Both the position numbers and the translations under genes were made by a program. A stretch of 63,189 bases of DNA, the filler included, from Guillardia theta CCMP2712 (Eukaryota > Protista > Cryptophyta): assembly GCF_000315625.1 (NCBI RefSeq). It is 3 parts of 3 records of this genome, joined end to end, with 100 filler letters (N's around TTAATTAATTAA, not from the genome) between each part and the next. Parts side by side here need not be neighbours in the genome. Positions count along the whole stretch, not along the records: positions 57,239 to 63,189 come from NW_005434177.1; 2 more parts are not named here. One strand, written 5' to 3'. Under the pieces are notes generated by a model. That model was not told where the DNA came from and did not search any database. It saw nothing but the letters and a program-made list of their open reading frames with translations. Shown here in pieces: positions 1-63,189 of the stretch (within the stretch, counting starts at the first letter, position 1; each line of letters begins with the position of its first letter).

Positions 1-605
1 TTAGATGCAGCAGTACCTAGCACCTGGCTGATTGGAGAACAAGAGCAGACCCGACCATATGCATGATCCTATCGCGAGGAATAGACACTGTGGGAGCGTG
101 AGGAGGAATCGAGTTGACTATGTAGAAGATATTGACGCAAGAAGAAGGTCACGATCTCAGTATCCGCAGTAATGATCGAAATATTAGTAGAGAGGAGGAG
201 GGAGAGAGGAGGAGGGAGAGAGGAGGAGGGAGAGAGGAGGAGGGAGAGAGGAGGGAGAGAGGAGGGCGAGAGGAGGAGGGAGAGAGGAGGGAGAGGGGAG
301 GAGTCACCTTGTTGACATATGACATGACCATGTCGGGGACGAGGGATATGGCCTGGTCGAACTGTTCAACAGCCTCTTCAAACCTGCTCGGGGACAGCAG
401 CAATCATGCAGGGAGGCAAGAGAAGCATCAATAAGCTTGTCGAGCATGTTTGTAATGTTGTTTCCATCACCTTCCCAGCGCATGCAGGGAGGCTCCGAGG
501 TTGTTGTGGAGCTGAAATTTTGACATCAGAAGCTCTGAGAGTGACGAACGGACCCTTGGTCTCTCCTGTCTGTCCCACTCCGCCCATGAGCATACTACTG
601 GATGA

Positions 606-641
<36 letters not shown>

Positions 642-1983
642 ATCGCCTCACCTGAGCCCAGAAGATTCTTGGGGAAGAAGTTCCACTGGGAGTTCCTTTC
701 GCCGACTCTTGCAGGAGAGACAAGGCTCGTTGTGGGTTTCCTCTGATGGAGAAGCAGCGGAGGAGGCAGCGGCAAGGTAGACGAGGAGGAGGTTGAGGGG
801 GAGGAAACAAGTTGGGGAAGAAAGTCAGAGTGAATCATCTCAAATCCGGAGAGCAGAAGAAGGAAGTTGGAAGAAACAAGACAGCCCAGGAAGAGTGATT
901 GCTTCAAGTAGATCGAAGATGCAGGAGACAACACAAGAAGGATTATGAGGACACAAGGGAGGCAACTGAGGAGACGGAGAGATGGCAAGAGCGGATGCCT
1001 ACCTCTTCCTCTCGATGCTGGCAAGGTTGAAGTAGCTCTCCGCCTGCTCAAGTCACACGATCACGGGAGGAGGAGGAGGAGTAGAAGAAGAAGGCACAAG
1101 GTTCGGCTGGATGGCGATAGCTCGCTTGAAGAGGCCCTGGGCGCCCTTGTGATCGCCTCCTTTCAGCTTCACCGTCCCAAGACCATCGTACACGACTGCC
1201 ATGCTGGGGTTGTGCTGGAGAGCTGAAGCGAGGGTGTCTCTTGCCTGGCGGGAGGGTCAGCAGCCGAACTGGGGAACAGGAAGAAAATGAGGGAGAGCGA
1301 TCGAGAACGTGGAAGAGGAAGAAGACAAGATGGAGGAGGAGGGGAGGAGAGCAGAGGAAGGCGTCTACTTCTCGCAGTCTGTCCATACGGATCAGAATCG
1401 CCGCCATGTTGTATAGCGCCATAGCCTTCTTGTCTCCCGAGCTCGTCCTTGCAGCTGTCTTGTAGCACCTGATGGCAAGAAGGACCTGGTAGAGGATCAG
1501 CAGCTGAGGACACTTCCTGTGCTCGCATCACCTTCCCTTCCTGCTGCATCACAACTCCCGCGTTGATCCAGGCGTCTGAAAACGTCGGGGATCTGCATGA
1601 GCTGCGTCAGCCCTAAGTACTCTTTGTGGGATCCTGAACCTCCGAACCGCCTCGAGCAAAGCGGCTCTTGCTCTCTTCTGCCACCCGAGCTGGCTGCATG
1701 TCAAGGCCAGGTTGTAGAACACGTAGGGAGATCCAGTGGCTGCTGCTTCCTCCCCGAGAGCCTGGCGGAGCGCAAGGAACACCGTCAACTGTGCAAAGAC
1801 GCGACCAAGATTGACCTGCGCAGCCTCCTCCATCCTTCCCTGTTGAACCAGTTGCATGCCAGTCATCCTCTTCCTCCCTGCTTCTTCACTTCTCGCTTCC
1901 ACTCCTCCTCCCCCTCCTCCTCCCCCTCCTCCCCCGCCCGCCATGGCAAGAGCCAGGGCGAGCAGGCAAATGCCATTCTTCAT
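1..1983 (-). CDS. Secreted TPR-repeat protein (multi-exon, runs off the window start)
   Basis: Signal-peptide-like MKNGICLLALALAMA. TPR-like exons: YVFYNLALTCSQLG, DAWINAGVVMQQEG, ALYNMAAILIRMDR, VVYDGLGTVKLKGGDHKGAQGLFKRAIAIQP, RFEEAVEQFDQAISLVPDMVMSYVNK. Confidence 0.75.
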
Positions 1984-2180
1984 GGATGTTCCGGCCGTTA
2001 CATGCGCGCAACATATGCAACGAAATAACCGTCATCGACCACTTGAAGCCGTTTCAGACAGTTACATTCTATAGACTGTCAGTTACATCGTTACTGTCCG
2101 TTTTGGTAGCGGTTATGGCGTAACGAACTGTCTAAAAAAAAAGGCCTCGTGCGGACGACCCGCACGCCCTCCCCGCCGCC

Positions 2181-3588
2181 ATGGTGAGCCGAAAACAGAC
2201 TGCAGCTCATGCTACCACCTCCTCCTGCTGCCTCCTGCCTCCCCTCACTCTCCGTGCTGATGTTACAACTGTCCACATGCTTACATGCTGTGATCTTGCC
2301 ATTTGACTTGTTTCCACTTGTACTCCTGCGGTTTTCTGGTCGTTTTTTGTATCACATGTACTCTGTGAATGCTGAAACGATGTGTGATGAATTCTCCTCT
2401 CCTCCTTCGATCGTCCTTCTACTTCAGTGTAACGAACTACTTGCATCCTTCGCATCCTCACGTTTGTCACTGTCCATCGCTATCTCGAATGTCTACTGCT
2501 ATTTCACCGTGCCCCCCCGTTACTCGTTCTCTCGATGTGTTGTCAGATCTCTTCCATTTCTGTGAAGATGAATCAGAACTCTGTGTTGTGTCTCACAATG
2601 TTTCATTTCACTCTCCTCCCTCCTTCTCTTCCTCTGGAGCGAGTGATCGCAGCCCCTAACATCACTTTCAGGGTGTCGGTATCCGCGCGCAGCGTCGTGG
2701 TGCTGGTTCTGTCTTCAAGTCCCATACCAAGCACAGGAAAGGAGCTGTTTCCCTCCGCACTTTGGACTTTGCTGAGAGGAATGGATACATCAAGGGAGTG
2801 ATCAAGGAGATCATCCACGACCCGGGCCGAGGTGCGCCACTGGCCAAGGTGCAGTTCCGCTCCCCCTACTCGTACAAGGTCGAGAAGGAGCTCTTTGCTG
2901 CTGCCGAGGGCATGTACACCGGTCAGTTCATCTACTGCGGGAAGAAGGCCCAGCTCACCGTTGGCAACGTGCTTCCCCTCTCTGAGATGCCGGAGGGTAC
3001 CGTCATCTGCAACGTTGAGCACGCCGCCGGCAACGGAGGAACCATGGCTCGCGCTTCGGGCGACTACTGCACCATCATGACCCAGGACCCTGACGCCGGC
3101 AAGACCCGCATCAAGCTTCCATCCGGAGCCCGCAAGACTGTCTCCAACAAGTGCCGCGCGATGATCGGAATCATAGCTGGAGGAGGACGTATTGATAAGC
3201 CCATGTTGAAGGCCGGTACCGCGTACCACAAGTACAAGGTGACCATCCTCCTCCTATCCTCCGTTTGCTATCCTCGTCTTTCTTGATTTGTGTGCTCTTA
3301 TGGTGACACTTTCCGTGCAGGCTAAGAGGAACGAGTGGCCCCGTGTTCGTGGTGTCTGTATGAACCCTGTAGAGCATCCCTTTGGTGGTGGTAACCATCA
3401 GCACATTGGTAAGCCCTCCACTGTTCGCCGCGACAAGGCCCACGGTCGCAAGGTAGATGATACTGCGGAATATTGGAAGGAAACTGATGACGTGACAGGT
3501 TGGTCTCATCGCAGCTCGCAGAACTGGTCGTCTTCGTGGAGGAAAGGCCACTGCTGCTCTTGCAGAGAAGGCCAAGGAGAAGAAGTAA
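2181..3588 (+). CDS. RPL8: 60S ribosomal protein L8 (uL2)
   Basis: Exons 2181-2183, 2672-3238, 3321-3452, 3499-3588 with GT-AG introns give [20 protein letters not shown]...[14 protein letters not shown]...[25 protein letters not shown]...[15 protein letters not shown]. Confidence 0.97.
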
Positions 3589-3824
3589 ATTTTGTAGGGG
3601 TTATTCAGGGCTTTCGTGCTTGGGATGCCGTTGCAAGATGGATATTTATTGCTATGCTCTGCTGCTTTTGCCAAGTGGAGATCGACAAGAAGTTTGTTTG
3701 CTACCTGTGTGCTCTTGTTTCGAGCTTTCCGAGTATGAGAAGTTTACTAAAGCACAAAACTATCATCAATGTCTGAACTACTCATCCGTCATCGACATCC
3801 GACACCTCTTCTTGGATCCACACT

Positions 3825-5181
3825 TCAGTTCACCAGCAACCCGCCCCCGTTCTGATGCACTCGTTGCATCACACGCGGGATGATATCTTGAATATCCTCC
3901 CCGCTTACAACTGCTCCTGTTCCGCGCTGGCTCATGATCTTTTCGAGCTCCTCTCTGAAGAAGCAAAAGGGTCGGCAAGTCAAGAGGAAGGAGGAAGCAT
4001 GTTACCTGAAGATGGGCCGCATGGACGCGATCTTGTCTGCTGCAATCCTCTGCCTCTCTGCATCGAGACTCTGAAACATGCTCCCTTGCACGAAGATGCT
4101 TGTGAAAATCTCGAAGAAGCTATAAAACCACATCGTCATTAACACGTTGTTGTAACAATACATAAAGGTCATGAACATAACCGGGAAACTCACTGTCATC
4201 GACACAAGATCACAAAGCTCAAGGGCAGACCTGTCGATGTCTCCTGCAACGATGGACGACTCTTCAGACTCGTGTGACTCTTCAAGCTCCTCGTTGGGTT
4301 CGATCAGATCTCTCCGCACGTCCATGACTTCAGCCTCGTTTTGATACTGCACACGATATGTCCCATCGAGATTCATTCCGGTGATGACTGCGTCTCTAGT
4401 TTCCTCCTTTCCTTCTATCCTGAATGATTTACCGTGTGAAAACCAAGAAGCGGAGAAATCACAATAGCTCAGTACTTCACTTTGACGGCGTCATGTACAG
4501 AGAGGATAGGAAGGAGCACTTCGTCAGAGTTCTCCATCTTCCACCTGACAACGTTCGTGAGGGGGTGGAAGTAGACAGGAAGTCGAAGTGATAAACTCAC
4601 AGCATCAGTCCGATGTTGCCACCTCCTTCCTTGCTCTCTCCGCTGTGAATATCAACGAGGAGGTTCTTGGAGCAGAAAGCAACTGGTCGTTCCTCAGCAG
4701 GGAACGGCGTTCCTTTCACGCTCATCTCGTCATATTTCAGCAGCCACACAGGCCCGTATTCTTCATGCTTGTACATGAGGTGAGCGACGGTGCATCCCCA
4801 CCAGACTTCATCGCTGACACCCTCCTCATCGTCGTTGATCTCCCAGCAGACCTGAAGCCTAGTCTTGTCCACAGCAATCTGCAGTCCACACTTGGACTCA
4901 ACCTCCCTTGCTGCCGCTTCCACATCCAAATCTTCCAGTGTGTTTGTTGTGCGCTGCTCTACATCCTTCGGCTTTTCATCGTCCTTGCCCTTCAAGGCCT
5001 CGTCATTCTCGTCGTAGATCCCATTGGCAGCGTTCTTGCTCGCGTCAGCATCATGCGGGTCACAAGGTTCTTCCTTCCCTCCTCCCGTGGGCTCCTCGAC
5101 ATCGAGACAGCGCGCCTTGCAAGCAGTCCCTTCCTGCTGCTGTTGTTCATCGCTGCAAGCCTCCTCGAGGTTTCGTTTCAT
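3825..5181 (-). CDS. Hypothetical protein with Tudor/SH3-like segments (5' end uncertain)
   Basis: Spliced ORFs 4597-5181, 4002-4376 and a last exon EELEKIMSQRG...LLVN*. Beta-rich motifs EVWWGCTV...WLLKYDE and DAVITGMNLDGTYRVQY resemble Tudor-like barrels. Confidence 0.5.
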
Positions 5182-6226
5182 GCTTACACTGCAAGGAAAT
5201 ACAAGTCACCAAAGCTGCAAAGAAGTGAGCAGCGCACAGATTCCATAAAGCGAAATCAGTCAGTCTGTTTCAGTTTCACTTTGTCTGATGTTCTATCGAG
5301 GAGGAGCGTTGAGAAAGATCGGCTGGTATACACTTTCTTGCAGCATGATGTGCGAGCTACGAATCGAAACACATCTTCGCTTTCCTGATGCATGTGCGGA
5401 AGGTTCCATCTCACTGTCGCTTGCTGTGCTCCCCTAATCCATTACTGTAACCTTCTTTCTGAGCATCTCGATCCACCCATACCCTTAGCCCCTCCTCTGC
5501 CTCTCCTAAGCTTCCAGACAACCTCTCATCCCACATCACTCTTCCTCGCTTTCAACCTGCCTATCTCTTTCCCTCCTTGCTTTCATGCTTGGCGTCCTAG
5601 ATCTGCTCTCAGCTGTGCGCACTCCTCCTCCCTCCTCTTCCTCTTCCATCCTTGTCAGTTGTCCCTCTGACCTTTCGCATGGAGCGAGAACCAGCTACAT
5701 GGCGTCTTCGATCAGCAATGTTGCTGTGCGTTCCTCTCTCCTCTCCCCGCCGTCCTCCTCTGTCTTCCCGTGCTCAATCGCATTCCCGCCTTTTCTCAAA
5801 TTTTTATATCATTCAAAACGAGTCTGCCTCAAGACACAGTGGGCCCCCGCCGGTACGGTCCGATCCTGCCACAGTCACGGCAGAGTCACGGCCCATGATC
5901 GGATCGGGCCGTCGGACCCGGCGTACACTGACTCAGTGACGGTAGTACTAGCCCGAGCCGGGCCCGGTTGGAGTGCGCCGGACGGTCACTCAGATGGGTG
6001 AACTCCGAGGTCGGATCGGAGAGTATTGACTGCACCGTCTTCCTTCAGTCCGAAGTTTCAAGTTACTCCACTTGCTCCTTCTTAGTCTGTTCACGGCCGC
6101 CACTGAGCCGCTCTTTTCCCACCGCCGGGCCCCGGTAATGGTCGGGCCTCGTCAGACGGTCCTCGTCTCCTCACTAAGTTCCTCGAGTCCATCCCAGTGT
6201 CCTCTCGAGTCCTCCTTCTCCCCTTT

Positions 6227-7376
6227 CTACCTCTTCCTGCTTTTCTTCCTCCACCCCTCACTTGTCTCCTGCCGCTCATGGACCCTCCCGAGCAACCGCC
6301 TCAGGGTCTCCTTAGCCGCTGTGCTCCTAGAGCTTGCAAGGCGTCGGTCCGGTGCATCTCCTCCTGCTCGTGCTGAAGACCGTGAGGAGGTCCGGCTAGC
6401 TGCCCTCCTCACGCATTCCGTGCAAGTCCCTCTTCCCGGCTTCTCCGCCGTAGTCCCGATGTCCAGGTCTGCTTGCAAGAGCTCTCCGTAGTTGTCAATG
6501 ACGTCGCAGAAAGCTGTTGCCCCTCCTCTCAGATCTCCTACACGATGCTCTCAATCTTCAAGTACCAGCCGACAACCTCCCCGATCTAGTCATGCAAGTG
6601 CCATTCATGATCGTCGCAAAGCACGCATCCATACTCCCTTCAGGCGCCTCCCATCGCAAATCGACACCTCCACCGTCTAAGCCTGCCCAGCACTCGCTGC
6701 CATCCCTCTTCTCCCCTCCTCAGCTCCCTCCTGGCCCAGCGCTACCATGCGATCCCTGCAAGGCAATAATCCAAAAACATAGCAAGATCACGTCCGCCCC
6801 TGATCAGCTCCTCCCCTGCTTATACCTGCTGCTCCCAGCTCCGCACTCCTTGCATCCCGATCGGACCCGCCCGTGCTCGCATATGCTGCCGCCCCCGCAT
6901 GCCTTACATCCCGATCGGACCCGCCCGTGCTCGCATATGCTGCTGCCCCCACATGCCTTGCATCCCGATCGCTGCCGCCCGTGCTCGCATATGCTGCTGC
7001 CCCCGCATGCCTTGCATCTTGATCGGACCCGCCCGTGCTCGCATATGCTGCTGCCCCCGCATGCCTTGCATACCGATCGGACCCGCCCGTGCTCGCATAT
7101 GCTGCCGCCCCCGCATGCCTTGCATCTCGATCGGACCCGCCCGTGCTCGCATATGCTGCTGCCCCCGCATGCCTTGCATCCCGATCGCCGCCGCCCGTGC
7201 TCGCATACACTCCTTCCTTTCCTTTTCTTCTCTATGTCAGGATCGATTACCTCTGCCTCTCTTCCTGCCTCTCTCGTCTTGTCTGATACCTGCAGCCTTC
7301 TCCTCTTCATCGGCCTGTCGCTGCCTCCTACCGTCATGCTTCGCGCCTCCAAGTCATCCCCCTCATATACCAGCAC
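6227..7376 (-). CDS. Protein with seven 18-aa C-x-H...C-x2-C (CEHG) zinc-binding repeats
   Basis: ORF 6804-7376 has basic NLS-like motifs (KRRRL, KKRKGR) followed by 7x CEHGRxRSxCKACGGxSI. Downstream spliced exons probably continue to about 6227. Confidence 0.75.
6828..7205 (-). repeat. 54-bp coding tandem repeat, 7 units
   Basis: Unit ccgtgctcgcatatgctgc(t/c)gcccccgcatgccttgcat... recurs with a 54-nt period. Confidence 0.95.
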
Positions 7377-8753
7377 CGCCAGCCACCCCCACCCCTAAAA
7401 CTCAGTATAATATGGGGGTACTTTCGTACTAGTGAGTCACAGGGGTAGTCAAATGTTTTTGACCCTGGGGGTGTTTATAGTCAATATAACCGATATTATA
7501 GTCAATATCGCTGACAGCTCTGCATAAGGCAACTTCACTTAGTAGGGGGTGGGGGTCCATAGAATACCATAAGGGGTGGTGATGAGATTAGAATATCTCA
7601 AGTGAAATTACTGGGTGGGGTAGGATACCCCCAGTTGTTGCGGTCAGGGGCCCATACATGTCAATCTACCACCCCACGGGTCCCCCCAGTCCATGACTGC
7701 CGACAGTCACAGACCCCTGTCGATGATTTGCACACCACCGGTGGTTGCCATAATCACGATAATGACCCCTATTGATTACCCCTTGCTGACCCCTTTTGTG
7801 CTGACACCCATCGCTCCACCACCCCCTTCGATGAGGAAGCCAACCCCTACCTCTCCAGTTCCACCACCCCATGTAATCCCCTCAGTGTTTGCCCACCCTA
7901 CCCCCTTCGCTCCAGGGCTCATCACCCCTTCGGACTCGACCACTAGGGACCCCTCATATTTTGTCTATTCTGGCTTCAATTGCTGTCCGACACTCCCACC
8001 CCCTTTCAGATCCTCACCAATACAACTCCACCCCTCCTTCGAACACCCTGTACCCCCACCCTGTACACACAGTTTGTTGGAATCCACTACCCTACCTACA
8101 ATAGTGACTGTCTCTCCACCCACCCTCGGAGTAACAGTGATGATTGTCCACCCCTGCGCCAAGAGCCACCTTTACCCCACCCTTTCTCTACACCCACTCC
8201 ATATAAAATTTGTTTTAGAAGACCACCCTACCCCATTAAAATAAACCCCTCTATAGTTCAATTTTCACCCCCTATTACCCTAGGCACCCTACCCACTAGA
8301 TATACCCCCTACCCCTAGCTTATCTTCCCTCAGCGCTCTCGCATTTTAATGCAGGCTTTCGGCTCCCATCACGCTTCCCCTACCCTTGTTGTGATAGAAT
8401 GGCACGTCCTTCCTTGTTCTCCCACATCCCCAAGCTGAATCTTTCGCATCGATCAACCTGCACTCTTTCTTGTTGCTAGTCTTCTCTTCTGCCTCAGCAT
8501 TGCATGCTCACCCGATCCTCGCTCCTTTAGCCACTCAACGAGATGGCAGTGCATTGCGCAGCACTTGTGCGCATGTCATCTAATCAACAGCCCTGCTGGT
8601 TTGATAGCGATTATCTACACTCTCGTGCATTCCCTATGCGTCCTGCTAGACTGATCTTGACACCTCACAACTAGTCGATATCGCATTTGACGACGCAGAA
8701 ACAACTATATATGGTGTTAATACGTCTCATGATCTATGTATTCCAGGTTAACA

Positions 8754-9900
8754 TGACTGTCTCAAACTTATCGAGTCTCGCCACGCTTCGATTGAAAGCA
8801 TGCCAACCCAAGATAGAATGCTGCGATGAAAATGAATCGTGCAGCTCAAGTGATTCGTACTGCACCAACTACTCTGAACTGTTCGAAAGACACCTCTCGG
8901 TAATCTTTGATAAGAATCTTCATCAAAGATGATTTGACATTCTTGAAAGGATGAATGGTTAAGTTCGAGATGGTTATACAAGATGGTTCAATCCATCACA
9001 GTCATTTACGCCAAATATTTCCACAACTACACGCTTGAAGGAGCTCATCACATTCCCAAGGATGGATCAGCCATGTTTGTTTCACTTCATTCTACTCATA
9101 ACACAGACATACCCATCGCAGCTCTTGTTCCCCAGCGTTATACTGGACGACCAATCCGATGCTTGCTCCACTCGTGGAGCTGGTGGTATCAGAGCATCTT
9201 TATTCGACTTGGAGGAATAGCCGGAACAAGGAAGTCAGTGCGGCAGATTTTTGACTCGAATCTTCTTGCTGCATGCATACCCGGCGGTGTCGAGGAAGCT
9301 TTCCTCCACGTCGCAAGCAACGGAAAGCATGCTTACGAACTCAACTGGACCTCGTTCAGTGGAAATCCTCGCAGGGGGTTTGCGTCGTTAGCACTGGAGA
9401 TGGGTCCCGGCTTCAAGATCATCCCTTGCTTCAACCAGAACTCGGAAGAGATGCGATGGAATCCGTTCTATGAGATCTGGAGCTTCCTCGGGCTGGACTA
9501 CGCGTACGGTCGTGCCATCAGGAGACTTCCCAAGGGGCTGCGAAACTTCTTGTGGAGCAGTGCGCTGGTTGTTTGGGTCACGTTGGGCATTTTCGCTATC
9601 CCCATTCCTGTCAAGGTGACCGGGCACGTTGCCGAGCCCGTCGTGGTGGAGGAGGGGGACACGGTGGAATCCCTTGCGGTGAGAATTGCTGCTGCTGTGA
9701 GTTGAAGTTGGTGACGAGATGCTCTCAGATCCGTGTGAAGGAAAGGTTCGAAGATCTCATCATCTCCAAGCAGGGGAGGCGTCATAGGTGAGCCTTTGCT
9801 GCAGACTTGGAGTGGAAATTTCTCACTGTTAGCTGCCTGCAGGAGTTACTGGCAAGGATTGAAAGAACGTTTTGCGTTCAAGACAGTCAAGTCAGATTAG
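8754..9900 (+). CDS. TMEM68/DIESL-like (PlsC/DAGAT superfamily) acyltransferase
   Basis: FHNYTLEGAHHIPKDG, HxxxxD-like HSTHNTD, PGGVEEA, YELNW...RRGFASLA, IIPCFNQN. C-terminus LKERFAFKTVKSD*. Intron 8900-8949 and two 3' introns. Start codon uncertain. Confidence 0.8.
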
Positions 9901-11045
9901 AGTGTGCAGGTGTAACATAATGTCAGAGAATATGTATAAAGGATTGGTGGTCATTTTCTGTGATGCTCATGAGCATCTCGAATCGTGAAAATGGAATATT
10001 TGGGTACATCAAGACAGACCTTAGCCAACAAGACTTCACTCGTGAAAAATTCAACCATTTCTTAAACACTGCAGCCTTTCGTAACCTTGCAATCTGTCAA
10101 CAGGATTGAACGAACGAGGAAAATCACCTTGTTCAAGCCTTCTCCATCTGTCTTGCATTGACTTGAGTTTTGTTGGAAGACAAACTTGTGTAAGACTTCT
10201 TCTCAAACCACAACATGAAATTCATCTCACCTCCTCTGATTTACATCACCACAAACAATCCTCCATTCTCTACCCCTCAACTGTAGGACCAACTACCCCC
10301 ACTACCCCTACGTTTAGATACTACCCGTTCAATACGCTGCCTTTTTCACATAAAAGTACCGGTATCAAGTGACATTAGACGTACAAACCAAACAAATGTT
10401 CACCACCCCACCCCCTCTGCCCCTTGATCACTTGATAAAGCCTCTACATGCTCAAATCGCGCCGCGTACCCGCGTTGCTGCCTTTCTCCTCCTCTTCCTA
10501 GAGTTCCTTGTCTCTGTTCACCTCCTCCCTCCTCCCTCATCCTGTCCCTGCCAACTCCTCCCATCCGCATGCTACTTCTCTCCCCCCTGCCCTCTTCCTC
10601 AATTTCAACGACACATGGTTTGCCCTATGTCAATCCTCGTCCTCTGCCTCCGGCTACCTCGAGTCACTCTCACATTTCCTGAGTAAACGAAGATGTTCCT
10701 TGCTCACAATGGATGACCCGCTGCTGCGGCTAGCTGTTGCCTCCCCAACCCTGCTGAGCTTTGCGCATTTCCCCTTGGCCCTGAGAGTAGACTAGCATTC
10801 AGGAGTGTCGAACAAGACTTGTTTGCGAGGCTCTGACTTCTTTCCTTCCGCAGGATTGAGAGGACCACGTTCAGCCATCGCAAGTCGTCAAGACGTCATC
10901 GCGCAACCGGGCAGGACAGAAGGCCCTTAGGGTGCCCAATCTCCCACATCCTGCAGCTCAGAATCTTTACCAGCCCCTCTCCCTCTCCTCCGAGACTGTG
11001 GCATACCAGCCCTTCCCTGACTCCCTCCTCAGCCCTCACTCCAGG

Positions 11046-14000
11046 ATGGGCAAGGGAAAGAGGGACGACGGCGACTTGAGGACTAACTTGCTGGAAGACT
11101 CCAACGGACATGCCGAATGGGGCAGCAACGGAGCAGCGGCTGCCAACAAGTCGGACGATTTTGATATCTCCAACGATGAGGGTGGGGGGGAGAACCACCA
11201 GAGCACAGAGGACGCTGCAGCACAGAGGAAGAGGAACGTCCGCTTCTACACGTCCTCGTCTATCCCCTCCGACGTCGGCAAGGGCCCGGAGCTGGAGTCA
11301 CTGGACTTCGACACCATCAACAACCCTTACTGGGTTGATCTCTCGCGCAGACCCCCGAGGAAGTTCTTCGGGTACACGGGGAAGACTTTCACGCGGTGGA
11401 CACTGTCCATCCTGATCGGGCTGTTCGTGGCCTTGACCGGAAACTTCATCGCGTTCATGATCGAGAATCTGAGCGCGGTCAGGAACAGCGTTCTTCAAAG
11501 CCTCTTCGACTCGGAGCAGCCTGACTCGCACGCCTTCGTCTTCTTTGTCCTCTACAACGGGGCCCTTGTGCTCATGGGAGCGCTGCTGACGGCCACGGTG
11601 GAGCCGGCAGCGGCGGCGGGAGGCATACCTGAGATCAAGGCTTATCTCAACGGAACTCATGTGAAGAACTTCTTGCGGCTGCGAGCCATCTTCGTCAAGG
11701 TCGTCGGGACGATCCTGTCGGTGGCGAGTGGGATGGCGTGCGGGCAGGAGGCTCCGATGATTCACATCGGAGCCGGGATCGCGTCCGGCCTGACGCGAGG
11801 GGAGAAGCATTTCAGGAAGCTGATGTGCTTCAAGCTCTCCAAGCCCAAGAAGTTCGAGNNNNNNNNNNNNNNNNNNNNNNNNNNNNNNNNNNNNNNNNNN
11901 NNNNNNNNNNNNNNNNNNNNNNNNNNNNNNNNNNNNNNNNNNNNNNNNNNNNNNNNNNGCCTCCCGTCCTCCTCCTCCTCCTTTACCTTCCTCCTCCTCC
12001 TCCTCCTCCTCCTCCTTCCTTCCTCCTCCTCCTCCTCCTCCTTTACTCCTCCTCCTCCTCCTCCTCCTCCTCCTCCTCCTCCTCCTCCTCCTCCTCTTCA
12101 ATCTCATCCTCTTGCCTTCAATCTCTCCCTCTTCTGCTGCACCTACCTCCTCCTAACCTTGCTCCTTATGCTTCATCGCCCCCTTTACCTCCACCCCTTG
12201 ACCTGATCGTCTTCCTTGCGCTCTTTCACCCTCCCCTTGCTCCCATCTACCAATGCCGTCTTGCTCTCGCTGGCTTCTACTGACTTTTCAACCCTCCTAC
12301 TTGCAGTTCATCTGTGCAGGAGCAGGAGCGGGGATGGCTGCAGCCTTTGGGGCTCCGGTGGGGGGCGTCCTCTTCGTCTTGGAGGAAGCTGCTTCCCACT
12401 GGTCCCCCCAGCTCATATGGCGAGTCTTCGCAGCCGCGCTGGTCGCGACCTTCACCCTCGCCTTCGTCAAGGCAGGGGAGAACGGAGGAGATATCTCGCT
12501 TGCTGGCCTCCTTTCCTTCGGTACCGTCCAGTCCGTGGAGGACATGAAGCGGCAGCTGGTCAGCTCGGACGGCTCAGTCAAGGTGAGCGCGGTCGACGCT
12601 CCTGTCTACTGGTGGGAGATCGTCTTCTTCGCACTGGTGGGGGTAGGAGGAGGGATCCTCGGCGGGCTGTGGGACCTAGCATGGAACGCGATCGCGCCCT
12701 TCCGGCCCAAGGGTCGCGTCATGCGCGTGGTGGAGGTAGTCATGGTGTCGGTCTTCACGTCTGCGGTTGTCTTCTCGCAGGCCTACTCCTACCCGCAGTG
12801 CCGCAACAACGGGTCCTGGAGCTGCCGGGACAGCGAGAACTGGGGGGACTGGTGCGGGGGGCCCCAGGACAACTCGACCTGCTCCGGGGCCCGGGCCAAG
12901 TGCGTGAACGCGTCCGGATGGGTCTGCCAGGGAGGAGAGAACTCAGGGAAGGCCTGCAGAGGGAGGGGAGACTGCGAGTGGCGCGGGGGGGTGTGCATGC
13001 CGATGGAGACGGAAGAGATCTTCGGGGTGCGCCTCGGGTGCCCCGTCGGGCAGTACGACGAGCTGGCGACCATCTTCTTCGGGACGCGGGAGCAGTCGAT
13101 CGTGCGTCTATTCACACAGGCATCTCCCCGCGAGCCCTTCAGCAACAGCTCCCTCACCATCGCCGGGCTGACCTACATGGTCCTCATGCTCTTCACTTAC
13201 GGCTGCGCCATTCCCGCCGGACTCTTCATGCCCTCCGTCATGGTGGGCGCGTGCCTGGGGAGGCTAGTGGGGCAGCTAGTCAAGCAGTACGTCGAGAGCT
13301 CGGTCTTCAGCGGGGCGTACGCGCTGGCAGGAGCAGCGGCGATGCTGAGCGGGGTGCAGCGGGCGACGATCTCACTGGTCGTGATCATCATAGAGGGGAC
13401 GGCCAACGTTCACTTCCTCCTCCCCATCGTCGTCACGACCTGCACGGCGAAGCTCGTCGGGAACCTCTTTGGGCACGAGGGAGTGTACGAGATCGGGCTG
13501 AGGAGGAAGAAGCTCCGGTTCCTCGAGCACGAGCCGCACTGGATGATGGACCTCTGCACTGCAGGAGACGTCATGTCGACCCCGGTCGTCTGCCTCCCGG
13601 TGGTGGCCAAGGTCGGAGAAATCATAGAGAAGCTAAAGGGTTGCGGGCACAACGGCTTCCCCGTGCTCTCCCTGACCGACGAGGGGGACGAGGGCGCAGG
13701 GCCGCGCCAGCAGCATGAGCGAAGTCCCGTCAACGACTGCAAGTTCGAGGGACTCATCCTCCGAGCTCAACTCCAGCACATGCTCGGAGCTAGGTGAATT
13801 CCCCCTCCCTTCCCCTCTAAACCCCCCCTCGCAGCGCCTACCTTCCACTGCTGCTCCTCTCCTCTCCTCTCCTCTCCTCTCCTCTCCTCTCCTCTCCTCT
13901 CCTCTCCTCTCCTCTCCTCTCCTCTCCTCTCCTCTCCCCTCCTCTCCTCTCCTCTCCTCTCCTCTCCTCACTCTCCGTTAGGTTCCTCGAGGACGGAGCT

Positions 14001-15200
14001 GATCCACAGGGCTTGTGGCATCGCATCACGTACGACAGTCTCGAGCATCTCTCGCTCGACGGCGATCCAGACATGTACGAGCTCATGGCATACAACAACC
14101 GACAAGGAGCCAGCGGACTGCAGGTCCTCCTCCTCCTCCTCCTCCTCCTCCTCCTCCGCCTGCCCTCCCTCTCCTTCCCTCCCTCATCTTTCCTCATCTA
14201 CCTCTTGTTTCATTTTCTTGGTTCACCAAGTTTCAGGCATGGGAATTTCGAGATTTCTCTCCTGAAGATCGCGAGAGATACGTGAACCTTGGCGCGTATA
14301 TGAATTGCTCCTGCTATACGGTCCTCTTTCCCTTCCCCCCTCACCACCACCATCTCCTCCTCCTCCTCCTGCTCCTCCTTCCACCACCTTATCCTCCTCC
14401 TCTTCCTCCTGCTCCTCCTGCTCCTCCTGCTCCTCCTGCTCCTCCTGCTCCTCCTCCTCATCCACCACCACCACCACCACCACCACCATTTCCTCAACCT
14501 CCTCCTCATCCTCCATCCACCACCTCATCATCCTCCACCACCACCACCACCATAACCTCATCCTCCCTTTCTCCTCCTCTCCTCCTTCTGTTCCTCCTCT
14601 CGGAATCATGATGGCAAGCAGGTACTGGAGAGCTGTCCTCTCTCCCGAGCATACAAGCTCTTTCGTAACATGGGCCTCCGCCATCTCCCCGTCGTTGACG
14701 TTCAGAATCGCGTGGTGGGCATGCTCGCTCGAGCCAACTTCTCAGAAGAGGTCAGTCTCTCCTCCGCGCCATCTCCCCTCCGTTGCTCCTTCCTCCTTAT
14801 TTCTCTTTTCTCCTCCTCCTCCTCCTCCTCATCATCATCATCATCATCATCATTATCATCACCATCATCATCATCATCATCCTCTTTGTTGACCAACTTG
14901 CCCCCCCAGGTGATTCATCAGGCCATGACCGTATACTACCACGACGACGAGATTCACCAGCATGCAAGCGAGGAAAAGAACCCGCGGCTCAAGGGATACG
15001 ACACGGTTACCTCCCTCTCTCCTCCTCCCCTCCCCCTTCCTACTCCCCTCCTCCTCCTCCTCCAGCTGACCATTTTCTGTTCTCAGGTCTCGCGGCAGCT
15101 CAACCGACACGCTCTCTACACGGAGGAAGGAGGATACATCGGAGGGCTTGTGACTACCTGGCAGACTCGTTTGGCCTTCCTGCTGCGAGGAGGGACGTGA
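11046..15200 (+). CDS. CLC chloride/anion transporter (CLC-6/7-like) with CBS domains; spans an assembly gap; extra 5' exons possible
   Basis: GGIPEIKAYLNG, GQEAPMIHIG, AAAFGAPVGGVLFVLEE, PAGLFMP, GVYE. CBS segments HNGFPV and MGLRHLPVVD. Confidence 0.93.
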
Positions 15201-15353
15201 GGGTAGAAGCAAAGTACATCATTCATTCATTCATTCCTCATCCTCCTCCTCCTCCACCTCCTCCTCCTGCCCCCTCTCCTCCATTAGCTACTTTCTTCGT
15301 GCTACTGCTCCTGCTGCTCTCCATTAAACTACATCTTACTCCCCGCCCTCTTC

Positions 15354-16357
15354 TTATCCTCGCTTCTTCTTCTTTGTGTTGGCCTGCGTGAAGCAATTCA
15401 GATTGAAGGAGCGGAAGGGGATGAGAGAGGGGCTGGCGAGATGGGAACAGGGATGGAAGACGGGGTGCAAGAGAATTGAGGAGGAGGAGGAGGAGAATGA
15501 AGAGCAGCAGAAGCAGAAGCAGCAGGGGGGGGAGGAGGAGGCGCTGCGGCCTGCAGGGGCAGGGGCAGCGGCAGCAGCAGAGGCAGCGGCAGCGGAAGCG
15601 GCAGCGGCAGCGGCAGCGGCAGCGGCAGCGGCAGCGGCAGCGGCAGCGGCAGCGGCAGCGGCAGCGGCAGCGGCAGCGGCAGCGGCAGCGGCAGCGGCAG
15701 CGGCAGCGGCAGCGGCAGCAGCAGCAGCAGCAGCAGGACCTCGCGCACAATTCTCTCGAGCTGGCGGAGGGTGGCGTTGTCGAGCTTGTCAATGTCAACT
15801 TCAAGCTCGTCGGGATCGTCGCCACTCTGACAAGAGGAGGAGAAGTCACGGAGAAGAGAGACAAAGTTTGTTGTTCACGAGCAGAGAGGATCGTATCATA
15901 GCAAGAAACATCTCCACCATACACGAGCACCAAAAGGTCTGATGTACTAGACAGCATCACGAGCAGCAAGACAGTCCTCAGGTGTTTCCATCTCTTCTCA
16001 TTGCTCACCTGCATCAGGATTTTGGAGTTCTTCTCGTGGATGAAAGAAACAACCTGAACATCATCGTTATCATCTCCCTGATATAATTCAAATCTCAAAC
16101 TCACCGATGCGAGGCGTTTTCCCGGCAGTTTGTTCATGCTCGCACTCAACTGCAAACCATTCAACTCCTCCTCTTCCTCCTCCTCCTGTCTTACCTCCCT
16201 CTTCTCCTCATACGTCATAGGCACGTTGTCAAGAGATGAATCTTCACTTCCAGCCTTACCTGCATGAAGGAGAGGAGGGAACGAAGTCGAGAGGTTCAGA
16301 AAGAAGTGATGATGATCAGGGAAGGATGCGATCGGACAAGAACGGGAGCAGAGGAAG

Positions 16358-16424
<67 letters not shown>

Positions 16425-17135
16425 ACATGCGAGCAACTAAGAAAGAACGGAGAGGAGTGCCTCTCACTCTTTGTGCTCTCAGACGCGGACCCAGCATTGT
16501 TGTAGGCGTCCATGATAATTCCCTCGTTCTGACTCCACTTCCCCTCGAACAGAACCTTGAGAGTCTTGGCCATGACGTGGACGTCGTGACCCTCAGGGTT
16601 GTAAGTCATCGCGTTCCTGAAGACTAGCAGGACGTCGTCCTTGAACTGCTGCGGGTTCGCCAGCACTCCCTTCTCAAGGTTTGATTTCACAGTACTGAAG
16701 ACCATCGTCATCGTCATCGTCATCGTCATCCCAATCTCATCATCAATTTCTTCAACATCATCTCCATCGTGATCATCGCAATCTTTGTTGACATTTTCAT
16801 CATTCTACTACATGAAAGAAGCATGCAGACAAGAGGGAAATGGTCTCAAAAGCTACAACACATCCCTGCTTCCAACGTGTAGTAGAGCACAACAGCCTTA
16901 CCCGAGGTCCATCGGGCGTTTGATCACGATGTGATAGTCCGGAAGGCCCAATTTCTCAGCGTCAACAGGTTCATTGAAGACCCAGCTGTTGGGATGCGCT
17001 GAGAGTTGCTTGAGGATGTTTCCGCACTTCTTCACCCACCCAGGTTTCGACATCTGAGGAGCATGTACCATCATCAGGCATGCTTCAGCACAACCCTTGA
17101 GCATTCAATGGTGATGACCCGCTCCCGTCTACAGC
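15354..17135 (-). CDS. Bromodomain + ET(NET) domain protein (BET/GTE-like); 5' end uncertain
   Basis: [49 protein letters not shown] domain [18 protein letters not shown]...[18 protein letters not shown]. Confidence 0.92.
15565..15735. repeat. (GGCAGC)n intronic hexanucleotide tract
   Basis: Near-perfect hexamer run inside the last intron of the BET gene. Confidence 0.9.
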
Positions 17136-18096
17136 ATGTCCGTTTCTGATCCTGCTCCTCTCTGCTATTCCATGCCCATCATTTCTGCCTCTCCCCCTCA
17201 TGCTCTTCATCTCGCCATCTACCAATGATCTACACAGCTCCTTCTAATCTTCTGTCAACTCAACGCACCCTAACCACACATCTCCCTTTCCATGTCCTTT
17301 TCTCTCGTCTCTCTTTCCTTCCTCTTCTCCGTCCCACCCCCATTCCCTCTACCTTCCCACTTTCTCCCTTCACTTCAACCCGCCTCCTCTCCCCTAACAC
17401 TCCCCATCCCCTCTCCTCTCCTCCCTCTTCCTCTTCCCTCTCCACCACCTCCTCTTGCTCTGCTGTCTTATAGTCTTCCCTCCTCCCCCTCCTCTCTCCC
17501 TCCTCCCCCTCCTCCCTTCCTCCCTTCCCTTCCCCGCTCCCATTTTACCTTGTTGCTTTTTAAACTACCCCCATCCACGAACTATCCTCCTAGCTCTTGT
17601 CTACCCCTTATCTACACCCAAAGATACTGTAAAATGTACCGGTACTTTGTAGCAGTGCCTGTACCCCACCCTGCCTCATCACTAAAACTGGGTACTTTTG
17701 TACTGAACTATGCGGGATAGCGATCGGGGGAGGGTACGAGGAAGGAGGAGGAGGAGAATGCAAGTAGCAGACGGTAGCGAGTGTTAGGGTGCATGGAAAG
17801 AAAACTCTAGAGGAGGAGGAGGAGGAGGAGGAGGAGCAGGAGGAGGAGCAGGAGGAGCAGGAGGAGCAGGAGCAGGAGTAGGAGATGAAGACGATGCGGC
17901 TGGAGTGCAGCAAGTGTAGCAGAAATAGCGGGAGAAAAGATTGTTCTCCGTTTTGAACTTTTCTACTCCAGGAAATGTGAGGATTGGCTCTCAAGTTCAC
18001 TCGCTCACTCGCCCCGAGCGGTCGGAGAGATTCATGTCATGAGCAGCATTTCATGGGGATAGACTTGTCTGCTGGATGAACGAATGATAGCCTTTC

Positions 18097-19539
18097 ATGG
18101 CATCATATTCTGCTATTGCTGCTAAGATCATGAAGTCCTTTCGCAGCGTTTTTCTCGTCTGCTCAATTCTGCTCTTTTTCTGTCTGGGTCATTCATCTTC
18201 GGATGATAGCAACAGCAGCAAACTCCAGGATAGGCAAGGGAAGGAAGCATATGCGACTTTGATAACCACCAAGGAGTACATACAAGTACGTAGTCTCCTC
18301 TCCCCTCCTCTCTCCTCTCTCCTCTCTCCTCCCTCCTCCCTCTTCGCTCCTACTCCTACTCCTACTCCTTTACTTTTATCCGTCAGGGGGCGATCGTCCT
18401 GTCAAGGATCGTCAAGTCAACCGACGAGGAGAGACCTTTCATCGCCCTCGTCCTCGACGAACTTCTCCTCAACCTAGGAGGAAGCGCGATCAGGCGTACC
18501 CTCGAGGACAACGGGATAGAGGTCGTGCCTGTGCCTCGGGTCAAACGTCCGACAGGGGCAGGAGCCTTGAGTTACCCCAACTATGCCACCACCTACAGCA
18601 AGCTCTTCGTGTGGAACCTGACCGCCTACCGCCTCGTGCTGTACCTTGATGCTGACCTCCTACCTCTCAGCTCCCTTGCTCCCCTCTTCGATCGGGATGT
18701 CGACGTGGTCGCAGCTGTCCCTGACATCAGCCTCCCCGACCACTTCAACTCTGCTCTCGTCCTCCTTCGTCCTAACCTCCTCCACCTGCAGCGGCTCCTT
18801 GCGCTGTCTTCCTCCCTCGAGCCCTACGACGGGGGGGACCAGGGGCTGCTGAACGAGTTCTTCAACAACAACTCAGCATGGTACGAGTCGCACAGCTCCA
18901 ACCGCCTCGGCCTGGAGCTGAACCTGCCCGTCGTCCTGTCTCGCCTTCACCCTCGCTCGTGGCTACGGACGCTGCCGAGAGCCAAGGTGGAGGAGGAGCA
19001 ACGGTCCAACCTGCCCTCGTGCTTACTGAGTTCGCAGGTGATTCACTTCTCCGGTGGGCCCGACAGGAGGCCATGGGGGATTGCGGGAGCCGTCGACCCC
19101 TCAGTCGCAGCAGCGGCTTTAGTGTGGCATGCCGTGCTGTGCAAAAGATGCTTCGACGTGAACGGGACGAGGAGGAGCGGGAGGGCAGGAGGGCGGGGAA
19201 GCTGTTTAAGAGCAGACCAGGTTCGGAAGCTGATTGCGCTGCCTGTGAATAACGCCATGGTGCGTGATAGAAAACCTCCTCCTCCTCCTCCTCCTCCTCC
19301 TCCTCCTCCTCATCCTCATCCTCATCCTCATCCTCATCCTCATCCTCATCCTCATCCTCCTCGCTTCCCCTCTTCCCTCCTCCCTCCTCCCTCCTCCCTC
19401 CTCCCTCCTCCCTCCTCCCTCCTCCCTCCTCCTCCCTCCCAGTGCTCAGTGCCGTCTTACTGTGGCATCGCAGGCAGTCAGGTCCATGGGCCCTGCAGCC
19501 TTCAAGGCGAAGGTGAAGGAGATCCTGCAAGACGAGTGA
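18097..19539 (+). CDS. Glycosyltransferase family 8 (glycogenin-like), secretory pathway
   Basis: Hydrophobic N-terminus, EAYATL, YSKLFVWNLTAY, YLDAD (DxD motif), FNSA, YDGGDQGLLNEFF, VIHFSG..RPW. Confidence 0.9.
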
Positions 19540-20845
19540 CACTGGGTAGACTCACTAAGTTACGGCACTCCGCTCAACACACTGAATGGACTTTCAATCG
19601 GAACAGGGCCGGCCTCAGGGAGGAGCTTAGCGCGTCCGAGGCCGCGCTATCTACCAAAGTTGCCAAGTTTCAAAATTTGTTTGTACGGAGTCCCGGCGTA
19701 CTACCGTAAACTTACTAGTAGTCGCCGGTAACTACAGTGTCCGTACGGTCGTCCGATCACGCCGCCAGGACCCCCCGGCCCGCCGCCGGCCCGGCACTGG
19801 CCGTCCGATCCGCGGCAGCCGCCGGGGCCCCTGGCCCACTGGCCATGCGGCCCAGCCCCGCCGGGTGAAGTCCCGGCCGCCCGGCCCGGCAGGCCGCACT
19901 GCCGGCCCGGCGGCCGGCCGCGGCGATGCCGCCCGGCCGGGACCGTCCGATCCGACGGTCGTCCCGGCGGCGGGCCGGGCCGGACTGCGCATACCGTACT
20001 GAGTACTGAGTCACTCACTGTGATGATAGGCCGGGCTTGACTGTCGGCCCCGATCAGAGGCCGCGCAACGGAGACGTACTGGAAAGATCCGACGGTTACA
20101 ACAAACAACGTCTGACCGTTATGTCCGTTCCGACCCTCGTGCGAGAGTAACAAATATTATTAGTTTATAGAATAAAACTAAAATAAAGAAAAGCTACCCA
20201 ATATCATTGAACAGTAGTAATTCTGTACTGAAAGTGTTTGGATCCTGAAATATAAATTTCGGTAGAGAGAAGTGCCTTTCCGTACAAGTAAGTTGGATCT
20301 TCAGTTTTAATTTGTTCGAATATCAAGAATCTAAACAATCTCTTATTAAGATCTGATTTAAAAGAATACCACATAAAGAAAAACTGTACTGTCAATTCTA
20401 AAACTTCACTTATAATTCAATATATAAACATTTAGAAATTCCAACCCTCCCCACCCTCCACCCCCTTTCAAGCCGTCGGAAACACAAGGGGTACCCACCC
20501 CTCCATGTACCCTTTCAAATTACAGCAATTCAGTGGGTGCGAGTGACCACCCCCACCCCCAGTATATAGGGATCATACCCCCCGTTCCATCACCACCCCC
20601 ATTCCCTCCACCTCCTCCTCCTTCACGCCGGCCCCCCCTTGCTTCATCCTCCCTTCTCAGCGCTCGCTCGCTCTCCGCCTCCTCCTCTTCCTCCCCCACA
20701 CCCTTCCACACGTCAGGCTCGCTCTCTCCCTCCTCTCCTCGTCCTTCTCCCCACCTCCTGGCGATTTGTTGACCGCAACTCGGCGTTGTCCCTGGCTGTA
20801 GCTGTTGTTTCCACCGGTCCTCCCTCCCGTTCACCGCAGCCTCCA

Positions 20846-23440
20846 ATGCAGGCGGCGTTCTTTCTCCTCGCAGCACTCGCCTCGACGAGTGCTGTCATGG
20901 CACTCAAGTCGTCGGAAAGTCTTTCCTCAATCCAGAATGCCTTGCAATACTCTCAGGTACCTGGCCTCCATTTCATCGCTTTTTCGCCACCTCCGTTCTG
21001 TTACTTGTATCCTTGGCGTGTTGGCCATAGATCTCTTCCCTTATCCCCCGATCCTCGTTGATGCTCTCCCTCTATCCCGTGATCCCGTCGTGTCCCTCGC
21101 TTCCTCGCAATCCATGACAACCTTTGTCTTCCAGGGCATGGCCTACGTCGAGCGCACTGCTTTCGTTGGAGGGCAACTCGGCAGAGTGTCGTCGCTGAAC
21201 GCAGGAGCGGCTGTCTCAGCTCCTTCAGCTCCTCTCCGCGTCTCCTTCTGTCCTGTGGCGATGGAAGGCGGCAAGAACTGCATGCGGATGTACCCCCCGA
21301 GCCTCCGCGTCACAAGGTGGGGTGGAGCTCAGCGCAGCCGCCAAGTCGTCCTCCATGCTGGCAACCCCGAGCAGGTGCTGTGCGCCCTGCTGTTCGCGCA
21401 TTTCTATCCCTCACTCTTGCTCCTGCAGGAGCCGACTCCCGTCGAGGCTGAGGTCGTCAACGACGAGGTCTTCGACCCCCTCGGTCTGGGAGGAGGAGCA
21501 GGAGCCAGCGGCGATTTCGATGCGAACCTTGCTCAGAGGAATCTGTGGGAGGCCGTGAAGGTCCGTAGATGCTCTAGGAGAAGAGAGGGTAGAGCCGTTG
21601 GGCTGAGCAAGAGGTTGTCGGGGGGAAGGGGGAGAGGAGGAGGAAGAGTGGAGGAGGAGGAGGAGGGGAACTGAAGGAGGAGCAGCTCGGAGACACTGAG
21701 AAGATTGCCTTTGCCGTGAGCAAGGGAGCCGACATCAACCACAAGTACAGCGAGGAAGGAGACGCGTCTGCCATCCAGTGCGCTGCCTTGAACGGAAACA
21801 CTGATGCGGTCCTGCCCTCTCCCCTTCCCGTGTCGCCTTCGAGCTCCCTGTCCCTTCCCCCTCCGTCTCTCTCCCTCCCGCTCCTCTCTCCTCTCTCCCC
21901 TCTCTCCTCTCTCCCTCTCTCCTCTCTCCCTCTCCCCTCCGCCCTCCTCTGTCTTCCCCCCCCCCTCCCTCCTCTGCGTACCTGCCTTAATCGTCGTGCC
22001 ACAGGTGGCCAAGCTCGCATCGCTCGGAGCGAATGTCAACCAGTGCGACAAGTACAAGTGGACGGCTCTGCATGACGCGGTGAGAGGAGGAGGAGGCGAT
22101 GGGAGGGGCTGATTCCCTGCCAGGCCCTCAATGGGCACACGGAGACCGTGGCGAAGCTCGTGTCGTTGGGAGCTAAGGTAGAGGAGGAGGGGGAGGAGGA
22201 GCTGTAGATAAGTGAAGACATCAGGTTGACGCCAAGACTGACGTCGAGGATGATGCTCCTGGCGCTGGACTCCGTACCCCTCTGAGCAACGCCGCCATGA
22301 ACGGTGAGGAGGAGGATTGAACAGAGAGGGAAGGAGAAGGAGGAGGAGGAGCCTGATCGACTTTCTCTTGCAGGTCACACCGAGACTGTTCGCAAGCTTG
22401 TCTCTCTTGGAGCGAACGTGAATGTGAGGAGGAGAAGGAAGAGGAGGAAGAGAGGATGATGATTGCGAGCAGGAGAGGCAGAAGGATGGGTGGACTGCGC
22501 TTCACTTCGCTGCAAGAAACGGGTGGGAGGAGACGGTCGAGGCTCTGGTCAAGCTGGGCATCGGTGCGGCAAAATCAGGCCGCCAGCTGAGCTGAGAAGT
22601 TTTGACAGACCCAAATGTCAAGAATGACGTCGATATGACTGCCCTGGTAACGCTCCTGCTCTTCCCCCTCCCTCCCTGACCGTTTCCGCTCCCCCCTGTC
22701 TTCGTTTCTACTTGCATGGCTCCCTTCTTCTCGTCTCGTACTTACATGCCCTTCCCTTCAGCATTACGCCGCTTGGGATTCAACCATTGAGACCTGTCAG
22801 AAGCTCATCGACCTGGGTAGAAACTCCTCCTCCTCCTCCTCCTCCTCCTCCTCCTCCTCCTCCTCCTCCTCCTCTCATTTTTGTGTTTTAGGTGTCGATG
22901 TGAACCATAAGGCCAAGGGAAAACTTTCAGCGTTGGAGCTCGGTGAGTATTCGAACTCGCATGCTCGACCAGGTGCTGATGTCATTGCCCCCTCCTCTCC
23001 AGCCCGCAAAAGGAGACGTGAGCTAGCAGGAAACAAGATCGCTGAGCTCTTGGAGAAGTACTCTGACGTGGTAAGACACGCTAAGGAGAGGAGGACTCTG
23101 AACCGAGTCGCTAACGTGGTTCACAGGAAAAGCCGAGCATGGAGGATGAGTCGAGTCCGGTAAGAAGTTGAGGGAGGAAGGGAGATAAGTTGTTTACCGT
23201 CCTCTCCCTCCCGCAGAAAACTTGGGAAGAGTGGGCTCCTGCTGACCCTGAGTGGCGCAAGGTGACCTGATGCCCAGCCCCTCCTCCTCCTCCTCCTCCT
23301 CATGACTCCTCTCACGCTCTCTCTGTCTCTTCCGCCTCCCTTTGCCACTTCCAGCTGCCTCCCTCAGCTGATGCTGACCATGTTTGCAGCTTATCGCGAA
23401 CGATCCTTACGCACAGTCGATCACGGGAAGAGAAATCTAA
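20846..23440 (+). CDS. Ankyrin-repeat protein with bipartite (signal + transit-like) presequence
   Basis: MQAAFFLLAALASTSA then a Ser/Ala/Arg-rich segment. Ankyrin exons KGADINHK..SAIQCAALNGNTD, LGANVNQCDKYKWTALHDA, GWTALHFAARNGWEETVEALVKLG. Last exon LIANDPYAQSITGREI*. Confidence 0.85.
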
Positions 23441-24131
23441 ACATTACGAAGAACAGCCAAGAAGCCAGAAAACTCTCCTCCTCCTCCTCCCTCTCCCCCT
23501 CCTCCTATTATTGAGGTCAATACTCTTGCTGGAAATAAGGTTCCGCCGTCCTTCAGGACGGTGTAGTGAGGAGGAAAGGCAGACCGAGGAGATACTTTCT
23601 AAGAGAAAGAGTTGAGTTGTTTTCACGGATCAGTTTATTGTTGAGCTGAAGAAACAAAACAAGATATAATAACATTGATCTCCCTCTCTCTCTTCCTATG
23701 TACAAGGCAGCTTTGGCCCAATTTCACATCTCAACTTTGACGAACGAAGCTGTTGATCACATCATATGTACAAGCAAGTGCAAATTCAGCCTAGGTCATC
23801 ATAATCGTACTCATCATCATCTCCATTATAAAGAATCCAATCATCATCATCACCATCATTCCTTACATCAAGCGGTCTATAACATCCACTTAATCCCCTA
23901 ACTTCATCCTATCTCGTCGTCTCTCTATACATGTCGCTCACCATCACCATCACCATCACCGTCCTCATGCCTTGATGGACAACTCACACACAACATTTGG
24001 GTTCGATGAACTCACAGCAAAGATTGAAGCCGGCTTCTTTTGAAACCAAAGCCTGTAAAGAAAGTAAGGTCGATGTTGTAAACTACATCATCATCATCAT
24101 CATCATTCTCGATCATCATCATCAGCATCAG

Positions 24132-24174
<43 letters not shown>

Positions 24175-24180
24175 GTCATC

Positions 24181-25300
24181 TCACAAGTCTGCTCTCTTCT
24201 CCGGATTCAGAACCATCCCTGACACATCTCGCAGTATGACGCAAACTTCTGTCATTGACATGTCTTGCGCAGGACAGGACCTCGTCCTCCTCAACCCGTC
24301 CTCCGACTGAAAGCATGCCGCCACTTGCTCCATAATGGTATCTTGTGGATTCTGATCAGGGTTGGGAGCCAGCTCAAGGAATACGTCCAGGCCCCTGAGG
24401 AGGAGGATAAGAAGAGGAGGCGAACAAAGAGGGCATGGAGCAAAAGCTTGCCAAGGAGCAGGAGCACGAGAAAGAGCAGGAGCAACAGAAGGAGCAGGAT
24501 AAGGAGCAGAAGAAACAGCTGGAGAAAGAGCAGCAGGAAGAGCAGCAGAGAGAGCAGGGCTCACTTGTGGATGGTGAGGTACTTCTGCAGCAGCCGTGAC
24601 TTGGTGAGGCTCTCCCGGTGCTCGAAGTCAGGCACCCACACCAGCACGTCCCGGTCGACGTGATTCGCGAGAGTCTGACTGAGGAAAAGGCGCTGAAGCC
24701 GCTTAATGATCCGAACCTTAGCCTTGTGAAGGTGCTGCTGTGCGTGAGGGAAGATCCTGCTGGTGAAGGATCGCCAAATCAACCCAGGGCGCCATGAAGA
24801 AGGGAGCAGGTGCATATGATGATGAGAGCACGAGTTGGTCTAGTCTGGTTGACGGACGCGAGTGTTTCTTGGATCCTCCTTCACTTCCCTCCAATAACCT
24901 CACAGCTTGGGGTATCGATGGACAGACCTTGAACTTGTTTCTTGACTTATCTTGTTTCTTGACTGCCTTCTTCAACCCGCGTTCTCTCTCCTCCCTCTCC
25001 TCTCTCGTATCTCTCCCCCTGCCTTCTCCCTCTGCCTTTCTCAATCCCTGACTCGTTCAACCCAACGAAAGACGTTCCTTCTGCCTTTGATCACTGCTTG
25101 AATGGTCTCCTACTACAATCTCCTTCTACTCTCTTGTCCTCTCACTGCCCTTGAAGGTTTCTTCTCCTCCTTCACGCTTCGATGCTCTCCGGGTCTGCAG
25201 TTTGATAGGTCAGAACTCGAAGAAATCTCACTATAATCCATTTCAATCGCAATCTTCTCCCTAACTCCAGTACCAACAGGATACGCCTCTCCTCTTCCTC
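24181..25300 (-). CDS. Hypothetical, possibly degenerate gene
   Basis: Coding-like 3' exons (HKAKVRIIKRLQRLFL...QKYLTIHK; GLDVFLELAPNP...RADL*). The upstream part has no long clean frame. Confidence 0.3.
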
Positions 25301-26710
25301 TTTCCTTCGTCTCGTCTGACCTCCGACGCTAGTTTACTCCTTACCCACCTCGCCCCTCTACTTCTTGCTCTTCGAATCACTTGTTTTTCTTGCTACTTGA
25401 CCGTATTCGTTTGCTCGTATTAACTATCAGGATGCGTAGAAGTAGCAGGAGGACAAGACTGAGTCAGACTACATAGGAGGCGGCGAGGAGGAGGAGGAGG
25501 AGGAGGAGGAGGAGGAGGAGGAGGAGGAGGAGGAGGAGGGGAGGCGTCGAGGGGAGGAGGGGGGACGAGGCGCTGGGGTGCATGGTGAACATCTTGTATC
25601 TCGCAGTTGCAAATTTCATCACTTAGCCACATCGCAAGAGGGGTGGGGGTACAAAAAGGGGGGGGTGGGGGTGATAAGAAGGGTATTGTAAGCTCACCCT
25701 TCAGTACAGTGCCACATTATGTATAGAGGGGTGGGGGTGGGGGGTTCAGAATACCGGTACAAATGCATACCAAAGAACCGGTATTTTATAGCAAGAAGTC
25801 GAGTTCGTTCCACTACCATTCAATGTTTTACAAAGATCGATTTGAAGGGGTGGTGGTTACATTGGGGGGGTAGTGGGTGCGAAACAAGGGCAAGGAAATG
25901 GAATCGGTCGAATTGAAAGGGTGGGGTGATACATGACCGGTGCTAAAACCATCATTTGAGGGGGTAGTGTTAGAGCAGTGACACCAAAGGGGAGGGTGGC
26001 ATTGGGGTTAGTATGGAGGGAAACGAGGGGATACGTGTAGTAAAATAGTTTTAGATTATGAAAAGCCCTATCTTTGAGTGTGTTCGCAAACAAATAGTTG
26101 TAGAAGTGGTAAAATCCCACTTTTTACTCCATTATTTCATTGATTTTATTTGTAAGAACTTGGAAAGGAGCTATTTCGATTCATTTCCGTTAGCTGTGGT
26201 CATCACTACGAGTCATGGTCCGAGTAAATTTAACTAAACATTTCAGCCAAACATAACGGAAGGGAGGGGGATGAGGGCTTATGTATGTGGGGGGATGAGG
26301 TCAGGAAATGCGAAGGGGAGGAATGAGTGGGGATGTGGTCTGCAGGACCCTCTACGATGAGGGGGTAGAAGAATAGTATTGAGGGGGTCCAAATATATGA
26401 GGAGGTAGAGGGGGTAGAGGATCTTCATGCAGGCGCCAAATCGGCGCTGGGAGGAGGGGAGTGGGAGAGGATGGGAGAGGAGGAGGAGGTAGAGAGAAGT
26501 ATGTATGATGCTGAGGCAGAGACGATGAGGAGATGGTACAGGAGGAGGACGTGTATGTTAGCCCCGAGGTTGTAGTTGAGAAGAAGCGTGGAGGGTATGC
26601 GCAGAATTTTGAATGTCAGAGAGGAGGAGAGGGAGAAGAGCGCAGATAGTGTAGGTGCGTCTCCGGGCTAGAGGAGACAGGATTGACCCGATCATGTCTG
26701 CACTGCGAGC

Positions 26711-29700
26711 ATGTGGGTCTGCACATGGCTTGAGAGAGCGACGAGAATGATGGTTGACTTGCAAGTGACTCTCTCGCTTCTTACAGAATCTGTGGCTGGA
26801 GCACCAGCGATCAACAGGATGAGACCTGCCGCCGAATTCAACCTGCTGCCTCCTAACAACCTGGGAAGCAATCGCTTCATAGCTGAGAGGATATTCGCCC
26901 GCTATGTCCGGGCTGTGTTCTGGTACTCCCAGGCGTTCATCTTCTTCCTCCCTGCCTTGTCCGTCTTCGTTCATCCTCACGGAGCTCTGGCACGTGGGAT
27001 GTGGAGAAACGTCTATATAGGTAGCTCGCAGGTCATGATCGCATGCAGTTGGACGATCGCCTACTACTCGGGCAAGAGAGTTCCCAAGGCTCGCACTGGG
27101 TTCGGTGAGCCAGCGAGGAGGGGAGGGGAGGGGAGGAGAGAAGCTGAATACCTTGCTCTTGGATGTTGCAGCTGTTGGATGGAAGTTGGTATGCCATGGG
27201 ACGCTGTTTGTGCTCGCTCTCTACTTCCTTCCCTCGAGGCAGTCGTTCTTCGCGTACCTGGTCGCCTCCGGGCTCTACTCCTTCCTTGTTCTCGTCTTCC
27301 CAAGTCCGGACTTGTCCCAGAGAGTGAGCAGCTGCCCACCTTCTTGCTGGGCGAAACTCACGAGGCCTCCAGCTGTGGCTGATGTTCAGCTCCGTCTGCT
27401 TCAATCTCTTCTCCCTCGCTCTCCTTCGCTACATTTCGTCGGTGAGTGGGCACCCCTCTGCCATGTTGGACTGACGGCTGGGCAGGTGGCGGTGGATCAA
27501 GCAGGCAGCGTGTGTAGGAAGAAGAGCCTTGTCGACATCTGCGGGTTGTGCAATGATGCATTCTGTACAAGAGATGACGATGATGATCATGATGGAGATG
27601 GAGATGATATTCGTGGTGATGGTGGTGGTGGTGGTGGTGGCGATGGTGAAAGTTGTATTGATAGATGATGTGATGACAACGACGATGATGTTCATGGTCA
27701 GGCCCAACGGTTGTGTAGACTTGAACTTTGCGGCGCAAGGGATCGCAGGTCGATGGGTTTGCGGGAGTCCGGGGGATTGCTGACAAACGACAACCAGTGG
27801 TGATAAGCTCGATAATACGAGGTTCTGTCCGAAGATGCGCCGCTCAGTTTGTCCAGACCCCTCTCAATGTGAGAAGTAGGGGAGGAGAGGAGAGGAGAGG
27901 AGAGGAGAGGAGAGGAGAGGAGAGGAGAGAGGATGGAGAGAGGATGGAGAGACCTGAAGGGGAGGCAAGATGAGGAGAGCGGGAAGAAGAGGGGATGTAA
28001 ATGTTGGCAAACATTTTCCTTCTCCCTCATTTGCCTTTTCTTGTTTGCAGTTGCCAAAATCAATTCGTATGAAGCAAGAGATCTCCTCGTCCTTGTCAAG
28101 GTTTGTGCTGCCTGAAACTCTCGTTCCTCCTCCTCCACCACCACCACCACCTCCTCCTCCTCCCCCCCTCCTCCTGCTCCTGCTTTCCTGCTCCTCCTCA
28201 TTCTCATCCTCTCCCGATCATCGTATCATCGTCACTGACTTAACTCTCTCAGATCGCTGACCATTGCAACCTACGGCGCCTTCTGCTCGCTCTTCTTCCT
28301 CTGGGTCTTCGCCCGCGTCGTCGTGCTCTCTGTGCTTACCTTCCAGCAGGTCTCCTTGTCCAGCGGAGGAAGCGACTTCCTCTTCAACTCCCCCGTCTCT
28401 GCCTTGGCATGGACGGACGTGCGAATCTGCGAGCAGGGAGGAGCGGGAGGGCTGGACGATGGCTCCTCCCCATCCTCGGAGGCCGCGAGCCTGCTCAGCT
28501 TCTCAGGAGGGAGGCTGATGAAGCAGCTGGCGCTCGTGCTCGGGTTGAAGCTGGAGAGGGAGGGGGACGGGGATGGGCTCAGTGGTGGGGAGAAGCTGCT
28601 GTGGACGTTGAGCTCGGCGCCAGCGGTCATGAGCGTGTGCGTAGCTCTCCTGCTCTGCGAGCTGCTGCTGGACGCGGCGGTGGAGTGTTGGGTTACGAGC
28701 GACTTTACCTTGCAGGTCTTGCGCACGAGGAGGGAGGGAGGGAGGGAGGGAGGGAGGAGGAGGAGGAGGAGGAGGAGGAGGAGCTGACAGCCATACAGGA
28801 TAACAGTGTGAAAGATGCACTTGAGAGAATGCAGCCCCTTCTTGGTAGAAGCTCTGCTCCTCACCATCCTCCTCTCCCGCCGCTGCCCCTTCCCCCTCTT
28901 TGTTTCTCTCCCTCTTCCTCTCCCACTGTCTTTCCTCCCTGGTCCCTCCTCCCCCCTCTCAATCCTCACTTTGCTTCAGGAACGATCCTCAGGATGAACG
29001 CATCAGCATCCTCGGCAAGCAAGGATAACCTTCTCGCCAAGTTTCACTTCGTCCGGTAGCTCCCACATACTCACCTTACCGTCCAGAACCTGTTCCTCTC
29101 CCTCCTCCCTCCTCCCTCCTCCCTCCTCCCTCCTCCCTCCTCCCTCCTCCCTCCTCCGTCTCCATCTCTCTCCCGTCATCCCTTTCCTTCTCACCATCAC
29201 GACGCAGAGCGGCAGCTTTCAAAGAGCTTCAGTCGCTCTCCGAGCATGAAGTTGGACGCCTCATGCCGCTTTTCAGCTCCTCCTCTAGCGGGTAATATGA
29301 ACAAGGAGGGAGAGGGGAGGAAGAAGAGAAAGTGGGAAGAAGGAGGAGGAAGGAATGTTGGGGAAGGGTCGATATCCAATGGAGAAGGAGGGGGAGAGGA
29401 CAGAGTAGCGCTCGACTCCTTCACCTCGCACGAGCTTGACAAACTTCGAAAGGATGCTGGAGGGGCTGGTGGGGAAGCACCTGGAGACTCTGAGGAGCTT
29501 CTGCGACACTTTGCGGGTCCAGCTGGCGAAGGCCGAGGGCATCCGTGCTGAGGTGAATCTGTCCCGCCAGCTGGTGGTCAGCAGGGCTGAGGTGACGTGG
29601 CAGGTGGAGAAAAGCGCCATGGCCGACAAGCTGGGAATACCGGGACAGGTCTGTGCGGAAGTGCCGAGCTATCACTGAAGACTGAATCCTCCCCTTTTCC

Positions 29701-29731
<31 letters not shown>

Positions 29732-30156
29732 TCTCCTCCTCAAACTTCCCCCTCTCCCCTCCACTTGGTCTCCTCTTCCTCTCTCCACAGGGTCTTCTGG
29801 GGCAGGCGCTTGGGATCGACTCGTGGATGATGGGAGCAGGGATGAGCACGAGGCTGCAGCTGCTGCAGAGGGAGCTGAGAGCCTGCTGGTCATCGACAGA
29901 TCTCCTCCTGTCGTGTGGTGATTGCCTCTGCCTGCATGTCGTACTTCTGACAACATTCCTCCTCCTCCTCCTCCTCCTCCCCCTCCTCCTCCTCCCCCTC
30001 CTCCTCCTCACTTTCCCTCGCCCTTCTCGCTCGCTGCTCGTCTCTACAGGCTTCCGTCTCAAATCGAGTGCGGAAGTTACCGATCAATGACCTGCAAATC
30101 ATGTTGTCACTGATGTTAATTGCTTACAGTCTATATGTCAATTGTCTCCGTGGTTG
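26711..30156 (+). CDS. Hypothetical multi-pass membrane protein with C-terminal helical region
   Basis: Several hydrophobic exons (FWYSQAFIFFLPALSVF; TLFVLALYFL; WTLSSAPAVMSVCVALLLCELLL) separated by microsatellite introns. Family not recognised and boundaries approximate. Confidence 0.5.
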
Positions 30157-30284
30157 AATTGTTTTCAGTGCCTGCGACGCATGTCTGTTAACGGGCCCTC
30201 CTCCAACGTGCAATAGCTGCATGCATCTCTGTTGTCTTAGTGTTGCGTAGCTGTGAAGCTGAAAGGGGTGGATCTGCGAGCGCT

Positions 30285-30384
30285 NNNNNNNNNNNNNNNN
30301 NNNNNNNNNNNNNNNNNNNNNNNNNNNNTTAATTAATTAANNNNNNNNNNNNNNNNNNNNNNNNNNNNNNNNNNNNNNNNNNNN
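30285..30384. other. Assembly linker gap N44-TTAATTAATTAA-N44
   Basis: 12-mer with stops in all six frames centred in a 100-nt N run; identical construct at 57139-57238. Confidence 0.9.
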
Positions 30385-31605
30385 GGAGGGAGGGAGGAGG
30401 ATACCGTGATAGTCTCCGGGCCGAATCCTTGGGTCTCGTCGCGATCTAGCTTGACCGTCCCGCTGAAGCACTCCTTGTTGCGGAAGTTGACCTCGCATGG
30501 CTCCCTGTTGGCGTCCTGGTGCGGCGCGAGCATGTAGAAGTCTTCGTCCTTGGGCTGCCAGGGCGTCAGGCGGAATCGCTAGAGGAGGAGCAGCAGCTAC
30601 CTGAGCTCCCCAGGTGAGGACGAAGCGACACTCTCCCGGCTTGAGGAGGGGCGAGAGCGCAAGGTTGATGGAGGACTCGATCGCGATGTCGCAGAACCTG
30701 CCAACGACCCGTTTGAGGGGCAGCAGACGCGGCTCCTGCTCAAGGGCCTCACCGTGTGTACGACGCCATCATGCCAGCCTGGAACACGACGCAAGTGTAC
30801 TGCTTGCCTCCCCCCAGCCGACTCAAGGACACAGTCGCCTTTCCGTTGCTCATCGTCACCTGCTCCTGCGCATCAGCTGAAGCTGCAAGGCAAGACAAGT
30901 CCCACCTGCTGCACCAGCGCAGCCCCGTCGAGGATGTAGAGAACAGGTTCTGTCGCCATCGTGTATCCCCGCGCCAAGATCCCGTCCGAGCAAGTGGAGC
31001 CCTTCCCAGCCGTCTTCCCGTCCACCGCGTTCATGGCCGTTACCTTGGTCCTCGAGGGAGAGCCCACGACAGGCCCGGGCTGAGCCTCCGCATCACCGAT
31101 GAAAGCGGCTTCACCGGTTCCCACCCACATGTGCTTGGAAGGGTCCGAGTTGGAGCTGCGGAAGGCGAAGGTGAAGTCGACCCGGTCGCCCTCGATCAGC
31201 TTGCTGGGGACGTAGAGGCCCTGAGAGTTGAGGCAGCTGCTCCCGTCGCAGGGGAACCCTGACCGCATGTTGTTCTGGTAGACCCCCAGGTCCTCCCCGT
31301 TGACCGTCACTTGGATCGTGTCGCTCCTGTCCCCGTTGACCGCGTGCAGCGTCACGTACATCATCCACTTGCCCGCATGCGGCAGCCGAATGGTCCCAGT
31401 CAGGTAGCCTGACATGCTCGAGCCGAGGATGATGTGGCCGCCATCCTCCAGCAGGACTCCTTCCGAGCTTGTCTTGCCCCTGCCACCATCGTCAACATAA
31501 TCGTAGTCTCCAACAACAACAATAACATATCATCATTATCATCATCATCATCAAGAAGAAGAACAACAACGACATCTTCGTCATCAAGAACAACAAGAAC
31601 AAGAA

Positions 31606-31643
<38 letters not shown>

Positions 31644-34600
31644 ATATCATCAGTCTCGCGCATCGGCAGCTCCTTCTCACTCACCACCAGAAGTTCAGCG
31701 GCTCAGGAGGAGGCGTCTGCCCCGGCTGCAGCGGCGGCCTCAACGCAGGGCTGGCAGGAGGAGGAGCAGCGGCAGAAACAACAGGAGGCAAATTTCTCTT
31801 GAGCTCTTCGATGTCATCGTGGATCTTCTGCATGCGACGCTGCGCGTTGTCGAGGCCGGCGGTGGCGTTGTGATGGAAGGAGAGATGTAGCTTCTGATCT
31901 CCTGAGACCAGCCCCACCAGCCGCTCTACAAGAGCCTGCACCTCCGCCCTCCACTGCGTCACTTGAGTGCGCAAGGACGAGACCCTGTCGTCGCTGGCCT
32001 GGAAGGAGGAGGAGTCCTTGCTCCGAACCTCCTCGTACTGCCTCTCCAGGTTCTCCATCTGCTCCTGCAAGTTGTCAAGACGAGTGAGCGACGCGTCCAC
32101 CGACGAGACGTCTCGCTGCAGAGCGTTGGCGGAGTTGAGGACGCCGTTGGCCCCCTGCTCCTCCTGCTGCTTCGCTACGTTGATGTCTCGGTGAAGATTC
32201 TGCAGCTTGATCAGCATGCCGTTCGCCCAGGTCGGGCTGGTGCCGTTGAGCGAGTTGATGGCCTGCACCCTCTTGTTGTACAAGGTTGCCTGCTGGCTCT
32301 TGAGGTCATCCAAGATCGCGTCCTCCCGTCTCAGCTCCCCAGCTGCGTCCGTCCTGGACTCGTCAAGACGAGATCGGATCGACTTAACCTTGTCTTTGAG
32401 CTGCTCCTCAGCTGCACTGAAGAAGTCCCGGATCTGCTGAGAGAAATTGCGTGTGATCTCGTTGATGTTGACGTCGGTCATCCTGTCGAATGTTGCGAAA
32501 GCCGACTGACGCTGCAGCTTGAAGGAATTCTGCAACGACGTCACGTTCCTGACCATGTCCCCCACGTTAGCCCTGATCCCACTCATGTTCGACTGCATCT
32601 GCCTCTGCAGCCCATCCACCTGCGTCTCCAGCTTGTTGAAGGAGTCAACGAACTTGCTCCTGTCATTGTTATCTTCGCGCTGAATGTTATTAATCTGCAT
32701 CGTCACGTCCTGCATCGACTCCCTTTGAGAGTCGCTGTACTGCTGGAGGTCGCCAGCCTTTGCTGTAGTCCCCTGCTTCATTGTTTGGTCCCAGCTCTCC
32801 TTTTGCTGGTCGATGCTGCTCTTGAGCTCCTTGACATCCTCCTCCGACGAACTTTCGATCTCACTCTTCATGTTGCGCTGGTCTGCACCGCCTTCCGCGT
32901 CGATGCTCGAGAGCTTGCTGCCTGCCGAGTTCTCAAAGTCTGTCTCGTTGGTTTGCAGTTGGTCGAGCTCGTGTTGCAGCAGCCCCTCCAGTCGCTGCTG
33001 CTCGTTGAACAGCTCCGTGACCTTTCGCGTACCCTCCGAGTCGTCCAGCGCTTGTCGCGCCTCCAAGCTTGTCATGTTGCTCTTCACTTCGTTCTCCATC
33101 GTCGCTGCCTTGACTTTCATCTCGCTCACCTTCTCACTCAGCGACGTCAGCTTCGCTGTCAGGGCTCCTCGGATCCCCGACAAGGCGTCGCCGATCCCCC
33201 GGGTCGCCTGCGACTCCAGTGACGTCAGCCCGGTGGTGACGTCACTCTCGATCAAGTTCTCGTCCGCGTTGTGCTCCTGCCGGATCATATCCTCCGCCAT
33301 CTCCAACGCGTTCCGCGCCGACGCCAGCTTCGAGTTTGCCGCGTCCACCTGGTGCTGGGCGAGGGAGGTCACGTTCAAGCTGGAGGTCTGCAGCAGCGAT
33401 TGAGCGGCTCTAAAGACGCTAAGGACAGTCTGGAAGTTGGCGGACGACTTGCGTTGGAGCTCAGCCTGCCAGGGTTGTGAGGAGAGGAGGAGATGGACGG
33501 ATCGAGTGGGGAGAGGAGGAGAAGGACGGGTGGCTGACCTTGGCGGTCTCGAAGGCTGTTCGAGCAGCTGTAAGGCTCGTTGACAGTTTTTCGACGATCT
33601 GATCGAGTTCAGCCGAGACCTGCTGATGACTCTGGAGGAGAGAAGCGATCTGCGCGCGGTTCTCTTCGAACTTGTTCGCCTGCAGGGCAAGTGAGAGGGC
33701 AGGAGACGACACGACGGGCAGACCTCGTAGAGCTGAAGTCCCTTGAGCGAGTCATTGAACCACCTCCAGCGAGAGTTCAGCAGCTGGCCCAGCTGCGTCT
33801 CCCTGCTCGTCAGCTCCTCTTCCTCGGCTTGTACAGCAGCCTTCAACTTCGTTTCTTGTTCCATCATCGCATTCTTGTAATCAGCCTGACCGGCACAACC
33901 ATCACCCTCTTCAATGATTCGCACAACATTCGCTCACCTGAACTTGTTCATGCTTCTCTTGGAACTCCTTATGGACTTGCTGCTTGTCCGCTTCTCGGCC
34001 CACGTCCAGCTCAGCTGAGGTCGAGGTGAGCTTCTGCTCGAGGTTACTGAGGCCATCGTTGAGCGCTGACACCTGAGAAAACTCCAACATCAAACGAGAG
34101 GTCATGAAGGGTGTGGATAAGAACCGATTGGTCGATGTCTTGCTTGTTTGACGTCATCGTGCTGAGCAAGGTTTCGATCCTCTCCATCACATTCGCATTT
34201 TCAGTCTGTTCGCTCTCTTTGAACGTCTTCAGCTTGTGCATTGCCTTTGACATTGACTCTGCGAACTTCAAGGACTTCTCGTGGAACGAGCTCTGCCATG
34301 ACTGAACGTCCTCGTTGAACTTATCGCTCCAGATCGACCGGACAAGCTCAATCAGCTGGGAGCTGCTGGTTGCCAGCGAGTTCAGCTTGGCGTCTAGATA
34401 GTCTTGAATCTTTCCCTTGGTCTTCGATTGGCTCTCGTGGCCTCCTTCCATCATCTCCGCTATGTCCTGCTTGTAGCTTGCGATCTGCTGCCTCAGCTCC
34501 TCAATCTTCCGGTCCACCACCACCTTCTCAGCTGAGAGTGTGCGCTGCATTTCTGCGAGGCTCAGCTGGCGTGTGTTATGCATGTTGAGGATCTTGGACT

Positions 34601-37600
34601 GGATGGCCGAGGTAGCGGCAGATAAGAGCGAAGTGCTAGCGTTGGAGTTGCGCTCGAGCAACAAGATTCGTTTCTTGAGGGCGAGCAGGTCAGCGGAGAT
34701 GCTCGACTCAGCTTGGTCTTTGTTTGCAATCATCCTCTCCATAACTCTGATGCAAGCGTCACCGGCTAACTACCACAACAGCCTTCCACTCACCGTGCGT
34801 GAAGGGAATTGGAAGAATCCTCACGCGTGGAATTGAGACGAGTGAATGTCTGCCATTGCAACGCTCGTAGCTCCTCATACTGCGATTGCAAGCGATTCTG
34901 CATTTCAGCCGCATAAGATTTCAGTTGGTCAAGGTCCTCCTCGGCGTTCTGAAAGTCGTTCGGGTCAGGCTTGATGGAGAAGGAAGGAGAACAAGAAAAA
35001 AACTCACGTGTCGATCAGCCTCGTTCTTCTCTACGACGCGGTCCAAGAAGTGAGACAGGTGCAGGTTGTGATCATTCTGAGTCTGCACTTGCGATCGCAT
35101 TGCGGAGAAGAGGCTGTCGTATGTGTTGGCAATGTTCACACGCTGCGAGCTCAGCAGGTCTTCCATCGTTTGGAACGAGTCTTGTATGGCAGCATGAAGG
35201 ATGAAATGCACAGAGCCGACTTTCTCCTTCAGTGAAGCTTCTGATTGGTTGCCGCTGGTGGCAATCTGCTCCTTGAGCGTAGAGAGCATTGACGACTGCA
35301 TGCTCTGTACTCGCTGGGACTCAGAACGAAACTTGCTCTCACTGTCCATCACGGCCTGAAGCAACAAGTTCACTTTCTCGTCAAGCCCTTTGATGGTAGT
35401 TTGCTGTTCTGTCTCCAGGTCCTGCAGGTCCTTCGCCGTCTGCTTGTTGTTCAACATCTCGCGGCTAGACAGGAACCCGAGCTGATTCCGCAAGCTTGAC
35501 TGGGTCGCAGCGCTCTCTGATTGCAAGGCTAGCCTTCCATTCTGCAGACTCTCAATCTTCGTCTGCACGTCTGAGAGCAACTTGGATTTCTCCTCCCTGA
35601 TCTTCCCCTCAAACTTACTGTCCATGGCGTCGATGTCTCTCAGCTTCTGAACCTCGAAATCATCCGAGTCAGTCTTCATCTGCCTTGCAAACTGATCAGC
35701 GAAGTGCGAGAGCTTGCTGGAGGTGGAGGAGATGTTTTCGTCGATGCCACGGTATCCTTGGTCTGCATCGGCAAAGAGAGCCGAAGAGGATTGCTCGAGA
35801 CCCTCAATGGCGTCTTCTTGTTCCGAATTCACTTTCAGCTCCTGGGAGACAAAATCTCGAAACTTGTTATTGAACGTGACATCGTCTGCAATCAGAGAGT
35901 CGTTCACTTCGCGCAGCCTCTGCTCTTGTTGTGAAGCTTCAGATTGGATGCTGTCACGAAGATCAGACACGTAGAAGTCTGCTCGCCTTGTGAGGGACTC
36001 GTTCACATTCTGAATCAAGTGAAGGATCATGTTGCTCAATGTGGACACGTCGTTGGCTTCTGCGGCCTGGCGAGCATCCTTCATGGCACTCAGTTTGCTT
36101 CGAACGTTGTCAATGGTTGAGTTCAAGCCCTCGTAACTCTGCTGAAGCCACTGAAGAAACATTTGATTCTTGCTTTCAAAACTGCTCCTGTTGGCTTTCA
36201 TCACAGAGAGAATGAACGCTCGATCATCCTTGGCTTGCTGTTTCATTCTCTTCTCCGTGTCAGCAAGGCTGCTGAAAAGTTGATCAATACGTCCAAAGTC
36301 ATGATCCAAGTCATGGAAAGTCTTGCTCTTAGTGATTTCAAACTTCTTCCTCAACGACTGAGTGAACGACGCTCTGTACTCATTGTTTTGCATTTGCTCG
36401 CTGACCATGTGACTCAGGGCCGAGTTGCCCTGTTCACCCTCCGTGGTTATGTTTCTGTTTGCATTGGACAGAGCTTGTTCAATCTGACTCTTCTTGGCAG
36501 CAAACAAGGCGTTGACACTGCGACGTTCCTCATCCAAGGTGTTGAGAAGATCATTGTGAAGATGAGAAGAATCATCAAGAGTTTTCTTCAACACAGCCTC
36601 GTGATCCTCGCGAATCTTCTTGTTCAGAGCTTCAGTAGTTGCCAGTGTGTTGTTGTAGTCCTCTGACTCCTTGCGATCTATCTCGGCGAGCGAAGTCTTG
36701 ACCTTCAGCAACGCAGCATCTAGCTCACTGTCTCCGTTTCTCATCGCTTCTTGAACCCCCTTCGAGTAGGACATGACCGTGTCATACCTTGCGCTGTGCT
36801 GGTCGTGAAGTTCTTTCATCTTCTCCTTCAGATGAGCTACTTTCTGAGCCAGCAGCACCAGAGCTTCCTGACTGTCCTCCTCTTGCTTCGCGGACAACTT
36901 CGTCACTTCTGCATTGACTAAACCAAGGTTTTGATCCGTGTAGTTCTTGACTGCTCGCGTGACCTCGACAAGTTGACTGGTCAGGTTTCCAAGAGCAAAC
37001 CGATGACTCTTATGCATCTCCATCTGAAGGGCATGTATGTCCATGATTTCACGAGCTATGGTCTTGCGGAAAAGTTCGAACAACAACCGCTGTTCACGCG
37101 ACTTCTTGACACTCTGTGTGTGGTGCGAGCTCTCTCTCAGCTCCAGCTGATAAGAGGTGTTAGAGAGCACAACAGACTTCCTGGCATTCACCTCTGCAAG
37201 CGCTTTCATGGTTTTCCACAACTCTTCTCGAACTTGGTTGTCGCTCCAGGTGAGATACTCTCCGCTAGCTACTTGCTTCTCGCATTCTGCATTCCAAGTC
37301 AGCACGAGCGCCTAGAACCATCGTTGTCGGTGACCTTCAGGATCTGCAAAGAGTCCACAATAAGGATTTCTCTCCGGCGAGGTCTCGGCATTGACTTCGT
37401 CTCCATCCGTATCCCCCTCAATCATAACATCCCGTTGTGGAGACTTCCTATCGAAAAGCGCGGCTGCGAGCAAGCAAGCAAGCAAGAGGACACCCAGCAG
37501 CACAGGTCGTCTTTTTGCTCTCCCTGCATCATGAGGTCTGAGAAGAGAGCGATCAGAGTAACATCTTCACGCATACCTTGTGCAGCGTCGTTCGCATCGG

Positions 37601-37649
37601 AAGCAACTGTTCCTATGCTTCCGTAGCCACTGGCTGTCTGATGAGGCAT
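30385..37649 (-). CDS. Giant type II membrane coiled-coil protein with C-terminal beta domains and DUF2135/YfaP-like domain (3' end lost in gap)
   Basis: Spliced N-terminus MPHQTASGYGSI...RAKRRPVLLGVLLLACLLAAALF. Heptad-rich ORFs of 794, 232 and 747 aa with many N-x-S/T sequons. Pro linker, then RFVLTWG..PKDEDFYM..CEVNFRNK..LDRDETQGFGPETIT. Confidence 0.8.
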
Positions 37650-38275
37650 CCTCTACAGCCCTTCAGCGACATAACACGCGTCAGTAAATAGACGAGCACG
37701 TTAGAGATGAGAACAACAGGAAAATAATGAGCACAATCATGGCATGCACCTAGTACCCAAACAGAGCACCAGCATTTCAAAGGATGAAACCATCATAAAT
37801 CATCGTCCATGGTACAAGCAAACAACCAACAAGAGCAAGATCGTGCATCGAATCATGCCGTCCTCCTCCTCTGTCTCCTCTCCCCCTCTCACCTTGTCCC
37901 TGAAGCTCCCCGTCCCCCCTGCTCATTCAGATGCCATGGCGACGGAAATAGCCTTTCAGCGGATCACATCCCCTCATCCCCGCACAAATATGTCCCTCAT
38001 CCCCGCTAAACTCCCATCATCCCCCTCATAACCCTTCCAACCCGAAATAGAGCAGAGCAGCGGGAGCGAAAATGTTTGATCTGCTGGCAGACAAGTGGAA
38101 GCAGGTGAGAGGAGGAGGAAGAGGAGGAGGATGATGATCATGACGACGACGATGATCATGATCGATCATGATCATCGGCGTCGTCATGATCATGATCATG
38201 ATCTTGACGACCATCCTCACACATGCTTCCACGAGGAGGAGGAGGAGGAGGATTATTATGATGAGGATGAGGATG

Positions 38276-38306
<31 letters not shown>

Positions 38307-39383
38307 GGAGGAGGAGGAGTTTAGCGGGGATGAGGGACAGGAGGAGGAGGGTGGGATGAGAGTAGTGAGGACAAGGGAGAGCGATGCAGAGGATGATAGG
38401 GAGGTTGGGAGAGAAAAATAGGAGAACAGGCGAGACAGAGGGGATTGGGCGGGAGAGAAGTTGTCAGAGATTTGTAGAGGAGGGAGCAACAATGAGAGGA
38501 TGATATTGGAGAGTGGTTGAGCTTGGTGCTGGGAAGCAGTGCGATAAGTTGGTTTTGAGGTTGGGGGGGTGATAGGGTTACCCTATAGGGTTGCAAGGAG
38601 TGAGTGGATGAGAGGGATGAAAAGCAGAGAAATGAAACATTTCCTTCAAGACTTATGATGAGATTATTGAACTTCGGAAGTAAGGAGCGGATCTACTGTA
38701 AGTTAGTAGGGAATAGAAGATAGGTTGATTCGCGACTCCTGTTGAACAACAAGAATTCCAATTTCATCTTTTGTGTGGTTCTGGTTGTTTTTTGAAAATT
38801 ACCCTTTTTCTGTAATGGCATGTTGTAAATTTTTGCAATCATCTGAATCTATGTTGAATCAAATACGAGTTGAACTTGTTGGTGTGGCAGGAGATTTTCA
38901 ATAACGACATCTCCTCTCGGCTCAAGTACGCCGCTCTCCATGATTGCGAGACTAAGTATGGTCTGGTCTTCTCAATGCAATACAATCTGACCAGCACATA
39001 GGTGGAAGAGCTGTGGAGGCAAGACCAAGAAGCCGCTTCACTCCATTGACAAGTGACGACATTCTGTTACGTTTTTGCTCACCTGTTGGTTGACATGTGC
39101 TTTCTTCAGATATGGGATCCCGACCGACGGCTCCTAATCTGCTGACTTGACAGGATGTCGTTAGAGTTTCACTTGCGAAGGATTGCGGTGTTCCACCTTC
39201 CAAACCTGTACAAAGGAACAGAGTTGCTGTTACTGTAAATTCAAATTATCTCGTCAAACCAATGAAAGTCAGTGGAAAAATCTTCAGTTTTACTGCTGCA
39301 ATCTTGCAATGGGCTTCTAAAGCGATTGCATGGAAAAGAATGAAGTGGATAAGTCATGGTACAACAACGTTTCTGAACAGGTT

Positions 39384-41665
39384 TCATCTTGAGCCCGCGG
39401 TACTGGGTGGAGGCCCGCCAGCGAGGTAGAAATTCCACACGCAGACAGCAGCGTCATCTCCTACTGACACCTGCGAACATTGTGAGAAAGATGAAAACAT
39501 GAAGGGAAAGAGTGAAGGAAGGGAGGAGAGAGGCAGAGAGAGGAAGGGTGTGGAAGAGAGAAAGCAGTCAGCGGAGGCATGAAGAGCTACCAGCTGTTTC
39601 TCGTCGGGGGACCATGCTAGCTGTGTTATGATTCCCGAGTGTCCCCGGCAGACAGCAACAATCTCCATAGCCTGCCACATCACGTTACTTGCAGTGCAGA
39701 CTACGACTGCAAGCGCAAGCTCACCACGATGTCCCATATACGAACACAAAGGTCTTCGCATCCGACGGCAACAAACTGACCGCTGGAGCTGATGGCAACG
39801 CAACTGAACTTCATCTTCCTCCCGCAGTCAAGGGCCATCACCTGCCTCTTCCTCACCCTCTCCCTCTCCCTCGCACCAGCCACGTACCGGCAACTGAACG
39901 TCACAGTCCCAGCTCAGCACGAAGCCATCAGTCGTGGATGTCAGAAGCTCTTGCTCCGAGTCGACCCGTTGAGCGAGTCCCGTGAAGGCGCCATCGCGAT
40001 GCATCTTGTAGTTGGACCTGCGCGTTGTCTTGAGATCATACGTTACTACCGCCCGATCGATGGAGCAAGAGTGGACTAGATGTGCATGAACGTTGTCCAC
40101 CAACAGCCCAGTGATCGGCTTGTTGTGCTCGGTGTACTGCCCGACGAACTCCAGATTTCTTCGATTCCATACCCGCATGGCCCCGTCCTCTCCGGCTGTG
40201 AAGTAGAACTCCTTGCCAACCGCTATGCACGTCACTTTCCCCCTGTGGCACTTTGGAATCTGTCCTTGCGGCTCACAATTTGTTGCTGTGAATATGCGCA
40301 TGGCTCCATCTTCCCAGCCCGTCAGAATCCGATCGTCCGGCGTCCAGCACAGGCACGTGGCAGCACAGGATCCTCTCGTGAACCCCAGCACTGTGTAGTC
40401 TGACAAGTCGAAAATCCGTAGGATACCATCTTGAGAGACGGTAGCGAAGTGGTCGCTCCTGGTTCCAAACGCTACACCGTTGATGGCAGAAACGTTGCTC
40501 TGCTGCATCAACCGGACGCTCAAGTCGTCGCATCCGATCGAGTACATCTTCGCGGTATCCGTGCCCACGACCAGCTCACCAGAGGCGGCCACCGGGACTA
40601 TAGACGTCACTCGCCCATGAAGCTGGACTTCCCCAACAACCGACCAGTACTGATCGTTCCCTTGCAGCTTCTTAAGCTTGCCATCACCCGATCCAGCGAA
40701 GATGTACTCTCTGCAAGAGCACAGGGAAAGAACTCCATTGGTGGAGATTGGTAACGCCGCTCGGTACACCAGACTGTCGCAATTGAAAACCACCAACTCT
40801 CCCACAGAGGTCCCGGCGATGAGCTCTCCATTAGTGGGTGATAGGGAACAGTCATGGTAAGTGCGAGCAAGTCCAGCAGAGGGAAACTTCAACAGTTCTG
40901 TCTTGAGTCCGTAATGCATCGTGCGGATGTCATACTCGAGATAGTGCGCGTGAACTTTGACGGTATGAAACGTGTAGAGAGAATACTTGGGCGTCTTCAC
41001 CCGGCGAGAATTGTCAGCAACTGTAACTACCCCCCAGCACATTGCAGTTGCTGCTTTGGGGCATTTCACATATTGCGCTACACTTCCATTCTGCGGAAAG
41101 GATCAGCAACACCCAGCAAGCTCGAGCTCAAGTAGAAACACCTGCATGTCCCAGATGGCAAAGTCATTGCCATTCATGTTCCCCTCCCCGATCGCAGCAA
41201 GAAATCGATCGTCGTCAGAAAACTTGAGAGCCGTGACGGTTCCTGTTACCCCTGACAACCGATAGACGGGCTTTCGAGATTCGTACTCCCATACCACAAT
41301 CTGCTCCCCGTCTCTGTGTATGCTCTGTCGCTGCCCCGAAGCAAGCAACTTTCCCTGCGAGCAGGCATCAAGGCAAGGAGCATGCAGAGGGAGGAGATAC
41401 GGTAGCTGAGAATGAGACGCTCGTGATGTCGTTGTCGTGACCCCGCAGGAGATCCTGCTTGTGAGGATCCGTCTGATCTGCCAGCACAACCACATGGCCT
41501 ATTCCATAAAGCATCACATTCGTGTCTTGCGGATTGACGGAGATAGCATGCAGCTCCTGAGACAAGAGGTGAGCGTGGAGGAGCTTCAAACCGATTTCAT
41601 ACCTGTCCAGTGAAGCCTATGATGTGCTCAAGCTCTGCAGCATCAAGCTCCTGACCGTCGTCCAT
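39384..41665 (-). CDS. WD40 protein, CFAP52/WDR16-like (flagellar)
   Basis: ELEHIIGFTG, LRGHDNDITS, LASGQ, LKFSDDDRFLAAIG and many WD repeats. C-terminus GHSGIITQLAWSPDEKQLVSVGDDAAVCVWNFY. Confidence 0.85.
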
Positions 41666-42309
41666 GTCTGGATGATGCAGGGAGAGATTCTGCCGCGACA
41701 GTATCAGCACGTGAAAACTGCCTGAGACATTTGGCGACATCCTTCCTTGCCCTCACAAGATCCCACATCAGCCCTTTATCCATTTCTCTTGAAGACACCT
41801 GAGATCCCTCACTCCCAACTCTTCTCCTGGTCTCCTGACCTCAACTGTTCAAAATTCGAACACAAACCGAACTGCATTCTGTTTCGAGCATCTGTATCCC
41901 CATCCTTCTCCTACTGACTTCTCACCCTCCACATTTTCGTCATGACCCTCGCTCAACGTCTCCTCCTCTCATCTCTCTCATCTCTTCCCTTCCCCGTCAC
42001 TGCATTGCCCGACCGCCCTGCCTCTCCCGCCATTCTGACGCGCTCGTTCCGTTGGTCATGGGATGAGCGGGGATGTGGTCCAGTTTTGCTTCTATCAGGG
42101 CACAAAATGCATGGGGTGTAGGGGCTAGGACGGGAGGAGTGGCAGGATCTGAGCGAGCATGGAAGGGGAAGAAGGCGAGGAAAGATGGAGATAGAGACGA
42201 ACATGATCAGGAGGACGAGGACGAGGAGGACGAGGAGGACGAGGGAAACCTTGAATGAGCTCCTGAGACTTTCATCAGGGGCGTCTTGACCTACAAGTGT
42301 AGAGATCGA

Positions 42310-43699
42310 ATGTGCCAGAGAAGTTTGACGTTCACATTGGCTGTTCTGCTGTTGAATGCTTTAGGCAAAATCGAAGCTTTCGTTCCTTTGCAAGTAACAC
42401 CTAGTCTTGTGTTGATCTCTTGAATGCAAGTTGAGAAGGTTGTTTCAAGGCTTCATCTCACCCTCGCGTATCTCGCCTCGCCATGTCAGCTGATCCACAA
42501 GGTGACCTTACCTCTTCCATCCCCGTGCTCCTCACTCGACAATAGGAAAGCACAAGATTTTGTTTCTACATGGCAAGGGAGAAAACGCAAAGACCTTTCG
42601 GGCGAGGTGAATCCTATGAAAGGGCTGCAAAATCTACCTGACCCTAATTCTCCCCGTGAAGACTACGAAGACTCGAAGACGCACTGGTGGAGAAGAAGGG
42701 AGATGCAGTATCCTTGGAGTTTGTGACGGTAGGTTGGAACCGGCGGCTTCCATGCCTGACAAATGCCGCAGGCTCCTCATCTGATCGGATCTGACGACAA
42801 GTATGCATGGTGTGTGAGACTCAAAGGGCATGTTGGGCATGCACGTAGTGAAGCTGCTGCTGATGGATAGGTGGAACCTTCCACCGAATCAACGATCCTT
42901 CACCGCCAGTGAGTACATCGGGATGGACGAGACGTTCAAGGTCTTGTGCTTGTGGACTAGATGTGTGGGTAACCTTGACAGCAGATGATTGAGAAGACCT
43001 GGATGGAGAAGGGACCGTTCGATGCAGGTTAGACTGGCTGATAGTCCGGTGGAGCAGAAATATCTGATGTGTCCTTGTTGTAGTTGTTGGACATTCGCAA
43101 GGAGCAATCCTGATCACGGTGAAGGCGTGAAGTTGGAGCAGCAGCCCTGATACTTGGCTCAAGGTTCTCCTATCTCGGGCCCTCCTTCGCGACTTTTCCT
43201 TCAAGGTGACGCGCTCTTCTTCCTTTCCCTCTCCCCTCCCTCGAGCTCTTGAGTGCTGAACCCTGTCTTGCGCAGCCTGCCAAGGCGATTCTCTTCGGTG
43301 TGTCTTCTTGCTTGCAGCCATGGCTGCTAACGACTCGCTTGCTAACCTGCCTGCAGGAGCTGCCTGGCCCAACCCGTTCGACGGTGAGCTGAATCAACTT
43401 GCTGCTATGGATTTGGCGACTTCGTCGTACTCTCCTCAGACTCTTCACGTATACGCGTAAGCTCTCCTCGCCTTAGGTTCTCCACCCTCGTGCCAACAAA
43501 TCTCTACAGGATGAACGACAACATCAACCCGCCCGAGATGGCCAAGAGGATTGAGAAGGTCTGCCAAGCTTGTCGAGCTTCCGACTGATTGGTTGCAGCT
43601 CCTCGGACCCAAGGCCTCTCCTGGGAGCACGAGCAGGGTCACGATATCCCCATGGACGACAAGTCCCTCGCCAAGTTCAGCTCGTTCCTCTTCGACTGA
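42310..43699 (+). CDS. FSH1/OVCA2-family serine hydrolase, probably plastid-targeted (absent from ORF track; many micro-exons)
   Basis: Spliced: MCQRSLTFTLAVLLLNALGKIEA-FVPLQ, KILFLHGKGENAKTF, APHLI..YAWWNLP, GPFDAVVGHSQGA (GxSxG at 43089), TLHVY..ND, WEHEQGHDIP; stop 43697-43699. Confidence 0.85.
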
Positions 43700-43879
43700 C
43701 ATGGATCGATTTCAGCTTCCTAGCCGTGTGCTGTAGTTAAGATACATGAGTTCGACATCTACAAGCGTGCGAGATGATGAAATCTTGAGAATGATTGTTT
43801 TCTTACGAGATATCCATCCTCAGGTAGCCTTGTAACAAGTTATCCCTTTACTTGCACGAACCCAACAGACGATCAATGA

Positions 43880-45764
43880 TTACTGTATCAGTTGAAACCC
43901 TATACCATATTTACATGCTTGCTTCTTGTGATCAACCTGAACACGAGAGTGAGGTGGCAACCACTTGTATGCAAGCAGAGATCACCTCGACAGACAAGGA
44001 CATCGAGGACACTTCCGACAACGTTTTTTCAAAGATTGAAGTAACCTGCATGGCGATCACCGTAAGAACATCACGAGATAAGGTCTAGAGAAGAGAAGAC
44101 ACGAGGGTTTGCACTTCTGCTACCTTTCCATCCGTCGTCAAGTTTGTTTTGAAAGATCCCGCCTGCGTGCTATACTCGTAGCCCACAGCGCACTGAAACG
44201 ACTTTTGAGTTGCAAGACAGCAACTCCCCATGTTACTTACAAGCGACTCGGTGGAGGCTACGTCTACAGACATCTCCGTTCCGAACGTAAGATTATCTCG
44301 CACCTACAACAACACTAAGAAAAGCAAGACAATCCAAAAGAATTGGCGGTCAGACGCTTTGAATGCAATACAACACAGACAATCAGCTTTCTTCTCCTTA
44401 CCCTCTGGACATAAGAAGCTTGGAGCTGTCCTGTTGACGTGAGCTTGGAGACAAAGGCAAGCCTGTAACGTGCTCATGAGACAAAGAGGCTGCTGAACGA
44501 GAGAGCTATCCTTTACCTCTCGGTAGAATAACGCAGTCCCGCAGTGATGATGCTGACTGGCGGCTGGTTGAACGGAGGCCGTCCTAGATACTGCGACGAC
44601 ACAGCAGGTGAGACTTCTTGAGGTTGACACAAGAGCAGCAAGCAAGAGACATCACCATGAAATCAAGGCCCAACGACAAGGAGCGTGTGATGCTCTGGAG
44701 ATAAGAAAATCCAAACTGAGCCATGGAACCAATCCTAGAGGTGCATGGTAAAAGAGCAGAACACGACAGAAAACATGCTCCTCACTTGCATTGCGCAAAC
44801 CAATCAGAGCCCTTGTAGTCCGCGGTGATCAAAGCATGGGAATTGTGAGGAGTCGGAACGAGCTGTAAATGTTCGATCAGCTTTGCGGTCAAAAATCGGG
44901 AGGAAGCAAACTAGACCTGAGCTTGCATGTTAAGGGAAAAGTTTGGAGTCAAAGTTCCAATGTATCGTGCAAAAACTTCACCATTCGTAGCTGTCTTACT
45001 CAGTAGCAAGTGCTGAGATAACAACCACGTGAGTCATGCTGTTCAACACCTGATTGGCTCACCTTTCCCTCAGCGAAATTCGCCCCAAAGTGATATGTGC
45101 CATATTGTTCCGCTGAAGGTTGTAGATGCATCGCATGGTCAATCATAAACGAGTTGCTCAGTCCGCGTTGAAAATTAATCATGATCCCCTCATAGGTGTC
45201 AAGATGAAATATCTTATTCGATTCTTGACTAATATCCTCGAATTTCCCCTGAAAGATATCAAGTGAAAAAATTCGAAGATCATGGTACGTGCTGTGCAAT
45301 CAAATGATTTGCTGAGAGCATGTTGTGCAATCAATTGATTTGCTGAGAGCATGATCAAGAATCAAGTGGAAAGCAGGGATAAATGAGCGCAAACGAGGAC
45401 TTGTGGCGAGGTATTACGCCGACTTGGTTTTACATCGAATGGACCCAATGACAGAGAAAGTCTAGAGGGAGCATACAGGTAAACAGCAGATCGATCCGAA
45501 AGTATTGATATGAGAGAGGGACAAACCACTATCTTGTGACTAGTTCTCAGATATCAAGAAGCTAGACAGAGGGGGGAGGGAGTGGTGAAATCAACGAGGA
45601 GGAAGTAAGGTGATGGGTTGTGAAAATAGATAAGAAATGACGCAAGAGAGCAAGAGAGACCATGAAAGAAGATGAGATGATGAGATCACTCAGCATCGAG
45701 TATAGGAATGCATTACGGGGTTCGGTAAGTCGGTCTTCATACGCCAGAAGCTTCTTCTCTCCAT
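43880..45764 (-). CDS. TOM40: Mitochondrial import channel Tom40
   Basis: Spliced LPNP|GKFEDISQES..YEG..FQRGLSNSFMIDH..YHFGANF, DYKGSDW, SYLQSIT..LSLG, VGYEY. C-terminal beta-signal DHKKQACKYGIGFQLIQ*. Confidence 0.9.
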
Positions 45765-46260
45765 CGCCGAGCGTGATTTACTACCCCCACCCGTCTCTTT
45801 CCAGTCATTTTATTAGATCTTGCACGGGTCATGTTCAGCACCACCCTACCTTCGATTTCTCAAGTGCACCTGGACAGTTGTTCATGGGGTGTACTACCTG
45901 ATACCCCTACCCTCTTCTAGACCCGTCAAGGATATAAAATAAAGGGGTCCAAGTCTACACCCCCCCTCCTCCAGGCTGACCCCTTCTAGACACTACCCCC
46001 AATTTGAAGGTAAGACCACCCACGTTGTCGGACCCCAACGATGGTAGGATAGGTAACTCCCTGCAGACTTGTAACCAGCCCGCCTCAGTATTCAGATAAG
46101 GATAATATTTTAGGCAGAAACATTTCAATATGAAGAAACACCTGATGAATAGTTGGTGCCACAACTAAATGCCAGGTCCGACGGTTTCATGGATAACGGT
46201 CAATTAGATCGTTTCAGAAGTAACCGTCTACTCGACCAGGCGGCGCGGCTCTTCGCAGCA

Positions 46261-49052
46261 ATGCGCTTGCTGCAAGCATGCGCGGCGATGGTAAGATGCG
46301 ACAACGAAAGAGCATGCTCCTCAGTTGCTTGATCCTGTCTTCTTCTTGATGACCTCTGCTCCTATGTTGCTTGCTCCTGTCATCTTGTTCTCCTCTCCTC
46401 CTCTCTGCTCCCCTCTGTTCCCCTCGCTTCCGCTCTCCACTATTGCCATGATTCTCTCAAATGTGCCACCTTGATGTAGTATCGAGATCCTTGCCTCTAC
46501 ATTTTGTTATATTCATCAACTCGTTGATGTGATGGTAATCATGCTACCATCTCTTGAAACGTTTGAACAAATGTCTGGTTGTGCTGCTCATCAGTTTCTA
46601 GTGCAGCTGCCTCTTGTAGCATGTTTGATGTGATTGGTGAATGAGCCATTCTTGTGGAGAGGGACGTTGATGATGTGTTCAATACCTCACATTTCTTGCT
46701 GCACACGTTAATACTCTGATGCTGTCATGAAATTGTGGGAATGGAATCATTGATCCCAGGCTGTAGTGGATGATTTGACTGACAATGAATTTCCTAGTTC
46801 GTGGTGGGAACCGTCACATTAATGACGTATCATAGCGTAAGTTCAGACTGCTTCGTGTTGGTCACACCTGACTATTTGCTTCAGGTTACCCGACCAGCCG
46901 CCTTGGAAAGCGACCCTCAGATCTCCTTGGATGACTTGATCAGACAGGCTCCTCCATGGTAACTTCTGCTGTTCCAAGAATCCACTTGGATTGAGCATGA
47001 TGCAGGGCTCCTGCAACTGCGCCAAAGCTTTCTTCTGGCTTCAATGCTTGGATGGATACCCTTCCCTTCGGCGACAACTACCACAAGAAGCTTGCAGAGA
47101 GAAAGGCAAAGCAGGAGTGGATTGAGTCAGAAAGATTGAACAATCCGCACTTCCTCCTCCGCCGTGTCGAAGCAAACAATGAGTATCTCCAGAGCAGGTG
47201 AGCATGATATTGTACAGTCATGCATTCAGATCACTCAAACCTACTTCCCCTTCTTCAGGTTGGAGTTTCTCGACAAGTTGATTGAAGAAAGGAAGTCTCT
47301 GCCCGATTCCATAGCAGTCAACATTGACCACCCCGGTCCTCCTGGAGACATGGGAGCAAAGGGTCCTGTCGGTGATCAGGGTCCAATGGTAGAGCAGCTT
47401 CCAAACTCCGGGCAACAGTTTGACAGGGATGTGATGCAGGGCAAGGAAGGACCCCAAGGTGCCAAAGGAACGCCTGGCATGCCAGGATTGCCTGGTCCCC
47501 AAGGTAAATCTCCTCTGCTGCTTGCATGCTGGCTGAGACATCGCTGACTTGCGTGTCCAGGACCACCTGGCGTACAGGGAGAGCAGGGCCCGATCGGAGA
47601 CGAAGGGATTCAAGGACCAACTGGTGATGCTGAGGATTTGTTTTAGCCTCGTTGCTGATATATGTTCTCCCAGGACCCTCTGGACCACAGGGTCCTGCCG
47701 GACTGCGCGGACCCACTGGCTCCCCTGGGGACTCAGGAGAACCTGTACGAAGAGCTTCTTGCGCTCCCGAAACTTTTCGTAACTGACGTCTGGCTGTTCC
47801 AGGGTCCTCGTGGACTTCCATGGCCGACCGATGGACCTCAGGGCGCCCAGGGCCCGGCTGGAGATCCGGGTATCATGGGCGAGCAAGGTCCAAGAGGACC
47901 CGAAGGGCCGGCTGGAGGTCCGTCTACTGCTCCTCTGAGCATCAGCGAGATCGATGCTATTTCCGGTGCCACCTACAAGACCGGCTACCTTGCCGCGGGT
48001 CAACTGCTTTACTCTGACAACGATGAAATCAAATTCGAGAGCGTACCTGCCGAGATCAGTGGGCAACCTTACATCCTCACTGCAAACGAGGACAAGGGTC
48101 TGTCTGGTACTACGGAACTTGTCTTCCATGTCAACCGTCCTTGTTTTGTTTACGTCCTACGAGACATTCGTGGAACCGCAGCTGGTGGCGGGCAGCCGCC
48201 GTCTTGGCTTGCGAACGGTTTCGTGAAGTTGGACTCTGTGGTCGAAGTCTCGGATTCGGTGAGTAGAAATGGATGTGATTGTCTATCGGGTCTCATTTTG
48301 TCTCATCAGGATATGGGTAGCATGGCAATCTACAAGAGTGGCATGGCGATGAGCGGGAGAATATCTCTCGGAGGAAACGGGGCTCCTCCTTCAGTGGGCT
48401 ATGAGAACAACTACGTGGTTGTCGTCGCTCCCTCCGAAGAGCACGCCACCTCGGGTGTGGGTGTCATCGGCCTGAAGATTCCTGCCGACACTGAAGGCAA
48501 CGAGGCGTATGAGGGCTCGATGGGTTTCAGCTTCACTGTCAACTCACCCATCTACGTGATGGACCTCGGAGTTTTCAACCCTCTCGGGAGCGCGCCGCTG
48601 CCCGGCACTCTCTCCTGCCGCCTCTACAACATGCAGACAGGTGAGCTCATCGCGCAGCAGGCTTTCACGGAGGAGAACCGCGGGGACATGAAAGGTGGAG
48701 CCTTGTACAAGGCTCTGAGGAGCCCGGTGCAGTTGCCAGCAGGTTTCCAGGCAGTCATTGCTGGTAAGACTCTCCTTTCTCTTGTGTTCCTCCGCTGAGC
48801 TCGCGGGCAGCTGATGGCTACGGCTCGGAGATGAAGAACGGTAACTCCGAGGGCGCTGCGCCCTCATGGAGCTTCGACAACGACGGAGGAAAGATCACGT
48901 TCGGCTCGGACGCGCTCTACGGAGAGAAGGGAGAAATGCCGTCGGAAGTAGCAGGTGAGGAGAGGGAGAGGAGGAGAGGAGACGCTCTTTGACCCCCTTT
49001 CGCAGGCTCGCCTGGAAACCGATTCGCTGCCGCAACCTTCCGTTACACCTAG
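46261..49052 (+). CDS. Collagen triple-helix protein with two C-terminal beta-sandwich domains (second DUF4082-like)
   Basis: Gly-X-Y exons 47330-47920, domain LYSDN..VPAEISGQPYILTANEDK..ISLGGN..NYVVVV, then MGFSFTVNSPIYVMDLGVF..SPVQLPAG..NRFAAATFRYT*. 5' exons uncertain. Confidence 0.8.
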
Positions 49053-49142
49053 TTTTGTAATTTCGTAGAGTTTGAATAGTCGCTGATAAGGGGAAGCAAA
49101 GGACGGACGCGGGTGTGGTGAGGCAGACTCGCTCAGAAGGGT

Positions 49143-51938
49143 TCAGAGCAGGGAGGCGCTTCTCTTGATGCTCCACGAGGAGTAGGACACGAGGTCCATG
49201 ATCGCCATCAGGTCCCCGCATGCTTCCAACTCCAGCGCCCTGCTCGCGACCGACTTGTTCATGCTCCCTGCCTCCTGCCCGGGACTCATAATCGTCGCAT
49301 CCACTGTCTCAGCATCTTGCACGCCCTGGCTCGCCTCCTCCTCAGCCTTGGCTGGCATCGTGTCTGCGGACGAGGCGGAAGCGGCTGACTTGGGAGGGGA
49401 GGAGAAGAAAGCCTTGAGCCCTTCCAGCGCCGAGATGTTCTTGTCCGAGCCAGGAGACGTTCCACCTCTCCCTAGCGCCGCACGCATGACGTGTAGTTCG
49501 AGGACGCTGCTGTCGCCTCTCGAGAGCTTCAGCTTGACTTGAGTTCCCTTCCTCCCCTTGATCAAGTTGAGCACGTCGGCAGTCCGCAGCCCCTCCACGA
49601 CCGTCCCATCCACCGCCAGCAGCTGATCTCCGCTCTTGATCCCACTCTCACACGCCGGACCCTCGGGGGCTACGCTATTCACAAAGATCTTCCCCGTCGT
49701 CGCGTCGCGTCCTATCAACATCCCCACACCTGCGAGCGCTCCTGCCTCAACGAGACTCTGGGTCTGGTCCGAGGCGGCAGGAGCAGCAGGAGTCTCGCTC
49801 GCCTCGCCCTCTGCTCGGTGACCTGGAGGGTCAGCCGTCAGCCCTCCTGGCCCTAACAGTCTCCTCCCCCCCCAGCCCTCACAGCGAGTGTTCTGACCTC
49901 TGCTCGTACTCGTCGCTTCCTGCCTGCTCGGCTCGTGGATGCTCTCCCTCAACACCCAGGACGCGAACTCGTTGCTCGGCGGCGCACTCTTGTCCCTCGC
50001 GCCGAAGTGAGGTCGCCGAGGAGTCAGCACGTCAGGTCGGGGCTCTGCTGGGCGGTCATCTAGGTACAAGGAGACAAGCGAAGGCACCTGACGTCTCTTG
50101 TCCTGCCCCACTGCTGCCAGGCGTCGTCCCGAGGTCTCAATCTTCGGTCAGTCGCACGTGAGTGGAGGAACAAGCTCACCTGCTGAGCTGCTGCTCATGT
50201 CGTCCAGTGTTGCCCTCCCGCTCCTGGCTTGAGCTTCTTTGGTGGCTCCCAGGCCTTGCAAGAGGGTCAGCCACGAACAAGGGCAACGAGCGCGTCGCTT
50301 ACCTTGCAAGTGAGGAGATGAATCAACAACTTCTGCTGCAGAAAACGACTGATCAATGAAAGCAGAGTGCTCGTTAGAGGAAACTCTTCGTTGAGAAAAA
50401 CTGCTCGAGTTTGTCATGTTGGATGCCACTTCCTCAGCTTTCATGTCATCGCGATTGACCCTGAAGGGATCGGGCAACTCTCTGAAGCTGCTGATCGAAT
50501 GAACGATAGGGTCGATTGTTGTCACATTTGGAAACGTGTTTGCCTCTGCAGGAGCATAGCTGCTGTAGTTTGACTCTGCAGGAGCATAGCTGCTGTAACT
50601 GTGATGAAACCTCTTTAAGAACTCCAAGTTCTCATTCTTCGCAAGTCCTGACGACTTGGTGCCAGCGACAACATTGGCCGGTGACAAGTCTGAAGGCAAG
50701 TCACGCATCTCACTCCTCGCCCCCGAGCTCTGACTGTCACACATCTCTCCGATCTCCTTCACAGCGTCTTCTTCACTCTTGTCAGATTGGTACAAGTTCT
50801 CGTCCTCACCAGACATCGGTTCCCTGACTTGTACATCCTCAGCATCGTCCATCACAGTAGCTTCCGCCTCGTTGTCTACCATCCCCACATGGCTCTCCCT
50901 GTCCTCCCTCGAGGAGGAGCCTCCTTCCTGGGGCTCAGCCGTCGTGTATCCATGCTCCGACAGGTTGCCGTCCTCGTCGAAGGAGAGCGTGTGAACGGCC
51001 TCAACCACACTGACGGGGCCACCAGCACCCATGGGAGGAAGAGGCCCGATGACCCGCTCGACCTCCGCGATGGTCTTTTTGATGTGATTGATGGCTTGAT
51101 AGTGCTTGTCATGGAAGCTCATCGGCCTCTGCTCCTTCCCTCTGCTCGAATCAGGCGAACGTGTTTGCTCTTCCTGCTTCTCCTCCTGTGTCTCCTCGTG
51201 ATACCACTGCTCTTCATGCCTCTCAAGTCCAGCTGGCGAAGGCTGGCCATGCTCGTGCTTCATTCTCATTTCCTGCTGCTTCATCCACAAGCGCTTGATG
51301 TCCTCCTTCTCCCGTGAGTCGTCGTTGTTCTGCTCCTCCTGCGAGAGTGATTCATCCGCGAGCGGGTCTCTTTCCGACTTCTCCTCGTAGCTGATCTTGA
51401 AGGAGATGATGTTGCTGACGATGTGGCTCTCGTCGTGATGAGGATAATGAGGATGATGATGGGGAGGAAGATGAGGAGGATGAGGAGGATGAGGATTCAT
51501 CGACCTCTGCTTGTGCATTGAGTCACTGGCAGAGATGGGAGGGGGTGGAGGCTCTCGGTCTTCCGGGGTTCGCTTCAGCGCCGCGTTGACTGTTGGCATG
51601 GAGCTGTCCGACCTTCGACGAGGCGTCTGGGCCTGGTTGTTGCTTGCTGCATACCTAGGAGTGAAGAAACCAGCACTAGGTGGAGGAATGAATCTCGGAG
51701 AGAGCGTATAGCTCTGAGGAACAGCATCGTAGATTCCGCGATTGCCGACGAAAGAGGGTTGAGAAGTTTGGTGGGCAAAGACAGCAGGGTTGGAAAATAG
51801 GAAGTAGGAAGGAGAGGGAGCGGAGATCGGAGGAGGGATAGCAGGAGGATGCTGTTGGATGCTGCTGGACATGGAGACGGAGGAGGAGGAGGAGGAGGAG
51901 AGAGATGGCGCCGGGCGGGAGGAGGCATGCGACTGCAT
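49143..51938 (-). CDS. Largely disordered protein with a C-terminal PDZ domain
   Basis: AGVGMLIG..IFVNSVAPEGPACESGIKSGDQLLAVDG..VLNLIKGRKGTQVKLKLSR; ORFs 50148-51938 and 49143-50111. Confidence 0.85.
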
Positions 51939-52779
51939 GCTCCTAAGGGTTTTGAGTACAGGCGAAACCTGAACTGCTCGGGGAGGTGGATGAAGACTGA
52001 GGGGTACAGATTATGGTCGGAGTGGTGGGTCCTGACAGTCATTAGGAGGGGTGTGTCGTAGATGAAAGGCTAGGGGGTAGGGTGCTAGCCTCGGAGGACC
52101 ATGTGGGGATGTGGTCACCAGGCTGAGAGGTCCGGACGGTCATCGTGACAGGGATATCTGTCCTCCGACCGTGTGGGGGAGGTAGGGGTACTTCGCGCTA
52201 TTATGTAGGGGTAGAGTACCCACACTGGTATATTTTTCACCGTCACAGGACTACCCTCCCTAGCATGAGGTCTAGTTCACGGTAGACCAGGGGGTGGTCA
52301 CTAGGTAGGGGTGGTCCTCGGAACCCTGACTGCCGGGATATTGTTTTGCCCAGGGGAAAGGACCGGGTGGTCTGGTACGATATAAGTTACTCAAAGTTTT
52401 GAGTCAGTGACTGCCAGTGACTCGGAGTCCCCGGGACGCCGCGCCGGTGCCCGGGCCCGCTGAGATTCGCGGCGGGGCCCGGGGTGAATTACTTCTGTCA
52501 AGGTTGCCATCGGATCGGCCCGACCGTGACACTGACATGTCACAGTGTCCGGTCAAGCCTGTCCGGTCTTGCCGCGGTGCGGCTCCCCGGCGGGGCAGTG
52601 CACTGCGGCACTGCCGGTCACTGCCGTGACTCAAAACTTGCGCGGCAAGTTGAGCTTACTAGCGGCTACCTCACTGACTGGCAAGTCGGATGAGACCGTG
52701 ACTTTCGCTGCACAGTGACTTGATGCCGCAGTGCTCCTTCAGCAAGTCATGACATCAACATCGCCACCTTACGCGAAGC

Positions 52780-52877
52780 GCCATCGCCATCGCCATCGCC
52801 ATCACGCCATCACCATCACCACCACCACCATCATAATCATCACTGAGTCACCATCATCACCATCATCACTGAGTCAC

Positions 52878-52937
<60 letters not shown>

Positions 52938-52965
52938 CATCATCATCATCATCATCATCATCATC
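52780..52965. repeat. (CAT)n/(CAC)n microsatellite
   Basis: Long trinucleotide run, intergenic. Confidence 0.9.
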
Positions 52966-53321
52966 TAAAGGCCGGCTGCAACCGCATCATCGAGTCAACA
53001 AAGTCCGAGCCATCTATAATGATTTCATCATCAGTGATGAATATGAACGTTGGGCCAAGTCACCGTCTGAAACGTGACGGGGAAACACAAGTTTCTTTTT
53101 TGTGGTGAATATGTCCATGGCAGGCAGAACGATAAGAAGCATAAAAATTTTGTGAATGAACCATCATCCGAACCATCATCCGTCAAGTTGTCCGTTTGAC
53201 AGATAAGATGGTTATAAGAAACATTAACTTTGACTGACGATCCTTCAGAGAGCACATCAATCTGTTGGCAAGATATCACCTAAAGCAGCTTTTTGAAGTT
53301 TATTCCCAACGTTCCCAAGGT

Positions 53322-54203
53322 CTAGAACACTTGAAGATTTCTTATCATGTACAATGGGACATGTTGTGCGCTGTATGCTGGAATCAATCCCTTCTGGCTT
53401 CCACCCTTCACCTCTGATCTTGGCAGAAGTGATGAGACATGCTGGCTGTGTACTCCATGATCAGCATGATATCGGTTCGGGCGGGAGTGGCAAGACGAAA
53501 GCGGCTTACACTTGGCCCAAGATTCGTACTCGTCTATCGTGATAACTTCACTGTCTGAGAAATCCGGGCACGACTTGATTTCATTGTGGTGGTGGTGGTG
53601 ATGGTGGAGGTGGTGATGATGATGTTCACCCGCCTGGATACTTTCATGATGTGAAGCTCCATGCAGGAGACAAGCGCGAACAACAATCGACGGGGGAATT
53701 GAAGTTTGGTATCCATGTCTGTCAAGATGCGAATCTTGATGGTCGTCCTGATGATGGTGGTGATGGTGATGGTGATGGTGATGGTGACCATCGGAGCCAT
53801 ACATTGTCTTGTTGTCTTGCGATCTTTTCGAGCAAGTTGTGCTTTCAGAATCCGTGGAATGTTTTCTGTCAAGGTCGCCTTTGTCTTTGAACAAGTCTTC
53901 CATTGCCTTTGGATGACGCGCTTTCAAGAGCCCAGTTTCTTTCTTGATCAAGACTTGTTGAGGAAGGAGCGAGATAGAGGACGGAGTTGTATCAGCGCTC
54001 TGCGACTTGCTTGCATTCAACATGTCGTTTGTGTTGGAGGATGTTGAGCTGGACGAATCCGCTGGGATCGAGTGTGTTCTTGCGCATCGGGCGTTGTGCA
54101 TGGTTGAACCTGTTAGCATGGATGAGGTTGATGGAGAGGAGACGTGCTTGTGTCTGAGTCGAGAGGACTCGGGGGAATCTTTGAAAAGGTGAAGCGACTG
54201 CAC
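53322..54203 (-). CDS. His/Ser-rich hypothetical protein
   Basis: 293-codon ORF with two poly-His tracts; no recognisable domain. Confidence 0.45.
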   Translation of the reverse strand: MQSLHLFKDSPESSRLRHKHVSSPSTSSMLTGSTMHNARCARTHSIPADSSSSTSSNTNDMLNASKSQSADTTPSSISLLPQQVLIKKETGLLKARHPKAMEDLFKDKGDLDRKHSTDSESTTCSKRSQDNKTMYGSDGHHHHHHHHHHHHQDDHQDSHLDRHGYQTSIPPSIVVRACLLHGASHHESIQAGEHHHHHLHHHHHHHNEIKSCPDFSDSEVITIDEYESWAKCKPLSSCHSRPNRYHADHGVHSQHVSSLLPRSEVKGGSQKGLIPAYSAQHVPLYMIRNLQVF

Positions 54204-55315
54204 GAGACAGGTGAAGGATGTAGGCGGATCGGAGGGGTGGAATGGCGGAACAGAAGCCGGTGCTTTAGAGGGCTAATTGCGGGGTAGGGGTAATGTCATC
54301 CAAACGAGCTCACATCGTTTCACAGACTCTGATCCTACAGGCGCGCAGGTGGCGACTTCGCCACTTTGACTTAAGACGACAATCGAGCAATCCAGCAGCC
54401 TCGCCCCACCCCATGAATGTCATTGCACCTATTCCTTGTGCGAACCCATGCCTTTTCATGGGCCTTGTTACGTTCGGCTTCTTGACACCTGAAGAAGCCA
54501 CCCCTATTCCCCCCTTATACTACCCCTACCCCCTCCCCGCCCTGAGGGGGTATCGGCCGGCCAGGAGTCACTGAAGCAGGTCCGAATTGAATGATACTCT
54601 GTGTGATTCAATTCTGATAAGTAAATTGTGGCAAAGATATGAAATGAGCCTCGGAAAACTTTACTCCTTTACTCGAAGTCAACTTACTAAGTTAGTAGTT
54701 TAAAAAAAACGGCAAATGTTTGCTCAAAGTTATGACCGTCCGCACGCGCCACACGGCGAGAAGAGCCGGGGGCTTGAAAGATCGGACACTACTGTCAGCG
54801 GCCGCTTCACCGGGCTGCCAGTGGTGGTGGCTGGCGGATCGCTCGAGGAAACTGCAGCCGCGGCTGCCATGGCCTCTCGGCCTCGCAAGACGGTCATCAG
54901 GCTCTGAGGCTCAGGCCCTGTGATCCGACTTGCAAACCGGCGCATGAGAGTCGGATCTTTCGTCATTTCAACTTGGCAAGTTGCCGGGCTAGGCCTCGGC
55001 CTGTCCTTCTGCGGCTGCCATCATCGCGGGTCACACTGCATTCCGCCCGGATGCCCGAGGCTGGAGCCGCCTCAGTGCCGCGGAGACTCGTCCCCCCCCC
55101 CCCCCCCCACCCCCACCCCCGGGGCCGGGCGGCCCGGCGGCCCGCCGGGCGGCGGCCCGCCACTTCCGAGCCGGGCGGCTCGGAAGCTGCTCATCCCCCT
55201 CATTCCTGGCAGCCGATATGGCAGCTGAAGGGCAGCAGCGGCAGCAGCGCTGGCAGGCGAGCAGGCGGCTGACGTGAAGGGACAATGCCGCTGAATCAAG
55301 TGACCGAAGATAGGC

Positions 55316-56130
<815 letters not shown>

Positions 56131-57047
56131 GGAGAGGAAGAGGAAAGGGGAGGAGAGGAGAGGAGAGGAGAGGGAGAGGAGAGGAGGGGAGAGGAGAGGA
56201 GAGGAGAGGGAGGAGGAGGAGGAGGGAGAGGAGAGGAGAGGAGAGGAGAGGAGAGGAGAGGAGAGGAGAGGAGAGGAGGAGGAGAGGAGAGGNNNNNNNN
56301 NNNNNNNNNNNNNNNNNNNNNNNNNNNNNNNNNNNNNNNNNNNNNNNNNNNNNNNNNNNNNNNNNNNNNNNNNNNNNNNNNNNNNNNNNNNNGTTTAAGA
56401 TCAATTTTGTCAAGGGGTTTCGAGGATTCTGAAAATTCGGCTCTCTCGATTCAACATTGGTGACCTAAAATCAGGTAGTGTTATTGCTTTCTTGAACATT
56501 CTGCCAGATCTTCAATCAGCACTGTCTTCATCTCCCGGGCCGGTCCCACCGGAATTGTCCCCTCAAGCTTCGGATCCAAATTCTCCCTTGAGCCAGACAA
56601 ATTCGCCCTCCCGGGGTGTTTCCTCGGATCCTTCTGGTCTCGAGCAACTTGTCAGTAGCCCAGCCAAGGGGGACGGAGGAGAGGAGAGGAGAGAAGGTGG
56701 GGAGGGGGATAGCAAAGGTTCGCTCAGATAGGTGGAAGCAACAAGTAGAGGGTATTCATGACGAGGGAGGGAGGAGGATGAATAAAGGTTTATTGCGAAT
56801 GAGTTGAGAGGAACAAGAGCGGGATGGTTCAAAGAATTGAAATTTTGTTCAAAGAATTGAAATCTTCCAATCTGACTTCTGGGGAGGAATGGGAGGAGGA
56901 GTGAGGTGATCGAGGTTGTTGTCTTCAACTATCTTAATAAGCCTTGAGAGTTCATCCTGCATGAAAATTTCATTCCCTGCCTCCACCCTCCTCTCACCCT
57001 TCACCCTCACAGATCAAACCTTGCATCATCATTACATCTGTTACTCT

Positions 57048-57111
<64 letters not shown>

Positions 57112-57138
57112 TCTTCCTCCTCCTCCTTCTCCTCCTCC

Positions 57139-57238
57139 NNNNNNNNNNNNNNNNNNNNNNNNNNNNNNNNNNNNNNNNNNNNTTAATTAATTAANNNNNN
57201 NNNNNNNNNNNNNNNNNNNNNNNNNNNNNNNNNNNNNN
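57139..57238. other. Assembly linker gap N44-TTAATTAATTAA-N44
   Basis: Same construct as 30285-30384. Confidence 0.9.
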
Positions 57239-57288
57239 AAAAAGAAAAAAAGAAAAGAAAAAAAGGCGCACTCGGGTGAGTGAAATAG

Positions 57289-59060
57289 CCTGGACGTAGG
57301 TATGGGGATACAAGCGACTATCGAAGGGTTTCGATCATGGATGGCCTCAAGGGATGCTTTCCAGATTATGATAAAATATCTCAGGTGCGAGTGGAGGTCA
57401 AGCATGACCTTACTAGGAAGTTGAAAATTAATTGCACAGAGGATGGAACTCATTACCTTGATCTGATCTCAACTGTCGAAGAACTTGTCGATTTGTTGCA
57501 TCTGATTGGAAAAGACCGGCTTACTATCTGTATCAATTATGATGGAGCCACCATTACGTTTTCTGCTGGCAATAACAAGAAAGCCACTGATGTAACCATA
57601 ACGATCCTCCCATTTCAGAGTGACTGCACTGACGGAGAATGGAACTTTTGGGAGAAGCTTGCTCGCGAATCTTCTTGTTTGCTTACAATTGCTTACATGC
57701 CTCATCCTGATAGCCCTGAGGTTTTTAAGCGAAGCTTTTGGGTACCCTTTGGACCAGCACTGCGGGAGCTGCAAACTTATGGGATTCAAATTTTCGATGG
57801 CAAGGCTGCTGGTGGGATGCAGAAGCGCCGCGAAGGTAGACATCCAGACAAAGTGATCAGTGTTCTGTTCATAATGAGATCAGACATGCAAGGTCACTGG
57901 TACATTTTCGATATTGGTGGAATGAGAGATGTTGAAAAGATGTTTTGCATGTGTTGCACCGAGCTACTTACAGATCACAGAGCCGGTTCATGGTTTAAAA
58001 TCGTGACAGTCACTGAATCTGACAATCTGATCACCTTTTGTGAGAAACATCGGATTGTGATGGATAGTATCCAGAGGTCTGAATGAAGATTGCAAAAACC
58101 CAGCCTGTTTCAAGTCCTTTCACGAGACGGATTACGCTGAATTCCAAGAAATGATGGATACCCACAATCAAGCAAGAGTCATGGAATCTTTNNNNNNNNN
58201 NNNNNNNNNNNNNNNNNNNNNNNNNNNNNNNNNNNNNNNNNNNNNNNNNNNNNNNNNNNNNNNNNNNNNNNNNNNNNNNNNNNNNNNNNNNNNNNNNNNN
58301 NNNNNNNNNNNNNNNNNNNNNNNNNNNNNNNNNNNNNNNNNNNNNNNNNNNNNNNNNNNNNNNNNNNNNNNNNNNNNNNNNNNNNNNNNNNNNNNNNNNN
58401 NNNNNNNNNNNNNNNNNNNNNNNNNNNNNNNNNNNNNNNNNNNNNNNNNNNNNNNNNNNNNNNNNNNNNNNNNNNNNNNNNNNNNNNNNNNNNNNNNNNN
58501 NNNNNNNNNNNNNNNNNNNNNNNNNNNNNNNNNNNNNNNNNNNTGGCATGACTATGGCAGTAGCTAATCAATTTTATTTGAGTAGCGTACTCATGACACA
58601 GCATCGAGACAAAATTGATCTAGAAGTAGCAAAGCAAATCCCAGCCAGGATTCGAAGTTGGTGTGTGAAATATATAGACGTCGTTGGGGACGTGAAGATG
58701 TTACAGTCATTTTACTTCCATAGCTTGTGCGTCGGCCATATCGGTGATCAGTTCGAAAGCATCATGGAAGAATGTGGAATTCCTTTAGGATTGTTGAATA
58801 TGTCGAACGTTGAAAACAGACATCGCTGGCAAGGTAGACCTTCATTTGCTCAAGCCTTAACAGAAATCAATGCTTTCATGAGCGGAAAGCGTCGCAGAGA
58901 AGATGGAGTTCATCAGCCAATTGCAGAAGATGACTGCACATTCGAGGCAGCGTGGTCGTATTATGCCATTTCTTTGTTATTGATGAACAGTTGGCACAAT
59001 TTAGAGAAAAAGGGAATTGAGTACAAAAAAATTTTAGAGGGAGGTTTAGGCGGTATGTAA
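57289..59060 (+). mobile_element. RAG1/Transib/Chapaev-type DDE transposase (5' truncated, frameshift near 58075, internal gap)
   Basis: ICINYDG (D at 57541), FIMRSDMQ (D at 57883), FCMCC (CxxC at 57946), FYFHSLCVGH (H at 58719), PLGLLNMSNVENRH (E at 58812). No introns seen; AT-richer than host genes. Confidence 0.75.
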
Positions 59061-59120
59061 TAAATTAAATGTTAAAGTTTAAGATATCGCAAGGCGGAAA
59101 GGAGCCGTAATCTGCAAATT

Positions 59121-60457
59121 TCATACGTTCTGTGTAATTGGTGGGAACCTCCAAATCTCTTTGCCATTCCATCCATGCCTGAAAATTTTTGCCCATTTGA
59201 ACGTTAACGAACCAGGACTAAATTTGTAGCGCTTTAGGCTAATCGTTAACGGCCCCTCTACGTAAAGCGATCCTGAAGAGTTTGCAAGCTCGAGAGGGCA
59301 CTCCTTAAATGGTATATTCAAATACCGTTGCACGATGGATGACTTCAAAGATGTCTCAGGTATGATCCAAGAGCATGTGACGAGTGTACTGTAGCTTACA
59401 TACGAACATTGGATCTCACTGGCCTGTTGATTTTCTGCTTGACAAAGCTTCAATAAAAACAAGATTGCGTTCACATCCGCAAGTTCGACATTGAACCGTA
59501 AGGGAGCTTCTTTTGCTGCTTCCAAACTTCGAACCTTGGGTTTTCCTCTGAGCTGCAACCATTTATGCAGACTGTGCCTGACTTTGGACAATTCCCGATA
59601 CAATGAATCAACGATATGGACATGTCGGTTCAAAACGTTAAAATAATTCTGCAGATGATCCGCCGTTAGTTTGAAAGACTTGAAGAAAGAAACTTGACAT
59701 TCCTGACTTTTGCGTTCAGATACGCCAAAATACAACCACCCGACAATGAGCAAGCTTTTCATCGAGATTCCTTTAAGAGAAACTTGCGCACAATTGATGG
59801 ACACTATTCCTCGCATGTCTTGCATTGGACCTCATCCATGTAACTGCTTTGCAAGCAGTGGAATCATCCATGCGATCTCTGATCTGAATCAACCTTGTTG
59901 GAGATTTGATATTCTGTTGAACTTCGGTGAAAACACATCCTTGGTTGTACAGAAATGTAAACTGATACAAAATCATTTGAAACCTCTTTGATCAAACCGT
60001 ACCGATTTTGCTTGTTTACGTCCAAGAAGGAAATTCCCATGGATGGCTGCAAGGCAAAACTCAAATGGCTTGTTTCGTCGTAAAACACACCGGGATTAGA
60101 TTTCTGTGGCCTATTGTTAACGAACATCCTTTGAAAGAAGAATGGTAGCTTGAGAGTCTGGGGTACACCATTGCCATGTTCGTCGTCCACGTCGTCTGGT
60201 TGGGCGACGCTACAAGAAATTCTGATTCTCTCTCGTCCTTTTAATGCTGAGTGTCGTAACAGACTTGGAGAACGCATCTCAAGTCTGTTACAGCCGTGAT
60301 CAGCGACAGACTTATGGAGTATGCGTGAAGAGGAGAGAGAAGCAAGAGGAGAGATGATGCCCGTGGTACCCCAACCCACAATACGGGTCATGGATACAAA
60401 AGGAAAAAGATGGGGTAGGGGTTGCGATTTAGTACCATAATCAAAAACTAAAAACAT
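59121..60457 (-). pseudogene. Unknown convergent ORF broken over three frames
   Basis: Overlapping minus ORFs 59864-60457, 59773-59976, 59121-59825 with the same composition as the transposase; stop 60 nt from the transposase stop. Confidence 0.4.
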
Positions 60458-61166
60458 GTAAAATCCAGTGAAAACAACATATATGAATAGACCAAGTCCT
60501 GATAACTAACTTTTCTCAATATAAAAAATTCAAACCCCAAAAACCACCCCCATGATACAAATAACCCCCCCTTCAACAACAATGTCAAGGGGGCACTAGC
60601 GCGGCAAGATCCGACCGATATGTGTGATCCTCTCCAGGTCTGTGAACTCCAGCCACTCTTCCTCGCTCTCCGCCTGTCGTTGCGCTGCGTCGCTGGTGCC
60701 CCGCTGACCATCCGCCTCAAGCTCCTTGTCGAAGCNNNNNNNNNNNNNNNNNNNNNNNNNNNNNNNNNNNNNNNNNNNNNNNNNNNNNNNNNNNNNNNNN
60801 NNNNNNNNNNNNNNNNNNNNNNNNNNNNNNNNNNNNNNNNNNNNNNNNNNNNNNNNNNNNNNNNNNNNNNNNNNNNNNNNNNNNNNNNNNNNNNNNNNNN
60901 NNNNNNNNNNNNNNNNNNNNNNNNNNNNNNNNNNNNNNNNNNNNNNNNNNNNNNNNNNNNNNNNNNNNNNNNNNNNNNNNNNNNNNNNNNNNNNNNNNNN
61001 NNNNNNNNNNNNNNNNNNNNNNNNNNNNNNNNNNNNNNNNNNNNNNNNNNNNNNNNNNNNNNNNNNNNNNNNNNNNNNNNNNNNNNNNNNNNNNNNNNNN
61101 NNNNNNNNNNNGATGGCTTCTTCATTCGAAGGAAGGAGATGGTGACTGAGATGTCGTCTGCTCGTG

Positions 61167-61712
61167 CTATCTCAGGTCTGTAAGGTGCTTTCCACATGAT
61201 GGACTGTCGTCTCTATCGACTGAGTCTACTATGAGTCCCAGCTCCGTCAACTTCATTTTCAACTTTTCTTCTTGTCGCACATACATCGAGGAGATGCCCA
61301 GGAGAGTCATGGAGATGAAGGAGGTCTCCTCGGTGTCTTCGGTGCCGATGTAAGTCTCGACATTCTGCTGTTTGGCCTCTTTCATCTGTTGCATGAACCA
61401 TGCTTTCGACTCTGGGCTCCATGCGCTCAGAGAGTCTTCAAACAGGTCGCGTCTCGCCTGCCGACATGTCGAGCGGATGGCTTCTGCGATAGCGTCGGGA
61501 GTGCATCCCCCCTCAGCTCTGCAAGCATGAGCTGTCCGACTATTCGGATAACGCTTGGTGAAGCTCTTCACTCTCTCGACGAGGTCGGCCTCTTCGACGT
61601 GGCCTCCTGAGCGCTCACCCTGCGTGTATTGGCATGATTTCCGATACAGCAGGTTGCGAACGCTCTCATCATACTGTAGTACCATACTTAGAAAGCTGTT
61701 TGAACTGCACAA
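61167..61712 (-). CDS. Hypothetical helical protein, possibly frameshifted at both ends
   Basis: 181-codon non-repetitive ORF with no introns seen; overlapping frame continues into the gap. Confidence 0.35.
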   Translation of the reverse strand: MCSSNSFLSMVLQYDESVRNLLYRKSCQYTQGERSGGHVEEADLVERVKSFTKRYPNSRTAHACRAEGGCTPDAIAEAIRSTCRQARRDLFEDSLSAWSPESKAWFMQQMKEAKQQNVETYIGTEDTEETSFISMTLLGISSMYVRQEEKLKMKLTELGLIVDSVDRDDSPSCGKHLTDLR

Positions 61713-61845
61713 ACCTCTTGCTCGCAGCTTCCTCCGGTGCCCTTGCGCTCTCCCCTCTCCTCCCCCCTAGTCTCCTTGTCGGTCTTCGAGGTTGGCGCTG
61801 TGTGCATTGCTTGTGGCGGAGGAGGTGGCTGGGGTGGAGAGACGG

Positions 61846-61862
61846 CTAAACCCTAAACCCTA
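61846..61862. repeat. Short telomere-type (CCCTAAA) repeat / telo-box
   Basis: CTAAACCCTAAACCCTA. Confidence 0.6.
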
Positions 61863-62641
61863 TTATTATTATTATGTGAGTTTATTAGAATGCTAGAATG
61901 TTGCTCGGCCTCCTTGTGGGCTTTTGCAATTTGATCCTAGTCTAAAGAGGCGCGCGAGCACTGGGAGTACACGGCCTACAATGCGANNNNNNNNNNNNNN
62001 NNNNNNNNNNNNNNNNNNNNNNNNNNNNNNNNNNNNNNNNNNNNNNNNNNNNNNNNNNNNNNNNNNNNNNNNNNNNNNNNNNNNNNNNNNNNNNNNNNNN
62101 NNNNNNNNNNNNNNNNNNNNNNNNNNNNNNNNNNNNNNNNNNNNNNNNNNNNNNNNNNNNNNNNNNNNNNNNNNNNNNNNNNNNNNNNNNNNNNNNNNNN
62201 NNNNNNNNNNNNNNNNNNNNNNNNNNNNNNNNNNNNNNNNNNNNNNNNNNNNNNNNNNNNNNNNNNNNNNNNNNNNNNNNNNNNNNNNNNNNNNNNNNNN
62301 NNNNNNNNNNNNNNNNNNNNNNNNNNNNNNNNNNNNNNNNNNNNNNNNNNNNNNNNNNNNNNNNNNNNNNNNNNNNNNNNNNNNNNNNNNNNNNNNNNNN
62401 NNNNNNNNNNNNNNNNNNNNNNNNNNNNNNNNNGCGGAGGAAGGAATCAGTCACCGCGATTTCATCAGCCACTCGCTATCTCGGATCTATACGGGAGCCT
62501 CCACATGATGCCTTCATCTCTTGCACTGAGTCTAGCTTTCGGAGAGAGCGAAGCGATGGAGGGGAGTACACCTGACTCTGTTCAGCGAGGACCCGAAGAT
62601 CAGAGAGGCGCTCGCAGTCCGAGTCGACAGTTGATCGCTTT

Positions 62642-63055
62642 GTGTCCAGAAATAAGTTGAAGAAGGCATCCAGGATGCAGAAGAAGGCAGGCCGCAGCGA
62701 CGACAAGGCGATCAAGATCATCATCAAGTCGACGGCGGCATCTGGTCGCTTCACGAGGAAGGAGATGGAGGGGCTGTGCAACGGCGGCAACACGTCCATC
62801 GCAAGAGTCAAGAGAGTCTTGTTGGAAATCGCTAACAGGCTCGAGATCAAAGTGGAAGGCATCGACATGGAGGAGGATTTGAACACTAAGTCCTGGAACG
62901 GGTCCAAGCTATGCATCTTCCTCGGCTCCACGGAGGATGCTCGACGCATGATGAAGGAGCTGCCCTTCTCTCTAGAAGGCGCAGCCACCAAGCTCGAAGC
63001 AGTCGGCTTCGACAAGGAGCCTGAGGCGGCTCATTCTGGGGTCAAACCGCGGTAG
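62642..63055 (+). CDS. Hypothetical basic protein fragment with possible helix-turn-helix
   Basis: FTRKEMEGLCNGGNTSIARVKRV resembles an HTH; in-frame stop upstream suggests decay. Confidence 0.3.
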   Translation: MSRNKLKKASRMQKKAGRSDDKAIKIIIKSTAASGRFTRKEMEGLCNGGNTSIARVKRVLLEIANRLEIKVEGIDMEEDLNTKSWNGSKLCIFLGSTEDARRMMKELPFSLEGAATKLEAVGFDKEPEAAHSGVKPR

Positions 63056-63189
63056 TTTTCGTCCTATATTCTCAAGGGGGTGGTGAATGGGAAAATGGGG
63101 GTACACGGTGTGTGATTCGCGCAGGTTGAAATTTTGTACTGTTCAAATTCAAAGCCCTAAAGTTAAGCGATTAGACCGCTAATCACAAG

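What the first reader, a model, noticed from the sequence alone, without database searches (positions are those of the whole stretch)
57289..59060. RAG1/Transib-like transposase with full DDE triad and split Zn site in a probable cryptophyte
Seen: NYDG (D69 of ORF 57337), RSDMQ (D183), CMCC 21 aa later, then after the gap YFHSLCVGH and G-x-x-x-x-S-N-V-E-N-R-H. Known: mouse RAG1 uses D600/D708/E962 with Zn ligands C727/C730 and H937/H942 (SCDG; GYDEK..YICTLC; NYFHKTLAH..IGAWASEGNE), an order shared with Transib and Chapaev transposases. The D-D spacing here is 114 aa versus 108 in RAG1, and the YFH tripeptide is identical. The segment SCLLTIAYMPHPDSPEVF..ALRELQ parallels RAG1 CKPLCLMLADESDHETL. 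Inference: a divergent member of the RAG1/Transib/CMC clade, which I do not know as described from cryptophytes. This copy carries a frameshift.
Basis: partly seen in the sequence, partly recalled or inferred. Interest (0 to 1): 0.85.

Follow-up and report, generated by a model that had tools for sequence, protein, structure and literature searches.

The report
RAG1-fold transposon in Guillardia theta
The two reading frames are the halves of one cut-and-paste transposase whose predicted fold matches RAG1 and Transib; it belongs to an undescribed 4.6-kb two-gene transposon family of cryptophyte algae, and this window holds only a low-quality duplicate of an intact copy.

Summary

The two halves are one gene.
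- An intact 767-aa paralogue (P0003) and the main Guillardia theta scaffold copy (GUITHDRAFT_110778) both bridge the gap.
- Contigs of two sequencing runs fill it with 381 bases.
- The window piece is a 98-99.8% identical, indel-ridden duplicate of that scaffold locus, so the frameshift (extra G at 58076) is probably a sequencing error.

An AlphaFold model of the full protein matches only RAG1, BbRAGL and HzTransib at the top. Foldseek gives E 1.8e-8 to 2.8e-5, and VIA gives Z 16-17 over about 430 residues. No sequence or profile search reaches RAG1, Transib or Pfam Transposase_21.

Copies in six flanking contexts define a 4,612-bp element with 5'-CAT...ATG-3' ends. It carries a second, convergent gene conserved across subfamilies. 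A second subfamily has roughly 25-bp inverted repeats and a 3-bp target duplication.

My reading is a new lineage of the CACTA/Mirage/Chapaev/Transib ("CMCT") clade, seen so far only in cryptophytes (G. theta, Hanusia phi). Placement within the clade is unresolved. I found no paper describing it.

The parts
57239..57302 (.). A-rich leader of the small scaffold; not part of the element as seen elsewhere
   Evidence: It does not align to L003 or L007. Run contigs do not cover it.
57303..58191 (+). Transposase, first segment (P0003 residues about 185-479). It contains ORF A (57337-58086) and, after the frameshift, its continuation in the next frame up to the gap.
   Evidence: 97.5% identical to L003 and 99.2% to L007. 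Translations.
57541..57543 (+). Proposed catalytic D1 (D69 of ORF A = D264 of P0003), in the NYDG motif
   Evidence: It lies on strand E256-266 of the model. It is conserved in every member that has this region.
57883..57885 (+). Proposed catalytic D2 (D183 = D378 of P0003), in the RSDMQG motif
   Evidence: Invariant column. It lies directly after strand E367-377 of the model.
57946..57957 (+). CxxC pair (C204/C207 = C399/C402 of P0003), proposed Zn ligands
   Evidence: FC-x-x-C is conserved in the family. Coordinates.
58076..58076 (+). Extra G that breaks the frame in the window only
   Evidence: The X1, X2 and X7 contigs are one letter shorter here.
58192..58576 (.). Assembly gap (N, 58192-58543) plus 33 unsupported bases (58544-58576). 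The real sequence here is 381 bases encoding P0003 residues 480-606, which include the conserved C-x2-H motif.
58577..59060 (+). Transposase, last segment (within ORF B 58548-59060), ending at the stop codon
   Evidence: 98.6% identical to L003 and 99% to L007.
58719..58739 (+). H-x5-H pair (H58/H64 of ORF B = H655/H661 of P0003), proposed Zn ligands
   Evidence: Invariant columns. Coordinates.
58812..58814 (+). Proposed catalytic E (E89 of ORF B = E686 of P0003), in the NVENRH motif
   Evidence: It lies on helix H682-708 of the model. E is kept in all full-length members.
59121..60457 (-). ORF2, a convergent second gene of the element. It is intact at 444-448 aa in L007, L006 and L012. In the window it is split into 59121-59825 and 59864-60457 by 1-base indels.
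   Evidence: dN/dS is 0.31-0.46.
60613..60622 (+). Right terminus of the element (GACCGATATG). It is an imperfect inverted repeat of the left terminus CATATTGGTC.
   Evidence: Homology among copies in six flanking contexts stops here.
60623..63189 (.). Flank: a very high-copy repeat into which the element is inserted. It is not part of the element.
   Evidence: Its depth is 100-700 times that of the element. Empty paralogous sites are in L007.

Best explanation
The two ORFs are the halves of one DDE cut-and-paste transposase. The gene model is 826 aa and the continuous ORF is 767 aa. The transposase belongs to a 4.6-kb autonomous DNA transposon of Guillardia theta.

The protein has the RAG1/Transib architecture:
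- an RNase H-like catalytic domain carrying D264, D378 and E686 (P0003 numbering);
- an insertion between D2 and E that carries a CxxC pair and a His pair, presumed to bind zinc.

This places it in the CACTA/EnSpm-Mirage-Chapaev-Transib ("CMCT") clade, as a lineage that sequence methods cannot yet attach to any named member.

The element is bounded by short inverted ends 5'-CAT...ATG-3'. It carries a second, convergent gene (ORF2) of unknown role, and in one directly readable insertion it is flanked by a 3-bp target duplication.

Inferred mechanism: the transposase binds the inverted ends, nicks them and cuts the element out with the DDE/Mg2+ centre. Whether it forms hairpins on the flanking DNA, as RAG and Transib do, is untested. 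It then integrates with a short staggered cut.

The window is a redundant, error-rich small scaffold of the same locus as JH993011.1. Its frameshift, the broken ORF2 and the stop beside the gap are most likely artefacts.
For: Halves joined:
- The intact ORFs in L003 and L007 bridge the gap.
- Contigs of runs X1 and X2 also bridge it.

Fold:
- The AF2 model of P0003 has core pLDDT 70-95.
- The top 47 Foldseek PDB hits are all RAG1, BbRAGL or HzTransib, with E from 1.8e-8 to 2.8e-5. The next is the P element at 5e-3.
- VIA gives Z 16.9 (429 aa, rmsd 4.3) to RAG1 and 16.8 (405 aa) to HzTransib. Model residues 170-755 correspond to mouse RAG1 461-1007. By comparison, the P element scores 11.7, ISCth4 9.5 and Hermes 7.7.
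- Language-model features of each half independently point to RAG1 RNase H/ZnC2 (0.97) and ZnH2 (0.94) clusters.
- D264 lies on a strand, D378 at the end of a strand and E686 on a helix.
- The motifs are conserved at 22-35% identity.

Mobile element:
- Homology boundaries are sharp and identical in six flank contexts.
- Paralogous empty sites exist.
- Subfamily 2 in L013 has a roughly 25-bp TIR and a GTG/GTG duplication.
- There is an internally deleted copy (L002), truncated copies (L014, L015) and a relic (L013 18005-18498).
- dN/dS is 0.25-0.34.

Host.

CMCT definition: C(2)C and H(3-4)H motifs, CA..TG ends and 2-5 bp TSD (PMC12730594).

Window is an error-rich duplicate: it is colinear with L007, including the flank, and differs by 26 single-base indels against 19 mismatches.
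Against: - No sequence-level link to any named family. Pfam is blank at E<=10 for 14 members. PDB sequence and profile searches are blank.
- The fold evidence rests on a predicted model (mean pLDDT 65) built from a 13-sequence alignment.
- I could not read coordinates, so convergence of the three acids and of the Cys/His ligands is not shown.
- The His spacing is 5, not 3-4.
- At the window's own locus, the occupied and empty sites show no target duplication.
- Two of the three 3-bp duplications depend on re-pairing flanks of metagenome assemblies.
- RNA-seq run X22 shows almost no reads on the element.
- Transposition has not been shown.
Confidence: 0.85

Rival explanations
1. It belongs inside CMC proper (EnSpm/CACTA-, Mirage- or Chapaev-like) and resembles RAG1 only because all CMCT transposases share that fold.
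For: - The 3-bp duplication and CA..TG ends match EnSpm/CACTA (PMC12730594).
- Atlas models of Transposase_21 proteins fit with TM 0.40-0.50 over 364-481 residues, as well as the arthropod RAG1_RNase_H cluster does.
- Feature hits include Transposase_21 clusters at 0.92-0.94.
- Two-gene organisation is common in CACTA elements (own knowledge).
Against: - No Pfam PF02992 hit, even at E<=10.
- The feature search ranks RAG1 clusters above Transposase_21 (0.97 against 0.94).
- The best Atlas structural hits are unnamed clusters, not Transposase_21.
Confidence: 0.35
2. It is a true member or sister of the Transib/RAG1 lineage, and so the first outside animals and their close relatives.
For: - The best solved-structure matches are RAG1 and HzTransib.
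- The top feature hits are RAG1 clusters.
- A second gene in convergent orientation recalls RAG1L/RAG2L (own knowledge).
- TSD length is now reported to vary from 2 to 5 bp within Transib (preprint 10.64898/2026.08.26.747230).
Against: - No sequence similarity to RAG1 or HzTransib chains, even with profiles.
- The ends are not RSS-like (CATATTGG and CATTCTGGGG).
- There is no 5-bp TSD.
- ORF2 shows no kelch-like repeats and no resemblance to RAG2.
- PDB holds no CMC structure, so the comparison is one-sided.
Confidence: 0.15
3. It is a domesticated or single-copy host gene pair, no longer a mobile element.
For: - Depth over the element is flat and low compared with the flanking repeat, and contigs show no variants. 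This suggests one or a few copies per genome.
- Both ORFs are under purifying selection.
Against: - Near-identical copies (95-97%) sit in at least five different left flanks and four right flanks, with boundaries exactly at the inverted ends.
- Paralogous empty sites exist.
- Deleted, truncated and relic copies exist.
- Several diverged subfamilies coexist in one genome.
Confidence: 0.07
4. The motifs are a chance resemblance in an unrelated protein.
For: There is no family-level sequence hit.
Against: - The full-length fold match has Z 16-17, with 47 consecutive RAG1/Transib hits.
- The motifs are conserved across subfamilies.
- The anatomy is that of a TIR-bounded mobile element.
Confidence: 0.01

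Closest known systems
CMCT clade of DDE transposons (EnSpm/CACTA, Mirage, Chapaev, Transib, Plavaka, ESTA, Lanisha), as defined in PMC12730594
   Same: [quoted passage not shown]
- 5'-CA..TG-3' termini.
- Short target duplication (3 bp at L013).
- RAG1-like fold. HHpred-level similarity to RAG1 is also how ESTA was recognised.
   Different: - No detectable sequence similarity to any named lineage.
- His spacing of 5 instead of 3-4.
- An extra conserved C-x2-H motif in the middle of the protein.
- An element-encoded ORF2 that matches no known family.
- Found so far only in cryptophytes.
RAG1 / BbRAGL / HzTransib (solved structures such as 6dbo, 6b40, 6pqx)
   Same: - The predicted structure aligns over about 430 residues, from the dimerisation/pre-RNase H region to the C-terminal domain (Z 16-17).
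- Same order of D, D, Cys pair, His pair and E.
   Different: - About 10-14% identity, found in structural alignments only.
- No nonamer-binding domain match was shown.
- The ends are not RSS-like.
- No 5-bp duplication.
- The partner gene is not RAG2-like.
EnSpm/CACTA transposons (Pfam Transposase_21, PF02992)
   Same: - 3-bp target duplication and termini beginning with CA.
- A two-protein element.
- Comparable predicted fold (Atlas TM 0.40-0.50).
   Different: - No PF02992, DUF4218 or DUF4216 match.
- Termini are CATAT/CATTC, not CACTA.
- No subterminal repeat arrays were noticed.

Membership tests
Transib/RAG1 | Sequence homology to the Transib/RAG1 core | tested here: not met
   No RAG1 or HzTransib chain appears at E<=10 with a single sequence, the full profile or sub-profiles. 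Pfam shows no RAG1 family. It is uncertain whether this Pfam copy holds the newest split RAG1 models.
Transib/RAG1 | RAG1-like multi-domain fold (pre-RNase H, RNase H, ZnC2, ZnH2, CTD) | tested here: met
   Foldseek E from 1.8e-8. VIA Z 16-17, with model 170-755 matching RAG1 461-1007 and HzTransib 21-477. This rests on a predicted model.
Transib/RAG1 | 5-bp target site duplication | tested here: not met
   3 bp (GTG) at L013 and none at L007. A 2026 preprint reports 2-5 bp within Transib, so this test is weak.
Transib/RAG1 | RSS-like inverted repeats (CACAATG-type heptamer plus nonamer) | tested here: not met
   The ends are CATATTGGTC...GACCGRTATG and CATTCTGGGG....
Transib/RAG1 | Three catalytic acids converge at one site | not testable with these tools
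Only the placement on secondary-structure elements fits: D264 on a strand, D378 after a strand, E686 on a helix.
CMC (EnSpm/Mirage/Chapaev) | Match to Transposase_21 or related models | tested here: not met
   No hit at E<=10 in 14 members.
CMC (EnSpm/Mirage/Chapaev) | 2-4 bp TSD and CA..TG termini | tested here: met
   CAT...ATG ends in two subfamilies and a 3-bp GTG duplication at L013. The exception is the L007 locus, which has no TSD.
CMCT clade | [quoted passage not shown] | tested here: inconclusive
   C(2)C is present and conserved (C399/C402). The His pair is conserved but spaced by 5 residues (H655/H661).
CMCT clade | Phylogenetic placement among CMCT transposases | not testable with these tools
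   No reference CMC or Transib sequences could be obtained.
BAH/Tudor-type chromatin readers (for ORF2) | BAH or Tudor beta-barrel fold | tested here: inconclusive
   Feature hits to BAH clusters score 0.92 but recognition is low. Foldseek finds Sir3 BAH at E about 0.09. VIA gives Z 4.4-6.2 to Tudor, BAH and PWWP domains over residues 114-227, below the Z 8 noise level. The model pLDDT is 52. Pfam is blank.

The most novel reading that the evidence does not exclude
A still-active two-gene transposon in a cryptophyte that parallels the RAG system without descending from it. One gene is a RAG1-fold transposase. The other is an obligatory, convergently encoded partner whose beta-barrel domain reads chromatin (BAH/Tudor-like). 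It would steer integration much as the RAG2 PHD finger ties RAG1 to H3K4me3. The family would be a deep, separate branch of the CMC/Transib radiation, showing that the RAG1 architecture predates animals.
Probability: 0.12. Interest if true: 0.75.

Novelty: new variant of a known kind. Interest (0 to 1): 0.5.

Why it matters
RAG1, the enzyme that assembles antibody genes, descends from Transib-type transposases, and solved structures exist only for RAG1, RAGL and one insect Transib.

This family adds an intact, apparently recently mobile relative from a cryptophyte alga, a lineage far from animals, fungi and plants. It has the same overall architecture but no recognisable sequence similarity.
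- It widens the known range of this fold.
- It gives a new outgroup for rooting the CMC/Transib/RAG1 tree.
- It offers a compact two-gene element that could be tested for hairpin-forming cleavage and for use as a genetic tool in cryptophytes.

It also corrects several G. theta "hypothetical protein" annotations. One affected gene model, next to the element, merges ORF2 with a flanking repeat.

Tried and rejected
- Pfam scans of all window ORFs, the full-length proteins and 14 family members gave nothing relevant.
- PDB sequence searches with single sequences, the full profile and two sub-profiles (RNase H part, His/E part) found no RAG1 or Transib hit, so no residue-level alignment could be obtained.
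With P0003 it gave only two metagenome loci.
- Searches for inverted repeats in L001 and L004 found no convincing ends, probably because the contigs stop short of them.
- My first guess of the left end, from a 10-mer in L003 at 156-165, was wrong. The true left end is L003 position 88.
- ORF2 remains unresolved. The AF2 model is poor. Foldseek PDB, the Atlas shape search and VIA wide gave only sub-threshold BAH/Tudor hints.
- Complex prediction of the transposase core with ORF2 gave no verdict (score 0.00, and the partner's own fold was uncertain). This is evidence neither way.
- Yuan & Wessler 2011 is not held in the library.
- Papers on Transib, EnSpm, CACTA or RAG1-like elements in Guillardia or cryptophytes: none found. 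Repbase could not be consulted, so an unpublished Repbase entry for G. theta cannot be excluded.

Full report
**What is in the window.**
- The piece 57239-63189 has two + strand ORFs around an N gap: ORF A (57337-58086, 249 aa) and ORF B (58548-59060, 170 aa).
- After ORF A stops, the next frame continues (GLNEDCKNP...VMES) up to the gap.
- Neither ORF hits Pfam or any PDB sequence.

**Are the halves one gene?** Yes.
- An exhaustive HMMER search found a 767-aa protein, P0003, 98% identical to ORF A, that also contains ORF B.
- Its contig, L003, is colinear with window 57303-58191 (97.5%) and 58577-59134 (98.6%). It has 381 bases where the window has 385 positions.
- A cluster look-up showed the same protein family member in Guillardia theta CCMP2712: XP_005830340.1, GUITHDRAFT_110778, on the 593-kb scaffold JH993011.1. 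It also identified the window's own ORF on a 5,951-bp contig.
- The scaffold locus, L007, is colinear with the window from 57303 to 63153 at 98-99.8%. This includes the right flank and all three N gaps.
- Contigs of two sequencing runs (X1, X2) join 58191 to 58577 with 381 letters between.

**The window is a degraded duplicate.**
- Its differences from L007 are mostly single-base indels, 26 against 19 substitutions. They cluster near contig ends.
- They include the extra G at 58076 that makes the frameshift.
- They also include four extra bases at 59926-59953 that break the second gene.
- The 33 bases after the gap (58544-58576, with a TAA) and the first 64 bases of the piece match nothing.
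- So the window is a redundant, low-quality assembly of a locus that is intact on the main scaffold. There the transposase ORF is 10297-12537 with no frameshift, and ORF2 is 12599-13933.

**What the protein is.**
- I aligned 13 relatives and folded P0003. Mean pLDDT is 65, and 70-95 through most of residues 200-760.
- In Foldseek against the PDB, the first 47 hits (E 1.8e-8 to 2.8e-5) are all mouse or zebrafish RAG1, amphioxus BbRAGL or HzTransib. The next are the P element (5e-3) and Hermes.
- VIA-align scores:

| Match | Z | Aligned residues |
|---|---|---|
| RAG1 | 16.9 | 429 (rmsd 4.3) |
| HzTransib | 16.8 | 405 |
| P element | 11.7 | 372 |
| ISCth4 | 9.5 | 276 |
| Hermes | 7.7 | 331 |

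- The RAG1 match covers model 170-755 against RAG1 461-1007, which is everything from the dimerisation domain to the C-terminal domain.
- Language-model features of ORF A alone give RAG1 RNase H/ZnC2 clusters at 0.97. Those of the C-terminal half give RAG1 ZnH2 at 0.94.
- In the model, D264 lies on a strand, D378 directly after a strand and E686 on a helix, as in an RNase H-fold DDE enzyme.
- D378, H655 and H661 are invariant. D264, the CxxC pair and E686 are kept in all members that cover them, at 22-35% identity.
- I could not read model coordinates, so convergence of the triad is inferred, not shown.

**Which family?**
[quoted passage not shown] One of them (ESTA) was recognised through HHpred similarity to RAG1.
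- The present family fits this description, except that the His pair is H-x5-H.
- Structure cannot discriminate within the clade. No CMC transposase is solved, and Atlas models of Transposase_21 proteins (TM 0.40-0.50), an arthropod RAG1_RNase_H cluster (0.48/0.55) and unnamed Mucoromycota and rotifer clusters (up to 0.50/0.66) fit similarly.
- Sequence methods find no link to any named family.
- I therefore file it as a CMCT-clade lineage of unresolved position.

**The element.**
- Six contigs and scaffolds carrying 95-97% identical copies lose similarity at exactly the same two points. This defines a 4,612-bp element (L007 9483-14094) with ends 5'-CATATTGGTC...GACCGRTATG-3'. The right end is window 60622.
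- It is inserted in a very high-copy repeat. Two paralogous empty sites in L007 read ...CTGCCTCCAT|TGTGATCC..., and one X7 contig joins the same left flank directly to window 60623. So this locus shows no target duplication.
- A second subfamily is P0029, GUITHDRAFT_162260, in L013 (JH992983.1). It has a 4,933-bp element (9275-14207) with roughly 25-bp inverted repeats starting CATTCTGGGG, flanked by GTG on both sides.
- In metagenome assemblies of subfamily 1, the flanks pair as GCG/GCG and CGG/CGG if two assemblies swapped flanks. L010 supports one of these pairings.
- A 2026 preprint shows that TSD length varies within Transib, so it is not decisive.

**A second gene.**
- ORF2 lies tail-to-tail with the transposase and inside the inverted ends, in three subfamilies that share only 28-32% identity. 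It is 444-448 aa in subfamily 1, 380-401 aa in subfamily 2 and 383 aa in L004.
- It is under purifying selection (dN/dS 0.31-0.46), as is the transposase (0.25-0.34).
- Its function is open. Features suggest BAH (0.92). Weak fold matches to Sir3, DNMT1 and ORC1 BAH domains and to PHF19 and MTF2 Tudor domains stay below noise. The model itself is poor.
- A complex prediction with the transposase gave no verdict.

**Life style and range.**
- The family has at least five sublineages in G. theta and Hanusia phi. Some come from transcriptomes.
- It includes an internally deleted copy (L002), truncated copies (L014, L015), a copy with a premature stop (L001) and a relic fragment.
- Only about ten representatives appear among 1.84 billion clustered proteins.
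- In RNA-seq run X22 the element has almost no reads, while the flanking repeat is heavily transcribed.
- I found no paper describing such elements in cryptophytes. Repbase could not be checked.

**Verdict.**
- The clade-level interpretation is supported.
- The specific RAG1/Transib label is not established.
- The frameshift is probably an artefact.
- The finding is a new lineage of a known kind of transposon and is moderately interesting.

Noticed in passing
window 57239-63189 versus L007 (JH993011.1:548476-571012): The whole 5,951-bp piece is a redundant, indel-rich duplicate of a locus already present on a large G. theta scaffold. Its N gaps correspond to 381, 376 and 447 real bases there.
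   Followed up: yes
window 60623-63189: The flank is an extremely high-copy repeat, with summed contig depth 100-700 times that of the element. It is strongly transcribed in X22 and includes a short telomere-like CCCTAAA run at about 61847-61862. The element sits directly in front of the ATG of a repeat-encoded minus-strand ORF (MEAASPSSQEDMQL...). No Pfam match.
   Followed up: partly
window 60712-60735 and 63006-63029: There is a 24-nt inverted match. Contigs of three runs join 60719 to 63024 on opposite strands, so copies of the flanking repeat also occur head-to-head.
   Followed up: no
L007 13717-15979 (NCBI gene model, 567 aa): The annotated G. theta gene next to the transposase appears to merge ORF2 of the transposon with the flanking repeat ORF. 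It is probably a mis-annotation.
   Followed up: no
L003, L006 and L008-L012; runs X6 and X11-X20: Copies 95-100% identical to the G. theta element turn up in freshwater, lake and runoff metagenomes, although G. theta is a marine alga (own knowledge). This suggests either close freshwater relatives or carry-over of G. theta DNA.
   Followed up: no
L013 18005-18498, 20111-20601 and 16548-16816: The same G. theta scaffold holds three more items within 6 kb of the subfamily-2 element. One is a relic of another subfamily's transposase C-terminus. One is a piggyBac-type gene (DDE_Tnp_1_7). One is a 272-bp stretch 84% identical to the 5' region of L001. Together they look like a transposon-rich patch.
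   Followed up: partly
P0020 residues 1-62; L003 619-837; L001 674-895; N-termini of P0008, P0013 and P0029: There is a conserved N-terminal module (K-x-SG-x-SL...LA-x-KA...GEP-D/N-V-N/T-x-FL-x-GLG). In subfamily 1 an intron separates it from the core, and in subfamily 2 it is fused. It could be the end-binding domain. It has no Pfam match and low model confidence.
   Followed up: partly
P0003 C517/H520 (falls under the window gap 58192-58543): A C-x2-H motif at the start of a long helix is conserved across the whole family and lies between the CxxC and His pairs. Its role is unknown, and the window cannot show it because of the gap.
   Followed up: no
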